Position numbers and translations under genes: made by a program. Shown in pieces: positions 1-48,020 of a stretch of DNA of 48,020 nt (position 1 is its first letter; each line of letters opens with the position of its first letter). The notes beneath the pieces are model-generated. The model was given only the letters and a program-made list of their open reading frames with translations. It was not told where the DNA came from and did not search any database. The stretch is from assembly GCA_034408725.1 (NCBI GenBank), contig JAWXCN010000007.1, forward strand, positions 1 to 48,020. The letters are read 5' to 3'. Source of the DNA: Candidatus Hydrogenedentota bacterium (lineage in GTDB: Bacteria > Hydrogenedentota > Hydrogenedentia > Hydrogenedentales > SLHB01).

Positions 1-11
1 AGGCCTGTCGT

Positions 12-99
12 GCTTAATTAAGAAGCGATCTTGCCCAGGAAATGGAAAGCGGCAGCTACCCGCTGCCGCACTCCAAGGCGCTCCGCGCGGATTTTGGAC
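12..99. repeat. Dispersed REP/MITE-like repeat, copy A
   Basis: Contains the hairpin gaaagcggcagc-tacc-cgctgccgcactcca. It is a near-exact reverse complement of 40117-40205 and similar to 2073-2149. Confidence 0.85.
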
Positions 100-169
100 A
101 GTGCCTTGAAGCACTCTCTTGGCGTAGAACTCGCGCGTCGCGCGCGTGTACTCGAGCCCTCGCGAATAC

Positions 170-1117
170 CTAATCCTCTGGCACCAGCCGGACCCGCGCA
201 AGACCCTCCCGGAACGAATACGCGCGCAAAAACTGGACAGGAATAACCTCCGTCCCCGCTTTATCGATATACCCATACCGCCGGTTACGCTTCACCGCGG
301 CGAGTCCTTCCTGAAACGGATGGACCGCATCATAACGCGCCGGAATAATCGTCGTGCCGTCCGCATCCGCGAAACCCCATTTACGGTCTTCGCGAACGGG
401 ACGCAATCCATCGCTGAGTCTCTGCGTTGCCTGGCCCCCCCGCGGTTCATCAATACGGTTGCCAAGCTTGTCGATATGGAACCATTCGCCGCCGACACGC
501 ACGGCGGCTCTGCCATCCTGAAACGGCGCGCTGGAATCGTAGGCAAGTGGGATTAGCACTTCGCCGGTCTTGCCGATATAACCCGCCTGCCCGTCAATTA
601 CGACACCCGCCAACCCTTCGCTAAACGGCGTGGCATGATCGAACTTTCGCGGAATGACGAAATCGCCTTCCGTATTTATGAACCCGTACTTTCCGTCCTG
701 CGCGGCAGGCGCAAGCCCTTCGTTGAACGCGCCCGCCGGATAAAACGACGGGGGTATGATCAGTTTTCCGCTCGTGTCGATGTAGCCAATCTGGTTGTTC
801 AGTTGGATCTGCGCCAGTCCCTCCGAGAAAGAAGCCGCGTCTTCATACGCGCCACGCACGAGGAAGTCTCCATTTTTGTCCAAAAAACCAAAGTATCCAT
901 TCTCGGAGACTGGCGCAAAACCCTCGGAGAAATCGTATGCCAGATCGAATTCCGGTTCGATGACAAACGCGCCGGACTTGTCGATGAATCCGAATTTGGG
1001 AAAACTGTCGTTCTCGGACTCATCGCGCGAAGTGGTGTCGCGCCACACCGTTTCGCCGGCGAGTGCCAGCAGCACGCCGACCACGATGACAAACACGATG
1101 CTGCCTGCGTTGCGCAT
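170..1117 (-). CDS. WG-repeat (KWG Leptospira repeat) protein with N-terminal membrane anchor/signal
   Basis: Repeated G(F/Y)ID..G..VI...(F/Y)D.A..FSEGLA units; hydrophobic N-terminus. Confidence 0.9.
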   Translation of the reverse strand: MRNAGSIVFVIVVGVLLALAGETVWRDTTSRDESENDSFPKFGFIDKSGAFVIEPEFDLAYDFSEGFAPVSENGYFGFLDKNGDFLVRGAYEDAASFSEGLAQIQLNNQIGYIDTSGKLIIPPSFYPAGAFNEGLAPAAQDGKYGFINTEGDFVIPRKFDHATPFSEGLAGVVIDGQAGYIGKTGEVLIPLAYDSSAPFQDGRAAVRVGGEWFHIDKLGNRIDEPRGGQATQRLSDGLRPVREDRKWGFADADGTTIIPARYDAVHPFQEGLAAVKRNRRYGYIDKAGTEVIPVQFLRAYSFREGLARVRLVPED

Positions 1118-1146
1118 TGGGAACTCCGGTTCGTTAAAATATAATT

Positions 1147-1914
1147 ATGGACGTTACGCAACGATTCTCCAACCGTGTCGATAACTACGTCAAATATCGG
1201 CCCGGCTACCCCGCGGCGCTTTTGGACTATCTCGCGCTCCACGCGGGGATTGGTCCGGATACGCCGGTGGCGGACATCGGTTCGGGTACGGGGATTTTCT
1301 CCAAATCGCTGCTGGGCCGGGGCTGCCGCGTATTTGCGGTGGAACCCAATGACGCGATGCGACACACGGCGGAACGCCTGCTCCAGGATGACCCGGATTT
1401 CGTCAGCGTGGATGGCAGCGCGGAACTGACGACACTCGCGGACGCGAGTGTAGACCTGGTGGTGGCGGCCCAGGCCTTTCACTGGTTTGATCCCGACAAA
1501 ACGCGGCGCGAGTGGTTGCGCATTCTTCGCGCCGGTGGAAAGGCCGCGTTAATCTGGAACGACCGTAAAACCGATTCCACACCCTTTCTCGCGGAATATG
1601 ATGAACTGTTGCGCACACTGGGCACGGATTACGAAAAAGTCAATCATCGCAATATTGATGCGGCGCGGCTCTCGATGTTCTTCGGCCCGGCGGGTTTCAC
1701 CGAAACCGTGTTTCAGAACCAGCAGCGTTTTGATTGGGATGGGCTGTACGGGCGCGCCATGTCGTCTTCCTACGTTCCCGCCGAAGGGGAGCCGGGTTAC
1801 GCCGCGTTTGCCGATGGCCTTCGCGCGCTTTTCGACCGCCATGCAACGGAGAACGGGGTCGCGATTGATTACGACACGCGACTCTTTTTGGGTTCGCTGG
1901 AAGCGGCATACTAA
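1147..1914 (+). CDS. Class I SAM-dependent methyltransferase
   Basis: ADIGSGTG SAM-binding motif, AVEPN, AAQAFHWFD and N-terminal RFS..VDNYVKYRPGYP. Confidence 0.9.
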   Translation: MDVTQRFSNRVDNYVKYRPGYPAALLDYLALHAGIGPDTPVADIGSGTGIFSKSLLGRGCRVFAVEPNDAMRHTAERLLQDDPDFVSVDGSAELTTLADASVDLVVAAQAFHWFDPDKTRREWLRILRAGGKAALIWNDRKTDSTPFLAEYDELLRTLGTDYEKVNHRNIDAARLSMFFGPAGFTETVFQNQQRFDWDGLYGRAMSSSYVPAEGEPGYAAFADGLRALFDRHATENGVAIDYDTRLFLGSLEAAY

Positions 1915-1952
1915 AACATGGGTTGATTCTTAAGGCGCCTGCCTCGTTTCCA

Positions 1953-2150
1953 GGCAATCGCGCTTGTATCCGAATAACCGGCAATTGAGCGAGATTGCCC
2001 TGCCGTCGAGTGAATTTATTGAGGCATTTTGGGTATCAGAAGTGAAAGCGGCCTGACACGCCGCAGTCCAAGGCGCCTTGGAGTGCGGCAGCGGTTAGCT
2101 GCCGCTTTCCATTTCCTGGGCAGGTCACTTCGCAATTAAGCGCGATTGCC
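1953..2150. mobile_element. MITE-like element with 13-bp terminal inverted repeats carrying REP-like hairpins (copy B)
   Basis: ggcaatcgcgctt (1953-1965) and aagcgcgattgcc (2138-2150) are perfect inverted repeats. The internal ttggagtgcggcagcggttagctgccgctttccatttcctggg is shared with the other copies. Confidence 0.55.
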
Positions 2151-2222
2151 CTGTCGCGATCCCCCCATAGCCTTGTGCTATTCTCACTAGACGCTTTTTG
2201 ATAGTTACGAACCGGGGCCGCA

Positions 2223-4184
2223 ATGTCACTGCAAGGCGAACTCCTCGAGGACAAACAGCGCGCGGAGGCGGCGCTGGCGTACCGGCTTGAGTTCGAGCGC
2301 CTTGTAACCCGGCTGTCCACCCGGTTTATCCACTCTTCCGCACATGAGTTGGATGACGCCATCACTGCCGCGCTTGCCCAACTCGGTGAATTCACGCGCG
2401 TCGACCGATGCGTTGTATTTCAGTTATTTGATGATACTTCCAATGTGCATTTTACGCACGAGTGGCGCGCGCCCGATCTCGAATCGACACAATACCGATA
2501 CGCCGTGGTGTCGATGGACATCTTTCCGTGGTCGCTTGATATGTACAAAAAATTCCAATTGGTCTACGTGTCCGACGTTGACGATCTTCCGCCGGAAGCG
2601 GCAAGCGATCAGGAAATGTGGCGGTCTTCGTCCGTGAAATCGGTCCTGGCCGTTCCGCTGGCCATCGGCAAGGAGCTGCTCGGCGTCATCGCGCTAACTA
2701 CTGAACGCGACAAGAAAACCTGGCTCGAAGAAGACACGCGCCTACTGGAAACCGCCGCGCAGATGATCGCGAACGCGCTCAGCCGCCAGCGCACGGAAGC
2801 CGCGTTGCACCGGATGGAAGCGCAATTCCGCACCCTCGCCGACCAATTGCCCGCGGCGGTCGCCATCGTCGACGCGCACCGGTTTCTATACGTCAACCAG
2901 GCGGCGGAACGCCTGTCTGGCTATTCACGCGACGAGGTGCAGGCGTTGGAATGGACGGCCTTCCTGCATCCCGAAGATCGGGATGCCGGCATCCGCGTGC
3001 TTGAAACAATTTCGCAAGACGAACTTTTTCGCGGCGCAGAGGCGCGTTTCGTGAATAAGCACGGCGAGGAACGGTGGGTCGAGGTACAGGGCACGCGCAT
3101 CGAGTTTGAAGGCCAGGAATCCTTCCTTGTCACCGCGATCGACGCAACGGAACGTCACGAAGCCGCGCGCGCTATCCGCGAGCGCGAAGAACACTTGCGC
3201 CTGGTCGTCCAGAATATGCCGGTGATGATGAATGCGTTCGATGAACCCGGCAACATCATCGTGTGGAACCGCGAATCAGAGCGCGTGACCGGATACCGCC
3301 CGGACGAGATTGTGGGCAATGCGCGCGCCACCGAGACGCTCTATCCCGACGCGGCGTACCGCGCGCGCCTCCTGCGCGAATGGCACGAGCGCGGCGACGA
3401 TTTCCGCGATTGGGAATGGCACATCACCTGCCGCGACGGTTCGGTGCGCACCGTGTCGTGGTTCAACATCGCAGCGCGATTTCCGATTCCAGGCTGGGCA
3501 TCCTGGGGTATTGGCGTGGATGTAACGGACCGCCGGAAACTCGAACGCGAACTGCTCGAAATCAGCGCGCGCGAACAAATCCGCATCGGGCAGGACCTGC
3601 ACGACCGCCTGGGCCAGCACCTCACGGGTATTGGCTTCAAAAGCCAGGTGCTGGCGGAAGACCTTGCGGCGAAGGGGCTGCCGGATGCGGCGACTGCGGC
3701 AGCGGTGGTGGAAATGGTGTCAGACGCAATTAACCAGACCCGCAGCCTCGCGCGCGGGTTGTACCCCGTGCATCTCGAAGCAGACGGCCTGATGACGGCG
3801 TTGCAGGAATTGGCCGCGCAGACCCAGGCGTTGTACAAGATTCGCTGCCGTTTCGTGTGCGAGGAACCGATTCTGATCTATGATAACTCGGTGGCCACGC
3901 ATCTCTACCGCATCGCACAGGAGGCGTTGAACAACGCCGTCCGGCATGGAAAACCCGCGACCATCGAAATTGCGTTGCGCGAAGAAGGGGATGCGCTCGG
4001 GCTGCGTATCGCCGATGACGGCGTCGGCATCACGCCGGCCACAAATGGCCAGCGCGGATTGGGACTGAGTATCATGCAATATCGCGCGCGCATGATCGAT
4101 GGCGCGCTCGACGTGCGCCGCGACAGTCCATCCGGTACCGTCGTCACCTGTTCACTGACCGCGCCCGGAACGAAGGGGAAATAA
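2223..4184 (+). CDS. Cytoplasmic sensor histidine kinase (GAF, two PAS domains, HisKA_3, HATPase_c)
   Basis: H-box RIGQDLHDRLGQHL, N-box EALNNAVRHG, DDGVG, GLGL; PAS-like segments. Confidence 0.92.
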   Translation: MSLQGELLEDKQRAEAALAYRLEFERLVTRLSTRFIHSSAHELDDAITAALAQLGEFTRVDRCVVFQLFDDTSNVHFTHEWRAPDLESTQYRYAVVSMDIFPWSLDMYKKFQLVYVSDVDDLPPEAASDQEMWRSSSVKSVLAVPLAIGKELLGVIALTTERDKKTWLEEDTRLLETAAQMIANALSRQRTEAALHRMEAQFRTLADQLPAAVAIVDAHRFLYVNQAAERLSGYSRDEVQALEWTAFLHPEDRDAGIRVLETISQDELFRGAEARFVNKHGEERWVEVQGTRIEFEGQESFLVTAIDATERHEAARAIREREEHLRLVVQNMPVMMNAFDEPGNIIVWNRESERVTGYRPDEIVGNARATETLYPDAAYRARLLREWHERGDDFRDWEWHITCRDGSVRTVSWFNIAARFPIPGWASWGIGVDVTDRRKLERELLEISAREQIRIGQDLHDRLGQHLTGIGFKSQVLAEDLAAKGLPDAATAAAVVEMVSDAINQTRSLARGLYPVHLEADGLMTALQELAAQTQALYKIRCRFVCEEPILIYDNSVATHLYRIAQEALNNAVRHGKPATIEIALREEGDALGLRIADDGVGITPATNGQRGLGLSIMQYRARMIDGALDVRRDSPSGTVVTCSLTAPGTKGK

Positions 4185-4186
4185 AC

Positions 4187-4843
4187 TTGCAACGTGCGTT
4201 CAAAGTGATGCTGGTTGACGATCACCCCATTGTCCGGCAAGGACTCGCGGAATTGATCAACCGCGAATCGGATATGACCGTCTGTGGCCAGGCGGAATCT
4301 GGCGCCGCGGCAATCGTGCTCACCGACACCGCGCAGCCGGACCTCGCCCTCGTCGATATATCGCTCGACGATATGAACGGGCTGGTGCTGATCAAAAGTT
4401 TGAAGGCGCGCCAACGCAATTTGCGCGTGCTGGTGTTATCGATGCACGAAGAATCGCTTTACGCCGAACGCGCGTTGCGCGCGGGTGCCCACGGCTACAT
4501 TATGAAACGCGAAGCGCCAACAAAAGTCATCGCGGGTATCCGGCGCGTTTTGGCGGGCGATGTTTATCTCAGCGATGAATTGTCCGCGCGCATCATGCGC
4601 AAATTCGCAAATGGTCCAGACGCGGCCGGCGAATCGTCCGTATCGCGCCTCAGCGACCGCGAACTGGAAGTCTATAGCCACATTGGCCAGGGACTGAAAA
4701 CCGGACAGATTGCCGCGAAGCTTAGCCTCAGCGTCAAGACGATCGAGACCTACCGCGAACACATCAAGGAAAAAATGGGCCTGAACGACGCCACCGAACT
4801 TGTGCAAAGTGCAATCAAATGGGTGCATGGAGAAGGGAGTTAA
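4187..4843 (+). CDS. NarL/FixJ-family response regulator (REC + LuxR HTH)
   Basis: LVDDHPIVRQG, LVDISL, LSDRELEV, LSVKTIETYREHIKEK; starts 2 nt after the kinase stop (TTG start). Confidence 0.92.
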   Translation: MQRAFKVMLVDDHPIVRQGLAELINRESDMTVCGQAESGAAAIVLTDTAQPDLALVDISLDDMNGLVLIKSLKARQRNLRVLVLSMHEESLYAERALRAGAHGYIMKREAPTKVIAGIRRVLAGDVYLSDELSARIMRKFANGPDAAGESSVSRLSDRELEVYSHIGQGLKTGQIAAKLSLSVKTIETYREHIKEKMGLNDATELVQSAIKWVHGEGS

Positions 4844-4849
4844 TTTTTC

Positions 4850-6933
4850 CTACCCCGGCGCACCGACTTCTTCAGACTTTTTCCGCTTGCCATTTCCGCT
4901 GTCGGGTTTCTCGAACGAAAACTCGAACTCTTCCTGCGGCACCACTGCGGGTTCCACCGTCGGCAAAACCACTTCGCACTTCTCTCCGTCGCAATACAGG
5001 TCTGCGGCTTCTTTCGTGTTCAGGTTCGCAAAATCCAGTTTTTGGATGCGCGCGGTCGCGTTGATATACATCTCTTCCGTGATTTCCTGATACGGCGCCT
5101 GCGCATAATTGTGCTCGACCAAAGGCAGGAAACTGATTGATTTCAATTTCGGCTCATACAATTCGAGCACCTTCGGAATGTCTTTTGCCTCCTCCGGTGT
5201 GAACGTAATCGTCGCGCTGACTTGGTTGTCCGCCCAGTAATACTGCATCTGCGCGACGTTCTCGACCTGTTCCCACACTGACACGTGTTCTTTCGACCGC
5301 TCGAAGTTTGACTGCTTCACCGGGAAATACACGACCAGCGTATTGTCGCCGTACACCGATTCTTCGATGCGATACCCCGCGCCACGAATAGCTTCGACCA
5401 GCGGGCTTGTCCTGTCGAGCCGGATCGTGCGGTAGTAGAATTCCGAGTGCGGATAGTGAATCCCCGGCGTCACCCCAGGCAACAACGACACCGTGCCGCT
5501 CGGTTTCACACTGGTCTTCTTGATGCTCTCCGGAATGCACAGCCATTGCGCGTAGATTCTGTCGAGCTGGCAAATGTATTTGTAGCCTTGGTCGCACCAT
5601 TCGAAATGCGTGCGGCGCCCGTGCTTCTCGAAAGCCTGCACAATCCCGGATTGCGACAACCCGATGCGCCGGTTGCGCAGCATGATAGCGTTGGTGCGCT
5701 CGCTGTGCGTCGGCACCAACGTCACTGTTTTCGCGTAGAGGTACGCGTATTTCAGCGTGCGCTTATAGTCTTCATAGCTTTCGTGCAAGGAGGGAAACGT
5801 TTCAACCAGGTTGCAGATTTCGTAGGATTCCAGGCTCTGTTCCGCGCAGGGATTGGTGCCAGACACCTTGGCATCAAGCCAATTGGCGCCGTCTTTGAGC
5901 CGCCCGTATGCTTTCGCATTCTCGAGCCAGAAATAACCCGGCTCGCCATTCTTCGCAGTCTGCTCGCCGACCTTCGTGTAGTCCATGCCGATTGACGCGG
6001 TGATGCTGTTGTTCGATGCCCAGCGCCACGCCAATAACTTTTCGCGGTGCTTGTCCGGGTCCTTCAATTGCAAATATTCGCTGTCGTCCGCGCTGCCGAG
6101 CGCAAGCTCGGCGGTGCGCCGCACGCCACCCGATACTACGCACTTGCCAATGACATTCATAAGGTCCGTGATGTCCGCGGACGAAATCCGCTCGCTCACG
6201 CGCGCGCTCAAGACGTCATCGATATTTTTAATGCATTCGATGAGAGGTCCAGGGCCGGGGGCGATTCCGCCGAAGGTCCGAATGGCCGCGCCAGTCGGCC
6301 GAATCTGCGAATAGTCAATGTTCGCGGGGCGTTTGCCGCGGCCCGCATACGATTCCAGCACGTCGCGGACCAACTCGACCCAGCCTTCTTTCGAGTCCTC
6401 TACGACATGGGTGTGCTCGCCGATGCGTGGATCGTGGACCATGACGGTGCCGGCGCCCTTCGTGTCAAAGGCGACGCCTACGCCGAGCATGGACATATCC
6501 ATGAGAAAGCAGAACGGCTCGGAAAAGTTGAAACTAATTTCTTCCGTCGATACGAATGCGCAATTGTTCAGCGCGGCCGATCCGCGCTCGTAGATATAAT
6601 CGGTGCCCATCATCCACAGCCCGCGGCCGGGCGGAAGAAACCGGAACTCCCACATCAGGTTGTACATTTCCTGCGCGGACCGCTGCGCTTTTTGGGCGTT
6701 CCAAGGGAGCCTCAACACGCGGCAGTGATTGCGCTGGATGGTGTAACACCCTTCGACAACGCGCCGGACGGTTTCCCAATACTCTTCCGTGCGCCCGCCT
6801 TTCCGGGCACGACGCGCGCATACGTGCGCTTGAAGGTGACGTATCCCAGCGGACCCCACTTGGGTTGCTTGCCGCGATACTGCTCGATGAACTCGTCTTC
6901 CAGCGTGAACCGTTCTCGTGCATCAAACAACAT
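4850..6933 (-). CDS. nrdJ: Adenosylcobalamin-dependent (class II, monomeric RTPR-like) ribonucleotide reductase, with an apparent single-base frameshift near 6798-6802
   Basis: PPGRGLW, LNNC, TNPCAEQ active site, VKPSGT and C-terminal CDGEKC. The N-terminus MLFDARERFTL...FKRTYAR (ATG 6933, RBS gaggtg) is in a different frame from RTEEYWETV onward. Confidence 0.88.
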
Positions 6934-6963
6934 CGCGCATCACCTCAATTCTCGTCTACGACA

Positions 6964-6994
6964 CTCGTTCCCAAAGCTCCGGCCTGGTAACGCA
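6964..6994. repeat. Short REP-like imperfect palindrome between thyX and nrdJ
   Basis: ctcgttccc-aaagctccggcc-tggtaacgca; imperfect inverted repeat. Confidence 0.3.
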
Positions 6995-7017
6995 CACTCC
7001 CGAAAGCGTCGAGCGCA

Positions 7018-7800
7018 TCATACCTTCCGATGCTTCGTTCTCACCCACGGCAACCCATCGGCCATCTCGACCTCGTAATCGCCGAACAGGCTTGTGTACC
7101 GATCCTTGATAACATCGTACACCTTCCCGAACACGACACGAAGCTCTTCTTCGGCGTCCGGCGCGGTCCGCATTTCGATAACGTGCCGCAATGCGCGGAA
7201 ATTGCACGACCACCCGATCGACGTCGCCACCCCATCGGGCGCGATACGGCGAAAAGCCGAGGTGAGTTTTTTCTTCACGTCGAATTTCTTTTCATCGTCT
7301 ATTGCATACAGCTTCGCGAGCGACGCCTGCACCTCCTCGAGGTGCTGAATCGTCTTTCCGAAAATCTCCATGCCCTCTTCGTTCTCGCGAATGTGCGTCG
7401 GCAGGTATGCGGACAATTTATCAAGCCGCACGAACCGGAGCGACTCCTGCGAAATCGCAGTGCCCGCGCGATGGCGCACCAACTCATGCGTAAACACGCG
7501 GCTTACATCGGCGAACACAAAGTTCAGCACGGCGTGTTCGATGACGCTGCCGTGGCCTACTTCGAGCACATGGCCGAGGTAGACGTCATTTCCCTTGCGC
7601 ACGCGTGTGACATTGGGATTCAAGCCCGGCTCGAACGATCGGTAACATAACCGGCCATATACCTCGCACAAGCGTTCCGAATCGGATGGCGCGTCGGTAG
7701 TCCAGTTCGGCGCGCCCACGTGTTCAAGATATGCTTTCAAACCATCTTCGACGATTCGCGTCTCACCAACGAGAAAAACTTTGGGTTCGACGAATTCCAT
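7018..7800 (-). CDS. thyX: FAD-dependent thymidylate synthase
   Basis: GHGSVIEH, SRVFTHELVRHR...SQESLRF signature, NFRALRH, R...AEEELR. Confidence 0.95.
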   Translation of the reverse strand: MEFVEPKVFLVGETRIVEDGLKAYLEHVGAPNWTTDAPSDSERLCEVYGRLCYRSFEPGLNPNVTRVRKGNDVYLGHVLEVGHGSVIEHAVLNFVFADVSRVFTHELVRHRAGTAISQESLRFVRLDKLSAYLPTHIRENEEGMEIFGKTIQHLEEVQASLAKLYAIDDEKKFDVKKKLTSAFRRIAPDGVATSIGWSCNFRALRHVIEMRTAPDAEEELRVVFGKVYDVIKDRYTSLFGDYEVEMADGLPWVRTKHRKV

Positions 7801-7922
7801 GCGATAGTGTCCGATGCCATTAGATGGCGTTAAGTAGTATTGAGAGAGTAGGTTACGTCTATGAAGCGGCGCTGATCTACAGACCCTGTATCGCTGCCGG
7901 GTAACCCCTCCGCGAAACCGCG

Positions 7923-7951
7923 ATTATAGAAACACATCAACGGTTTGTAAA
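7923..7951 (-). promoter_or_regulatory. sigma70-type promoter for thyX-nrdJ
   Basis: Minus strand TTTACA-17 nt-TATAAT, about 120 nt upstream of the thyX start. Confidence 0.7.
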
Positions 7952-8019
7952 GCGCGGGGGAAAGGGAGACGTAAACGTCGCCGCCACAATTGGTTAAGCG
8001 AGCTGTATCAGACCGGATG

Positions 8020-8205
8020 CAGCAATATGGCGGGGGTAGAATCATTCCTGCCACCCCTGTATACTGTGCCCTGTCATTATCGAACCCCTTAGAATTCACG
8101 TAGATGCTGGATTTCGTAGGGTTGAAAGTAGACCCTAGCATAGCAGCAGCGAGCCAAAAGGTCAATATGCTGTACCGGCGCTCGTTAGACTTCAATATGT
8201 TGTGT
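8020..8205. promoter_or_regulatory. Array of NrdR-box-like sites
   Basis: Minus-strand 16-mers acacaacatattgaag (8190-8205), gtacagcatattgacc (8160-8175), atccagcatctacgtg (8097-8112), gcacagtatacagggg (8054-8069) and ccccgccatattgctg (8020-8035) resemble acaCwAtATaTwGtgt and lie upstream of an RNR gene. Confidence 0.55.
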
Positions 8206-8331
8206 TGTTTTGATGCATTTGACGTCCGGATCGCCTCTTTGGTTATCGCCAATTACCTGCCAATTATGTTATAAGCAATTTCGGAGCTATGTAAAATCTT
8301 GAGTCAATCCGGCCAAATTGCGGAAGGGGCA

Positions 8332-10101
8332 ATGTCAACGGAAACAAGCCGCGGAGAGCGCGCCCTCAAAGCCCTCCGGCCAGTGCGGGTGTTTCATCCA
8401 ATGTTGCTCGCTCTCATTCCGCTTTGCGGCTTGTACGCACAGAATGCGGGCTTGCTGACGTTTAACGCCGTGGTGCGCCCCGCCGCGGCGCTGCTGATCG
8501 TTTCAATTGCGTTGTGGGCGTTGTTCTCCGCGCTACGGCGCAACCGGTATCATGGGGGACTGCTTGCTTCGACTGTCATCGTGCCTCTCTTTGTGTTGTG
8601 GGGTGTGCTTGAAGACAGTATCCGCGCGATAATCCCGCTTCTCGGCACGACGCCACGCGGCGTGTTCTACGCTTTGTCCGGCATGGCGGCGCTTGCGCTC
8701 ATCGGTTTCGTTGCATTTCGCAATGGCAACGACCCGAAAGCCCTCCGGGCCACCCTCTTAACAACCACCACCGCAGTCCTGGCGGCTTTTCTTGTGGCGA
8801 TGCTTTTGCTCGCGCCCATCTTTGGCCGGCGCGCGGGATGGCTTATCACCGCGTATCTCGCCGCGATCATTGTCAGCGTATGTATTGTGTGGCGGTACAA
8901 CGGCGACCTGAATGTCGCGACCCGCTCGATGAACTGGTTTGCGCTCATCCTGCTCGCGCTGTACGGCGCTGTATTACTCTTCAACCGTGCGGAGCAACCC
9001 GAAATCGTTCCCAAACCGCTGGCAGTTGCGCAACCTGCATCTTCCGCTGTTTTCCCAGACATCTACGTGTTCGCGCTGGATGGATATGCCCGAAGCGACG
9101 TGTTGCGATCGGCATACGCCTATAACAACCAGGCATTCGAAGAATCCATGAAAAAACTGGGCTTCGAGATCGCCGATCAAAGCCGGGCAAACTATCCCCA
9201 GGCCGAATTGTCCCTTGCCTCGCTTTTGAACATGGACTATTTGCCGGCGCTGATAGATTCGGATCAGGAACGGGAGCATGCGGGCATGCAGCACGTGTTT
9301 GCGCTCTACCATAACAACAGGCTTTTCTCGATTGTGCGGGACCGCGGTTACGAAGTGAAGGTGTTTTCACCGGGCCTCGAATCTCTCGAACCACGCAGCA
9401 GCGAGGTGACGCGACTCACACCTCCGGGCGCGTTTGGAGAATTCGAGATGGTGCTGATCGACCGCACCGTCGCATCGCGCATCTTCCAGGCCTATTACTA
9501 TTGGCGATACGACAATCCCGCCTATTGGCGTTACGCGTTCCGGCGCGCGCGCATTCTATACATGTTCGACGAGATGCCCCGCCTGGCGCAGGAGCAAGTC
9601 GAGCGTCCCCGCCTCATTTATGCGCCGATGCTCGTGCCTGAGCCGCCCTATCTCTTCACGCGGGACGGCGGCCGCGCGCAACCTTTTGGCCCTGGATCGC
9701 TTGCGAACGATACTGCGTTCCGCGGCCGGGAATCGGAATACCGCGCGGCATACCTCGACCAGGTGCATTTCGTCAATAAGAAATTGATCGAAACGGCCGG
9801 AAAGATTATCGACACGTCCAAACGGCCGGTAGTAGTCCTGATTCTTTCGAGCCGGGGCGCGCCGCCCTCGCTGGATGGCCAGCCCGACACGGCGGCCGAG
9901 CGCTTCGATACGTTATTGATGGCCCGCTTTCCAACGCCGTCCACGGACCCATCAACCCAATTTCGGGATGATCTCAGCCTTGTGAATGTGTTCGGCACAA
10001 CCCTGAACAGGGCGTTTGGCGCGAACGCGCCATTACACCCTGACGAAACCTTCACCGTTTCGGAAGACCGTCCTTTCCTCGCGCCGTCTCCGGCCCCGTA
10101 G
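8332..10101 (+). CDS. Multi-pass membrane protein with C-terminal alkaline phosphatase/sulfatase-like domain
   Basis: About seven TM helices, then PDIYVFALDGYAR, SRANYPQAELSLASLLNMDY and YLDQVHFVN. Start may be 8299 (TTG) or 8332 (ATG). Confidence 0.75.
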   Translation: MSTETSRGERALKALRPVRVFHPMLLALIPLCGLYAQNAGLLTFNAVVRPAAALLIVSIALWALFSALRRNRYHGGLLASTVIVPLFVLWGVLEDSIRAIIPLLGTTPRGVFYALSGMAALALIGFVAFRNGNDPKALRATLLTTTTAVLAAFLVAMLLLAPIFGRRAGWLITAYLAAIIVSVCIVWRYNGDLNVATRSMNWFALILLALYGAVLLFNRAEQPEIVPKPLAVAQPASSAVFPDIYVFALDGYARSDVLRSAYAYNNQAFEESMKKLGFEIADQSRANYPQAELSLASLLNMDYLPALIDSDQEREHAGMQHVFALYHNNRLFSIVRDRGYEVKVFSPGLESLEPRSSEVTRLTPPGAFGEFEMVLIDRTVASRIFQAYYYWRYDNPAYWRYAFRRARILYMFDEMPRLAQEQVERPRLIYAPMLVPEPPYLFTRDGGRAQPFGPGSLANDTAFRGRESEYRAAYLDQVHFVNKKLIETAGKIIDTSKRPVVVLILSSRGAPPSLDGQPDTAAERFDTLLMARFPTPSTDPSTQFRDDLSLVNVFGTTLNRAFGANAPLHPDETFTVSEDRPFLAPSPAP

Positions 10102-10112
10102 TCCATCGCCAC

Positions 10113-10748
10113 TCACGGTTTGTTCCATCCCTCGATTCGAACTCGCCGGCCTTTAACCTGCACCCGGCCTTCGGCGATCAACTGAATGGCTTTTGGATAG
10201 ATTTCACGCTCTTTCGCCTGCACGCGCTCGGCAAGCGATTCCGGCGTGTCGTCGTCGTACACTGGCACGACCCCCTGCATAATAATTGGCCCCTCGTCAT
10301 AGCGTGCGTTTGCGAAGTGTACGGTACATCCGCTGACCTTTGCGCCGTACGCAATCACCGCCTCATGAACATGATGGCCAAACATGCCCTTGCCGCAAAA
10401 CGCAGGAATCAATCCGGGATGGACATTCACCACGCGGTTTTCGTAATCGGGCGGAATCTCGATCAAACTCATGAATCCTGCCATTACGACGAGGTCCGCG
10501 CGTTCCGCGCGAATCTCGTCCCACACGGCATAACTGAACGCGGGCGTATCCTCGTAGCGCGTACGCTCAATCAGCACACCCTGAATGCCTTGTTTGCGCG
10601 CGCGTTCAAGTCCATACGCATCCGCGCGCGACGCAATCACGCACGCGATCCGCGCGTTCAACGAACCGTCGGCAATGCGATCAATCAGGTTCTGCAATGT
10701 GGAACCGGAACCGGAAAGCAGCACCGCTAGTGAAATGGAATTCGGCAT
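10113..10748 (-). CDS. purN: Phosphoribosylglycinamide formyltransferase
   Basis: LAVLLSGSGSTLQ, LVVMAGFM, NVHPGLIP, GCTVHF...YDEGPII. Confidence 0.96.
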   Translation of the reverse strand: MPNSISLAVLLSGSGSTLQNLIDRIADGSLNARIACVIASRADAYGLERARKQGIQGVLIERTRYEDTPAFSYAVWDEIRAERADLVVMAGFMSLIEIPPDYENRVVNVHPGLIPAFCGKGMFGHHVHEAVIAYGAKVSGCTVHFANARYDEGPIIMQGVVPVYDDDTPESLAERVQAKEREIYPKAIQLIAEGRVQVKGRRVRIEGWNKP

Positions 10749-10810
10749 GCGCGCATCATGCCGCAACGCGCATGATAACGGCAACACCCGCGAGTGACTA
10801 GAGGCTTCGA

Positions 10811-10870
10811 CGTGTCCATGTCGGTCCGTGTCCGTCCGTGTCCGTCCATGTCCGTCCGTGTCCGTCCATG
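10811..10870. repeat. Tandem 10-bp repeat (tccgtcc[g/a]tg), about six units
   Basis: cgtgtccatg tcggtccgtg tccgtccgtg tccgtccatg tccgtccgtg tccgtccatg in a divergent intergenic region. Confidence 0.85.
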
Positions 10871-10932
10871 ACGACGTCCCATCCCTCGATCATGCTATAT
10901 TGTGCGCTCATTACCATCTTTGAGGGCTTCGT

Positions 10933-12021
10933 GTGAAACGCGCAATCCAGATTATCATTGGCATTCTTATCGCCATCGCGCTCATGTGGCTTTTGTTGAG
11001 GGGTGTATCGTGGACTGAACTGCGCGAGTCCATGAACAAAATGCACTGGGGCTGGCTGATCGTCGCGCAGATTCCCATCTGGCTCAGTTTCTTCCTGCGC
11101 ATTCAACGCTGGAAATATGTCGTCCGCGCGGTGCATCCCGCGTCGTTCCGCGCGATGTTCAATGCCACCCAGCTCGCATTTCTGGTGAACTTCACGATTG
11201 GTTTCCGGCTAGGCGAACTGGTGCGGCCGCTCGTGCTAAGCCGTCTCACGCGCATGCCCTTCGGAAAAGCATTCGCGGTCAATACGCTTGACCGCGTGAA
11301 TGATCTTATCGGCTTGCTTGTGGTGATGTTGGTGGGTGTGGTCGCGTTCCGGCCGGAAAACGACATTGTCCTGCCCGCCGGCACTTTCGGACTGGCCGAA
11401 CCGTACACGATTTCAAAAACAATTATTACTACCGGCGGCCAGGGTTCCGCGATTTTCTTGATCGTAATTCTCGTCGGCCTTGTAATGATCTATATCAACA
11501 AAAACTTGATGTTGCGCATTACAAACGCGATTGCCGGATTGGTTTCAAAGAAACTCGCGGTGTGGGCATCCCATATGGTCGAACAATTCGCAGAAGGCCT
11601 CCACGTATTCCGCGACCTCGGCGACATGGCGAAGTCCATCGCCTACTCGCTCGCCACGTGGGGATGCTTTCTCATCGTGTACGCGTGCATGTTCGAGGCA
11701 TTTGACCTCGACTGGCCGTGGTACGCGCCGTTCATCGCGCAGATACTGCTGGCATTCGCAATCAGCGCCCCAGGCGTGCCCGGGATGATGGGCCAGTTCC
11801 ACCTGCCCATCGTCGTCGGCATGCTCATGACCATCCCAGACGCCGCCCTGTCGGATTGTCTCGCGCTCGCGCTCATCACCCACGTCGCCAACATGATCCC
11901 GATTATTGTCTTTGGCGCGTACGCGCTCCACCGCGAAGGTCTCAGTCTAACGCAGTTGCGGGAGGACGTGGAAGAAGCCGAGGAAGCTGTGGAGCAGTTC
12001 GAAGAGAATTCCGCCAACTAA
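10933..12021 (+). CDS. Lysylphosphatidylglycerol synthase TM-domain (UPF0104 flippase-like) membrane protein
   Basis: FFLRIQRW, FRLGELVR, DRVNDL, PGVPGMMGQFH; multiple TM helices. Confidence 0.85.
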   Translation: MKRAIQIIIGILIAIALMWLLLRGVSWTELRESMNKMHWGWLIVAQIPIWLSFFLRIQRWKYVVRAVHPASFRAMFNATQLAFLVNFTIGFRLGELVRPLVLSRLTRMPFGKAFAVNTLDRVNDLIGLLVVMLVGVVAFRPENDIVLPAGTFGLAEPYTISKTIITTGGQGSAIFLIVILVGLVMIYINKNLMLRITNAIAGLVSKKLAVWASHMVEQFAEGLHVFRDLGDMAKSIAYSLATWGCFLIVYACMFEAFDLDWPWYAPFIAQILLAFAISAPGVPGMMGQFHLPIVVGMLMTIPDAALSDCLALALITHVANMIPIIVFGAYALHREGLSLTQLREDVEEAEEAVEQFEENSAN

Positions 12022-12027
12022 TTCAGC

Positions 12028-12558
12028 TCACTCAATGCGCGAGTTCCAGTAATTATGGAGGGCCTGCTGAATGTGTTCTCGTTCGAAATCGACCAAATCC
12101 GCTGAGTTTTGTTTAAATCGCAAGTACGCCACTATGGCAGTGCATTCCGCCTTGTTTAGCACCGACCACGTATATCGCTTGATGTCCGACCATGTGCGTT
12201 GTCCGTATCTTCGCTGATTGGCCAGCGTGGATCGCGACTTGTCATCAAGCCCATGCGTAAGGTGAAACAATACGTCGGTACGGTCGAGCAAACCGTCACA
12301 ATCCGCGATGAGATATGCCGGTAGATAGAAATGCAAGGCTTCATCGGAGAAAAAACACAATGCAGTCGCGAGACCGTCTGGCACTATGTCAAGAAATGCG
12401 GCATCCAATTCGGACCAATCTGTCTTGCCCTTGAATGCTGCTTCGACGAGAGACGGTTCGTAACCCCGGTCAATGCCAATCAAGCACCAATCACCGGGAT
12501 ACTCGACGTGCGCAAACGCGGATTGAATCATCTTTTTGATATCTTCCGCGTCTGACAT
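12028..12558 (-). CDS. Hypothetical protein (DUF6714-like)
   Basis: I..AFAHVEYPGD...LCFFSDEALHFYLPAYL; purine-rich RBS before ATG 12558. In frame with the upstream regulator remnant. Confidence 0.6.
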   Translation of the reverse strand: MSDAEDIKKMIQSAFAHVEYPGDWCLIGIDRGYEPSLVEAAFKGKTDWSELDAAFLDIVPDGLATALCFFSDEALHFYLPAYLIADCDGLLDRTDVLFHLTHGLDDKSRSTLANQRRYGQRTWSDIKRYTWSVLNKAECTAIVAYLRFKQNSADLVDFEREHIQQALHNYWNSRIE

Positions 12559-12831
12559 TTTCTTTTCCCTTAATTCACGCGAAACCGAGCGCGCTTTTGT
12601 TCCGGCGCCAAATTTCTTGCGCATCGCGCCAAAAATAGCCGCAAGATTCTCCATATTGATGTTTCCAGACGACGACAACATCCTATGCAAACTCTTGCTT
12701 GGCCGTGACGTAACGTTTCCAAGACGCTCGAACCCAATCGTGCCATTGACCAATTCTCGTAGAATGAGTCTGGCTGGCTCCGGGTCGCCGTTGAGAAACA
12801 ACGATGCCGCCTCGTCCAACATGATTCTCAC
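12559..12831 (-). pseudogene. N-terminally truncated HTH/antitoxin-like transcriptional regulator remnant, reading through into the downstream gene
   Basis: LDEAASLFLNGDPEPARLILRELVNGTIGFERL...SKSLHRMLS..GN..MENLAAIF resembles addiction-module antidote-like DNA-binding proteins but lacks their N-terminal helix. Confidence 0.55.
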
Positions 12832-12920
12832 ACATTTTCATCATCCCAATGTACAACAAAGTCTATTTGGAGCGCAGTGAGTACGACATTATCCTGGGAG
12901 AGGTTATGAATATAAAACAA

Positions 12921-12950
12921 CGCGGCCCCAAATTTGCATTCGGGGCCGCG
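12921..12950 (-). terminator. Intrinsic terminator downstream of groL
   Basis: cgcggcccc / ggggccgcg stem, followed on the minus strand by ttgttttat. Confidence 0.75.
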
Positions 12951-12977
12951 CCTGTTCAGTTCAAATAGAGGGCGGGC

Positions 12978-14630
<1,653 letters not shown>

Positions 14631-14682
14631 TCAATCGCGCGCTCGATGCGCGCACAATTGGATTGTTCAGTTTGTATCCCGT

Positions 14683-14973
14683 TTAGGATTCGATAATCGC
14701 CAGCACGTCGTCTTCACGCATGATGATGTGCTCATCACCGTCGATCTTCACTTCCGTGCCTGAATACTTGCCCATCAGGATGCGGTCACCCTTCTTCACC
14801 TCGAGCGGCACGCGCTTGCCGTCGTCGTCTAACCGGCCCGGGCCAACGGCGACCACTTTGCCTTCCTGCGGCTTTTCCTTCGCCGTGTCCGGAATAATAA
14901 TCCCGCCACGGACGGTCTCGCTGGGTTCCTCGCGCTTTACGAGAATCCGATCTGCCAACGGACGAACTTTCAT
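14683..14973 (-). CDS. groS: Co-chaperonin GroES
   Basis: [31 protein letters not shown] aggagg upstream of ATG 14973. Confidence 0.98.
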
Positions 14974-15123
14974 GGAACCTGTCCTCCTAGGTTTTTCGGG
15001 CAGAACTGCCCGGATTTTCAACCGCCAAATTTCTTCTCACACCAGAAGCGCCATTTTGACAATTCAGAACCTCGTGAATTCGCACCGAATCCAAAGGTCG
15101 GCGGTGTGGAATTCACCAAGTTT

Positions 15124-15139
15124 AGCAACTCGCGTACCG
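15124..15139 (-). promoter_or_regulatory. Putative sigma54 (-24/-12) promoter for groES-groEL
   Basis: Minus strand cGGtACGcgagTTGCT; the GG/GC spacing matches TGGCACG-N4-TTGCW. Confidence 0.55.
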
Positions 15140-15215
15140 CAATGCAAGACATTTTACAAGTTACTTGATACTGGATATTTACACAGACTGATACATTTTA
15201 TTTTTTGTCCAGTAT

Positions 15216-15283
15216 CTGCCCAATTGGCAGTCTGATTCGCGAGTTTATTGAATTTAGGGCTTGAAGTAACTGCCATTTTGGCG
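15216..15283. promoter_or_regulatory. Paired TGCC-N5-GGC(A/G) palindromes, putative enhancer sites
   Basis: ctgcccaattggcag (15216-15230) and ctgccattttggcg (15270-15283), 54 bp apart; weaker copy gccattttgaca at 15050-15061. Confidence 0.45.
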
Positions 15284-15523
15284 CTATATTATCAAATGGT
15301 GTCGACGAGTGCCACGCGAGAAGCATAAACATGGCGTGCAACCCAGCGATGATCACTCACCACTGTCGGCGTTGACAACGCCAAGGTCAGTCCGGTTGAA
15401 TGGCCGCTCGCGAGTTGTAGTTGCGGTGGAGCGGCAAGGGCTCTTTCCGTTTTTTTTAACGGCGTTGGTTTGAGGCGTTTTCGATCTGTTCCCGAAGTTT
15501 TCCAAACGGGGGAGCTTGTTCTG

Positions 15524-16342
15524 ATGGCGTACACTGATTTGCTACCGAAGCGCGGCTTTGGCGGGACGTCGCGCACCGATGCGTGGTGGGTTCAGCCGCT
15601 CGTAGTTTTTATCGGCCTTTCCGCCTTCATCGTCTACACTACTTGGGCCGCGCTTCAGGGCGTAAATTATTTCTACGATGGGGGCGGCGCGCACTACCTC
15701 TCGCCGTTTTATTCGCCGCTGCTTTTCGGCCAGCCCAACGAACCGCGATGGTTTGGCGCGGAGCAGCCGGGCTGGTGGCCGCTGTGGCTGCCGTTTTCGC
15801 CGGCCTTCCTGATTCTAATTTTTCCGGCGGGCATGCGGTTCACCTGCTATTACTATCGCGGCGCATATTACAAATCCTTTTGGGCTGATCCGCCGTCGTG
15901 CGCCGTAGGCGAACCACGTAAGGGGTACCGTGGCGAACACAAGCTGCCGCTTATATTTCAAAACATTCACCGGTATTTCTTTTATCCGGCCGCGTTGCTC
16001 GTGGTCATTCTCGCGTACGACGCGTACTGCGCAATGTGGTTTCGCGGCGCGGACGGCGCGGAACACTTCGGAATCGGCGTTGGCACTATCGTACTTATGC
16101 TCAACGCGGTATTGTTGGGATGCTATACCTTCGGATGCCACTGCGCGCGCCACCAGATCGGCGGTCACGCCGACGTGCTGTCACGCATGCTCCCGCTCAA
16201 GAAGGCCTGCTATGGTTGCGTGAACGCATTAAACCGCCGGCACATGCAATGGGCGTGGGTCAGCCTCGTCTGGGTCGCGTTGTCGGACGTGTACGTGCGG
16301 CTTTGCGCCATGGGCGTGATAATTGATTGGAGAATTTTCTAA
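15524..16342 (+). CDS. Succinate dehydrogenase/fumarate reductase membrane anchor (mycobacterial Sdh1 Rv0249c-like)
   Basis: YLSPFYSP, RFTCYYYRGAYYKSFW.DPP.CAV.E, QNIHRYF, GCHCARH, HMQWAW; overlaps the sdhA start. Confidence 0.85.
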   Translation: MAYTDLLPKRGFGGTSRTDAWWVQPLVVFIGLSAFIVYTTWAALQGVNYFYDGGGAHYLSPFYSPLLFGQPNEPRWFGAEQPGWWPLWLPFSPAFLILIFPAGMRFTCYYYRGAYYKSFWADPPSCAVGEPRKGYRGEHKLPLIFQNIHRYFFYPAALLVVILAYDAYCAMWFRGADGAEHFGIGVGTIVLMLNAVLLGCYTFGCHCARHQIGGHADVLSRMLPLKKACYGCVNALNRRHMQWAWVSLVWVALSDVYVRLCAMGVIIDWRIF

Positions 16343-18166
16343 TGACGGAGTACAAATCGTTCGACTACGACGTGCTCGTCATTGGCGCGGGGGGGGGCGG
16401 GGTTGCGCGCTGCGATCGAGGCGTCGGCCGCGGGCGTCAAGGTCGGCGTTATCTGCAAATCGTTGCTCGGCAAGGCCCACACAGTCCTGGCAGAAGGCGG
16501 GGTCGCCGCGGCGATGGCGAATGTGGATGAGCGCGACAGTTGGCGCGTGCATTTTGCCGACACCATGCGCGGCGGACAGTATCTGAACAATCCTCGCATG
16601 GCGGAGCTGCACGCGAAGGAAGCGCCGGACCGCGTGCGCGAACTCGAGGCTTGGGGCGCGCTATTCGATCGCACGCAGGACGGGCGCATCCTTCAGCGCA
16701 ACTTCGGCGGCCACAAGTATCCGCGTCTCGCGCACGTCGGTGATCGCACCGGCCTCGAGATGATTCGAACCTTGCAGGACCACGGCATTCATCGCGGCAT
16801 CGAGTTTCACATGGAATGCACGGTAGTCACCCTCTTGAAAGATGGTGACCGCGTATCCGGCGCGTTTTGTTATGAACGCGAGCGCGGACGGTTCATGGTG
16901 TTCAAGGCAAAAGCCGTCGTCATCGCCACCGGCGGATTTGGCCGCGCATTCAAGATTACGAGCAACAGTTGGGAATACACCGGCGATGGCCATGCCCTCG
17001 CCTATCATGCCGGCGCAGAGCTGCTCGACATGGAGTTTGTTCAATTTCATCCGACGGGAATGGTCTGGCCGCCGAGCGTTCGCGGCATTCTGGTGACCGA
17101 GGGCGTGCGCGGGGAAGGCGGTGTGTTGCGCAACAGCCAGGGCAAGCGCTTTATGTTCAACGATATCCCCGAGCTTTACAAAAACCAGACCGCTGACAAC
17201 GAAGAAGAGGGCTGGCGCTACACGCAGGGTGATCGCAATGCGCGGCGTCCGCCGGAATTGCTTACGCGCGATCACGTCGCACGGTGTATCATGCGCGAGA
17301 TTCGGGAAGGACGCGGCAGCCCGCATGGTGGCGTGTTTTTGGATATCGCGTGGATCAAGGAGCGCGTGCCCAAAGGCGCGGAATACATCAAAAAGAAATT
17401 GCCGAGCATGTACCATCAGTTCAAAGAACTCGCGGGAATAGACATCACGCAGGAACCGATGGAAGTCGGCCCGACGACGCACTACGCAATGGGCGGCATT
17501 CGCGTCGAGGCGGATTCGCAGATGTCCTGCGTGCCCGGACTCTTTGCCGCGGGCGAGTGCGGCGCTGGCCTGCATGGCGCGAACCGGCTCGGCGGAAATT
17601 CGCTTTCCGATCTGTTGGTGTTCGGAATGCGGGCGGGCGGGTACGCCGCGACGTTTGCGAAAGAACACAACACGGTCGCGTTGGATGAACAACAGGTCGA
17701 TGCCGCGGCGAAGTGCGCTCTCGCGCCGCTCGAACGGCAGTCCCATTCGCCGAACGGCGAAGGGCCTTACCAAATCCAATTCGCATTGCAGGAAATGATG
17801 CAGGACCTTGTCGGCATTGTGCGCAACGACGGTGAAATGCGGCGAGCGCTGGAGGGCATCCGCGCGTTGCGGGAACGCGCGCGAAATGTTGTCGCCATCG
17901 GCAATCGCGAGTATAACCCTGGCTGGCACACCGCGCTGGATTTGGATAATTTGCTCGTCGTTTCCGAAGCCATCACTCTGGCAGGGATCGAGCGGAAAGA
18001 AAGCCGCGGCGCGCATTTTCGCGAGGACTATCCAGATAAGGCGGAGGACTTCGGAAAGTTGAATATCATTCTGCGAAAAGGTCCGGATGGGGACATGACC
18101 TTTAAGCAACTCCCTAGAATTGAGCCGACGGCGGAACACAAGCAAATCATCGAAGAGATGAAGTGA
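16342..18166 (+). CDS. sdhA: Succinate dehydrogenase/fumarate reductase flavoprotein subunit, with a +1 frameshift in a G9 run (16389-16397)
   Basis: MTEYKSFDYDVLVIGAG joins GAGLRAA if one G is removed; KAHTVLAEGG, QFHPTG, TEGVRGEGG, LHGANRLGGNSL, ESRGAHFR. Confidence 0.92.
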
Positions 18167-18240
18167 CGACGGTGGCCAGCTCGCGACATGTGTGATAGGG
18201 TGATGTCAAGACTCCAATGTGTGTGTAAGAGGGCTATCTG

Positions 18241-18471
18241 ATGACAATTGATGCGATATATGAGGGTGGCGTTTTCAAGCCCACGCGGCCAATACGATTA
18301 AAGGAAGGCACACACGTTCGCGTGCTGCTTGAGCAACACGTACAAGCGCCAGATCCGCGCCGTGCCGCCCAACTGCTGGCAGAGATTGCAAGTTTGCCTC
18401 TTGAGGGGCCAGGAGGCTTCTCTGGGAGAGACCACGACCAGGTGCTGTATGGGGAAGGACACGGTGCTTGA
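18241..18471 (+). CDS. Antitoxin (AF2212/DUF104-like)
   Basis: TIDAIYEGGVFKP..PI.LKEG..V.V and C-terminal RDHDQVLYG; overlaps the PIN toxin by 4 nt. Confidence 0.85.
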   Translation: MTIDAIYEGGVFKPTRPIRLKEGTHVRVLLEQHVQAPDPRRAAQLLAEIASLPLEGPGGFSGRDHDQVLYGEGHGA

Positions 18472-18869
18472 TTTTCGTCGATACCAGCGCATGGTTCGCG
18501 AGCATCGTGCCGGACGATGCCGACCATTTAATTGCCGTAACATGGTTGAATGCGAATCGCGAGTTACTGGTCACAAGCGACTACATTATTGACGAGACGC
18601 TAACGCTCCTCAGGTCGCGAAGCGAGGATCGATACGCCATCGAAATGGGAAAGCTTTTTTTCGGCCAGGAACTCGCCAGAATTGTGCAGGTAGAGGAAGA
18701 AGACATTCTGGATGCATGGGAAGTATTTCAGCAGTTCAAGGATAAAGCATGGAGCTTTACGGATTGTACCAGCAAAGTCCTGATAGAAAAAAACGGTATC
18801 GAGCTCGCATTCGCGTTTGATCGGCATTTCGCGCAATTCGGTACTGTCAAGTCGGTACCTTCGACATAA
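18468..18869 (+). CDS. vapC: PIN-domain VapC-family toxin
   Basis: IFVDTSAW, YIIDETLTLL, SFTDCTS, AFAFDRHF. Confidence 0.9.
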   Translation: MIFVDTSAWFASIVPDDADHLIAVTWLNANRELLVTSDYIIDETLTLLRSRSEDRYAIEMGKLFFGQELARIVQVEEEDILDAWEVFQQFKDKAWSFTDCTSKVLIEKNGIELAFAFDRHFAQFGTVKSVPST

Positions 18870-18907
18870 GTATAAGCGTCTTTAGGCCAAGCAAGGGAGA
18901 GCGGCCT

Positions 18908-19663
18908 ATGTCCAGAACCACGTTTCGCATTTGGCGCGGTGACGCGCAGGGTGGGAAGTTGCAGGACTACACCACTGAAATTACCGAAGGTATGGTGGTG
19001 TTGGACGCGGTGCATAATATCCAGGCGGAGCAGGCGAATGATCTCGCCGTGCGGTGGAACTGCAAGGCCGGAAAATGTGGGTCGTGCTCGGCGGAGGTGA
19101 ACGGAAAGCCGCGGCTCATGTGCATGACACGGATGAGCGATCTCCCGCTCGACAAACCGATCACCGTTGAACCCATGAGGGCGTTTCCCATTCTCAGAGA
19201 CCTCGTCACCGATGTCTCCTGGAACTACGAGGTGAAGAAAAAGATCAAGCCGTTCAAACCGCGCAAGCCCGACGCGCCGGACGGCACCTGGCGCATGCAG
19301 CAGGAAGACGTCGATCGCGTGCAGGAATTCCGCAAGTGCATCGAGTGCTTTCTGTGCCAGGACGTGTGCCACGTTTTACGCGATCATCATTTGCACAACG
19401 AGTTCGTTGGCCCGCGTTTTCTCATCTATGCCGCCGCGCTGGAAATGCACCCGCTCGATGTTGAAGACCGTGTGGAAGACCTGCGCAACGCGCACGGCAT
19501 CGGCTATTGCAACATTACCAAATGCTGCACGAAAGTTTGTCCCGAACACATTACCATTACCGACAACGGCATCATCCCATTGAAAGAACGCGTCGTGGAC
19601 CGTTACTACGATCCCCTGGTGCGGCTGTGGCGGTACGTATCGTCCAAAATTGGCGCGACGTAA
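18908..19663 (+). CDS. sdhB: Succinate dehydrogenase/fumarate reductase iron-sulfur subunit
   Basis: CKAGKCGSC, CIECFLCQDVC, CNITKCCTKVCP. Confidence 0.95.
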   Translation: MSRTTFRIWRGDAQGGKLQDYTTEITEGMVVLDAVHNIQAEQANDLAVRWNCKAGKCGSCSAEVNGKPRLMCMTRMSDLPLDKPITVEPMRAFPILRDLVTDVSWNYEVKKKIKPFKPRKPDAPDGTWRMQQEDVDRVQEFRKCIECFLCQDVCHVLRDHHLHNEFVGPRFLIYAAALEMHPLDVEDRVEDLRNAHGIGYCNITKCCTKVCPEHITITDNGIIPLKERVVDRYYDPLVRLWRYVSSKIGAT

Positions 19664-19725
19664 GCCCGCCCGGCAGGGAAACCGGGAGCAACGGATGGCC
19701 GTGAAGCTTTTGTAAAGGAGGCTGC

Positions 19726-20229
19726 ATGTTCGACGTCAAACCCATTTCCGCGGAGTCTGTCCCGAAAGCGATCGAGCGCGCCGAGCGTTACCGATTATTG
19801 AACGAGCCAGTCGAAGCTGAAAGTATTTGCCTCGACATCCTCGAAGTCGATCCCGGCAACCAGAAAGTCCTTGTCGTGCTGTTACTCGCCTTAACCGACC
19901 AGTTCGATTCCCATATGAACCCCGCGGCGATTTCGGAAGCCACCCGCGTACTCGGACGATTGCAAGACGAATACGCCCGCGCGTATTTCCATGGCGTAAT
20001 CTGCGAACGCCGCGCCAAGGCCCACTTCAACCGCGGCGGCATGGGCGACCGGTTTTCGGCACACGAGTGGTTCGTGCGCGCGATGGAGCACTACGAAACG
20101 GCTGAGGCCATCAAACCGGCCGGCAACGACGAAGCCATCCTCCGCTGGAACACCTGCGCCCGCATACTTAACCGGCACCGGGAGTTGGAACCTCCGCAGC
20201 GCGAAACAGCCGAACAAATGCTCGAATAG
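19726..20229 (+). CDS. Conserved hypothetical alpha-helical (TPR-like) protein
   Basis: Good RBS (aggagg); KAIERAERYRLLNEP..AESICLD and NDEAILRWNTCAR. Confidence 0.75.
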   Translation: MFDVKPISAESVPKAIERAERYRLLNEPVEAESICLDILEVDPGNQKVLVVLLLALTDQFDSHMNPAAISEATRVLGRLQDEYARAYFHGVICERRAKAHFNRGGMGDRFSAHEWFVRAMEHYETAEAIKPAGNDEAILRWNTCARILNRHRELEPPQRETAEQMLE

Positions 20230-20305
20230 CGCGCGTCTGGTGTCCCGCCAGACCGCGCGCTATCCGATTGTCGTCTCGCTATGGGATAGAGGCGTAGCTC
20301 GATGC

Positions 20306-20515
20306 TTACTTCTCGATGCGAACCGCGACCAGTTTGCGGACCATGAACGCGGCCAGGCCCATGCCAAGCAAGAGCATCGAGGTCGGCTCCGGCGCAATAG
20401 TGATCGCATCGACGTGAATTCCGGAGAACCCAAACGGAGCGGTCAAGGCGCCGGCGGTGCTCGCGAAAAAGAGAAGTCCCATCGCCGCTGCCAGGTGTGC
20501 GCTCTGCTTGACCAT
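20306..20515 (-). CDS. Very small PEP-CTERM sorting-domain protein
   Basis: Signal peptide ending STAGA, about 18 residues, then APEPTSMLLLGMGLAAFMVRK; RBS aaggag. Confidence 0.75.
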   Translation of the reverse strand: MVKQSAHLAAAMGLLFFASTAGALTAPFGFSGIHVDAITIAPEPTSMLLLGMGLAAFMVRKLVAVRIEK

Positions 20516-20568
20516 CGTCTGTTCTCCTTGTTACCGGCCTCGTTTACGGCGGCCATGTCAACATATAA

Positions 20569-20583
20569 ACAAACGGTGTGCCA
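20569..20583 (-). promoter_or_regulatory. Putative sigma54 promoter for the PEP-CTERM gene
   Basis: Minus strand TGGCAC-accgt-TTGT (one mismatch at -12), with an AT-rich tract upstream. Confidence 0.45.
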
Positions 20584-20796
20584 AGCAGACAATTTAAGTT
20601 ATAATACACTGCAACATAATTAGTTATGGCTTTGATGCCGTCATTTTTCATCGCTAGGTGCAATTCAGCTATAAAGCACTTCTGCTAAATAGTTTGTCAC
20701 AACAGACAACACTATGATTTCGATGATGTTTTCGCCGGAAACAAAATAACCGGGCCACCGACACGAAGGACGATGGCCCCAGCACTGATGAATCGG

Positions 20797-22629
20797 CTAA
20801 TTGGAAGCGGCTTTTTGCCTCGGCGCATTCCGCCATTTGTCCAGAAAATCGTCGCGCTCGCCCGGTTTGGCCTTGCCGACTGCTTCGATATTTTGCGGCG
20901 CGCCGGTCAATTTGTTCAGCGTGAAAGCAAGCCGCGACGCGACGTACACGTCTGGTTCGTTTGCAATGGCCTGCAACAGCTTCCGTATATCCTTCGTGCC
21001 GGTCGCGCGGGTGAGCGCGTACGCCGCGCGTTGCCGCACTTCGACCGGCGCATCCGAAGCGATAATTTTAAGCGTGGTATCGCGCGTCACCTTTGCCGGG
21101 GCATGTTGTTGCAATGCGCCGATGAGCTTCACGCGTACGCGCGGGTCCTGCGAATTGTCCAGCGCGCGCTTTGCGGCTTCGTCCGCAAGCGACTCCGGCA
21201 TGGCAACTTCCCAGGCGCGCGCGGCCTGATACCGCAGTTCCGGGTCTTCGTCATCGAGATACGGTTTCAGGACCATGATTGATTCCTCGGCGCCGATCAT
21301 GCTGATGGCCCACGCACAGGCCTGCGCATCGGCCATTTCACTATTGTTGAGAATTTCCGTGAGTTTCGGAATCGCCGGCGCATACAGCATCGCGCCAAGC
21401 TGTTGGATCGCGTCAAGGCGTTCGGTGCCGCTCAGCGTGTCCAGCGAGGCAAGCACGGCCTTCGGGACGGCCTCGTCCTTCCACGCAATGTCCCGATCAA
21501 TCTGCTCGAACTGTTTACGCTCTTCGGACCATGCAAACGTGCGCACGTCCATCCGGTCTTTCTTGCATTGATACACCGTATACGTCGGTTTTGAATAGCC
21601 GCTGCCGTTGTCAGAATACGCCGTCCACCATTCGGGGTAGTTCGCGTTGATGTCCCCGCCGTTCACGACATAATGCACGCCGTTGCGGTCGTCGCGTTTG
21701 CCGTCACGCACGGGATAATGGCGCTCGTAAATGTGCGTGTGGCCGGACATGTGGCCGGTGACACTGTGTTTATCGAGCACTTTATGAAAGTATGACATGT
21801 CTTGGCCGGGCTGTTTGCGGTTGTCATTTGGCCCGTGGTAGCCCGTGCAATAGATGGGGAAATGCTGGGCAACGAAGGTATACGGCGACTTGGTTTCGGC
21901 AAGATGTTTGTCCAGCCAGTCCGCGGTCGTACCGATCAGCGCGGGCACGCTCGTCTGCTCCCATGCAAGCGCGACGATATGGACATTGCCCCACGTGAAG
22001 TTTGAATACGGCTCGCCGTTGGGCAGGTCGTGATAATGACCAAACCAGTCGTTCTCCTTGTCCGAGATCATCGAACCCTCATGATTGCCCCGGGCCGTTA
22101 ACAGCATGTGCGTACCGCCAATCGCGTCAAACCGATCAAAATGCGGTTTCCACAGGGAGTAATCGTGTCCCTTCACCACCAAATCGCCGTTAATGAGAAA
22201 GAACTCCGGTTTCCACTGCATCAAGTGGTCTATAAACTTCGTCTCCGCGACCCGATTGTCCCAGCGGCGCGTGTCGCCGAAAACTGCGAACGTCACTTCG
22301 CGGCCCGCGCTCGGCAACGGTGCTGTCCGGAACGTCCGCACCCGCTCCTCGCCGCCCGCGCGCACCCGGTAGTTGTACGCGGTGTCGGGTTGAAGACCCG
22401 TAATCCGCACCTTGCGAATGAGTTGGTCCGGTTCGCTAGTCGCCTTCTGATCGAATGTACCCTCGACCCCATATTCGACGACGCCCTGCCCGTTCTCCGT
22501 CGTCTGATAAATGACCGTCACTCCGTCGGGAGTCACATTTTGGAGAAACGGATAGATGTAAAAGTCTTCCGCGAACACTGGCGCGCACAATGCGCCGCAT
22601 AGAAGCATGGACAACAATTTCCGATCCAT
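20797..22629 (-). CDS. Secreted metallophosphoesterase (FN3/PAP-N + calcineurin-like) with C-terminal HEAT repeats
   Basis: Signal peptide; ITGLQPDTAYNYRV; GDTR, NGDLV, GNHE, SGHTHIYER; HEAT-like LDDEDPELRYQAARA. Confidence 0.85.
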   Translation of the reverse strand: MDRKLLSMLLCGALCAPVFAEDFYIYPFLQNVTPDGVTVIYQTTENGQGVVEYGVEGTFDQKATSEPDQLIRKVRITGLQPDTAYNYRVRAGGEERVRTFRTAPLPSAGREVTFAVFGDTRRWDNRVAETKFIDHLMQWKPEFFLINGDLVVKGHDYSLWKPHFDRFDAIGGTHMLLTARGNHEGSMISDKENDWFGHYHDLPNGEPYSNFTWGNVHIVALAWEQTSVPALIGTTADWLDKHLAETKSPYTFVAQHFPIYCTGYHGPNDNRKQPGQDMSYFHKVLDKHSVTGHMSGHTHIYERHYPVRDGKRDDRNGVHYVVNGGDINANYPEWWTAYSDNGSGYSKPTYTVYQCKKDRMDVRTFAWSEERKQFEQIDRDIAWKDEAVPKAVLASLDTLSGTERLDAIQQLGAMLYAPAIPKLTEILNNSEMADAQACAWAISMIGAEESIMVLKPYLDDEDPELRYQAARAWEVAMPESLADEAAKRALDNSQDPRVRVKLIGALQQHAPAKVTRDTTLKIIASDAPVEVRQRAAYALTRATGTKDIRKLLQAIANEPDVYVASRLAFTLNKLTGAPQNIEAVGKAKPGERDDFLDKWRNAPRQKAASN

Positions 22630-22834
22630 CGAAGCATACTCCCAAGTTTTGCCCAATAGTTGCACCCGCAAATTGGCTTTAACCATTAATTCACTGAACA
22701 AATTTAAAGATTGAGGTTGCCATACCATGGGGCGAGATGCAATTCCTTCGCGATGTTACGGCCTTTTCCATTGAGATGGGAAACGCACATGCTGGTACAA
22801 TCCAAATGTTCGGTAACACATAGGAGGTTTCGCC

Positions 22835-23929
22835 ATGGTGTTCGTGAATCGGGTTTCCGTTGCGCTCATTAGTGTATTTGCGGTATCGGGGGTTGCCGCG
22901 CACGCAGAAAATATCATCTACGGCCCTCTTTCCGGGCATCCCGAGGCGGTTGAATCTTCCGCGAGCGGCGCGAAGGGACAATCGGCGCTTTTCAGCGCGA
23001 GTGTTTTGTCGATCACGCCTCCAACGCTTCCCGAAGGCGCCAGCGCTTACTTGCCCAACGGGAGTTTTGTCGTTTCGGTGGACGATTTGACGGGCTGCGG
23101 CGCATTGTTTGATCTGACCATCACGTCCGCCCCATTCAGCATCATCACCGGTTCCTCTCGTGTCAGTCCGGTCACGAGTCTTGGTTTTTCCGAAGGCGAT
23201 TTCGAATTCACGGACGCCAATCCCGGCGCGTACACCATCGAGATTGTGCAACACAATCCGTGCAACCCCGACGTTTTCGAGTCTCAGTTCGTCGAGTTGG
23301 TGGTGCCAAACGGGACCGCGCCGGCGATCACGCTCTCGGCGACCGTTATTCCCGCGAGCCTGCCCAGTGCCGATGCTGGTTTCACACCCGATGGCACAGT
23401 GACGGTCTCCGTTGGCGATGCAACTGGATGTGTAGGGAGTTACAACGTCCAGTACATTAGTGGTCCTTTCGCGCCGTCAGTGACGGCGTACCTCGGTTTT
23501 CCCGCGGGCGACCTTTTATTTGACGGCATTGGTCCAGGTACTTACCTGTTCCGGGTGACGGAAATTGGCTCTTGCACGCTCCAAACGGATCCCAGCGACA
23601 TCACGGTCATCGTGCCTGATGTCCTCGTTGGCGCCATCACGGTATTGAAGCCGAACGGCGGCGAGAAATGGAAAGCGGGCAGCAATAAAGACATCACCTG
23701 GACCACGTCGGGTATTGTCGGGATTGGCATTCGCATCGAACTCCTGCGCAACGGCGAGCTCCAACAAGTGATCAAGGCAAGCACGCCAAATGACGGATTG
23801 TTCAAATGGAAGCTTCCCAATGATCTGAATCCGGCCAAAGGTTACGTCGTGCGAATTTCGTCCGTCACCGATCCTGCAATTGTGGATTTCAGCGATGCAT
23901 CCTTCCGCGTGAAACCGCAGGGTAAATAG
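22835..23929 (+). CDS. Secreted protein with two internal beta-rich repeats and a C-terminal Kre9/Ser-Thr-rich-like Ig domain
   Basis: Signal peptide ending AAHA; C-terminal ITVLKPNGGEKW..G....ITW...NDG.F.W...Y.VRI....D.SDA.F. Confidence 0.75.
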   Translation: MVFVNRVSVALISVFAVSGVAAHAENIIYGPLSGHPEAVESSASGAKGQSALFSASVLSITPPTLPEGASAYLPNGSFVVSVDDLTGCGALFDLTITSAPFSIITGSSRVSPVTSLGFSEGDFEFTDANPGAYTIEIVQHNPCNPDVFESQFVELVVPNGTAPAITLSATVIPASLPSADAGFTPDGTVTVSVGDATGCVGSYNVQYISGPFAPSVTAYLGFPAGDLLFDGIGPGTYLFRVTEIGSCTLQTDPSDITVIVPDVLVGAITVLKPNGGEKWKAGSNKDITWTTSGIVGIGIRIELLRNGELQQVIKASTPNDGLFKWKLPNDLNPAKGYVVRISSVTDPAIVDFSDASFRVKPQGK

Positions 23930-24026
23930 TAAAGACTCAGATCACCGGGGGACTATCGCCGATCGCGCAGGGACTGTCACCGGCATCGCGTTCTGGATGC
24001 CGGTGGCTGTCCCCTCCACTGCTTAC

Positions 24027-26081
24027 TTACAAACTATTAATTATTTCCTGCGCTGCCGCGATCAACTGTGCGGCCTGTTCCGCCGTCAGCTTGTTTTCGG
24101 CGCGTGCGCCTGCTTTTTTAATGAATTGTTCGAGCTGTTTCTCGCAACCCGCGATATTACCGCGTTCCCATTGCGCGAGTGCGTTTTTCAATTTCGCCAT
24201 TAAGCTTTGTTTCACGCCCCGTTGCAGCGGCATCCCTTCGAGCAGCGCCATCAGGTCTTCAATCGTTTCTGATTCGGGCGGTTCCACGGCGGTGATCACC
24301 ACCGTATCCGCCGCACTGCTCGCCTGGCCGTCATTGACAATCAGACTAAACGTATAGTCTCCAGCAGTATTGGCAGTGAACGATGGCGTAGCTGTGTCGG
24401 CGCCTTGCAGGACCACTGCCGGCCCGTCCACCTGCGTCCATGCATAAGTCAAAGCCGCGGGCCCATTATCGGGGTCATTGCTGCCGCTGCCATCAAGTAC
24501 GGCCACGTCGCCAACGTCAACCGTAGAATCTGGTCCCGCGTTCGCGAGCGGAGGCTGGTTCTGAGGGCCGGCCGTCGAGATTTGATCGGTATAATAATCG
24601 AGATCGGCAAGGTTGGTGCTGTTATCTGCCCATACGGGGTGCACTACATCGTCGTGATAGGCAGCACCGATGTATTCGAGGAAATTGTTTGTCGTTCGGT
24701 TCGGGTTGTTTGTGGATTGATCCGATGGCGCGTCCGACACCACTGTTTCAAAACCAAAGGTATCCGCGCCATCGTCGCTGGAAGCGATAAACGCCTCGAC
24801 CTGCTGGTTGTTCACGTCGTTGCGCGCGTCGTACCAAACAACCCCAACCTTACCCGTGACCTGGTCGACATCGAGCCACGGCAAAAACTGGCTGTTCGAG
24901 TCGGTTGTCACGGCAACAGGCGTCGACCATGACGTGCCGTCGTCGTTGGAATACCGCACTAACACGTCGGTGTCGGGCATCACGCTTCCCAAGTCAACAT
25001 ACGTGATATAGACACGTCCGTTAAACGGCCCTCCGCTGCGATCGACATCTATCGTCGGTCCGGCGTGCATTCCACGGTCCGGCTGCGCGGGAATTAATTC
25101 TTTAAACCCTATAAAGGATGGTCCGCCGGAATCGAACCCCGCGTCCAACGTTGTCACGAGATGGTCTGTACCCCATGTGAATCCCCCGTCCGTTGATACG
25201 TCCGACCAGATTTCCCCCGTCTCGACATCGTGCCAGGTTACATACACCTCGCCGTTCGGACCCACCGCAGGATCGGCAAATAAGTTGCCAGTGCTGTTCA
25301 ACGCGCCCAGGGAATCGTCATTGACGATCAGGCTGGTAATGAAAGTTTCGCCATTGTCATGGGATGGGATCAACACGATGCGCTGGTCGAGTCCGCCGGG
25401 GTCGTCGAGGTTTGCGGTTAGCGCAATGTACACGTTTTGTTGACCGGGATCAGTGGGGTCCGGCCCCGTAGCAAGGTGCCATTTGTCACTTCCTGGTAAC
25501 GACGTTCCCGCGGGATCATCAGGCGCCACACTGGCTGTCGCGAAATGCGTATAGCTTTGGCCGCCATCGGTGCTTCTCGCCACAATCAGCGCCGTATCCG
25601 TGAACGGCCCAGAGGCAATTGTCGCGCCGTATGCAACAAATACATTTCCGGTGTCGTCGAAAGCAATTGAAGGATCGAACCGGAACGTGCTGGTCCGTCC
25701 GTCCTCCGCGTCGCCAAGCTCCACTCGAGTCCAGGTCGCGCCGCCATCCAGCGTGAAAAACGTGTTCAGCGTCGCAAACGTCGGTGAATGGCCTGCTATT
25801 ACCAGGTTATTGGGATTCGTAGGGTTGATGTCAATGCTTACTTCGCTTTCGTTTCCTGCAAGCACGCTGACATTCACGTCCGGGCCTGCCGCTATCTTTG
25901 CGCCCGCTACGGACTTTGCGGCGGTTCCATGTGGAATGAGTATCTTGTTCAGGTCAACAGGATCGGGCAATGTCGTTACCGCGGTCGAGTAGTCTGCGGC
26001 GCCGGAAGCAGCCGCGAGAAAAGCAAAAGTTGCGACTGCGCATAATGGCTTGAGAAAGAGATGGTCGAGCTTCGTTTTCAT
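24027..26081 (-). CDS. Secreted sialidase-like BNR/Asp-box beta-propeller protein with PKD domain and C-terminal FIMAH-like helical domain
   Basis: Asp-boxes TLDGGATW, STDGGQSY, SHDNGETF, STDGGFTW, SNDDGTSW, SDDGADTF; PKD NQPPLANAGPD...LDGSGS.DPD...YAWTQVDGP. Confidence 0.85.
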   Translation of the reverse strand: MKTKLDHLFLKPLCAVATFAFLAAASGAADYSTAVTTLPDPVDLNKILIPHGTAAKSVAGAKIAAGPDVNVSVLAGNESEVSIDINPTNPNNLVIAGHSPTFATLNTFFTLDGGATWTRVELGDAEDGRTSTFRFDPSIAFDDTGNVFVAYGATIASGPFTDTALIVARSTDGGQSYTHFATASVAPDDPAGTSLPGSDKWHLATGPDPTDPGQQNVYIALTANLDDPGGLDQRIVLIPSHDNGETFITSLIVNDDSLGALNSTGNLFADPAVGPNGEVYVTWHDVETGEIWSDVSTDGGFTWGTDHLVTTLDAGFDSGGPSFIGFKELIPAQPDRGMHAGPTIDVDRSGGPFNGRVYITYVDLGSVMPDTDVLVRYSNDDGTSWSTPVAVTTDSNSQFLPWLDVDQVTGKVGVVWYDARNDVNNQQVEAFIASSDDGADTFGFETVVSDAPSDQSTNNPNRTTNNFLEYIGAAYHDDVVHPVWADNSTNLADLDYYTDQISTAGPQNQPPLANAGPDSTVDVGDVAVLDGSGSNDPDNGPAALTYAWTQVDGPAVVLQGADTATPSFTANTAGDYTFSLIVNDGQASSAADTVVITAVEPPESETIEDLMALLEGMPLQRGVKQSLMAKLKNALAQWERGNIAGCEKQLEQFIKKAGARAENKLTAEQAAQLIAAAQEIINSL

Positions 26082-26351
26082 GACTGAGTTCCCCTGTTGT
26101 TAAGGATCTGGCCAAAAAAGGACAACTCCCCCTCGGGGCTGACGGGGCGTTCAACAAATGCGGGCAAACGCCACGGAGCAGCGGGTGTGGAAGAAATCGC
26201 AGCCCTTCTTCCGACGGACTCCATAGTGACACAAAACGCAAAAACCGGCAATGGAAAACATGTAGGTGTTCCGTGAATCCCTTCTCGCTATTTAGAGTCG
26301 GAAAATGGCACAATCGCGCCTTCCCAGCACTGTACTTGGAGCATTTTTTAT

Positions 26352-28262
26352 ATGATCACGGTCACTCTTCCCGACGGTTCGGCGCGACCTCTTGCGCCTG
26401 GCAGCACGGCATTTGATTTGGCGGCATCGATTGGCCAGCGGCTTGCCAAAGACGCTACCGGCGCGCGCATTAACGGAGAGGTAAAAGGTCTGCCAACACC
26501 GTTGAACGACGGTGACACAGTTGAAATTCTAACGTTTGACTCGCGCGCGGGACAGGATGTGCTGCGCCACAGCGCCGCGCACGTCATGGCGACGGCGATT
26601 ATGCGGCTGCGGCCCAACACGAAACTGGCCATTGGCCCCGCCATTGAAGATGGATTTTATTACGATATGGAGGTGGATTCGCCAATCACCGAGGAAGAGT
26701 TCGCCAAAATCGAGGCGGAGATGGCGAAGATCGTTCAGGAAGACCAACCGTTTCATCGGATAGACGTGAAACGCGAAGAAGCGTTAAAACGCTTTAGGGA
26801 CGTGGGCGACACGTACAAGGTCGAAATCATCGAAGACCTGCCCGCGGACGCGCCCATCACCTATTACCAAAATGGCGAGTTCGTCGATCTCTGCCGGGGT
26901 CCGCACCTGCCTTCGACGGGCCGGATCAAAGCATTCAAGCTGCTTAGCGTCGCGGGCGCATATTGGCGCGGCGACGAAAAGCGGCAGATGCTCCAGCGCA
27001 TCTATGGCACGGCGTTTCCCGTGAAGAAACAGCTCGACGAGTATCTTGCGTTTCGCGCGGAAGCGGAAAAACGCGATCACCGGAAGCTGGGCCGGCAACT
27101 CGATCTGTTCAGCTTCCAGCCCTATGGTCCCGGCTTCCCGTTTTTTCATCCGAACGGAATGGTCGTGCTGAACGCACTCATGGAGTTTTGGCGCGTGGAA
27201 CATGTCAAACGCGGCTATTCCGAAATCCGCACGCCCATGATTCTCGATAAAGTGCTGTGGGAAAAATCCGGCCACTGGGACCACTACAAAGAGAACATGT
27301 ACTTCACGCAGATCGACGAGCGCGAGTTTGCCGTGAAGCCGATGAACTGTCCCGGCAGCATGCTTGTGTTCAAGACAGACCTGCGCAGCTACCGCGACCT
27401 GCCCATGCGCCTCGCGGAAGTGGGCACCGTGCACCGCCACGAAAAATCCGGCGTCCTCCACGGCCTTACGCGCGTGCGCATGTTCACGCAGGACGACGCG
27501 CACCTGTTCCTCACGCCGGACCAGATTCAGGATGAAGTGCTCGCCATCATTGATTTTGTCGATCACGTTTACACGTCGTTCGGTTTTGAATATGTCGTCG
27601 AACTCAGCACGCGCCCCGAAAAGGCCATCGGCTCAGACGAAGTGTGGGAGAAGGCGACCAACGCTTTGCGCAACGCCCTTGACGCGAAGGGCTTGCCCTA
27701 CAAGATCAATCCTGGCGACGGGGCGTTCTACGGACCGAAGATTGATTTCCAAATTCGCGATAGTCTGAAACGCTCGTGGCAGTGCGCCACGATTCAACTC
27801 GACTTTTCGATGCCGGAAAAGTTCGACCTCGAATACATCGGCCCGGACGGAAATCCGCACCGGCCCGTTGTGATTCATCGCGTTATCTACGGAAGCATCG
27901 AGCGGTTCCTCGGAATTCTCATCGAACACTTCGCCGGCGCGTTCCCGCTCTGGCTCGCGCCGGTGCAGGCGATTGTCGTGCCCGTCGCCGACGCATTCGA
28001 CAACTATGCGAGGTTCGTGCGGGACCGGTTGCAGGAACTCGGTCTCCGCGCGGAAGCCGATCTCCGGCCCGACACGATGAAATACAAAATCCGCGAAGCC
28101 CAGACACGGCAGATTCCGTACATGCTGGTCGTAGGCGAACGCGAACAAAACAGCAAGTCCGTTGCCATCCGACACCGGCGAAAAGGCGACCTCGGCGCGC
28201 AAACGCTCGATGCCCTCGTAGCGAAACTGAAAGAAGAAGTTGTGACACGAGCGTTGGATTGA
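26352..28262 (+). CDS. thrS: Threonine--tRNA ligase
   Basis: TGS domain, RHSAAH, DLCRGPH, KRDHRKLG, KPMNCP, GAFYGPKID. Confidence 0.99.
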   Translation: MITVTLPDGSARPLAPGSTAFDLAASIGQRLAKDATGARINGEVKGLPTPLNDGDTVEILTFDSRAGQDVLRHSAAHVMATAIMRLRPNTKLAIGPAIEDGFYYDMEVDSPITEEEFAKIEAEMAKIVQEDQPFHRIDVKREEALKRFRDVGDTYKVEIIEDLPADAPITYYQNGEFVDLCRGPHLPSTGRIKAFKLLSVAGAYWRGDEKRQMLQRIYGTAFPVKKQLDEYLAFRAEAEKRDHRKLGRQLDLFSFQPYGPGFPFFHPNGMVVLNALMEFWRVEHVKRGYSEIRTPMILDKVLWEKSGHWDHYKENMYFTQIDEREFAVKPMNCPGSMLVFKTDLRSYRDLPMRLAEVGTVHRHEKSGVLHGLTRVRMFTQDDAHLFLTPDQIQDEVLAIIDFVDHVYTSFGFEYVVELSTRPEKAIGSDEVWEKATNALRNALDAKGLPYKINPGDGAFYGPKIDFQIRDSLKRSWQCATIQLDFSMPEKFDLEYIGPDGNPHRPVVIHRVIYGSIERFLGILIEHFAGAFPLWLAPVQAIVVPVADAFDNYARFVRDRLQELGLRAEADLRPDTMKYKIREAQTRQIPYMLVVGEREQNSKSVAIRHRRKGDLGAQTLDALVAKLKEEVVTRALD

Positions 28263-28279
28263 TATTTTGCGCCGGATCG

Positions 28280-28387
28280 TGTCCACAGATGAACACAGAT
28301 TCAAGAAAATTCAATTAATCATTTTTTGAAGTGGCTCGCAGTTCCCTATTCATTCTTTTCCGTGAAAATCTGGGGAATCTGTGGACA
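28280..28387. repeat. Imperfect long inverted repeat (cacagatgaacacagat type) downstream of thrS
   Basis: tgtccacagatgaacacagatt (28280-28301) pairs with aatctggggaatctgtggaca (28367-28387) around an AT-rich spacer. Confidence 0.5.
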
Positions 28388-28410
28388 GGCTTCCTCTCTT
28401 CAACCCCCCA

Positions 28411-28439
28411 CTGGCAAAACGGCGAAAACCGTGTATACT
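28411..28439 (+). promoter_or_regulatory. Putative sigma70 promoter (extended -10)
   Basis: CTGGCA-17 nt-TATACT, with gtg immediately before the -10 hexamer. Confidence 0.4.
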
Positions 28440-28542
28440 GAATTCCTTGGGGCTGATTGCCGCCAAGGGGCGCGTGCTATGGGGAGCGCGGCCTGCGTGT
28501 CCGTGTGGGTAAAACGAACATGTAGGTAAGGAGGGTGTGCCT

Positions 28543-28893
28543 ATGGGTTTGTCTGGAACAGGGTCTGTCTGCGTCAATCATCCCGGGGTGGAATCTGTCG
28601 GGCGGTGCAAGCAATGCGGCAAGCCGTTCTGCAACGCGTGCAAAGTTCAGGGGCCCACGGGGTACTTCTGCAGCGCTGAGTGCAAGCAGAAGCACGAGAC
28701 ATTTGTGAAGCGCGCGCAAGAACTCGATGTGAAAAAACGCGGGATCGGCGTGGGGTATTTTCTAGGGCGCATCATGGGCTTGGCTGTTGCGCTTCTCGTC
28801 ATAGCAATCATCTTAGGCGTGGTTGGCACAATATTTCAGGTGCCCGTGTTGTCGGACCTAGTCGTGAACGTCCGAAACACCATTGGCATCTAG
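28543..28893 (+). CDS. B-box-type zinc-finger membrane protein
   Basis: CVNHP.....GRCKQCGKPFCNAC.......FCSAEC followed by a TM helix; RBS aggagg. Confidence 0.8.
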   Translation: MGLSGTGSVCVNHPGVESVGRCKQCGKPFCNACKVQGPTGYFCSAECKQKHETFVKRAQELDVKKRGIGVGYFLGRIMGLAVALLVIAIILGVVGTIFQVPVLSDLVVNVRNTIGI

Positions 28894-28905
28894 GAGGAGG
28901 GGATC

Positions 28906-29358
28906 ATGGATTTAAGTCGTCTAAAATGGCCGTTGATTATTATCGTCATTGTCGGAATCGGCTGGCTAATTACCGATCCCGGCGTCAACTGGTTGCGCGC
29001 AAAGTTCAATGAGGGAACGCCCGGTGAAAGCGCGGAACAGGACATCGCAAATGAATCCGGTCTCAGCAACCTCGCGGGATTCCTCATCAAGACCTTCCGC
29101 TATGCGTCCGCCGAGGCCGTACTGAACGATGCGATGACGCGGTATCCGGCTGGAAAAAACTATCTCAACAATTACTACCGCATGGCGAAGTGTGTCGAAA
29201 AGCAGGGGCGTTACGACAAGTGCGTGGACATTCTCTGTGAACTGCGCGATTTGGAAGCCAATGCGACAGACCCTCGCGTGCCGGCACGCGAGGTGCTGCA
29301 GTTGCGAATTGACAAACTGCTCGAGACGCACGAGCTCGGCGAGATTGGTTCCCGGTAG
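28906..29358 (+). CDS. Membrane-anchored TPR-like hypothetical protein
   Basis: N-terminal TM helix; YASAEAVL....TRYP and YYRMAKCVEKQGRYDKC; RBS aggagg. Confidence 0.7.
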   Translation: MDLSRLKWPLIIIVIVGIGWLITDPGVNWLRAKFNEGTPGESAEQDIANESGLSNLAGFLIKTFRYASAEAVLNDAMTRYPAGKNYLNNYYRMAKCVEKQGRYDKCVDILCELRDLEANATDPRVPAREVLQLRIDKLLETHELGEIGSR

Positions 29359-29379
29359 CGCGCATAAGGCAGTACGGCA

Positions 29380-30102
29380 TTGCGCGATCGGGTAGTTGGC
29401 CGGATTCCAGTCCTTGAATGCCTGCGCGCCGGAAAACGGACGGCGCGCAGGCTTTTTGTCATGCGCGGCGCGCAGGGCATCGACGACGTGCGCGCGGCAG
29501 CACAGGGAATCCCTATTGAAGAGACGGACCGCAACCGGCTTGATCAACTCTCCGGTGGCGTCGTTCACCAGGGCGTCGTGCTCGAAGCGGATGCGCTCCC
29601 TTTGCTTGATGCCGCACTCTGGGCGCGCGGCGCGTTCCCTGACCAGGCGGTCGTTGTTATTCTCGACGGCGTCGAAGACCCCCACAATTTTGGCGCAATC
29701 GTGCGGTCAGCCGCGGCTTGCGGCGCTTGCGCCGTGTTGTTCGGAAAGGACCGATCCGCGCCGATTTCCGCCGCCGCCATGAAAAGCGCCGCCGGCGCGA
29801 TGGAATACATCGATCTTGTTCAAGCAACGAACGTCTCGCGCGCGATTGATGATCTCAAGAAAGTAGGATTCTGGATTGCGGGACTTGATGCCGAGGCCGA
29901 CAAATCTATCTGGGAAGCCGATCTCAAAGGGCGCATTGGCCTCGTTATCGGCAGCGAAGGAAAAGGGATACGCCGGCTCGTGCGCGAGCATTGCGACTTC
30001 CACTTGCGGATACCGCTCAGCGGCCCGATCACTTCGCTCAACGCATCCGTGAGCGCGGCAATCGCCATCGCGGAGTGCATGCGACAGCGGCAGCAAGGCT
30101 AA
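29380..30102 (+). CDS. rlmB: 23S rRNA (guanosine-2251-2'-O)-methyltransferase, SPOUT family
   Basis: HQGVV, LDGVEDPHNFGAIVRSA, IGSEGKG, SLNASV. Confidence 0.92.
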   Translation: MRDRVVGRIPVLECLRAGKRTARRLFVMRGAQGIDDVRAAAQGIPIEETDRNRLDQLSGGVVHQGVVLEADALPLLDAALWARGAFPDQAVVVILDGVEDPHNFGAIVRSAAACGACAVLFGKDRSAPISAAAMKSAAGAMEYIDLVQATNVSRAIDDLKKVGFWIAGLDAEADKSIWEADLKGRIGLVIGSEGKGIRRLVREHCDFHLRIPLSGPITSLNASVSAAIAIAECMRQRQQG

Positions 30103-30149
30103 CTACGTTCGCGCACACCAACGCAGATGGATTAAAATAATTTTAAGGC

Positions 30150-30725
30150 ATGGACGAGGAGTGCCCTAGGATGAAGTCTCGCTTACCAGTTCACATAGAA
30201 TTGCAGTTGTCCCTATCCGTACGTGAGGCGCTCGCATGTCTGAGGTCTTCCTTGCCGACACCTACGGAGTTCGAGTTCAGGGGTGGTCATCTACACTCAA
30301 AGTTTTGTGGAAAAATTAGTAAAAATTCATTCTTTGCCTACCGCAAGGCGCACTGGATGCGCAATGATTTCGTTCCCACGTTGAGGGGTAAATTCACGCC
30401 TACCCGAACGGGTTGCACACTGACTGCAACCATCGACAAAGACTTGTTTTTGAAGGTCTTCCCGGCGATATTCGTCGTAGCGGTTATTGCTCTCTTCGGA
30501 GTTATTGCGCCGGTGCGTCAGCTCCAATCCGGAATCGAAACGAATCTTGTATCGTTCGTACTGTTTCCATTAGCGGGAGTTTTTATGGCTGTTTTCGGTA
30601 GTCTCATTATGTACGCAATGTTCAAACGGATGGAGCCGGTTGCCGATGAGACATCGGAATGGATGACGGGGTTGTATTCCGACAGGATATTGACGCGCCA
30701 AGACTCTGCAAATACACCTGAATGA
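30150..30725 (+). CDS. Hypothetical membrane protein with two TM helices
   Basis: ORF with two hydrophobic segments, overlapping the next gene by 4 nt; visibly lower GC. Start could be 30171. Confidence 0.6.
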   Translation: MDEECPRMKSRLPVHIELQLSLSVREALACLRSSLPTPTEFEFRGGHLHSKFCGKISKNSFFAYRKAHWMRNDFVPTLRGKFTPTRTGCTLTATIDKDLFLKVFPAIFVVAVIALFGVIAPVRQLQSGIETNLVSFVLFPLAGVFMAVFGSLIMYAMFKRMEPVADETSEWMTGLYSDRILTRQDSANTPE

Positions 30726-31213
30726 GTAGGTGCGCTTTTGAATTTCAGTCGCGCCTCTACGCAAAGGCCGACGCGGTTTGGGCTCATGCGCGCACAATCG
30801 CCGGCGTAAACAAGGAACTATGGCCGCTATGCCGGATGACCTATCCCGCCGCATACGCAAGCCGCACCATCGAAGATGCGCCGCTGGGCCAACGCGCGTT
30901 CCGCAGTTGGATACTCCTGTTCGGATTTATACCCATTGACTACGACGACCTGATGTTGGTACGCGTAACTCCTCCGACGGACTTCCGCGAAGAATCCACC
31001 ATGCTCACGCAACGCACGTGGATACACGAACGCACCATCCAGCGAAATCCCGTGGGTTGTACTGTGATTGATCGCGTGACCTTCGAGCCGCGGATTAGGC
31101 CGTTCGGCCCGGTATTTCTACGCCTCTATCGCCTCGCATTCTGGAACCGCCACAGGAAATTGCGGCGGATGTTTGGCACGCACCGGCTCCACGGCGCACA
31201 ACCTGCGCAATAA
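30722..31213 (+). CDS. Hypothetical protein, SRPBCC-like
   Basis: GVNKELWP..RMT, FRSWILLFGFIPIDYD, WIHERTI, DRVTFEPR, RHRKLR. Confidence 0.7.
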   Translation: MSRCAFEFQSRLYAKADAVWAHARTIAGVNKELWPLCRMTYPAAYASRTIEDAPLGQRAFRSWILLFGFIPIDYDDLMLVRVTPPTDFREESTMLTQRTWIHERTIQRNPVGCTVIDRVTFEPRIRPFGPVFLRLYRLAFWNRHRKLRRMFGTHRLHGAQPAQ

Positions 31214-31250
31214 CTCCGCTATACTCTCCCGCGAAGGGGGAGCGCGGCGT

Positions 31251-32939
31251 TTGAACATTCTCGGCATTGGGGGATACTCGCACGATTCGGCGGCGGCTTT
31301 GGTGTGCGATGGGCAGTTGGTGGCGGCGGTCGCGGAAGAGCGGCTGACGCGGGTGAAGCATCAGGGTGGCGTGCCGCGCAAGGCGGTGCAGTTTTGCCTG
31401 GATACCGCAGGCATTACACGAGATGAGGTCGATCACATTTGCTGTTACATGCGGCCCGGACGGCGTCTCATGTCGCGCATTCCGTATCGGCTAGGAAAGA
31501 TGTTTCGCGCGCCGAGTTATTCGGCGGGGTATATAGGCTACGAAATTCTTCACAATGCCCGCTACATTGCGGAAATGCGCAGTCTTCGCGGCAAGAAAAC
31601 GCGGCTGCATTTTATGGAGCACCATCCCGCGCACGCGGCTTCGTCGTTTCTCGTCAGTCCGTTTAGTTCTGCCGCGCTGTTGTCGATCGACTACGTGGGT
31701 GAATGGGCGTCGACTTGGGCGGGACTCGGCGCCGACAGCACCATCACGAGGGAATGGTCGGCGAACTATCCCAATTCATTGGGTGTTCTTTATACCGCGA
31801 TTACGGATTATCTCGGCTTCGCCCGCGCAAGTGATGAGTATAAGGTGATGGGGTTGGCGTCGTACGGTGAACCGGAGTTCGCGCAAGATTTTCGTTGGAT
31901 CGTCCGGCGCGGATTATTGGGCCAATACCACATCGATATGTCGTGGCTACAATGCCATTACCTGCCCGGATCGCGGCGTGGATACATGTCCCATAAATTT
32001 ATCAAGCGATTTGGCCCCCCCCGAAAGCGTGACGAACCTATTGAAGCGCGGCACAGGAACATCGCTGCGTCATTGCAGACGGTCCTCGAAGAGACGGTCC
32101 TTTATACTGCTGAATCCGTGCACAACGCGACGGGGCAAAGCCGCCTTTGTCTTGCCGGCGGTGTCGCGCTGAACTGTTCGATGAACGGGCGTCTGTTGCG
32201 CGAGGGCCCCTTCGAGGAAATCTTTGTGCAACCCGCGGCGGGCGACGACGGCATCGCGATTGGCGCGGCATTTCAGAAGTATTACGCGCTTGCGGGAAAG
32301 CCGCGCGAATTCGAAATGCAGCACGCGTATTGGGGTCCCGAATTCTCGAACAACGCGATCAAACACTTCCTTGATCTTGCAAAATTGCCCTACGAATCGC
32401 CCGCGAATGTGGTCGAACGCACCGCCGATCTCCTTGCGGAAGGAAAGATTGTGGGCTGGTACCAGGGGCGCATGGAGTTTGGGCCGCGGGCGCTGGGTTC
32501 GCGCAGCATTTTGGCGGACCCGACCCGCGCGGACATGAAAGACCTTATCAACAAATACGTCAAGCACCGCGAGGAGTTTCGTCCGTTCGCGCCGAGCTGT
32601 CTTGAGGAGCGCGCGACGGAATACTTCGAGGGATGCACGAAATCGCCGTTCATGCTTTTTGTCTACCGCGTTAAACCAGAAATGCGCGAGCGCGTGCCCG
32701 CCATCACGCACGTCGATGGCACTGCCCGCGTGCAAACGGTGAACAAAGTTTCAAACCCCAGGTTCTACGCGGTCATCGAAGCATTCGAGAAACGCCGCGG
32801 CGTGCCCATGGTCTTGAACACTTCGTTCAACGTCATGGGCGAACCGATTGTACACACGCCCGCGGACGCGGTCCGGTGTTTCTACAGCACCGGCATGGAT
32901 GCGCTGGTCATGGGCGACCATGTACTGCTGAAGAACTAG
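31251..32939 (+). CDS. O-carbamoyltransferase (NodU/CmcH family)
   Basis: HDSAAAL, EERLTRVKH, HHPAHAAS, EYKVMGLASYG, AGGVALN, EFGPRALGSRS, HVDGTAR.Q, NTSFN; TTG start at 31251. Confidence 0.93.
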   Translation: MNILGIGGYSHDSAAALVCDGQLVAAVAEERLTRVKHQGGVPRKAVQFCLDTAGITRDEVDHICCYMRPGRRLMSRIPYRLGKMFRAPSYSAGYIGYEILHNARYIAEMRSLRGKKTRLHFMEHHPAHAASSFLVSPFSSAALLSIDYVGEWASTWAGLGADSTITREWSANYPNSLGVLYTAITDYLGFARASDEYKVMGLASYGEPEFAQDFRWIVRRGLLGQYHIDMSWLQCHYLPGSRRGYMSHKFIKRFGPPRKRDEPIEARHRNIAASLQTVLEETVLYTAESVHNATGQSRLCLAGGVALNCSMNGRLLREGPFEEIFVQPAAGDDGIAIGAAFQKYYALAGKPREFEMQHAYWGPEFSNNAIKHFLDLAKLPYESPANVVERTADLLAEGKIVGWYQGRMEFGPRALGSRSILADPTRADMKDLINKYVKHREEFRPFAPSCLEERATEYFEGCTKSPFMLFVYRVKPEMRERVPAITHVDGTARVQTVNKVSNPRFYAVIEAFEKRRGVPMVLNTSFNVMGEPIVHTPADAVRCFYSTGMDALVMGDHVLLKN

Positions 32940-32963
32940 CTTTCTTTTAGGAAGAAACCATTG

Positions 32964-33224
32964 TGGAATGCGGCAGCGGGTGGCTGCCGCTTTCCATGCT
33001 GTGCGTGCGCGCACGAAGCGATCGTCCATAAACAGCCAGAGCGGTTTCTGCGCTGCCCGCTTCGCCACCGCAGTCCAAATAGCGCACTTTCCGAACGCGG
33101 CCTTGGAGTGCGGCTGCGGGTTGCTGCCGCTTTCCATTCGGAACCTTCCAGCGCTTCGTATCGCCCGCGCAAGGCAACACTTTTGACTCCCCAAAGCGGT
33201 AGCTGGCCGCTACCGCGCTCGAAA
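32964..33224. repeat. Cluster of four REP-like hairpin units in alternating orientation (copy C)
   Basis: tggaatgcggcagcgggtggctgccgctttcc (32964), agagcggt...accgcagtccaaa (~33038-33079), ttggagtgcggctgcgggttgctgccgctttcc (~33103) and aaagcggtagc...gctaccgcgctcgaaa (~33193), between convergent genes. Confidence 0.75.
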
Positions 33225-33227
33225 ATG

Positions 33228-34211
33228 TCAGGCCGTTCGCACGATGACCTTTCCCATTGGCCCCTCGGCGAGCCGATTGAACGCAGCGTGTACGTCATCG
33301 AACGCGAATTCGGAATCGATGATGGGTTTCGCGCCGGTTTTTTGTGACGCGGCGAGAATCTTTGTCCACGCGTCTTGTGCCTGGCCCGCCGTATACGCTC
33401 CAACCGCGACGCCTTCGATTCGGGCGCGCTTGAAGATGAGGTGGCCCAGCGAGATTTCGGCCATGAACCCGCCCAATAATCCGACGACACCGATGCGCCC
33501 ATTTTCAGCGAGCACGTTGACGCTCGATTGCAGATAGGCGCCACCAAGGTTTTCAACGACGATATCGACGCGCCCGCCATCGAGTACCCGCAGGATTTCG
33601 GATTCCATTGCGTCGGGATTGGTTGAATCGACGGTGACAACAGCGCCAAGCGTCGTGAGGCGCGCGCGTTTGTCCGCGCTGCGCGATCCCGCGATCACCC
33701 GCGCGCCCAATGCGCGCGCGAGCATTACGGTTGCGCTGCCGACGCCGCCGGATGCGCCGTTTACAAATACGGTCTGGCCAGGCTGTAACCCTCCCGTGTC
33801 CACCAGCGCGCGCCACGCCGTGAGAAAAACGAGCGGGCCAGCCGCGCCTTGCTGCATCGTCCATCCGACCGGCAATGGCGTGAGAAGCGTTTCCGGGACC
33901 ACGCAGCATTCCGCCAGCGTCCCATCGCGCGTCACGCCAACTTCGCCCCGCAATACGATTACACGGTCGCCGGTTTTATAGCGTCCATCGACCGATGCTT
34001 TTTCAATCACGCCGGCGCCGTCGCGGCCAACAGCCATCGGCGGCGCGCCCGCGCGCGGATACAATCCCCGCACGACGAGAGCGTCCGCGGGATTGAGCGC
34101 GGCGTATGCGATGCGCACGAGCGCTTCGCCGACACGCGGAGTAGGGATCGGTACATCTTCCAATTGCAGGTTGGCGATGTCGCCGTGTTCATGAAATCGC
34201 CAAATTCTCAT
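33228..34211 (-). CDS. MDR-family NADPH:quinone oxidoreductase-like dehydrogenase
   Basis: AALNPAD, GRDGAGV, LTAWRAL, NGASGGVG, GPMGKVIV. Confidence 0.9.
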   Translation of the reverse strand: MRIWRFHEHGDIANLQLEDVPIPTPRVGEALVRIAYAALNPADALVVRGLYPRAGAPPMAVGRDGAGVIEKASVDGRYKTGDRVIVLRGEVGVTRDGTLAECCVVPETLLTPLPVGWTMQQGAAGPLVFLTAWRALVDTGGLQPGQTVFVNGASGGVGSATVMLARALGARVIAGSRSADKRARLTTLGAVVTVDSTNPDAMESEILRVLDGGRVDIVVENLGGAYLQSSVNVLAENGRIGVVGLLGGFMAEISLGHLIFKRARIEGVAVGAYTAGQAQDAWTKILAASQKTGAKPIIDSEFAFDDVHAAFNRLAEGPMGKVIVRTA

Positions 34212-34232
34212 GGCCTTCTCCCGGAAAACAGA

Positions 34233-35846
34233 TCAGTTGTTCAATGCATTCTTTAGCGCCTGTGCGCCGGAATGTTGCGGCTCAAGCGCAAGCGCGGTGT
34301 CCAACGCCTTTTGCGCATCGTCAATTCGGCCGAGCTGCACGAGCGTAGCGGCCATTCTTGCATGGACATCGGCGTCGGATGGCGCGGCGTTGGCCGCCGC
34401 CGCGAAGGCCTGCGCGGCCCGGCCGAACTCCCCGAGGTTGTAATAGGCGCTGCCGAGATTGTACCAACCCTCGACGACGCGTGGTTTCACGCGGGTCGCC
34501 GCCTCGAACTCGATCGCCGCGCCCCGCATGTCCCCCGCATCGATTAGGGCAAGGCCAAGGTTGATGTGCGCGGGAAAATTGTTCGTAGTGACTTCAAGCG
34601 TTTTGCGGAACAGTGTTTCCGAGCTGCGCCACTGGCCCGCATACGTTACCGTGATGCTCGCGCACAATGCGAGCACTAGCGCTACAACGGTGATTGCCGC
34701 GGGTTTCGCGCGAGGGCCAATAAACGATCCGGCCCCCCACACGAGCATCATGAAGACGCCGATGATCGTAATGTAGGTGTAACGATCGGCCATGGCCTGC
34801 GCGCCAATCTGTACAAGGCCAATGACCGGCACAAGCGTGCCCACGAACCAAAGCCATCCGGCAAGGATATACGGCCGGCTTTTCCACATGCGCAGGGCGA
34901 GCAGCGAAATCCCGATCAATATTGTCAGCGCGACTGCCACGGTCCACATGGCCCACGCGGGTTCGGGATACGGATAAAACACCGCAAGCGGCGATGGCCA
35001 GATCACCCGCCCCGCGTATAGCACGTATGACACGATCGCATTCGTGACGCGGTCGTACAGCGGAAACACCTCTGTGCCCTGCAACGACCCACCCTTGCGC
35101 TGCGTGATGATGGCTATCACGGCAAACGCAATGGTCAGCACGAAGAGAGGAACTTTCTCGCGCACGAGCCCAACGGCCCGTTCGCGCCAGCCCGGTTCCG
35201 CGAAATCGATCCGGCGCAACGGCCAGTAATCCAATACCAGCAACAGGAAAGGAAACGTCACCAGCATGCTCTTGGCCATTAAGCCTAGCGCGAACAGCGC
35301 CATCACGAGCACGTAGGCGTTCGCTTTACGAACACGGACGTATCGCGTGTACGCGATCAGAGCGAGCAGCATGAACAGCGTGCTCAACACGTCCTTGCGC
35401 GAGGCGATCCACGCCACGGACTCGACATGGAGCGGATGCACGGCGAAGAACGCGGCCACGACCGCGCTTTTACCGATTTCCCGCGTGGCTAAAAACAAAA
35501 ACAGGAACAGCAGCACGGTATTCGCAATATGGAGGAAAATATTGGTGAGGTGGTGACCGCGCGGGTTAAGGCCGTACAGCGATGCATCGAGCGCGTGCGA
35601 AAGCACGGTAACAGGTTGCCAGTTCGACGCGACGATTCCCGTAAATGCGCCGCGCACGCCCGCGGGCGTGAGTCCGTCGCGCACATCGGGGTTCTCGGTA
35701 ACATAACTGGGGTCGTCGTAGGTAAGAAAATCGTTGTATTGCACGCGCCAAAAAACGAGAAGCGTCAATAACCCGAGCGCGGCGCATAGCAACCAGAGCG
35801 TGCCGTTGACGCCCGGCGTCTCCGGCTGCATGTGCGGTTTTGTCAT
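34233..35846 (-). CDS. TMTC-like GT-C glycosyltransferase (putative protein O-mannosyltransferase) with C-terminal TPRs
   Basis: YDDPSYV, NWQPVT.LSH, HPLHVESVAWIASRKDVL, ADRYTY and TPR repeats. Confidence 0.85.
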   Translation of the reverse strand: MTKPHMQPETPGVNGTLWLLCAALGLLTLLVFWRVQYNDFLTYDDPSYVTENPDVRDGLTPAGVRGAFTGIVASNWQPVTVLSHALDASLYGLNPRGHHLTNIFLHIANTVLLFLFLFLATREIGKSAVVAAFFAVHPLHVESVAWIASRKDVLSTLFMLLALIAYTRYVRVRKANAYVLVMALFALGLMAKSMLVTFPFLLLVLDYWPLRRIDFAEPGWRERAVGLVREKVPLFVLTIAFAVIAIITQRKGGSLQGTEVFPLYDRVTNAIVSYVLYAGRVIWPSPLAVFYPYPEPAWAMWTVAVALTILIGISLLALRMWKSRPYILAGWLWFVGTLVPVIGLVQIGAQAMADRYTYITIIGVFMMLVWGAGSFIGPRAKPAAITVVALVLALCASITVTYAGQWRSSETLFRKTLEVTTNNFPAHINLGLALIDAGDMRGAAIEFEAATRVKPRVVEGWYNLGSAYYNLGEFGRAAQAFAAAANAAPSDADVHARMAATLVQLGRIDDAQKALDTALALEPQHSGAQALKNALNN

Positions 35847-35870
35847 GCGCGGTTTTTCGCTTTGCGGGCG

Positions 35871-37286
35871 TCAGAACATCGGGTCGCGCAAACAAGTCTC
35901 GCGCAGGTTGTGGTACTCCTCGAACATCGCTTCGGCGTTTTCGGTATCGATGCCTAAAATACCGAGAGGCAATGCGAGCGACTGGATGGCGCCGCGCCAT
36001 GCTTCGACATCGCCGCCGGGCGTGCGCGCCATGACCTCGGCAATCGAGACTATGGCCGTTGCTTCCTTCGCGGCGCCGGCGAGTTCGGGTTTGTGGTGAA
36101 ACCGGATGGGCTCGATGATATCAATGGGCAATCCCCAGTGGTCTGCAAGCACGTAGCCGGCCTCGGTGTGCGAAATTCCGATTTCCGATTCTTCTGCCGC
36201 TTGCAGTTCACAGCCCTCGAGGTCCTTCTGCACCTTGAGATACAACTCGGGCACGGCTTCCGAAAGCGCCAACCGGCCAATGTCATGCAACAGCCCGCCG
36301 CTGAAAACGCCAGGGATATGTTTCCTGCCCGCGGTCTTGGTGACAATGCGCGTCGCGCCCGCGCAACACATTGAATCCAGCCAGAATTGCCGGTAATCCA
36401 GGGTCTTGGTCTTTTCAAACACATTCACCACGGCCGCGGAAAGCACAATGGAATACGTTTCACGCAATCCCAACAACGAAACCGCGAGCGATACATCATC
36501 GACGCGCTGCGCGAACCCGTACGCTGCCGAGTTCGCGACACTCAACACTTTCGCCGCGATCGGTGGGTCCATGACGATGATATCCGCGACATCGCGAATC
36601 GTGCTCATGGGATCAAGTGTGGCGTCCTGCACGCGCCGCACCGTTTCCGGAAGGGCGGGGAGCGTGTCGATTTGCCGTATCATCGCGGCCACGCTGGAGA
36701 GGCGCAGCGACGTGGCCAAACCGCGCACGTTTTCCGCGCTGTCCTTCGGCGCGGCAGGTTCGGTCTCGTTTGGGTAATAGCGCTCGATTGCCGCGCGAAT
36801 GTCGTTTGGCGCGCAGAGCAGTGGTTTAACGCGCAATCCGGTAGCGCTTTCGATTTGTTTGACGGTGGCCGTATCGAGCGGGCAGACCATGCCCACGGTA
36901 AGAAGTTTGCCAAGCTTGTCAATTGGAAACAGCTCGTGTTTAACGGCCAACTCGCGGGGAATTAGCGAGACCAATTCACGCGGTATTTCGTATTTGGACA
37001 GATCAATGCTCGCGATGCCGGGTTGCCGCGCGAGGAATTCCACGAAATTCTCTGCCGTAAGGTATCCAAGCGTGATCAACGTCTCTACGATTTTCGTGCC
37101 GCGCTGCTCCTGCAAATTCAACCCTTCGGTCAACTGATGGCTATCGACAAGACCCGCATCGATCAAGAGTTCGCCGATGCGCCGCCGCGCCGCCGCGTCC
37201 AATATTCTCGGGCCCCTCGGCGGGTGTTGCTGTTGTGGAGTTGCGCGCGCGGGATCGGGTTGTGTGCTGCCGGATTTGGATGCCAT
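35871..37286 (-). CDS. MshEN/T2SSE-N domain + HDOD domain signalling protein
   Basis: RIGELLIDAGLV....L...L..Q; LPALP, DPPIAAKVLSVANSAAYG, GLLHDIGRL, H.EAG..LA.HWGLP. Confidence 0.88.
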   Translation of the reverse strand: MASKSGSTQPDPARATPQQQHPPRGPRILDAAARRRIGELLIDAGLVDSHQLTEGLNLQEQRGTKIVETLITLGYLTAENFVEFLARQPGIASIDLSKYEIPRELVSLIPRELAVKHELFPIDKLGKLLTVGMVCPLDTATVKQIESATGLRVKPLLCAPNDIRAAIERYYPNETEPAAPKDSAENVRGLATSLRLSSVAAMIRQIDTLPALPETVRRVQDATLDPMSTIRDVADIIVMDPPIAAKVLSVANSAAYGFAQRVDDVSLAVSLLGLRETYSIVLSAAVVNVFEKTKTLDYRQFWLDSMCCAGATRIVTKTAGRKHIPGVFSGGLLHDIGRLALSEAVPELYLKVQKDLEGCELQAAEESEIGISHTEAGYVLADHWGLPIDIIEPIRFHHKPELAGAAKEATAIVSIAEVMARTPGGDVEAWRGAIQSLALPLGILGIDTENAEAMFEEYHNLRETCLRDPMF

Positions 37287-37356
37287 GAAAGTAGTGTCCT
37301 TGCTGTCGCTACGTCGCCGGCAATGTTACCCGTTATCTGATTGCCAATCGAATTCG

Positions 37357-38235
37357 TCATTGGTCTGGGGCAACCCCGCGTTCAACGGTGGAAACTGCCG
37401 AACTTCGTAGCGGAGCAATCCCGGCGCATACCGAGTGGGCGTGTTGTTCCGACGTACAGATACCAAATACCGTTGACCCGCTTCCGCTCATTGCCGTGGC
37501 TGTGCATCCGGCATCCAGCAGCGCCTGCTTGACGGCTTGAAGTTCAGGGTGTGCCGAAAAGACGGGCACTTCCATGCGGTTATATACGGCGCTTGCCAAA
37601 TCACCGACTGCCAGTTGCCGAAGGGCGTACTGGAACGGCGCCGTTTTTCCGTCAACCGTTGGGCCGGTATTCTTCGTAAGCAAAGGACTGGCATACACCT
37701 CGCCGGTGTTGATGCGCAACCCGGGATGGACCAGCACGCACCATGTCGCCCGGAGCGCCGGAAGCGGCTCGAGAATCTCGCCCCGGCCCGTTGCGGCTAC
37801 TGTGCCGCCAACGAGACAGTACGGGACATCCGAACCCAGCGTTATCGCGATGGATGCCAGTTCCGCGGTATCAAGACCGAGTTGCCAGAGTTCGTTAAGG
37901 CCAATAAGCGCGGCCGCGGCGTTGCCCGACCCTCCCGCAAGTCCCGCGGAGATTGGAATGCGCTTTTCGAGGTGCATGCGCGCGCCAGCGCCATAACCGG
38001 TATGATCGCGCAACGCCGCCGCCGCGCGGCAAACGAGATTCTCCGGCCCGCAATCAAGCGCGGGGCCGGCGCTCGAAAGTGTGACACCGCCTTGGTGTGA
38101 CACAGTAAGTACGTCATACAGGGCCACGGTTTGAAATATGGTCTCGATATCATGGTAACCGTCGGGCCGTTGCGGTAGCACGTCGAGATAGAGGTTAATT
38201 TTGGCGTATGAACGCAACCGTATGCTATCGCGCAT
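37357..38235 (-). CDS. ispE: 4-diphosphocytidyl-2-C-methyl-D-erythritol kinase
   Basis: AKINLYL, DGYH, KRIPISAGLAGGSGNAAA, LGSDVP, MSGSGS. Confidence 0.97.
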   Translation of the reverse strand: MRDSIRLRSYAKINLYLDVLPQRPDGYHDIETIFQTVALYDVLTVSHQGGVTLSSAGPALDCGPENLVCRAAAALRDHTGYGAGARMHLEKRIPISAGLAGGSGNAAAALIGLNELWQLGLDTAELASIAITLGSDVPYCLVGGTVAATGRGEILEPLPALRATWCVLVHPGLRINTGEVYASPLLTKNTGPTVDGKTAPFQYALRQLAVGDLASAVYNRMEVPVFSAHPELQAVKQALLDAGCTATAMSGSGSTVFGICTSEQHAHSVCAGIAPLRSSAVSTVERGVAPDQ

Positions 38236-38249
38236 AGTTGGGCTGGACC

Positions 38250-39923
38250 TCAGTAGTTTTTCGAGCGGAGGATGGAAATCAACAGCGCCACGCCGAGCGC
38301 ACCCGCGCCGATGAACCCCGCGTAGCCGAGCGAGCGGACACCAAAGGCGGTCGAGAGCAAAAGGCTCGAACCGACAATCAACGAGCCGGCGATAACGCTG
38401 AACGCAATCCGGTTGCTTGCGCGGTCCGTGACGTGCGCGAGATGATCAAGGCCTTCGTGATCAAGCTGAATCTTAATGCGGCCCTGGCGCACGAGACGTA
38501 GCGCCTCCTGGAGGTCACCCGGCAACTGCCTGCCTACGTGCAGCAGATGGGTCACTGTTTCCTGGCCCTCGTGCGCGAGATACTGCGGTGAATACCTGCG
38601 GGCTACGACCGCTTCGACATAGGGGCGGAGTATGGCCGCGATGTCCAGCGCGGGATCGAGCGAGCGCGCCGTGGATTCTATTGTGGCCATAGCCTTCAGC
38701 AACATCGAGAACCGGGGAGCGAGCTGCAGCTTCTGCCGCCGGAGAATCTGGGTCACGCGCTTGAGCGTATGTCCAATGTCTACCTTGCCCATGACCGTCT
38801 GCGATTCAAACGCGATGTATTCGGCAATTTCGTGATCAAGGGCCGCGCGGTCCTCGGCTTCACCAGTAGTCGTGAACGCCAGCAGTGCCCCGGTGCATGC
38901 GCGCGCATCTTCTTCGATGACGCCGCGCAACAGGTCTGCCATCGCGTGAACATCGGCGAGGTCCAAATGGCCAACCATCCCATAGTCGAGAAACGCGATC
39001 CGGTTGTTCCGCATCACCAGGATATTACCGGGGTGCGGGTCGGCGTGAAACAGGTGGTGTTCAAAGACCTGTTTGCATAGCGCGTGGCATCCGTTTTCCG
39101 CGACGGCGCGAGGGACGCTGTTGCGGTCCGCTAATTCGTCGCGCGCATCAGTGCGCACGCCGTCGATCCAATCCATCGTTAGAACGTGCTCGCTGGAAAG
39201 CGACGGCTCGACCCGCGGTACAAACACCGTGGCGTCATCGCTGTAGTTTTTGCGGAACCGCTGAATGACTCGGGCTTCAATCGTGAAATCGAGTTCGCGC
39301 AATATCGAGCGTTCGAACTCCGCGACAGTGCCCACGGGATCCATCCATGCAAATTCTTTCACGTGCTCATTCACCCACTCGGCAATGCCCTGGAGGAGAC
39401 TGATGTCCGACAGAATTTTTTGGCGAATGCCGGGCAGCTGGACCTTGACCGCGACATCGTGCCCCGTCATTGTCTTCGCGCGATACACCTGGCTGAGCGA
39501 AGCCGCGGCCACGGCAGTTTCATTGAATCCTGCGAACCGTTCTCCAATGGTTGCGCCCAAACTGTCCTCAATAATCGGGCGGATCATGTCGAACGGCAAC
39601 GCGGCGACATTGTCCTGGAGCAAAGAGAGCTCGTCGCAGAGTTCCGGGTCTATCAGATCGGGCCGCGTGCTGAGAATCTGGCCCAGCTTAACAAAAGTTG
39701 GGCCGAGTTCTGTCAACGCCGCGCGCAACCGCATTCCCAAAGTTTCTGGAACAATGGGTGGCTCGACGATGATGCGCATCGCGCGTAGGGCCTTGGCTGG
39801 AGCGCCTTCGTAAAGCCCAAGGCGGCGGACGATGTCCGCGAAGCCGTGCTTGATGAGAATCTGCACGACTTCCGCCAGACGCACGGCATTGCCTACGCGC
39901 TTTACAAGGCTGCGATATTGCAC
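38250..39923 (-). CDS. ABC1/AarF/UbiB-family atypical kinase with C-terminal TM helices
   Basis: LGPTFVKLGQILSTRPD, AAASLSQV, VAVKVQ, ELDF, FHADPHPGN, LDYGMVG; GTG start with RBS ggagg. Confidence 0.92.
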   Translation of the reverse strand: MQYRSLVKRVGNAVRLAEVVQILIKHGFADIVRRLGLYEGAPAKALRAMRIIVEPPIVPETLGMRLRAALTELGPTFVKLGQILSTRPDLIDPELCDELSLLQDNVAALPFDMIRPIIEDSLGATIGERFAGFNETAVAAASLSQVYRAKTMTGHDVAVKVQLPGIRQKILSDISLLQGIAEWVNEHVKEFAWMDPVGTVAEFERSILRELDFTIEARVIQRFRKNYSDDATVFVPRVEPSLSSEHVLTMDWIDGVRTDARDELADRNSVPRAVAENGCHALCKQVFEHHLFHADPHPGNILVMRNNRIAFLDYGMVGHLDLADVHAMADLLRGVIEEDARACTGALLAFTTTGEAEDRAALDHEIAEYIAFESQTVMGKVDIGHTLKRVTQILRRQKLQLAPRFSMLLKAMATIESTARSLDPALDIAAILRPYVEAVVARRYSPQYLAHEGQETVTHLLHVGRQLPGDLQEALRLVRQGRIKIQLDHEGLDHLAHVTDRASNRIAFSVIAGSLIVGSSLLLSTAFGVRSLGYAGFIGAGALGVALLISILRSKNY

Positions 39924-40045
39924 GCTAATGGTCCTCCGGGTGAAACGGAGCGTAGGATAGACATCCTCGAACGTTCCGTGCGAAACCCGCGCGGATTGTA
40001 GATGGAATGCTGTGCGGGCCGCCACATGCCGCTGCCGGACGCAGT

Positions 40046-40212
40046 GCAATCGCGCTTAAGTCCCAGATTTCCCGCGTGATGCCAAGAAAAGCGGCGCTGA
40101 CACGCAGCAAATAGACGTCCAAAATCCGCGCGGAGCGCCGTGGAGTGCGGCAGCGGGTAGCTGCCGCTTTCCATTTCCTGGGCAAGGTCACTTCGCAGTT
40201 AAGCGAGACCGC
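40046..40212. mobile_element. MITE/REP-like repeat, copy D
   Basis: Left end gcaatcgcgcttaa, right end ttaagcgagaccgc; the internal segment 40117-40205 is the reverse complement of 12-99. Confidence 0.6.
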
Positions 40213-40400
40213 CCTAATTTCTATTCATGTGTTCCTGAAGCCTTCAAATTTATTGGAGCATTCGAGTACCCCGAAGTGAAAGCTGCGCTGACACGCAGCA
40301 CTCCAAGCGGCCGTCGATCAGTTGGAAAATCGCGGCGGCGTTGTTCACGCTTTGGACATCCGGCTGGAATATCCGTGGTGCGTAGATTGGGAGAACTGTC

Positions 40401-41474
40401 ATGGCGTTTAGACTGGGCGACTACGTCGTTTACGGAGAAATCCGGAATCTTAAAAACTATCAGACGTTCGGCTTTTTGGTCATGCGCGCGGAATCGGTGG
40501 ACGATCAGCATGTCATCCATCTCAATCTGACAGGGAACTGCAATCCCGATCTCACGGGGAAATGCTTTCGCTTTTGGCCCGAGGGCGAGGGGAAGGAAGG
40601 ACCGATCTATTTGCGCTCAGACTTCAAAGGCTTCCGGGACATGCAGGTCGGCACAACCGGCGATATGACGGCCGAGGGATGGGTGCGCACGTTCGAGTGT
40701 TCCGTCGAAGAATTCTTGCGGCGTTCAAGACTTGGAGAACCACCCCCGACGACGTGGAAGCGCCGTCTATATCTGGAATGGTTTAGCCAGAACGGGAGAG
40801 TTGTGCTCGAACTTGGCGGAGCAATCGTTGAACAATGCACGCGCCAACCGCTAAACAATGACGACGAAGGCGAATGGGCGCCGCTGCCAAATCGTGCAAT
40901 GCCGCCTGAACTGGATACATCGCCAAAACCAGCCGGGCCAAGTATTACCGTGATGCGTTTGGAAGAAGACACCGCGAAGGTCGAGCGTTGGGCGCCGCCC
41001 TTACAGGAAGTGGAAGGAGACGCCGATTCGTTGCAGGGACAACTCGATCAGGAGGCGAGGGCCATCGACCGTGCATTGCAAGGAGACCCGGCGGGCGATG
41101 ACGACGAGGAATGCATTCGTGAAATGGAATTGATTGATTATTGCATGGAACACGCACAAGAGCGGCCAATCGGAAATTTACTCAAGGGCACGCGCGAATT
41201 GCCGGCGCCCGAACCCCTCGACGATGACCAGATCGAGATCGAGCTGAAAACATTGCTGGGCGAGCTGGCGTTACTCGGCATTGCGCTGGACGTATGCGAA
41301 CATTTCACGCCTCGCGACTGTTACCGCCTACTTCGAGACAAAATTTTGCCGGAAGGCGAAGCATACGAGGAACTCGTCGGAACGGGGTGGGTGCAGCACG
41401 TATGCACCAGCGATTACTGCGAGCAGTGCCAGAAAGATGCTGACGCGGAATCAATGTTTACAAACGGCAATTAG
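40401..41474 (+). CDS. Conserved hypothetical protein with C-terminal Cys/His cluster
   Basis: Long ORF with RBS ggag; LYLEWFSQNGRVVLE and HVCTSDYCEQC. Confidence 0.75.
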   Translation: MAFRLGDYVVYGEIRNLKNYQTFGFLVMRAESVDDQHVIHLNLTGNCNPDLTGKCFRFWPEGEGKEGPIYLRSDFKGFRDMQVGTTGDMTAEGWVRTFECSVEEFLRRSRLGEPPPTTWKRRLYLEWFSQNGRVVLELGGAIVEQCTRQPLNNDDEGEWAPLPNRAMPPELDTSPKPAGPSITVMRLEEDTAKVERWAPPLQEVEGDADSLQGQLDQEARAIDRALQGDPAGDDDEECIREMELIDYCMEHAQERPIGNLLKGTRELPAPEPLDDDQIEIELKTLLGELALLGIALDVCEHFTPRDCYRLLRDKILPEGEAYEELVGTGWVQHVCTSDYCEQCQKDADAESMFTNGN

Positions 41475-41483
41475 GAAAGGGCA

Positions 41484-42500
41484 TTACGACTTCCGCCGGG
41501 GAGGACGTGGTCCCGCGCGCCGTTTCGCGGGCCTGCCCGGACGCCGGGTGTGTTCCGCGGGAAGTGTTTCCGCTTTCGGCTTGCGCGTCTTGGCCAGGAC
41601 AGACTGTCCCACCGGCAATTCTTCCATGAGCTTTTGAAATTCTTTCGGCAAATTTATTTTGCATACCATTCGCTTGCCAGTGGCGGGATGCGGAAACGAA
41701 AGATAGTACGCGTGCAACCCAAGCCGTTTGATCGGGTTTGTGCGCGCGTCGTATTTCTTGTCGCCAACGACCGGAGTGCCATTCTCGCTGAGGTGGGCGC
41801 GAATCTGGTTTTTCCGGCCTGTTTCCAGCACGACGTCAAGCAATGCGAAATGGCGCGAATGTTCTAGGGTCTTGTAATGCGTGATGGCGAGTTTGGCGTC
41901 ATCGGCCTGCGGCGTACTGTGTACCTTCAGGCTCTTCGGGTTTTCCCTCAGATGTGACCGTATCGTGCCGGCGGGAGGCTGGGGAAGTCCTTCCACGACC
42001 GCGTAGTATTTTTTTTCTGCTTTTTCCCATTGGCCCTGTAACGCCGTCTTCGCAGCTTCCGAACGCGCGAACACGACCAGCCCGGAGGTATCGCGGTCCA
42101 GCCGGTGTACGATGAAAATACGTTCGCCACGGTGCGGGCGATCATCTTGCACGTAGGCCATCACCTGCCGGTACGCGGTGCGGAACGTTTCCTTTTCGGT
42201 CGCGATCGTGAGGAGCCCTTCCGGCTTGTTGATTACGATGATGTGACGGTCTTCAAAGATTATGTCCGGTTTTGGAATTTCCGTTTTCGGGTGCAATGCC
42301 GGCGCGGCGCGCTCGACGACGACCCTATCATTTATGTCGAGATAGTGATCGTGGCGCGTCATCGGATTGCCGTTCACGTACACGGCGCGGTGCTTGAGCA
42401 ACTGCTTGAGCGCCGTCCGCCTGGTGTCGGGATATTGCTTCTGCAAAAACGCCATCAACGGCATTCGTTCCCGGACTATGATCGCTCGCGAAATTTTCAT
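41484..42500 (-). CDS. RluA-family pseudouridine synthase with S4-like N-terminus
   Basis: INKPEGLL, VHRLDRDTSG, LETGRKNQIR, VGDKKY, LHA. Confidence 0.93.
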   Translation of the reverse strand: MKISRAIIVRERMPLMAFLQKQYPDTRRTALKQLLKHRAVYVNGNPMTRHDHYLDINDRVVVERAAPALHPKTEIPKPDIIFEDRHIIVINKPEGLLTIATEKETFRTAYRQVMAYVQDDRPHRGERIFIVHRLDRDTSGLVVFARSEAAKTALQGQWEKAEKKYYAVVEGLPQPPAGTIRSHLRENPKSLKVHSTPQADDAKLAITHYKTLEHSRHFALLDVVLETGRKNQIRAHLSENGTPVVGDKKYDARTNPIKRLGLHAYYLSFPHPATGKRMVCKINLPKEFQKLMEELPVGQSVLAKTRKPKAETLPAEHTRRPGRPAKRRAGPRPPRRKS

Positions 42501-42592
42501 ATTGGCCTCGGCGTACATTGGAACATAAACGACGCGGCGTGATTCCGGGTCGCACCGGAACCACGCCGCGGAACAACCACAGCCGTTATTGT

Positions 42593-43090
42593 TTAATTCA
42601 GTTTTTCGAGCGGCGATCCGTCGTACGTGATCTTGTCGCCTTCGATCTTCGCTTCGTAGGGCGATCCGCCAACATCAATCGTCAGTGTGCTGTTTTCAAG
42701 TTTCCAGGTGCCATCGGTATCACCGTTGATCTTCAGCGCGCCATCCGCCAGGAAAGCCAGTTCATATCCCGCGGCGCTCCACTTCGTGCCGACGATGTTT
42801 GTGGCGTCCAGCGGCGTGCCCGTGGCAACGGCAGGTGTGGCCGCGCCTTCTTCCGGCATCGGTGTCGATACGGGGGCGGCTGCTTCCGTTGCCGGCGCCG
42901 TGACGAGAGCCGGCGTTACGATCGCTACGGGCGCGGGTTCCGGCGTGGAAACCTTTGTAGGCGTGTCAACAGTCGTCGGGGCAGTTGTCGTCTTGGTTGC
43001 ATCGGCGGAATCCGTCGGTGCGCAACCTGCCAAAGCAATCGAGATTGCGAGTGCCGCAAAGGGCATCACAGTACGAGCAAAGCGCTTCAT
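42593..43090 (-). CDS. Lipoprotein with Pro/Thr/Ala-rich linker and small C-terminal beta domain
   Basis: Lipobox LAGC; RBS aaggag. Confidence 0.8.
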   Translation of the reverse strand: MKRFARTVMPFAALAISIALAGCAPTDSADATKTTTAPTTVDTPTKVSTPEPAPVAIVTPALVTAPATEAAAPVSTPMPEEGAATPAVATGTPLDATNIVGTKWSAAGYELAFLADGALKINGDTDGTWKLENSTLTIDVGGSPYEAKIEGDKITYDGSPLEKLN

Positions 43091-43184
43091 GAATCAGTTC
43101 TCCTTGAAAAAGTAGTTATAAATTCGCGGCGGCCCACGTGGCCCGCGATACAGCCCAACTCGGATATGCTACACGGCGGCCGCG

Positions 43185-44309
43185 TCACACGTCAATGCTG
43201 CTCCCGGCCGGTTGGAATGCCGTGGCCGGCAATAGCCCCACCGCGGGCGTGACGGGCGAATCGCCACGATAGCGGGGTACGATGATCTCGGCGTCCCCAA
43301 TGATTTGCCGCGATACGAACAGCGCGGCAGCGGGGTGTTCAAACGCGAGTTCTTTTAGATATTGCCACCATTCGCCGTCTTCAATGGTGCGGCCCAGAAG
43401 TGTCGCGGGTATTTCACGCGGGTCGGCGCCGAGCACTTCCTCTATTTCCCGCGCCAATGAAATCCGGGAGTCCCCGCGCGCCGCGACAGCGTGCTGGATG
43501 CGTGTCTCGTAGTCGTGCATGAGTTTGCAGGCTTCCCGGTATCGGCCCACAAATTCGCGCCATTCGGGATCGCGTTGTTTGACCAGTTCCGCGAGCACGG
43601 CCAGGCGTACTTCAAGGGGCCGCGATTCCAGGCGGGCGGCGGACGACGCGCCCAACAAGAGATACGCGAGCGCGTTGCGGAGGAACACTTCGGTGGGCTG
43701 GAGTGGCAAGCAATTTTCGGGCGAAACCGGATACTCCCCGTGTACGATTAGCGCCCGGGTCTGCCAATCCGGCACCAGGGGAAGCGGTTCGGGAAACGCC
43801 GCGTAGTTATAGTCCAGACCAGTCGCGACGATATAACCGTGGACCCCGCGCGCGGTCTTGCCTTCATCAAGCGCTTTGTCGGCCAACGCGAAAAATTCGT
43901 CCTGCATGCGCCGGCGAATCCGGAGCAGTTCGTAAGCCTGCGCCGCAATCGTATATTTGCCCAGGCGCACTGCATTGTCGGCAAGCAGCAGCACCAGCTC
44001 CGATGGCAATTGCGCGGGCCGGCGTTCTGACAGCTCCCGTTGTACGTGCGCCCAAACCGGCGCGTCCCGCACGGCGGCGACGGCTTTTTTGAACTCTCCG
44101 TCTGACTCCGTGTCGGGATCAGGGAGGAGATAGGCGTATTTTTCGTCGTCGAATAGTTCCGACGAATCGGGGCGCGCAGGCGAAAACGGCTGAAACAACA
44201 ACCGGAAATTGACGAAATCGCCTTCACTGACTGCCTTTGCGAGCGCGTGAGCAACCGTTGTGTCATCAACGATTTTTGTAATCGCGGTTTTTTTCGCGCG
44301 TCGAAACAC
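43185..44309 (-). CDS. Hypothetical protein
   Basis: 374-aa ORF starting 2 nt after the upstream gene's stop; no recognisable motif. Confidence 0.75.
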   Translation of the reverse strand: MFRRAKKTAITKIVDDTTVAHALAKAVSEGDFVNFRLLFQPFSPARPDSSELFDDEKYAYLLPDPDTESDGEFKKAVAAVRDAPVWAHVQRELSERRPAQLPSELVLLLADNAVRLGKYTIAAQAYELLRIRRRMQDEFFALADKALDEGKTARGVHGYIVATGLDYNYAAFPEPLPLVPDWQTRALIVHGEYPVSPENCLPLQPTEVFLRNALAYLLLGASSAARLESRPLEVRLAVLAELVKQRDPEWREFVGRYREACKLMHDYETRIQHAVAARGDSRISLAREIEEVLGADPREIPATLLGRTIEDGEWWQYLKELAFEHPAAALFVSRQIIGDAEIIVPRYRGDSPVTPAVGLLPATAFQPAGSSIDV

Positions 44310-44311
44310 CG

Positions 44312-44899
44312 TTATACCGCTCCCTCTGCGAGGACACCCGAGGCAAACCGCGCGCGCTCCGTCCAGTCAATCGAGGGTTTCGTCACATCGGCATAGGGGA
44401 GCCGTTCGAGAATTTGCTGGAAGAACTCATGGCGGCATTGGCGCAGGATGCCGGAAGCGTGGCGCTCGTGCGCGGCGTCCCAATGGCTCGCTTCGACGCA
44501 TTCTTTGTCCCGGCCGCCGGCGAGCATGGCGTCTTCCACGTAGCGCGACAGGAAATCCCGGACCCGGCCATCGAATGTCTTTCGCAATTCATTCGTGTTT
44601 TCGCCGGCTTCTGCCGCCGCGCGCCATTGGTGCTCGAGGACGATCAGATCCTTGCGGTCATTCCAATAGGCATCGCGCAAGTCCGATTCACGCAGCAGAA
44701 ATAGCGCGGCGTTAAGCGTCGCCATTTCGAGCAAAAATTTGTTGCGGCGCTCTTCGGTGATCTCGACGGCCGCAATTTCGGAGACCAGCTCTTTCATCTT
44801 GGTGCGGTAGGATTTGCGAATTTCGCCGGGCTTTGCAGTTTCATCCAGCTCAAGCACCTTAAAATAATCGACGTAACCGCTCTCATCGTCGCGCGACAT
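44312..44899 (-). CDS. J-domain-like protein lacking the HPD motif
   Basis: DYFKVLELDETAKPGEIRKSYR...LNAALFLL...LRDAY; no HPD. Confidence 0.7.
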   Translation of the reverse strand: MSRDDESGYVDYFKVLELDETAKPGEIRKSYRTKMKELVSEIAAVEITEERRNKFLLEMATLNAALFLLRESDLRDAYWNDRKDLIVLEHQWRAAAEAGENTNELRKTFDGRVRDFLSRYVEDAMLAGGRDKECVEASHWDAAHERHASGILRQCRHEFFQQILERLPYADVTKPSIDWTERARFASGVLAEGAV

Positions 44900-44998
44900 A
44901 CTTGCGCATTTCCTTCAAGGGTTTGCGGCCCGCCGCCGCGCACATGTGTAGAAGTGGCCCGCTATAACACCGCGCGGGTATGCGGCGCGATGGCCCGG

Positions 44999-45457
44999 CT
45001 AGTGGAACACGCCGCCTTCTCCGTCCATGATTCCGAAGATCGTCTGCTGAGACTCGAAATCGCGGTTGCCGCATACGACCCAGGACAGCAGGTAATCCAG
45101 CTCTTCGAGACCGACTTCTCCGTCGAAATGATTGAGCCTATCGAGAATGGCTTCGCGTTCGACGACGTCCAGCAACCCGTAGAACTCCAGTCGTGCCAGT
45201 GCGTTACGAGCCTCAGCCGTCAACTTGTATTCCTCGAAAAGTGAAAACGAGCGCGCCACCCAGGGCCGGTTCTCTTCGCGAACCGATGTCTGGATGATTC
45301 GCGGAGCAATGAGCTTCATTGCAGCGTCAATATCACGTTTCGGGTACCCCTGGCGCGCAAGCCAGTTGCGTAGGCCGGTTTCCGTGGGAATCCCGTCCGG
45401 ATACTCTTCTATGCGTCTGAGGATGACGTCGACAAGCTTGGTGATCGACGCTTTCAT
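44999..45457 (-). CDS. DUF494/Smg-family protein
   Basis: L...GYP..DID.A, RSFS..E..KL..EAR..L.RLE..GLL....RE.I.DR and C-terminal H. Confidence 0.75.
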   Translation of the reverse strand: MKASITKLVDVILRRIEEYPDGIPTETGLRNWLARQGYPKRDIDAAMKLIAPRIIQTSVREENRPWVARSFSLFEEYKLTAEARNALARLEFYGLLDVVEREAILDRLNHFDGEVGLEELDYLLSWVVCGNRDFESQQTIFGIMDGEGGVFH

Positions 45458-45733
45458 TCGGTACTCCACAAGAATTTCCTTTTCGGGCACACATGCGCCC
45501 TTACCGGTATTGTAGGGTCGTGGCAGGCAAGGTGTCAACCGAATGCGCGGGGGCGCGCCACCGTTTTATCAGTCGAATGGCAGGGCGTCCCTGAAACGAG
45601 CCAAATTGACCGCGGTGTCAACCCTGCGGTAACGGCGGCGTTGATCGGGTGTACGATAAACGGAGCGGGTTTGCCGTAAAATCCGCGTATTCGTCCGGTG
45701 GGCAATCAGAATCCGGCATTGGCCGTGGAACGG

Positions 45734-45762
45734 TTGACCGCCCAAGACCCAGTTGGTATACT
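45734..45762 (+). promoter_or_regulatory. Near-consensus sigma70 promoter for the small-peptide unit
   Basis: TTGACC-17 nt-TATACT with TG at the extended -10 position. Confidence 0.75.
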
Positions 45763-45843
45763 TTGGTTTACGTGGTGGCAGCATCAACGCGCGGAGCGAG
45801 TACCTGTGGGGAAATCGCTTGACGCGCTCGGGAGAAATCTACT

Positions 45844-46041
45844 GTGAAACACCTTCGCACGATCTCACGGACTCCGCAACTCGCTGAGGACAGCTCGACC
45901 GATCTTTCGTTCATCCTTTCTATCCTGACATTGTTGTCAACCCTGTTTACGACCTTCCTCGGATCATTCACGACGGCGTTCGGCGGAGTGTTGGCTGCAA
46001 TCGGCGCGTATGACGCAGTGAAGAACCCTTCCGGAACGTAG
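45844..46041 (+). CDS. Small peptide 1 (65 aa): MKH-leader plus hydrophobic Ser/Thr-rich core
   Basis: RBS gggag, GTG start; MKHLRTISRTPQLA-EDSSTDLSFILSILTLLSTLFTTF...; leader similar to peptide 2. Confidence 0.7.
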   Translation: MKHLRTISRTPQLAEDSSTDLSFILSILTLLSTLFTTFLGSFTTAFGGVLAAIGAYDAVKNPSGT

Positions 46042-46104
46042 TTTGGACCGCACCGGAAGGTGGGTCAGTTTGTGGAAACGCTTATAAAGGCAGGAGATCG
46101 CAAG

Positions 46105-46251
46105 ATGAAGCACATCCGTCTGGTTTCCGTGACGCGCGCGAAACAAGCGGACGCGTTGGGGGATTTGTATAATACGGTCTGGTCGGCCTGGCTGGATTTT
46201 GTGTACGCGAAGAAGAACCAAATCATCCCCATTGACGACCCCGAGACCTAA
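46105..46251 (+). CDS. Small peptide 2 (48 aa): MKH-leader plus amphipathic core
   Basis: RBS aggag, ATG at 46105; MKHIRLVSVTRAKQA-DALGDLYNTVWSAWLDFVYAKKNQIIPIDDPET. Confidence 0.75.
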   Translation: MKHIRLVSVTRAKQADALGDLYNTVWSAWLDFVYAKKNQIIPIDDPET

Positions 46252-46270
46252 GTTCTACCCGTGTAGTTTC

Positions 46271-46312
46271 GCGTCGGGGCTTTATAATTGGAGGCCCCGG
46301 CGCTTTTCTTTT
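46271..46312 (+). terminator. Intrinsic terminator after the small peptides
   Basis: gcgtcggggc...gccccggcgc stem followed by ttttctttt. Confidence 0.8.
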
Positions 46313-46454
46313 GCCGGAGTCGCCGCTTCGGGGTGTCTTGCAGCGTGCATTCCGGCGGGCCAGCGTTTACCATAGGGATCATCTGTGCCGGACGGGCCGC
46401 ACTTCAGTGGGAATGGCGACCGCACCGGCCTGAGCGTCACGCAGCACAATCCAC

Positions 46455-47015
46455 ATGATTTCAGGAAAATACACCATTATCCGATCCGCCGAACCGGACG
46501 ATGCCGTCGCCATGTGGCGGCTGTATGATCCGGGCCGGCCGCGTTCGTTTTTACTCGGGCCATCGCGCGAAGTAATGATTCCGACGCAGGACGAAATGCG
46601 CGAGATGCTGGCACGGCGCGACGTGATTCAAGGCTCGTTTTTTGCCATCGAAGATTTTGCCGGAGAAGTCCTCGGTTGTTGCGTACTGCGTGGCGCGAAG
46701 ATGGAATCGGATTTCGCGGAAGTGGTCGTCGCGCTGTCGCACGATGGCGCTTACAACACCCCGGTGGCCGATGAGGTGTTTCAGTTCCTGGAGAAGCTCG
46801 GGTTCGTGGACAAAAAACTGAACAAGCTTGTCGCGCATTGTTTGTCTGATGAAACAGAGTACCGCGATTTTTTGGGCCGGCACGGATTCACCAGCGACGG
46901 AATCCAGCGCGAAATGGTGTACACGAAGGGCCGGTACTTCGATCTCGAATCGTTATCGTTGTTCAATTCGGCGCACACGGGAGGGGGCAATGGAACTGCG
47001 GCTGCGGCGTCCTGA
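46455..47015 (+). CDS. RimJ/RimL-family GNAT N-acyltransferase 1 (divergent)
   Basis: MISGKYTIIRSAEPDD, FAIED, F...KLNKL.A, GF..DGIQRE.VY..GRYFD. Confidence 0.8.
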   Translation: MISGKYTIIRSAEPDDAVAMWRLYDPGRPRSFLLGPSREVMIPTQDEMREMLARRDVIQGSFFAIEDFAGEVLGCCVLRGAKMESDFAEVVVALSHDGAYNTPVADEVFQFLEKLGFVDKKLNKLVAHCLSDETEYRDFLGRHGFTSDGIQREMVYTKGRYFDLESLSLFNSAHTGGGNGTAAAAS

Positions 47016-47538
47016 ACGCTCGGACCTGGACATCATCGTGGACTGGATGGGCGACGCCGAGTTCCGGCATTTCCTGTTTGGCGACACGGGGCCGCGCCCG
47101 CAGCACATGGGGCAGCAGGTGTTGGGAGTTATGAGCAGCGCTCTTGCGATTCCGATGGCGAGCGCGGGCAATCTCCTGCTGGAAGACGACGCGGCGGGCA
47201 CGATCGGAATTGTCATGCTGCAAGACGTGAGCTGGCGCAACCGGTCGTGTTTTCTTGCGCTCTACCTTGCCGCGGAACATCGAAACGGCGAAACTATCGC
47301 CCGCGCGACGGACACCGTGTTCACCTACTGCTTCGAGGAATTGAATCTTCACCGCGCGGCGATGCGCGTGGAAGCGGGACAGACCGAATACGCACAGGCA
47401 TGCACGCAGGCCGGCGCGGTCCGCGAATTTGTAATGCCTGGCCACGCGCAACGTGACGGCAAGCCGGTAGACGTACACGGTTACGGCGTGCTGCGCGCGG
47501 AGTTTGACGCACGGCGCAACGTGGCGGCGGGAGCGTAG
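46990..47538 (+). CDS. RimJ/RimL-family GNAT N-acyltransferase 2 (divergent)
   Basis: LRRPERSDLDIIVDW, SWRNRSC, YCFEELNLHR, RDGKPVD...YGVLRAEF; RBS ggaggg; overlaps GNAT 1. Confidence 0.82.
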   Translation: MELRLRRPERSDLDIIVDWMGDAEFRHFLFGDTGPRPQHMGQQVLGVMSSALAIPMASAGNLLLEDDAAGTIGIVMLQDVSWRNRSCFLALYLAAEHRNGETIARATDTVFTYCFEELNLHRAAMRVEAGQTEYAQACTQAGAVREFVMPGHAQRDGKPVDVHGYGVLRAEFDARRNVAAGA

Positions 47539-47539
47539 C

Positions 47540-48020
47540 GTGGCGCTGAAATCCAGCGTATTCATCCGCCGCGCGGACCGCGAAGACCTCGAGACAATCG
47601 TGTCGTGGATGGAGGACCCAGCTTTCCAGCGGTTCCTCTACGGCGATCCCGCGCGTTCTCCGAAGCAGATTCGCGAACAAATCGTCGGCATGCTCGGGCG
47701 TTCCGCGGCGCGCACGCTTCCTGGCGGAATCTATTTCATGGCGGACTCGAAAAAGTACGGGCCGGTGGGTCTGTTCAGCGTAGTCAATATGAGTTGGCGC
47801 AACCGATCCTGCAACATCGACTCGTATATCTGCGAAGACCGCCGGAACGGCATGTTCAGCACCGTGGCGTTTTATCGCGTACTCGAGTATTGCTTCCACG
47901 TGCTCAACATGAACCGCATCAACATCTACATCTACGGCTTCAATACGCGGTCCTGGCGCATTTTCGAGTTGACCGGCGCGAAACAGGAGCTGGTGCTTCG
48001 AGAGCACGTCGCGCGCGACG
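47540..48020 (+). CDS. RimJ/RimL-family GNAT N-acyltransferase 3 (partial; runs off the window and is absent from the ORF track)
   Basis: Manual translation from GTG 47540: MALKSSVFIRRADREDLETIVSWMEDPAFQRFLYGD...SWRNRSC...YCFHVLNMNRINIYIYGFNTRSWRIFELTGAKQELVLREHVARD. Confidence 0.85.
   Translation, partial: MALKSSVFIRRADREDLETIVSWMEDPAFQRFLYGDPARSPKQIREQIVGMLGRSAARTLPGGIYFMADSKKYGPVGLFSVVNMSWRNRSCNIDSYICEDRRNGMFSTVAFYRVLEYCFHVLNMNRINIYIYGFNTRSWRIFELTGAKQELVLREHVARD

Follow-up and report, generated by a model that had tools for sequence, protein, structure and literature searches.

A family of leader-sharing small peptides heads a conserved operon in Candidatus Hydrogenedentota and looks like an undescribed kind of ribosomal peptide system

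Two short open reading frames of a Candidatus Hydrogenedentota bacterium, ORF1 and ORF2, share the N-terminus MKH[ILV]R..S, which raises the question of whether they encode precursors of a ribosomally made peptide product and, if so, which proteins act on them. They lie near the end of the 48,020-nucleotide stretch of DNA analysed here (the window; contig JAWXCN010000007.1). A preliminary description of the window had placed both frames, each with its own ribosome-binding site (RBS), between a promoter and a terminator, and all of these elements are present:

45734..45762, + strand: sigma-70-like promoter, TTGACC-17-TATACT, with TG before the -10 hexamer (10/12 consensus matches)
45830..45834, + strand: RBS-like GGGAG, 9 nt 5' of the ORF1 GTG, read from the sequence
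45844..46041, + strand: ORF1, 65 aa, GTG start, leader MKHLRTISRTPQLA
46092..46096, + strand: RBS-like AGGAG, 8 nt 5' of the ORF2 ATG, read from the sequence
46105..46251, + strand: ORF2, 48 aa, ATG start, leader MKHIRLVSVTRAKQA
46271..46313, + strand: intrinsic-terminator-like hairpin and T run, between precursor and enzyme genes

After the leader, the ORF1 core is long, hydrophobic and rich in Ser/Thr and Gly, with the C-terminal end VKNPSGT, and the ORF2 core is amphipathic, with Trp, Tyr and Phe residues followed by a KKNQ motif. The residue counts reported previously are correct: ORF1 has 15 Ser/Thr among the 51 residues that come after Ala14, both peptides have KN close to the C-terminus, and neither contains Cys. 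Neither peptide matches Pfam or NCBIfam (at E ≤ 0.1 or E ≤ 1), and Rfam has no family at the locus, its single match at E ≤ 1 lying elsewhere (E 0.88). The region 45500-47000 is contained partly or wholly in seven DNA runs labelled microbial mat metagenome; in the same listing of sequencing runs, no RNA run contains it.

Both ORFs are real genes. Wherever dS could be computed, among same-genus and same-family orthologues, dN/dS is 0.09–0.32 (0.09–0.22 for ORF1; pS 0.51–0.88, pN 0.10–0.34), showing purifying selection and the codon-level conservation that the preliminary description had wanted to see. Orthologues of ORF1 occur in 10 other genomes at E<1e-6. ORF2 represents the most conserved class of the family, with ORF2-type genes in 55 of 61 related genomes (E ≤ 1); in its alignment M1, H3 and A15 are invariant, and K36 and K37 are kept at ≥90%. 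The ORF2 profile matches 137 protein clusters, none with a Pfam domain and all named only 'hypothetical protein' of Hydrogenedentes/Hydrogenedentota or by bare gene-call tags.

The common N-terminus is more than chance. When a position matrix based on 37 leader peptides from other genomes is applied to 199,552 small ORFs in the window's genome, ORF1 scores 20.2 and ORF2 19.4. Thirteen ORFs score at least 13.9; an equal-sized random null has one such ORF (null top score 17.5). A leader scan of the kind suggested earlier turns up further bearers. These roughly 13 small ORFs are mostly scattered. At nine loci of this genome no dedicated enzymes stand beside them; the neighbours there are unrelated and include genes for sulfate ABC transport and a porin, glycosyltransferases, PEP carboxykinase, an ECF sigma factor and a sigma-54 activator.

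The peptide family is found across the Hydrogenedentales, which bears out the mention in the preliminary description of similar ORFs in Hydrogenedentes. We harvested 108 unique leader-bearing peptides from 51 loci. Their positions 1–8 read M, K/R, H/R, I/L/V, K/R (Q/H), x, I/V/L, S/T; the leader is short, about 12–16 residues with Ala at its end, and the residue after this Ala is most often D (31 peptides), Q (17) or A (17). The cores fall into at least five unrelated classes, so that these gene-encoded peptides combine a conserved leader with a variable core, as RiPP precursors do. A Lys follows residue 16 in 107 of the 108, with exactly one or two Lys in 102, and in 90 of the 108 the residue that comes after the Lys run is N, E, D or P. 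Past residue 25, K[EDNPQTSG] occurs in 90% of the family compared with 29% of 20,412 other small ORFs. The first 12–16 residues contain no hydrophobic h-region, twin Arg, lipobox, G|F site or GG, which rules out a Sec, Tat, lipoprotein, prepilin or double-glycine signal and agrees with the earlier view of the leader.

What had been described as a self-contained transcription unit is instead the head of a longer conserved operon. The last 99 bases of the window (47922-48020) are identical to bases 1-99 of another contig of the same genome, C124, and across this junction the genes continue as follows:

46455..47015, + strand: GNAT 1, 186 aa (Pfam Acetyltransf_4 1.5e-10, Acetyltransf_3 9e-6)
46990..47538, + strand: GNAT 2, probable start (Pfam Acetyltransf_3 3.7e-10)
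47504..48020, + strand: GNAT 3, cut by the contig end and continuing on C124, 1-247 (Pfam Acetyltransf_3 8.9e-15)
C124 248-982: CPBP protein (Pfam 6e-8)
C124 979-2019: ABC ATPase
C124 2022-2948: ABC-2 permease
C124 about 2948 to 4867: 640-aa protein, RRE/SPASM-GNAT by homology

The ORF listed for GNAT 2 starts at 46828, but its Pfam match sets in only at residue 57, so that the ATG near 46990 is the likely start. The order in the operon is therefore peptides, hairpin, two or three GNATs, a CPBP/Rce1-like membrane protease, an ABC-2 exporter and the 640-aa protein. We ran an HMM of each neighbour over 20 loci from 20 other Hydrogenedentales genomes, on the peptide strand and downstream, after a search for related loci that used a 7-row alignment. 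Gene order is kept in all 20, with at least two GNATs, CPBP and the ABC ATPase in 20/20 and the ABC-2 permease and the large protein in 19/20 each; the window's genome has the same order across the junction of its contig (C7) with C124. A third stand-alone GNAT is seen to go with ORF1-type precursors in one clade. The association with GNATs, peptidases and ABC exporters that the preliminary description proposed to look for is seen downstream of the peptides, and its proposal of a leader-sharing RiPP-like precursor family is supported by the spread of the family and by the conserved order of GNATs, CPBP, ABC-2 and RRE-maturase homologue.

A hairpin lies between the peptides and the enzymes. Its stem (46271-46303) has 13 pairs, 9 of them G-C, and is followed by TTTTCTTTTG. 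A consensus scan alone is weak evidence for such elements, because shuffled sequence also yields sites: 45000-47000 has 2 promoter-like sites against a shuffle mean of 0.9 and 5 terminator-like sites against 2.5. An equivalent hairpin and T run lies 3' of 21 of 36 distinct ORF2-type genes compared with 11 of 108 control stretches. This recurrence in relatives makes an attenuator more likely than an operon end.

The large protein and the leader occur together across the phylum. A DNA pattern for the leader matches 637 times in 135 phylum genomes and the reversed control 37 times, and every one of the 123 genomes in which the large protein is strongly matched has one or more pattern matches (median 4), counts that overstate independence because the compared genomes are kin. 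Eight genomes have no pattern match; seven of them lack the large protein and one has only a 1.5e-13 match to it. The genomes without both features come from one family (about four genera), apart from a single genome that belongs to another order.

By sequence, the 640-aa protein is a homologue of the CteB-like RRE/radical-SAM/SPASM maturases, but without the CxxxCxxC motif and with a GNAT fused to it. phmmer against the PDB matches residues 5-429 to CteB (5wgg, E 1.9e-17). In NCBIfam the protein matches the SCIFF maturase (1.2e-20) and the SPASM domain TIGR04085 (6.7e-9); Pfam Radical_SAM has no match. The AlphaFold2 model (mean pLDDT 81.2) has an N-terminal module of three strands and three helices and a stretch modelled as disordered, 106-124, which is the loop equivalent to the radical-SAM CxxxCxxC region. 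Its best Foldseek matches are 5wgg and 5why (E 1.7e-16, target TM 0.69–0.71), followed at the C terminus by SpeG/RimL GNATs. No conserved Cys stands at the CteB motif position in 18 of 18 aligned orthologues, in which six Cys are invariant (C25, C28, C393, C396, C402 and C425), and the SPASM cysteines are only partly kept. Active radical-SAM chemistry was considered and ruled out by the missing CxxxCxxC and by the lack of Cys in most peptides. In the alignment of the fused GNAT to 1nsl, its CoA-binding loop seems degenerate, so the fused domain may not be catalytic.

The leader is predicted to dock on this protein. With alignments built in this analysis, the complex of peptide and 640-aa protein scores 0.80 (three runs 0.81, 0.80 and 0.78) and the best of three controls 0.00; of 157 solved complexes 116 reach the mark that it passes, and of 215 mismatched pairs 2 do, and the pass may rest on likeness to the solved CteB–peptide complex. 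The runs have at least 37% of contacts in common, with partner pLDDT 44–50. Confident predicted contacts join peptide residues 1-12 to RRE residues 16, 23-29, 31-32 and 59-75, as well as to 327-330 and 436-450. The model is confident for the leader only, and does not put the core or its Lys into any GNAT site. In this RRE-bearing CteB homologue the operon has a candidate leader-recognising enzyme with a predicted leader–RRE interface.

The nearest solved relatives of GNAT 2 are aminoglycoside 6'-N-acetyltransferase and diamine/spermidine acetyltransferases (E 5e-9 to 1e-8), which acetylate primary amines; GNAT 1 has no solved relative by sequence at E ≤ 0.01, and CPBP none at E ≤ 1. CPBP has five hydrophobic segments and Pfam matches of 1e-11 to 1e-12 in relatives, and EExxxR, FxxxH and HxxxN/D, the catalytic motifs of CPBP/Rce1-like proteins (PF02517), are present in 11 of 11 orthologues. 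The exporter consists of a separate ATPase and ABC-2 permease without a C39 domain; the ATPase is DrrA-like and matches the lantibiotic-protection ABC family at 6.7e-41.

Taken together, ORF1 and ORF2 are probably precursors of an undescribed RiPP-like system in which a leader recruits a GNAT, and acylation, cleavage and export follow. The leader, the conserved N-terminal 8–12 residues (M-K/R-H/R-[ILV]-[KR]-x-[ILV]-[ST]...), would dock as a strand onto the N-terminal RRE of the 640-aa protein, a homologue of CteB-like maturases that is without their radical-SAM cysteine motif and has a GNAT at its C terminus. The RRE–GNAT fusion and the two or three stand-alone GNATs would acylate the peptide while the leader is still on, probably at the conserved C-terminal Lys. 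The CPBP/Rce1-like intramembrane protease would cut the leader off, probably after the conserved Ala, so that the cores would begin with D, E or Q, and the ABC-2 transporter would export the hydrophobic or amphipathic helical product. In this way a single operon would serve precursors of several tandem classes together with roughly a dozen leader-bearing genes scattered over each genome. Acylation, its site and acyl group, the cleavage site, export and the biological role are what we infer in this scheme; the processing after Ala, secretion and filament formation of the preliminary description may be taken in the same conditional sense. If the scheme is right, the system is probably ancestral to, and nearly universal in, Candidatus Hydrogenedentota.

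The same precursors and operon could also work in another order, with the GNATs acting on the new N-terminus after cleavage, by acetylation or fatty acylation, and the RRE fusion only holding the precursor for the protease. The GNATs match Acetyltransf_3, of RimJ/RimL type, the RimL-like N-alpha-acetyltransferases 1s7n, 1s7l and 1z9u are among the fold matches of the fused GNAT, and the position following the Ala, commonly Asp, Gln or Ala, would give a defined N-terminus; according to one account, GNATs acylate the N-terminus of several RiPP lipopeptides once the leader has been cut off (PMC13647313). We nevertheless consider this order unlikely: fusion of a GNAT to a leader-binding RRE suggests action before cleavage, when the core N-terminus is not free, the post-Ala residue is more variable than the C-terminal Lys motif, and no result puts the N-terminus into a GNAT site. 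Unmodified membrane-active bacteriocins or PSM-like toxins, with CPBP and ABC-2 providing self-immunity and export and the GNATs detoxifying, as the acetyltransferase domain of MccE detoxifies microcin C, would account for adjacent, small, helical peptides that are amphipathic or hydrophobic, one with a Gly-rich core. A CPBP gene beside an ABC-2 ATPase and permease is the arrangement of class II bacteriocin and streptolysin S loci and is found here too, with an ATPase that resembles those of lantibiotic protection. Such a role is nonetheless quite improbable, as it leaves the leader-binding RRE fused to a GNAT unexplained and CPBP retains all its catalytic motifs. Moreover, warfare loci are usually patchy and fast-evolving, whereas here almost all genomes of the order have one syntenic copy of the locus, with strong conservation of the ORF2 core.

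The scattered ORFs, far from the operon and in unrelated contexts, would also suit ordinary small membrane or regulatory proteins, the N-terminus of which serves translation, membrane targeting or partner binding and which are only neighbours of an unrelated acetyltransferase and transporter operon. We give this very little credence, given the order kept in 20/20 loci, the joint loss of leader motif and RRE–GNAT protein, the homology of the large protein to a peptide maturase and the predicted leader–RRE interface with its null controls. Two points count against our own scheme of leader-guided acylation. The Lys, where it ends a hydrophobic helix, may be no more than a charge that flanks the membrane, and near-universal, syntenic, vertical conservation, which is unusual for RiPP clusters, could point to another kind of housekeeping role. 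It is tentatively conceivable, though doubtful, that the Hydrogenedentota have a private, vertically inherited tagging system, with an 8-residue N-terminal tag on a dozen or so small proteins per genome and a catalytically dead radical-SAM enzyme turned into a scaffold that binds the leader for GNAT acyltransferases; it would release acylated helical lipopeptides as core envelope components or surfactants, not weapons.

For the scheme of acylation with the leader on, the selidamides are a precedent. In these, a GNAT acylates a Lys or Orn side-chain amine of the leader-bearing precursor before cleavage, and Lys/Arg clustered at the core termini are candidate sites (PMC8784127; PMC13647313). By analogy, kamptornamide, phaeornamide and nostolysamide (GNATs KspN, PhaN and NpuN) resemble the present system in combining leader-bearing ribosomal precursors with GNATs. 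Their leaders, however, are of NHLP or Nif11 type with a Gly-Gly end, whereas those of ORF1 and ORF2 are short, end in Ala and belong to none of the Pfam or NCBIfam families. Here one GNAT is fused to an RRE/degenerate radical-SAM/SPASM scaffold by homology and two or three more stand alone, a CPBP protease takes the place of a C39 domain, and neither an arginase nor a LanM was found in the operon.

CteB (5wgg/5why), the maturase of the SCIFF ranthipeptides, matches roughly the first 440 residues of the 640-aa protein over its full length, in homology as well as fold. This match includes the N-terminal RRE, which in CteB binds the leader, and the predicted leader contacts of the 640-aa protein fall on the equivalent RRE. 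It differs in having the CxxxCxxC that all 18 orthologues lack and in having no C-terminal GNAT; the 640-aa protein has only four SPASM-region Cys, enough for at most one auxiliary cluster. After the leader, 95 of the 108 peptides have no Cys and 13 have two, which excludes thioether formation and sets them apart from the Cys-rich SCIFF/ranthipeptide substrates.

Goadvionins, lipolanthines, lipoavitides and aphotorhaptins are analogous in the GNAT-dependent acylation of a ribosomal peptide (PMC13647313). Their acylation is N-terminal and follows leader removal. They also have lanthionine or avionin rings or dedicated fatty-acid/PKS genes, and no such genes were seen in the operon. Streptolysin S and class II bacteriocin loci have precursor genes followed by CPBP/Abi (SagE/PlnI-type) and ATPase/ABC-2 permease genes, with a hairpin between precursors and enzymes. 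The ORF1/ORF2 operon has the same layout, hairpin included, but neither a cyclodehydratase nor a double-glycine leader, and it is phylum-wide and syntenic and not strain-specific. Double-glycine (class II, PCAT-exported) bacteriocins have a GG/GA leader end and a C39 peptidase–ABC exporter; here no GG stands at the leader end and the exporter has no C39 domain. Prochlorosins, in which one maturase serves many scattered precursors, are alike in having one modifying system for many scattered genes with a common leader and unrelated cores; leader family, enzyme chemistry and taxon all differ. We found no description of a system of this type in the openly readable literature on Hydrogenedentes RiPPs, RREs, GNAT acylation and radical-SAM fusions. 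In the main text of the RRE-definition paper (PMC12710340), GNAT, acetyltransferase, SPASM, CPBP and Hydrogenedent are absent.

About 640 small genes in 135 genomes, named at source, if at all, only 'hypothetical protein' or by a bare gene-call tag, are brought together in one family. If our preferred reading of leader-guided acylation is true, they form a RiPP family with a new leader type and a new maturase architecture, an RRE and degenerate radical-SAM/SPASM scaffold fused to a GNAT with further GNATs alongside, and CPBP would be the likely leader peptidase. A short leader and a single enzyme set that serve many unrelated cores would be of interest for engineering gene-encoded acylated peptides. 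Were the tagging system real, it would add to the RiPPs a new class that has a housekeeping role, and it would show a new way in which maturases evolve. A rare RiPP-like system kept across almost the whole of an uncultured phylum would point to a physiological role and offer a handle on the biology of the Hydrogenedentota.

ORF1 and ORF2, two small peptide genes that share an N-terminal leader, lie in the window between a promoter-like site and a hairpin, as the preliminary description had it, and each is preceded by a ribosome-binding site (GGGAG 9 nt 5′ of the ORF1 start and AGGAG 8 nt 5′ of the ORF2 start):

45734–45762, promoter-like site TTGACC-17-TATACT (consensus scan, 10/12 matches, TG-extended)
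45844–46041, plus strand, ORF1, GTG start, 65 aa
46105–46251, plus strand, ORF2, ATG start, 48 aa
46271–46303, hairpin of 13 pairs (9 G-C; consensus scan), with TTTTCTTTTG directly after

The promoter and terminator scans are on their own weak evidence, because shuffled sequence from the same 2 kb also yields such sites (0.9 promoter-like and 2.5 terminator-like). An Rfam search found no family at the locus, and neither peptide has a match in Pfam or NCBIfam. A divergent promoter-like site on the minus strand (TTGACA-18-TACAAT, 45509–45538, 11/12 matches) is stronger than the one at 45734–45762 and overlaps the 5′ end of a minus-strand ORF (44999–45538) for a DUF494 (Smg-like) protein, the true start of which may lie downstream of the site because the Pfam match begins at residue 37. 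In gene clustering of related loci this neighbour is common only to the window and the same-genus genome.

ORF1 and ORF2 are real genes. Among 61 genomes of the same genus, family and order, an ORF2 counterpart is found at E ≤ 1 in 55 (45 of the 48 high-quality ones) and an ORF1 match in 50, with E < 1e-6 for ORF1 in only 10 other genomes. Against orthologues, pS is near saturation (0.51–0.88) and pN is low (0.10–0.34), and dN/dS is 0.09–0.32 wherever dS is computable. The records of related loci are titled Candidatus Hydrogenedentota or Hydrogenedentales, with a few 'uncultured Nitrospirales bacterium' or 'uncultured bacterium', in agreement with the earlier suggestion of similar short ORFs in Candidatus Hydrogenedentes. 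Several Nitrospirales-labelled records carry near-identical ORF2-type genes, and one orthologue of the 640-aa protein described below is labelled Candidatus Bathyarchaeia; both labels are probably binning or labelling errors. ORF1-type genes have a non-ATG start in all nine genomes examined (GTG in eight, TTG in one), among them the window (45844) and the related loci L122:7398–7592, L123:7518–7706, L124:7906–8115 and L126:5775–5966, and position 5 of the leader is often T or V rather than K/R. Of the 36 ORF2-type genes listed, 31 have ATG as start codon and five have GTG. The L126 frame, from a same-family genome, has two in-frame TAG codons close to the C-terminus and is possibly a truncated copy or one in decay.

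The peptide genes had been taken for a self-contained unit, a view that did not survive: they head an operon with genes for GNAT acetyltransferases, a CPBP membrane protease, an ABC-2 exporter and a 640-aa protein. Three stand-alone GNAT genes lie 3′ of the hairpin, and the window, itself a complete contig, stops within GNAT 3. Positions 47922–48020 recur unchanged as bases 1–99 of another contig in this assembly, C124, so GNAT 3 is where the assembly broke and the two contigs adjoin. On C124 the rest of GNAT 3 is followed by a CPBP/Rce1-like protein (PF02517, 6e-8), then the DrrA-like ATPase and the ABC-2 permease of an ABC transporter, and finally the 640-aa protein; in a same-genus genome one contig carries the whole set in the same order. 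The co-occurrence with GNATs, peptidases and ABC exporters that had been proposed for checking was found, in conserved order downstream of the peptides. When an HMM for each neighbour gene was run on 16-kb loci from 20 other genomes, one locus per genome, at least two GNATs, CPBP and the ATPase were downstream on the peptide strand in 20/20, and the permease and the large (640-aa-type) protein in 19/20; in the exception the large protein sits on another contig. A further 31 loci, taken from named records and partly overlapping the first set, have the same order wherever the contig is long enough; three loci end too soon, three have no large-protein match within the stretch covered, and in one the final three genes are on the opposite strand. 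In this last locus, L067, the ATPase, permease and large gene oppose the peptides, GNATs and CPBP, through either inversion or mis-assembly. Many genomes have glutamate synthase genes directly upstream of the peptides (L043, L044, L046, L056, L059, L060 and others; a gltD-like cluster in 9/20 loci), though the window's genus does not.

Of 36 distinct ORF2-type genes, 21 are followed by a strong hairpin with a T run, compared with 11 of 108 random stretches from the same loci, so the 'terminator' is conserved in its place between the precursor genes and the enzyme genes. We read it, by analogy, as a candidate attenuator that would keep precursor transcripts in excess; lantibiotic operons have attenuation between precursor and enzyme genes.

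Across 135 genomes of the phylum, a degenerate DNA pattern covering leader codons 1–8 gave 637 matches, against 37 for the reversed pattern. The large protein is present at E ≤ 1e-10 in 124 of these genomes, and each of the 123 in which that match is strong also contains the leader pattern, with a median of 4 matches. Eight genomes have zero leader matches; the large protein is absent from seven and weak (1.5e-13) in one. The other four genomes without it have 1, 1, 2 and 4 leader matches, and two of these genomes are 60% and 88% complete. Apart from a single genome of another order, the genomes lacking both come from one family, of which they represent about four genera, so the double absences represent few independent events.

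Loci in other genomes carry one to five tandem small genes, each beginning M-[KR]-[HR]-[ILVM]-[KRQH]-x-[ILVM]-[ST]. All 108 unique peptides collected from 51 loci have Ala at position 10–15, and the next residue is most often D (31), Q (17) or A (17). Several core classes recur and are unrelated to one another: the ORF2 type (consensus ADAFxDFxNAxWRAWxDFxYxKKNE), the long ORF1 type, an ...AKE type, a two-Cys type and an ...NKDPQNP type. Nearly all share a plan of leader, helix of about 25 residues, one Lys or Lys-Lys, and polar tail. Lys occurs beyond residue 16 in 107/108 peptides (exactly one or two in 102/108), the residue after the Lys run is N, E, D or P in 90/108, and K[EDNPQTSG] beyond residue 25 is found in 90% of the family versus 29% of 20,412 other small ORFs from the same loci. 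The two-Cys class has conserved Cys 12–13 residues apart (FCxN...YQAxLCF; for example L053:8612–8803, L048:8589–8759 and L055:7411–7590), and 13/108 peptides have at least two Cys after the leader.

The window's own genome has 13 small ORFs scoring at least 13.9 on a leader matrix, against one in the null. Among them, three stand in tandem on contig C222, C99 has two, C141 has an ORF1 paralogue, and C17, C204, C150, C55 and C171 have one each. At nine loci of this genome, the genes beside the scattered ORFs are unrelated to peptide processing. For three checked in five relatives, the open frame is kept in 4/5, 5/5 and 2/5, at 39–87% identity. This layout of scattered precursors and one operon resembles that of the prochlorosins, in which many substrates are served by one modifying system. 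The C99 pair (6342–6440 and 6468–6560; 32 and 30 aa) has a Pro/Ala/Lys-rich basic tail in place of a helical core. The C141 paralogue (18024–18242, 72 aa), kept in 2/5 relatives, has the leader MKHTRTIS, a hydrophobic Gly-rich core and DKKGE close to the end, and is flanked by a phosphate-selective-porin-like gene and a sulfate-type ABC uptake operon.

The first ~430 residues of the 640-aa protein are homologous to CteB, the radical-SAM/SPASM maturase of the SCIFF ranthipeptide (5wgg, residues 5–429, E 1.9e-17), and the last ~160 form a RimL/SpeG-like GNAT. A SPASM model matches above cut-off (6.7e-9); NCBIfam SCIFF, Nif11-peptide and PapB maturase models match at 1e-20 to 3e-19, all far under their cut-offs. 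The AF2 model, for which 18 orthologues were aligned (mean pLDDT 81.2), opens with a module of three strands plus three helices, arranged like a RiPP recognition element (RRE), and has residues 106–124 disordered, and Foldseek returns 5wgg/5why first (E 1.7e-16, target TM 0.69–0.71) and GNATs next. Unlike CteB, with its CxxxCxxC motif, 18/18 orthologues have no cysteines at that place, and a Pfam search found no Radical_SAM domain. The invariant cysteines are C25 and C28 (FCFECD strand) and C393, C396, C402 and C425 (SPASM region). We read the protein, from sequence and model, as a radical-SAM maturase that would have lost its radical chemistry and survived as a leader-binding scaffold for the GNAT. 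The nearest ESM Atlas clusters have 120 and 74 members, most commonly from Hydrogenedentota. The third-ranked (score 0.85; a lead only) holds 465-aa proteins, most commonly from Bacillota, with Radical_SAM and Acetyltransf_1 and could be an active relative of the fusion.

When the 640-aa protein and ORF2 were modelled as a complex, each supplied as an alignment, the prediction scored 0.80 (0.81, 0.80 and 0.78 in three runs) against 0.00 for the best of three controls; the mark is passed by 116/157 solved complexes and 2/215 mismatched pairs. The runs have at least 37% of contacts in common, with partner pLDDT just 44–50. Confident contacts join peptide residues 1–12 to residues 16, 23–29, 31–32 and 59–75, in strand 3 and helix 3 of the RRE; further contacts involve 327–330 and 436–450, and the core is left unplaced. 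The prediction supports binding of the ORF2 leader to the RRE, although the pass may in part reflect likeness to the solved CteB–peptide complex.

The CPBP has five hydrophobic segments, and its motifs EExxxR, FxxxH and HxxxN/D are kept in 11/11 orthologues. The nearest solved relatives of the second GNAT, aminoglycoside 6′-N-acetyltransferase and diamine/spermidine acetyltransferases, acetylate primary amines. Three stand-alone GNATs accompany an ORF1-type gene in the window, 2/20 wide loci and all eight further loci fetched for this check, and the remaining 18/20 have two GNATs and no ORF1-type gene. Pairing of one GNAT with one substrate class is a lead suggested by this pattern, although all eleven three-GNAT genomes belong to one family, possibly a single event.

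We consider it probable that ORF1 and ORF2 are RiPP-like precursors. The leader would recruit the RRE–GNAT fusion and its partner GNATs, which would acylate the side chain of the conserved Lys; CPBP would then cleave the peptide and the ABC-2 transporter export it. Lys acylation is the favoured candidate modification, because a GNAT joined to a leader-binding domain should work before leader removal, because Lys is the sole core feature common to otherwise unrelated classes, and because the selidamides, as described in PMC8784127 and PMC13647313, are a precedent for GNAT side-chain acylation of RiPP precursors. We consider N-terminal acylation following cleavage unlikely. It is improbable that the peptides are unmodified and bacteriocin- or PSM-like, with the neighbours serving as immunity genes, and very improbable that they are unrelated small membrane proteins.

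Any source that names the peptides calls them 'hypothetical protein' or gives a bare gene-call tag, and the 640-aa protein appears in public sources as 'SPASM domain-containing protein', 'GNAT family N-acetyltransferase', 'uncharacterized protein' or 'hypothetical protein'; a literature search found no account of this leader-peptide/RRE–GNAT/CPBP/ABC-2 system. The type of system, a RiPP with a GNAT maturase, is already known. What is new is the leader family, the putatively dead radical-SAM scaffold fused to a GNAT and CPBP as a candidate leader peptidase, together with the vertical conservation of the system across the phylum.
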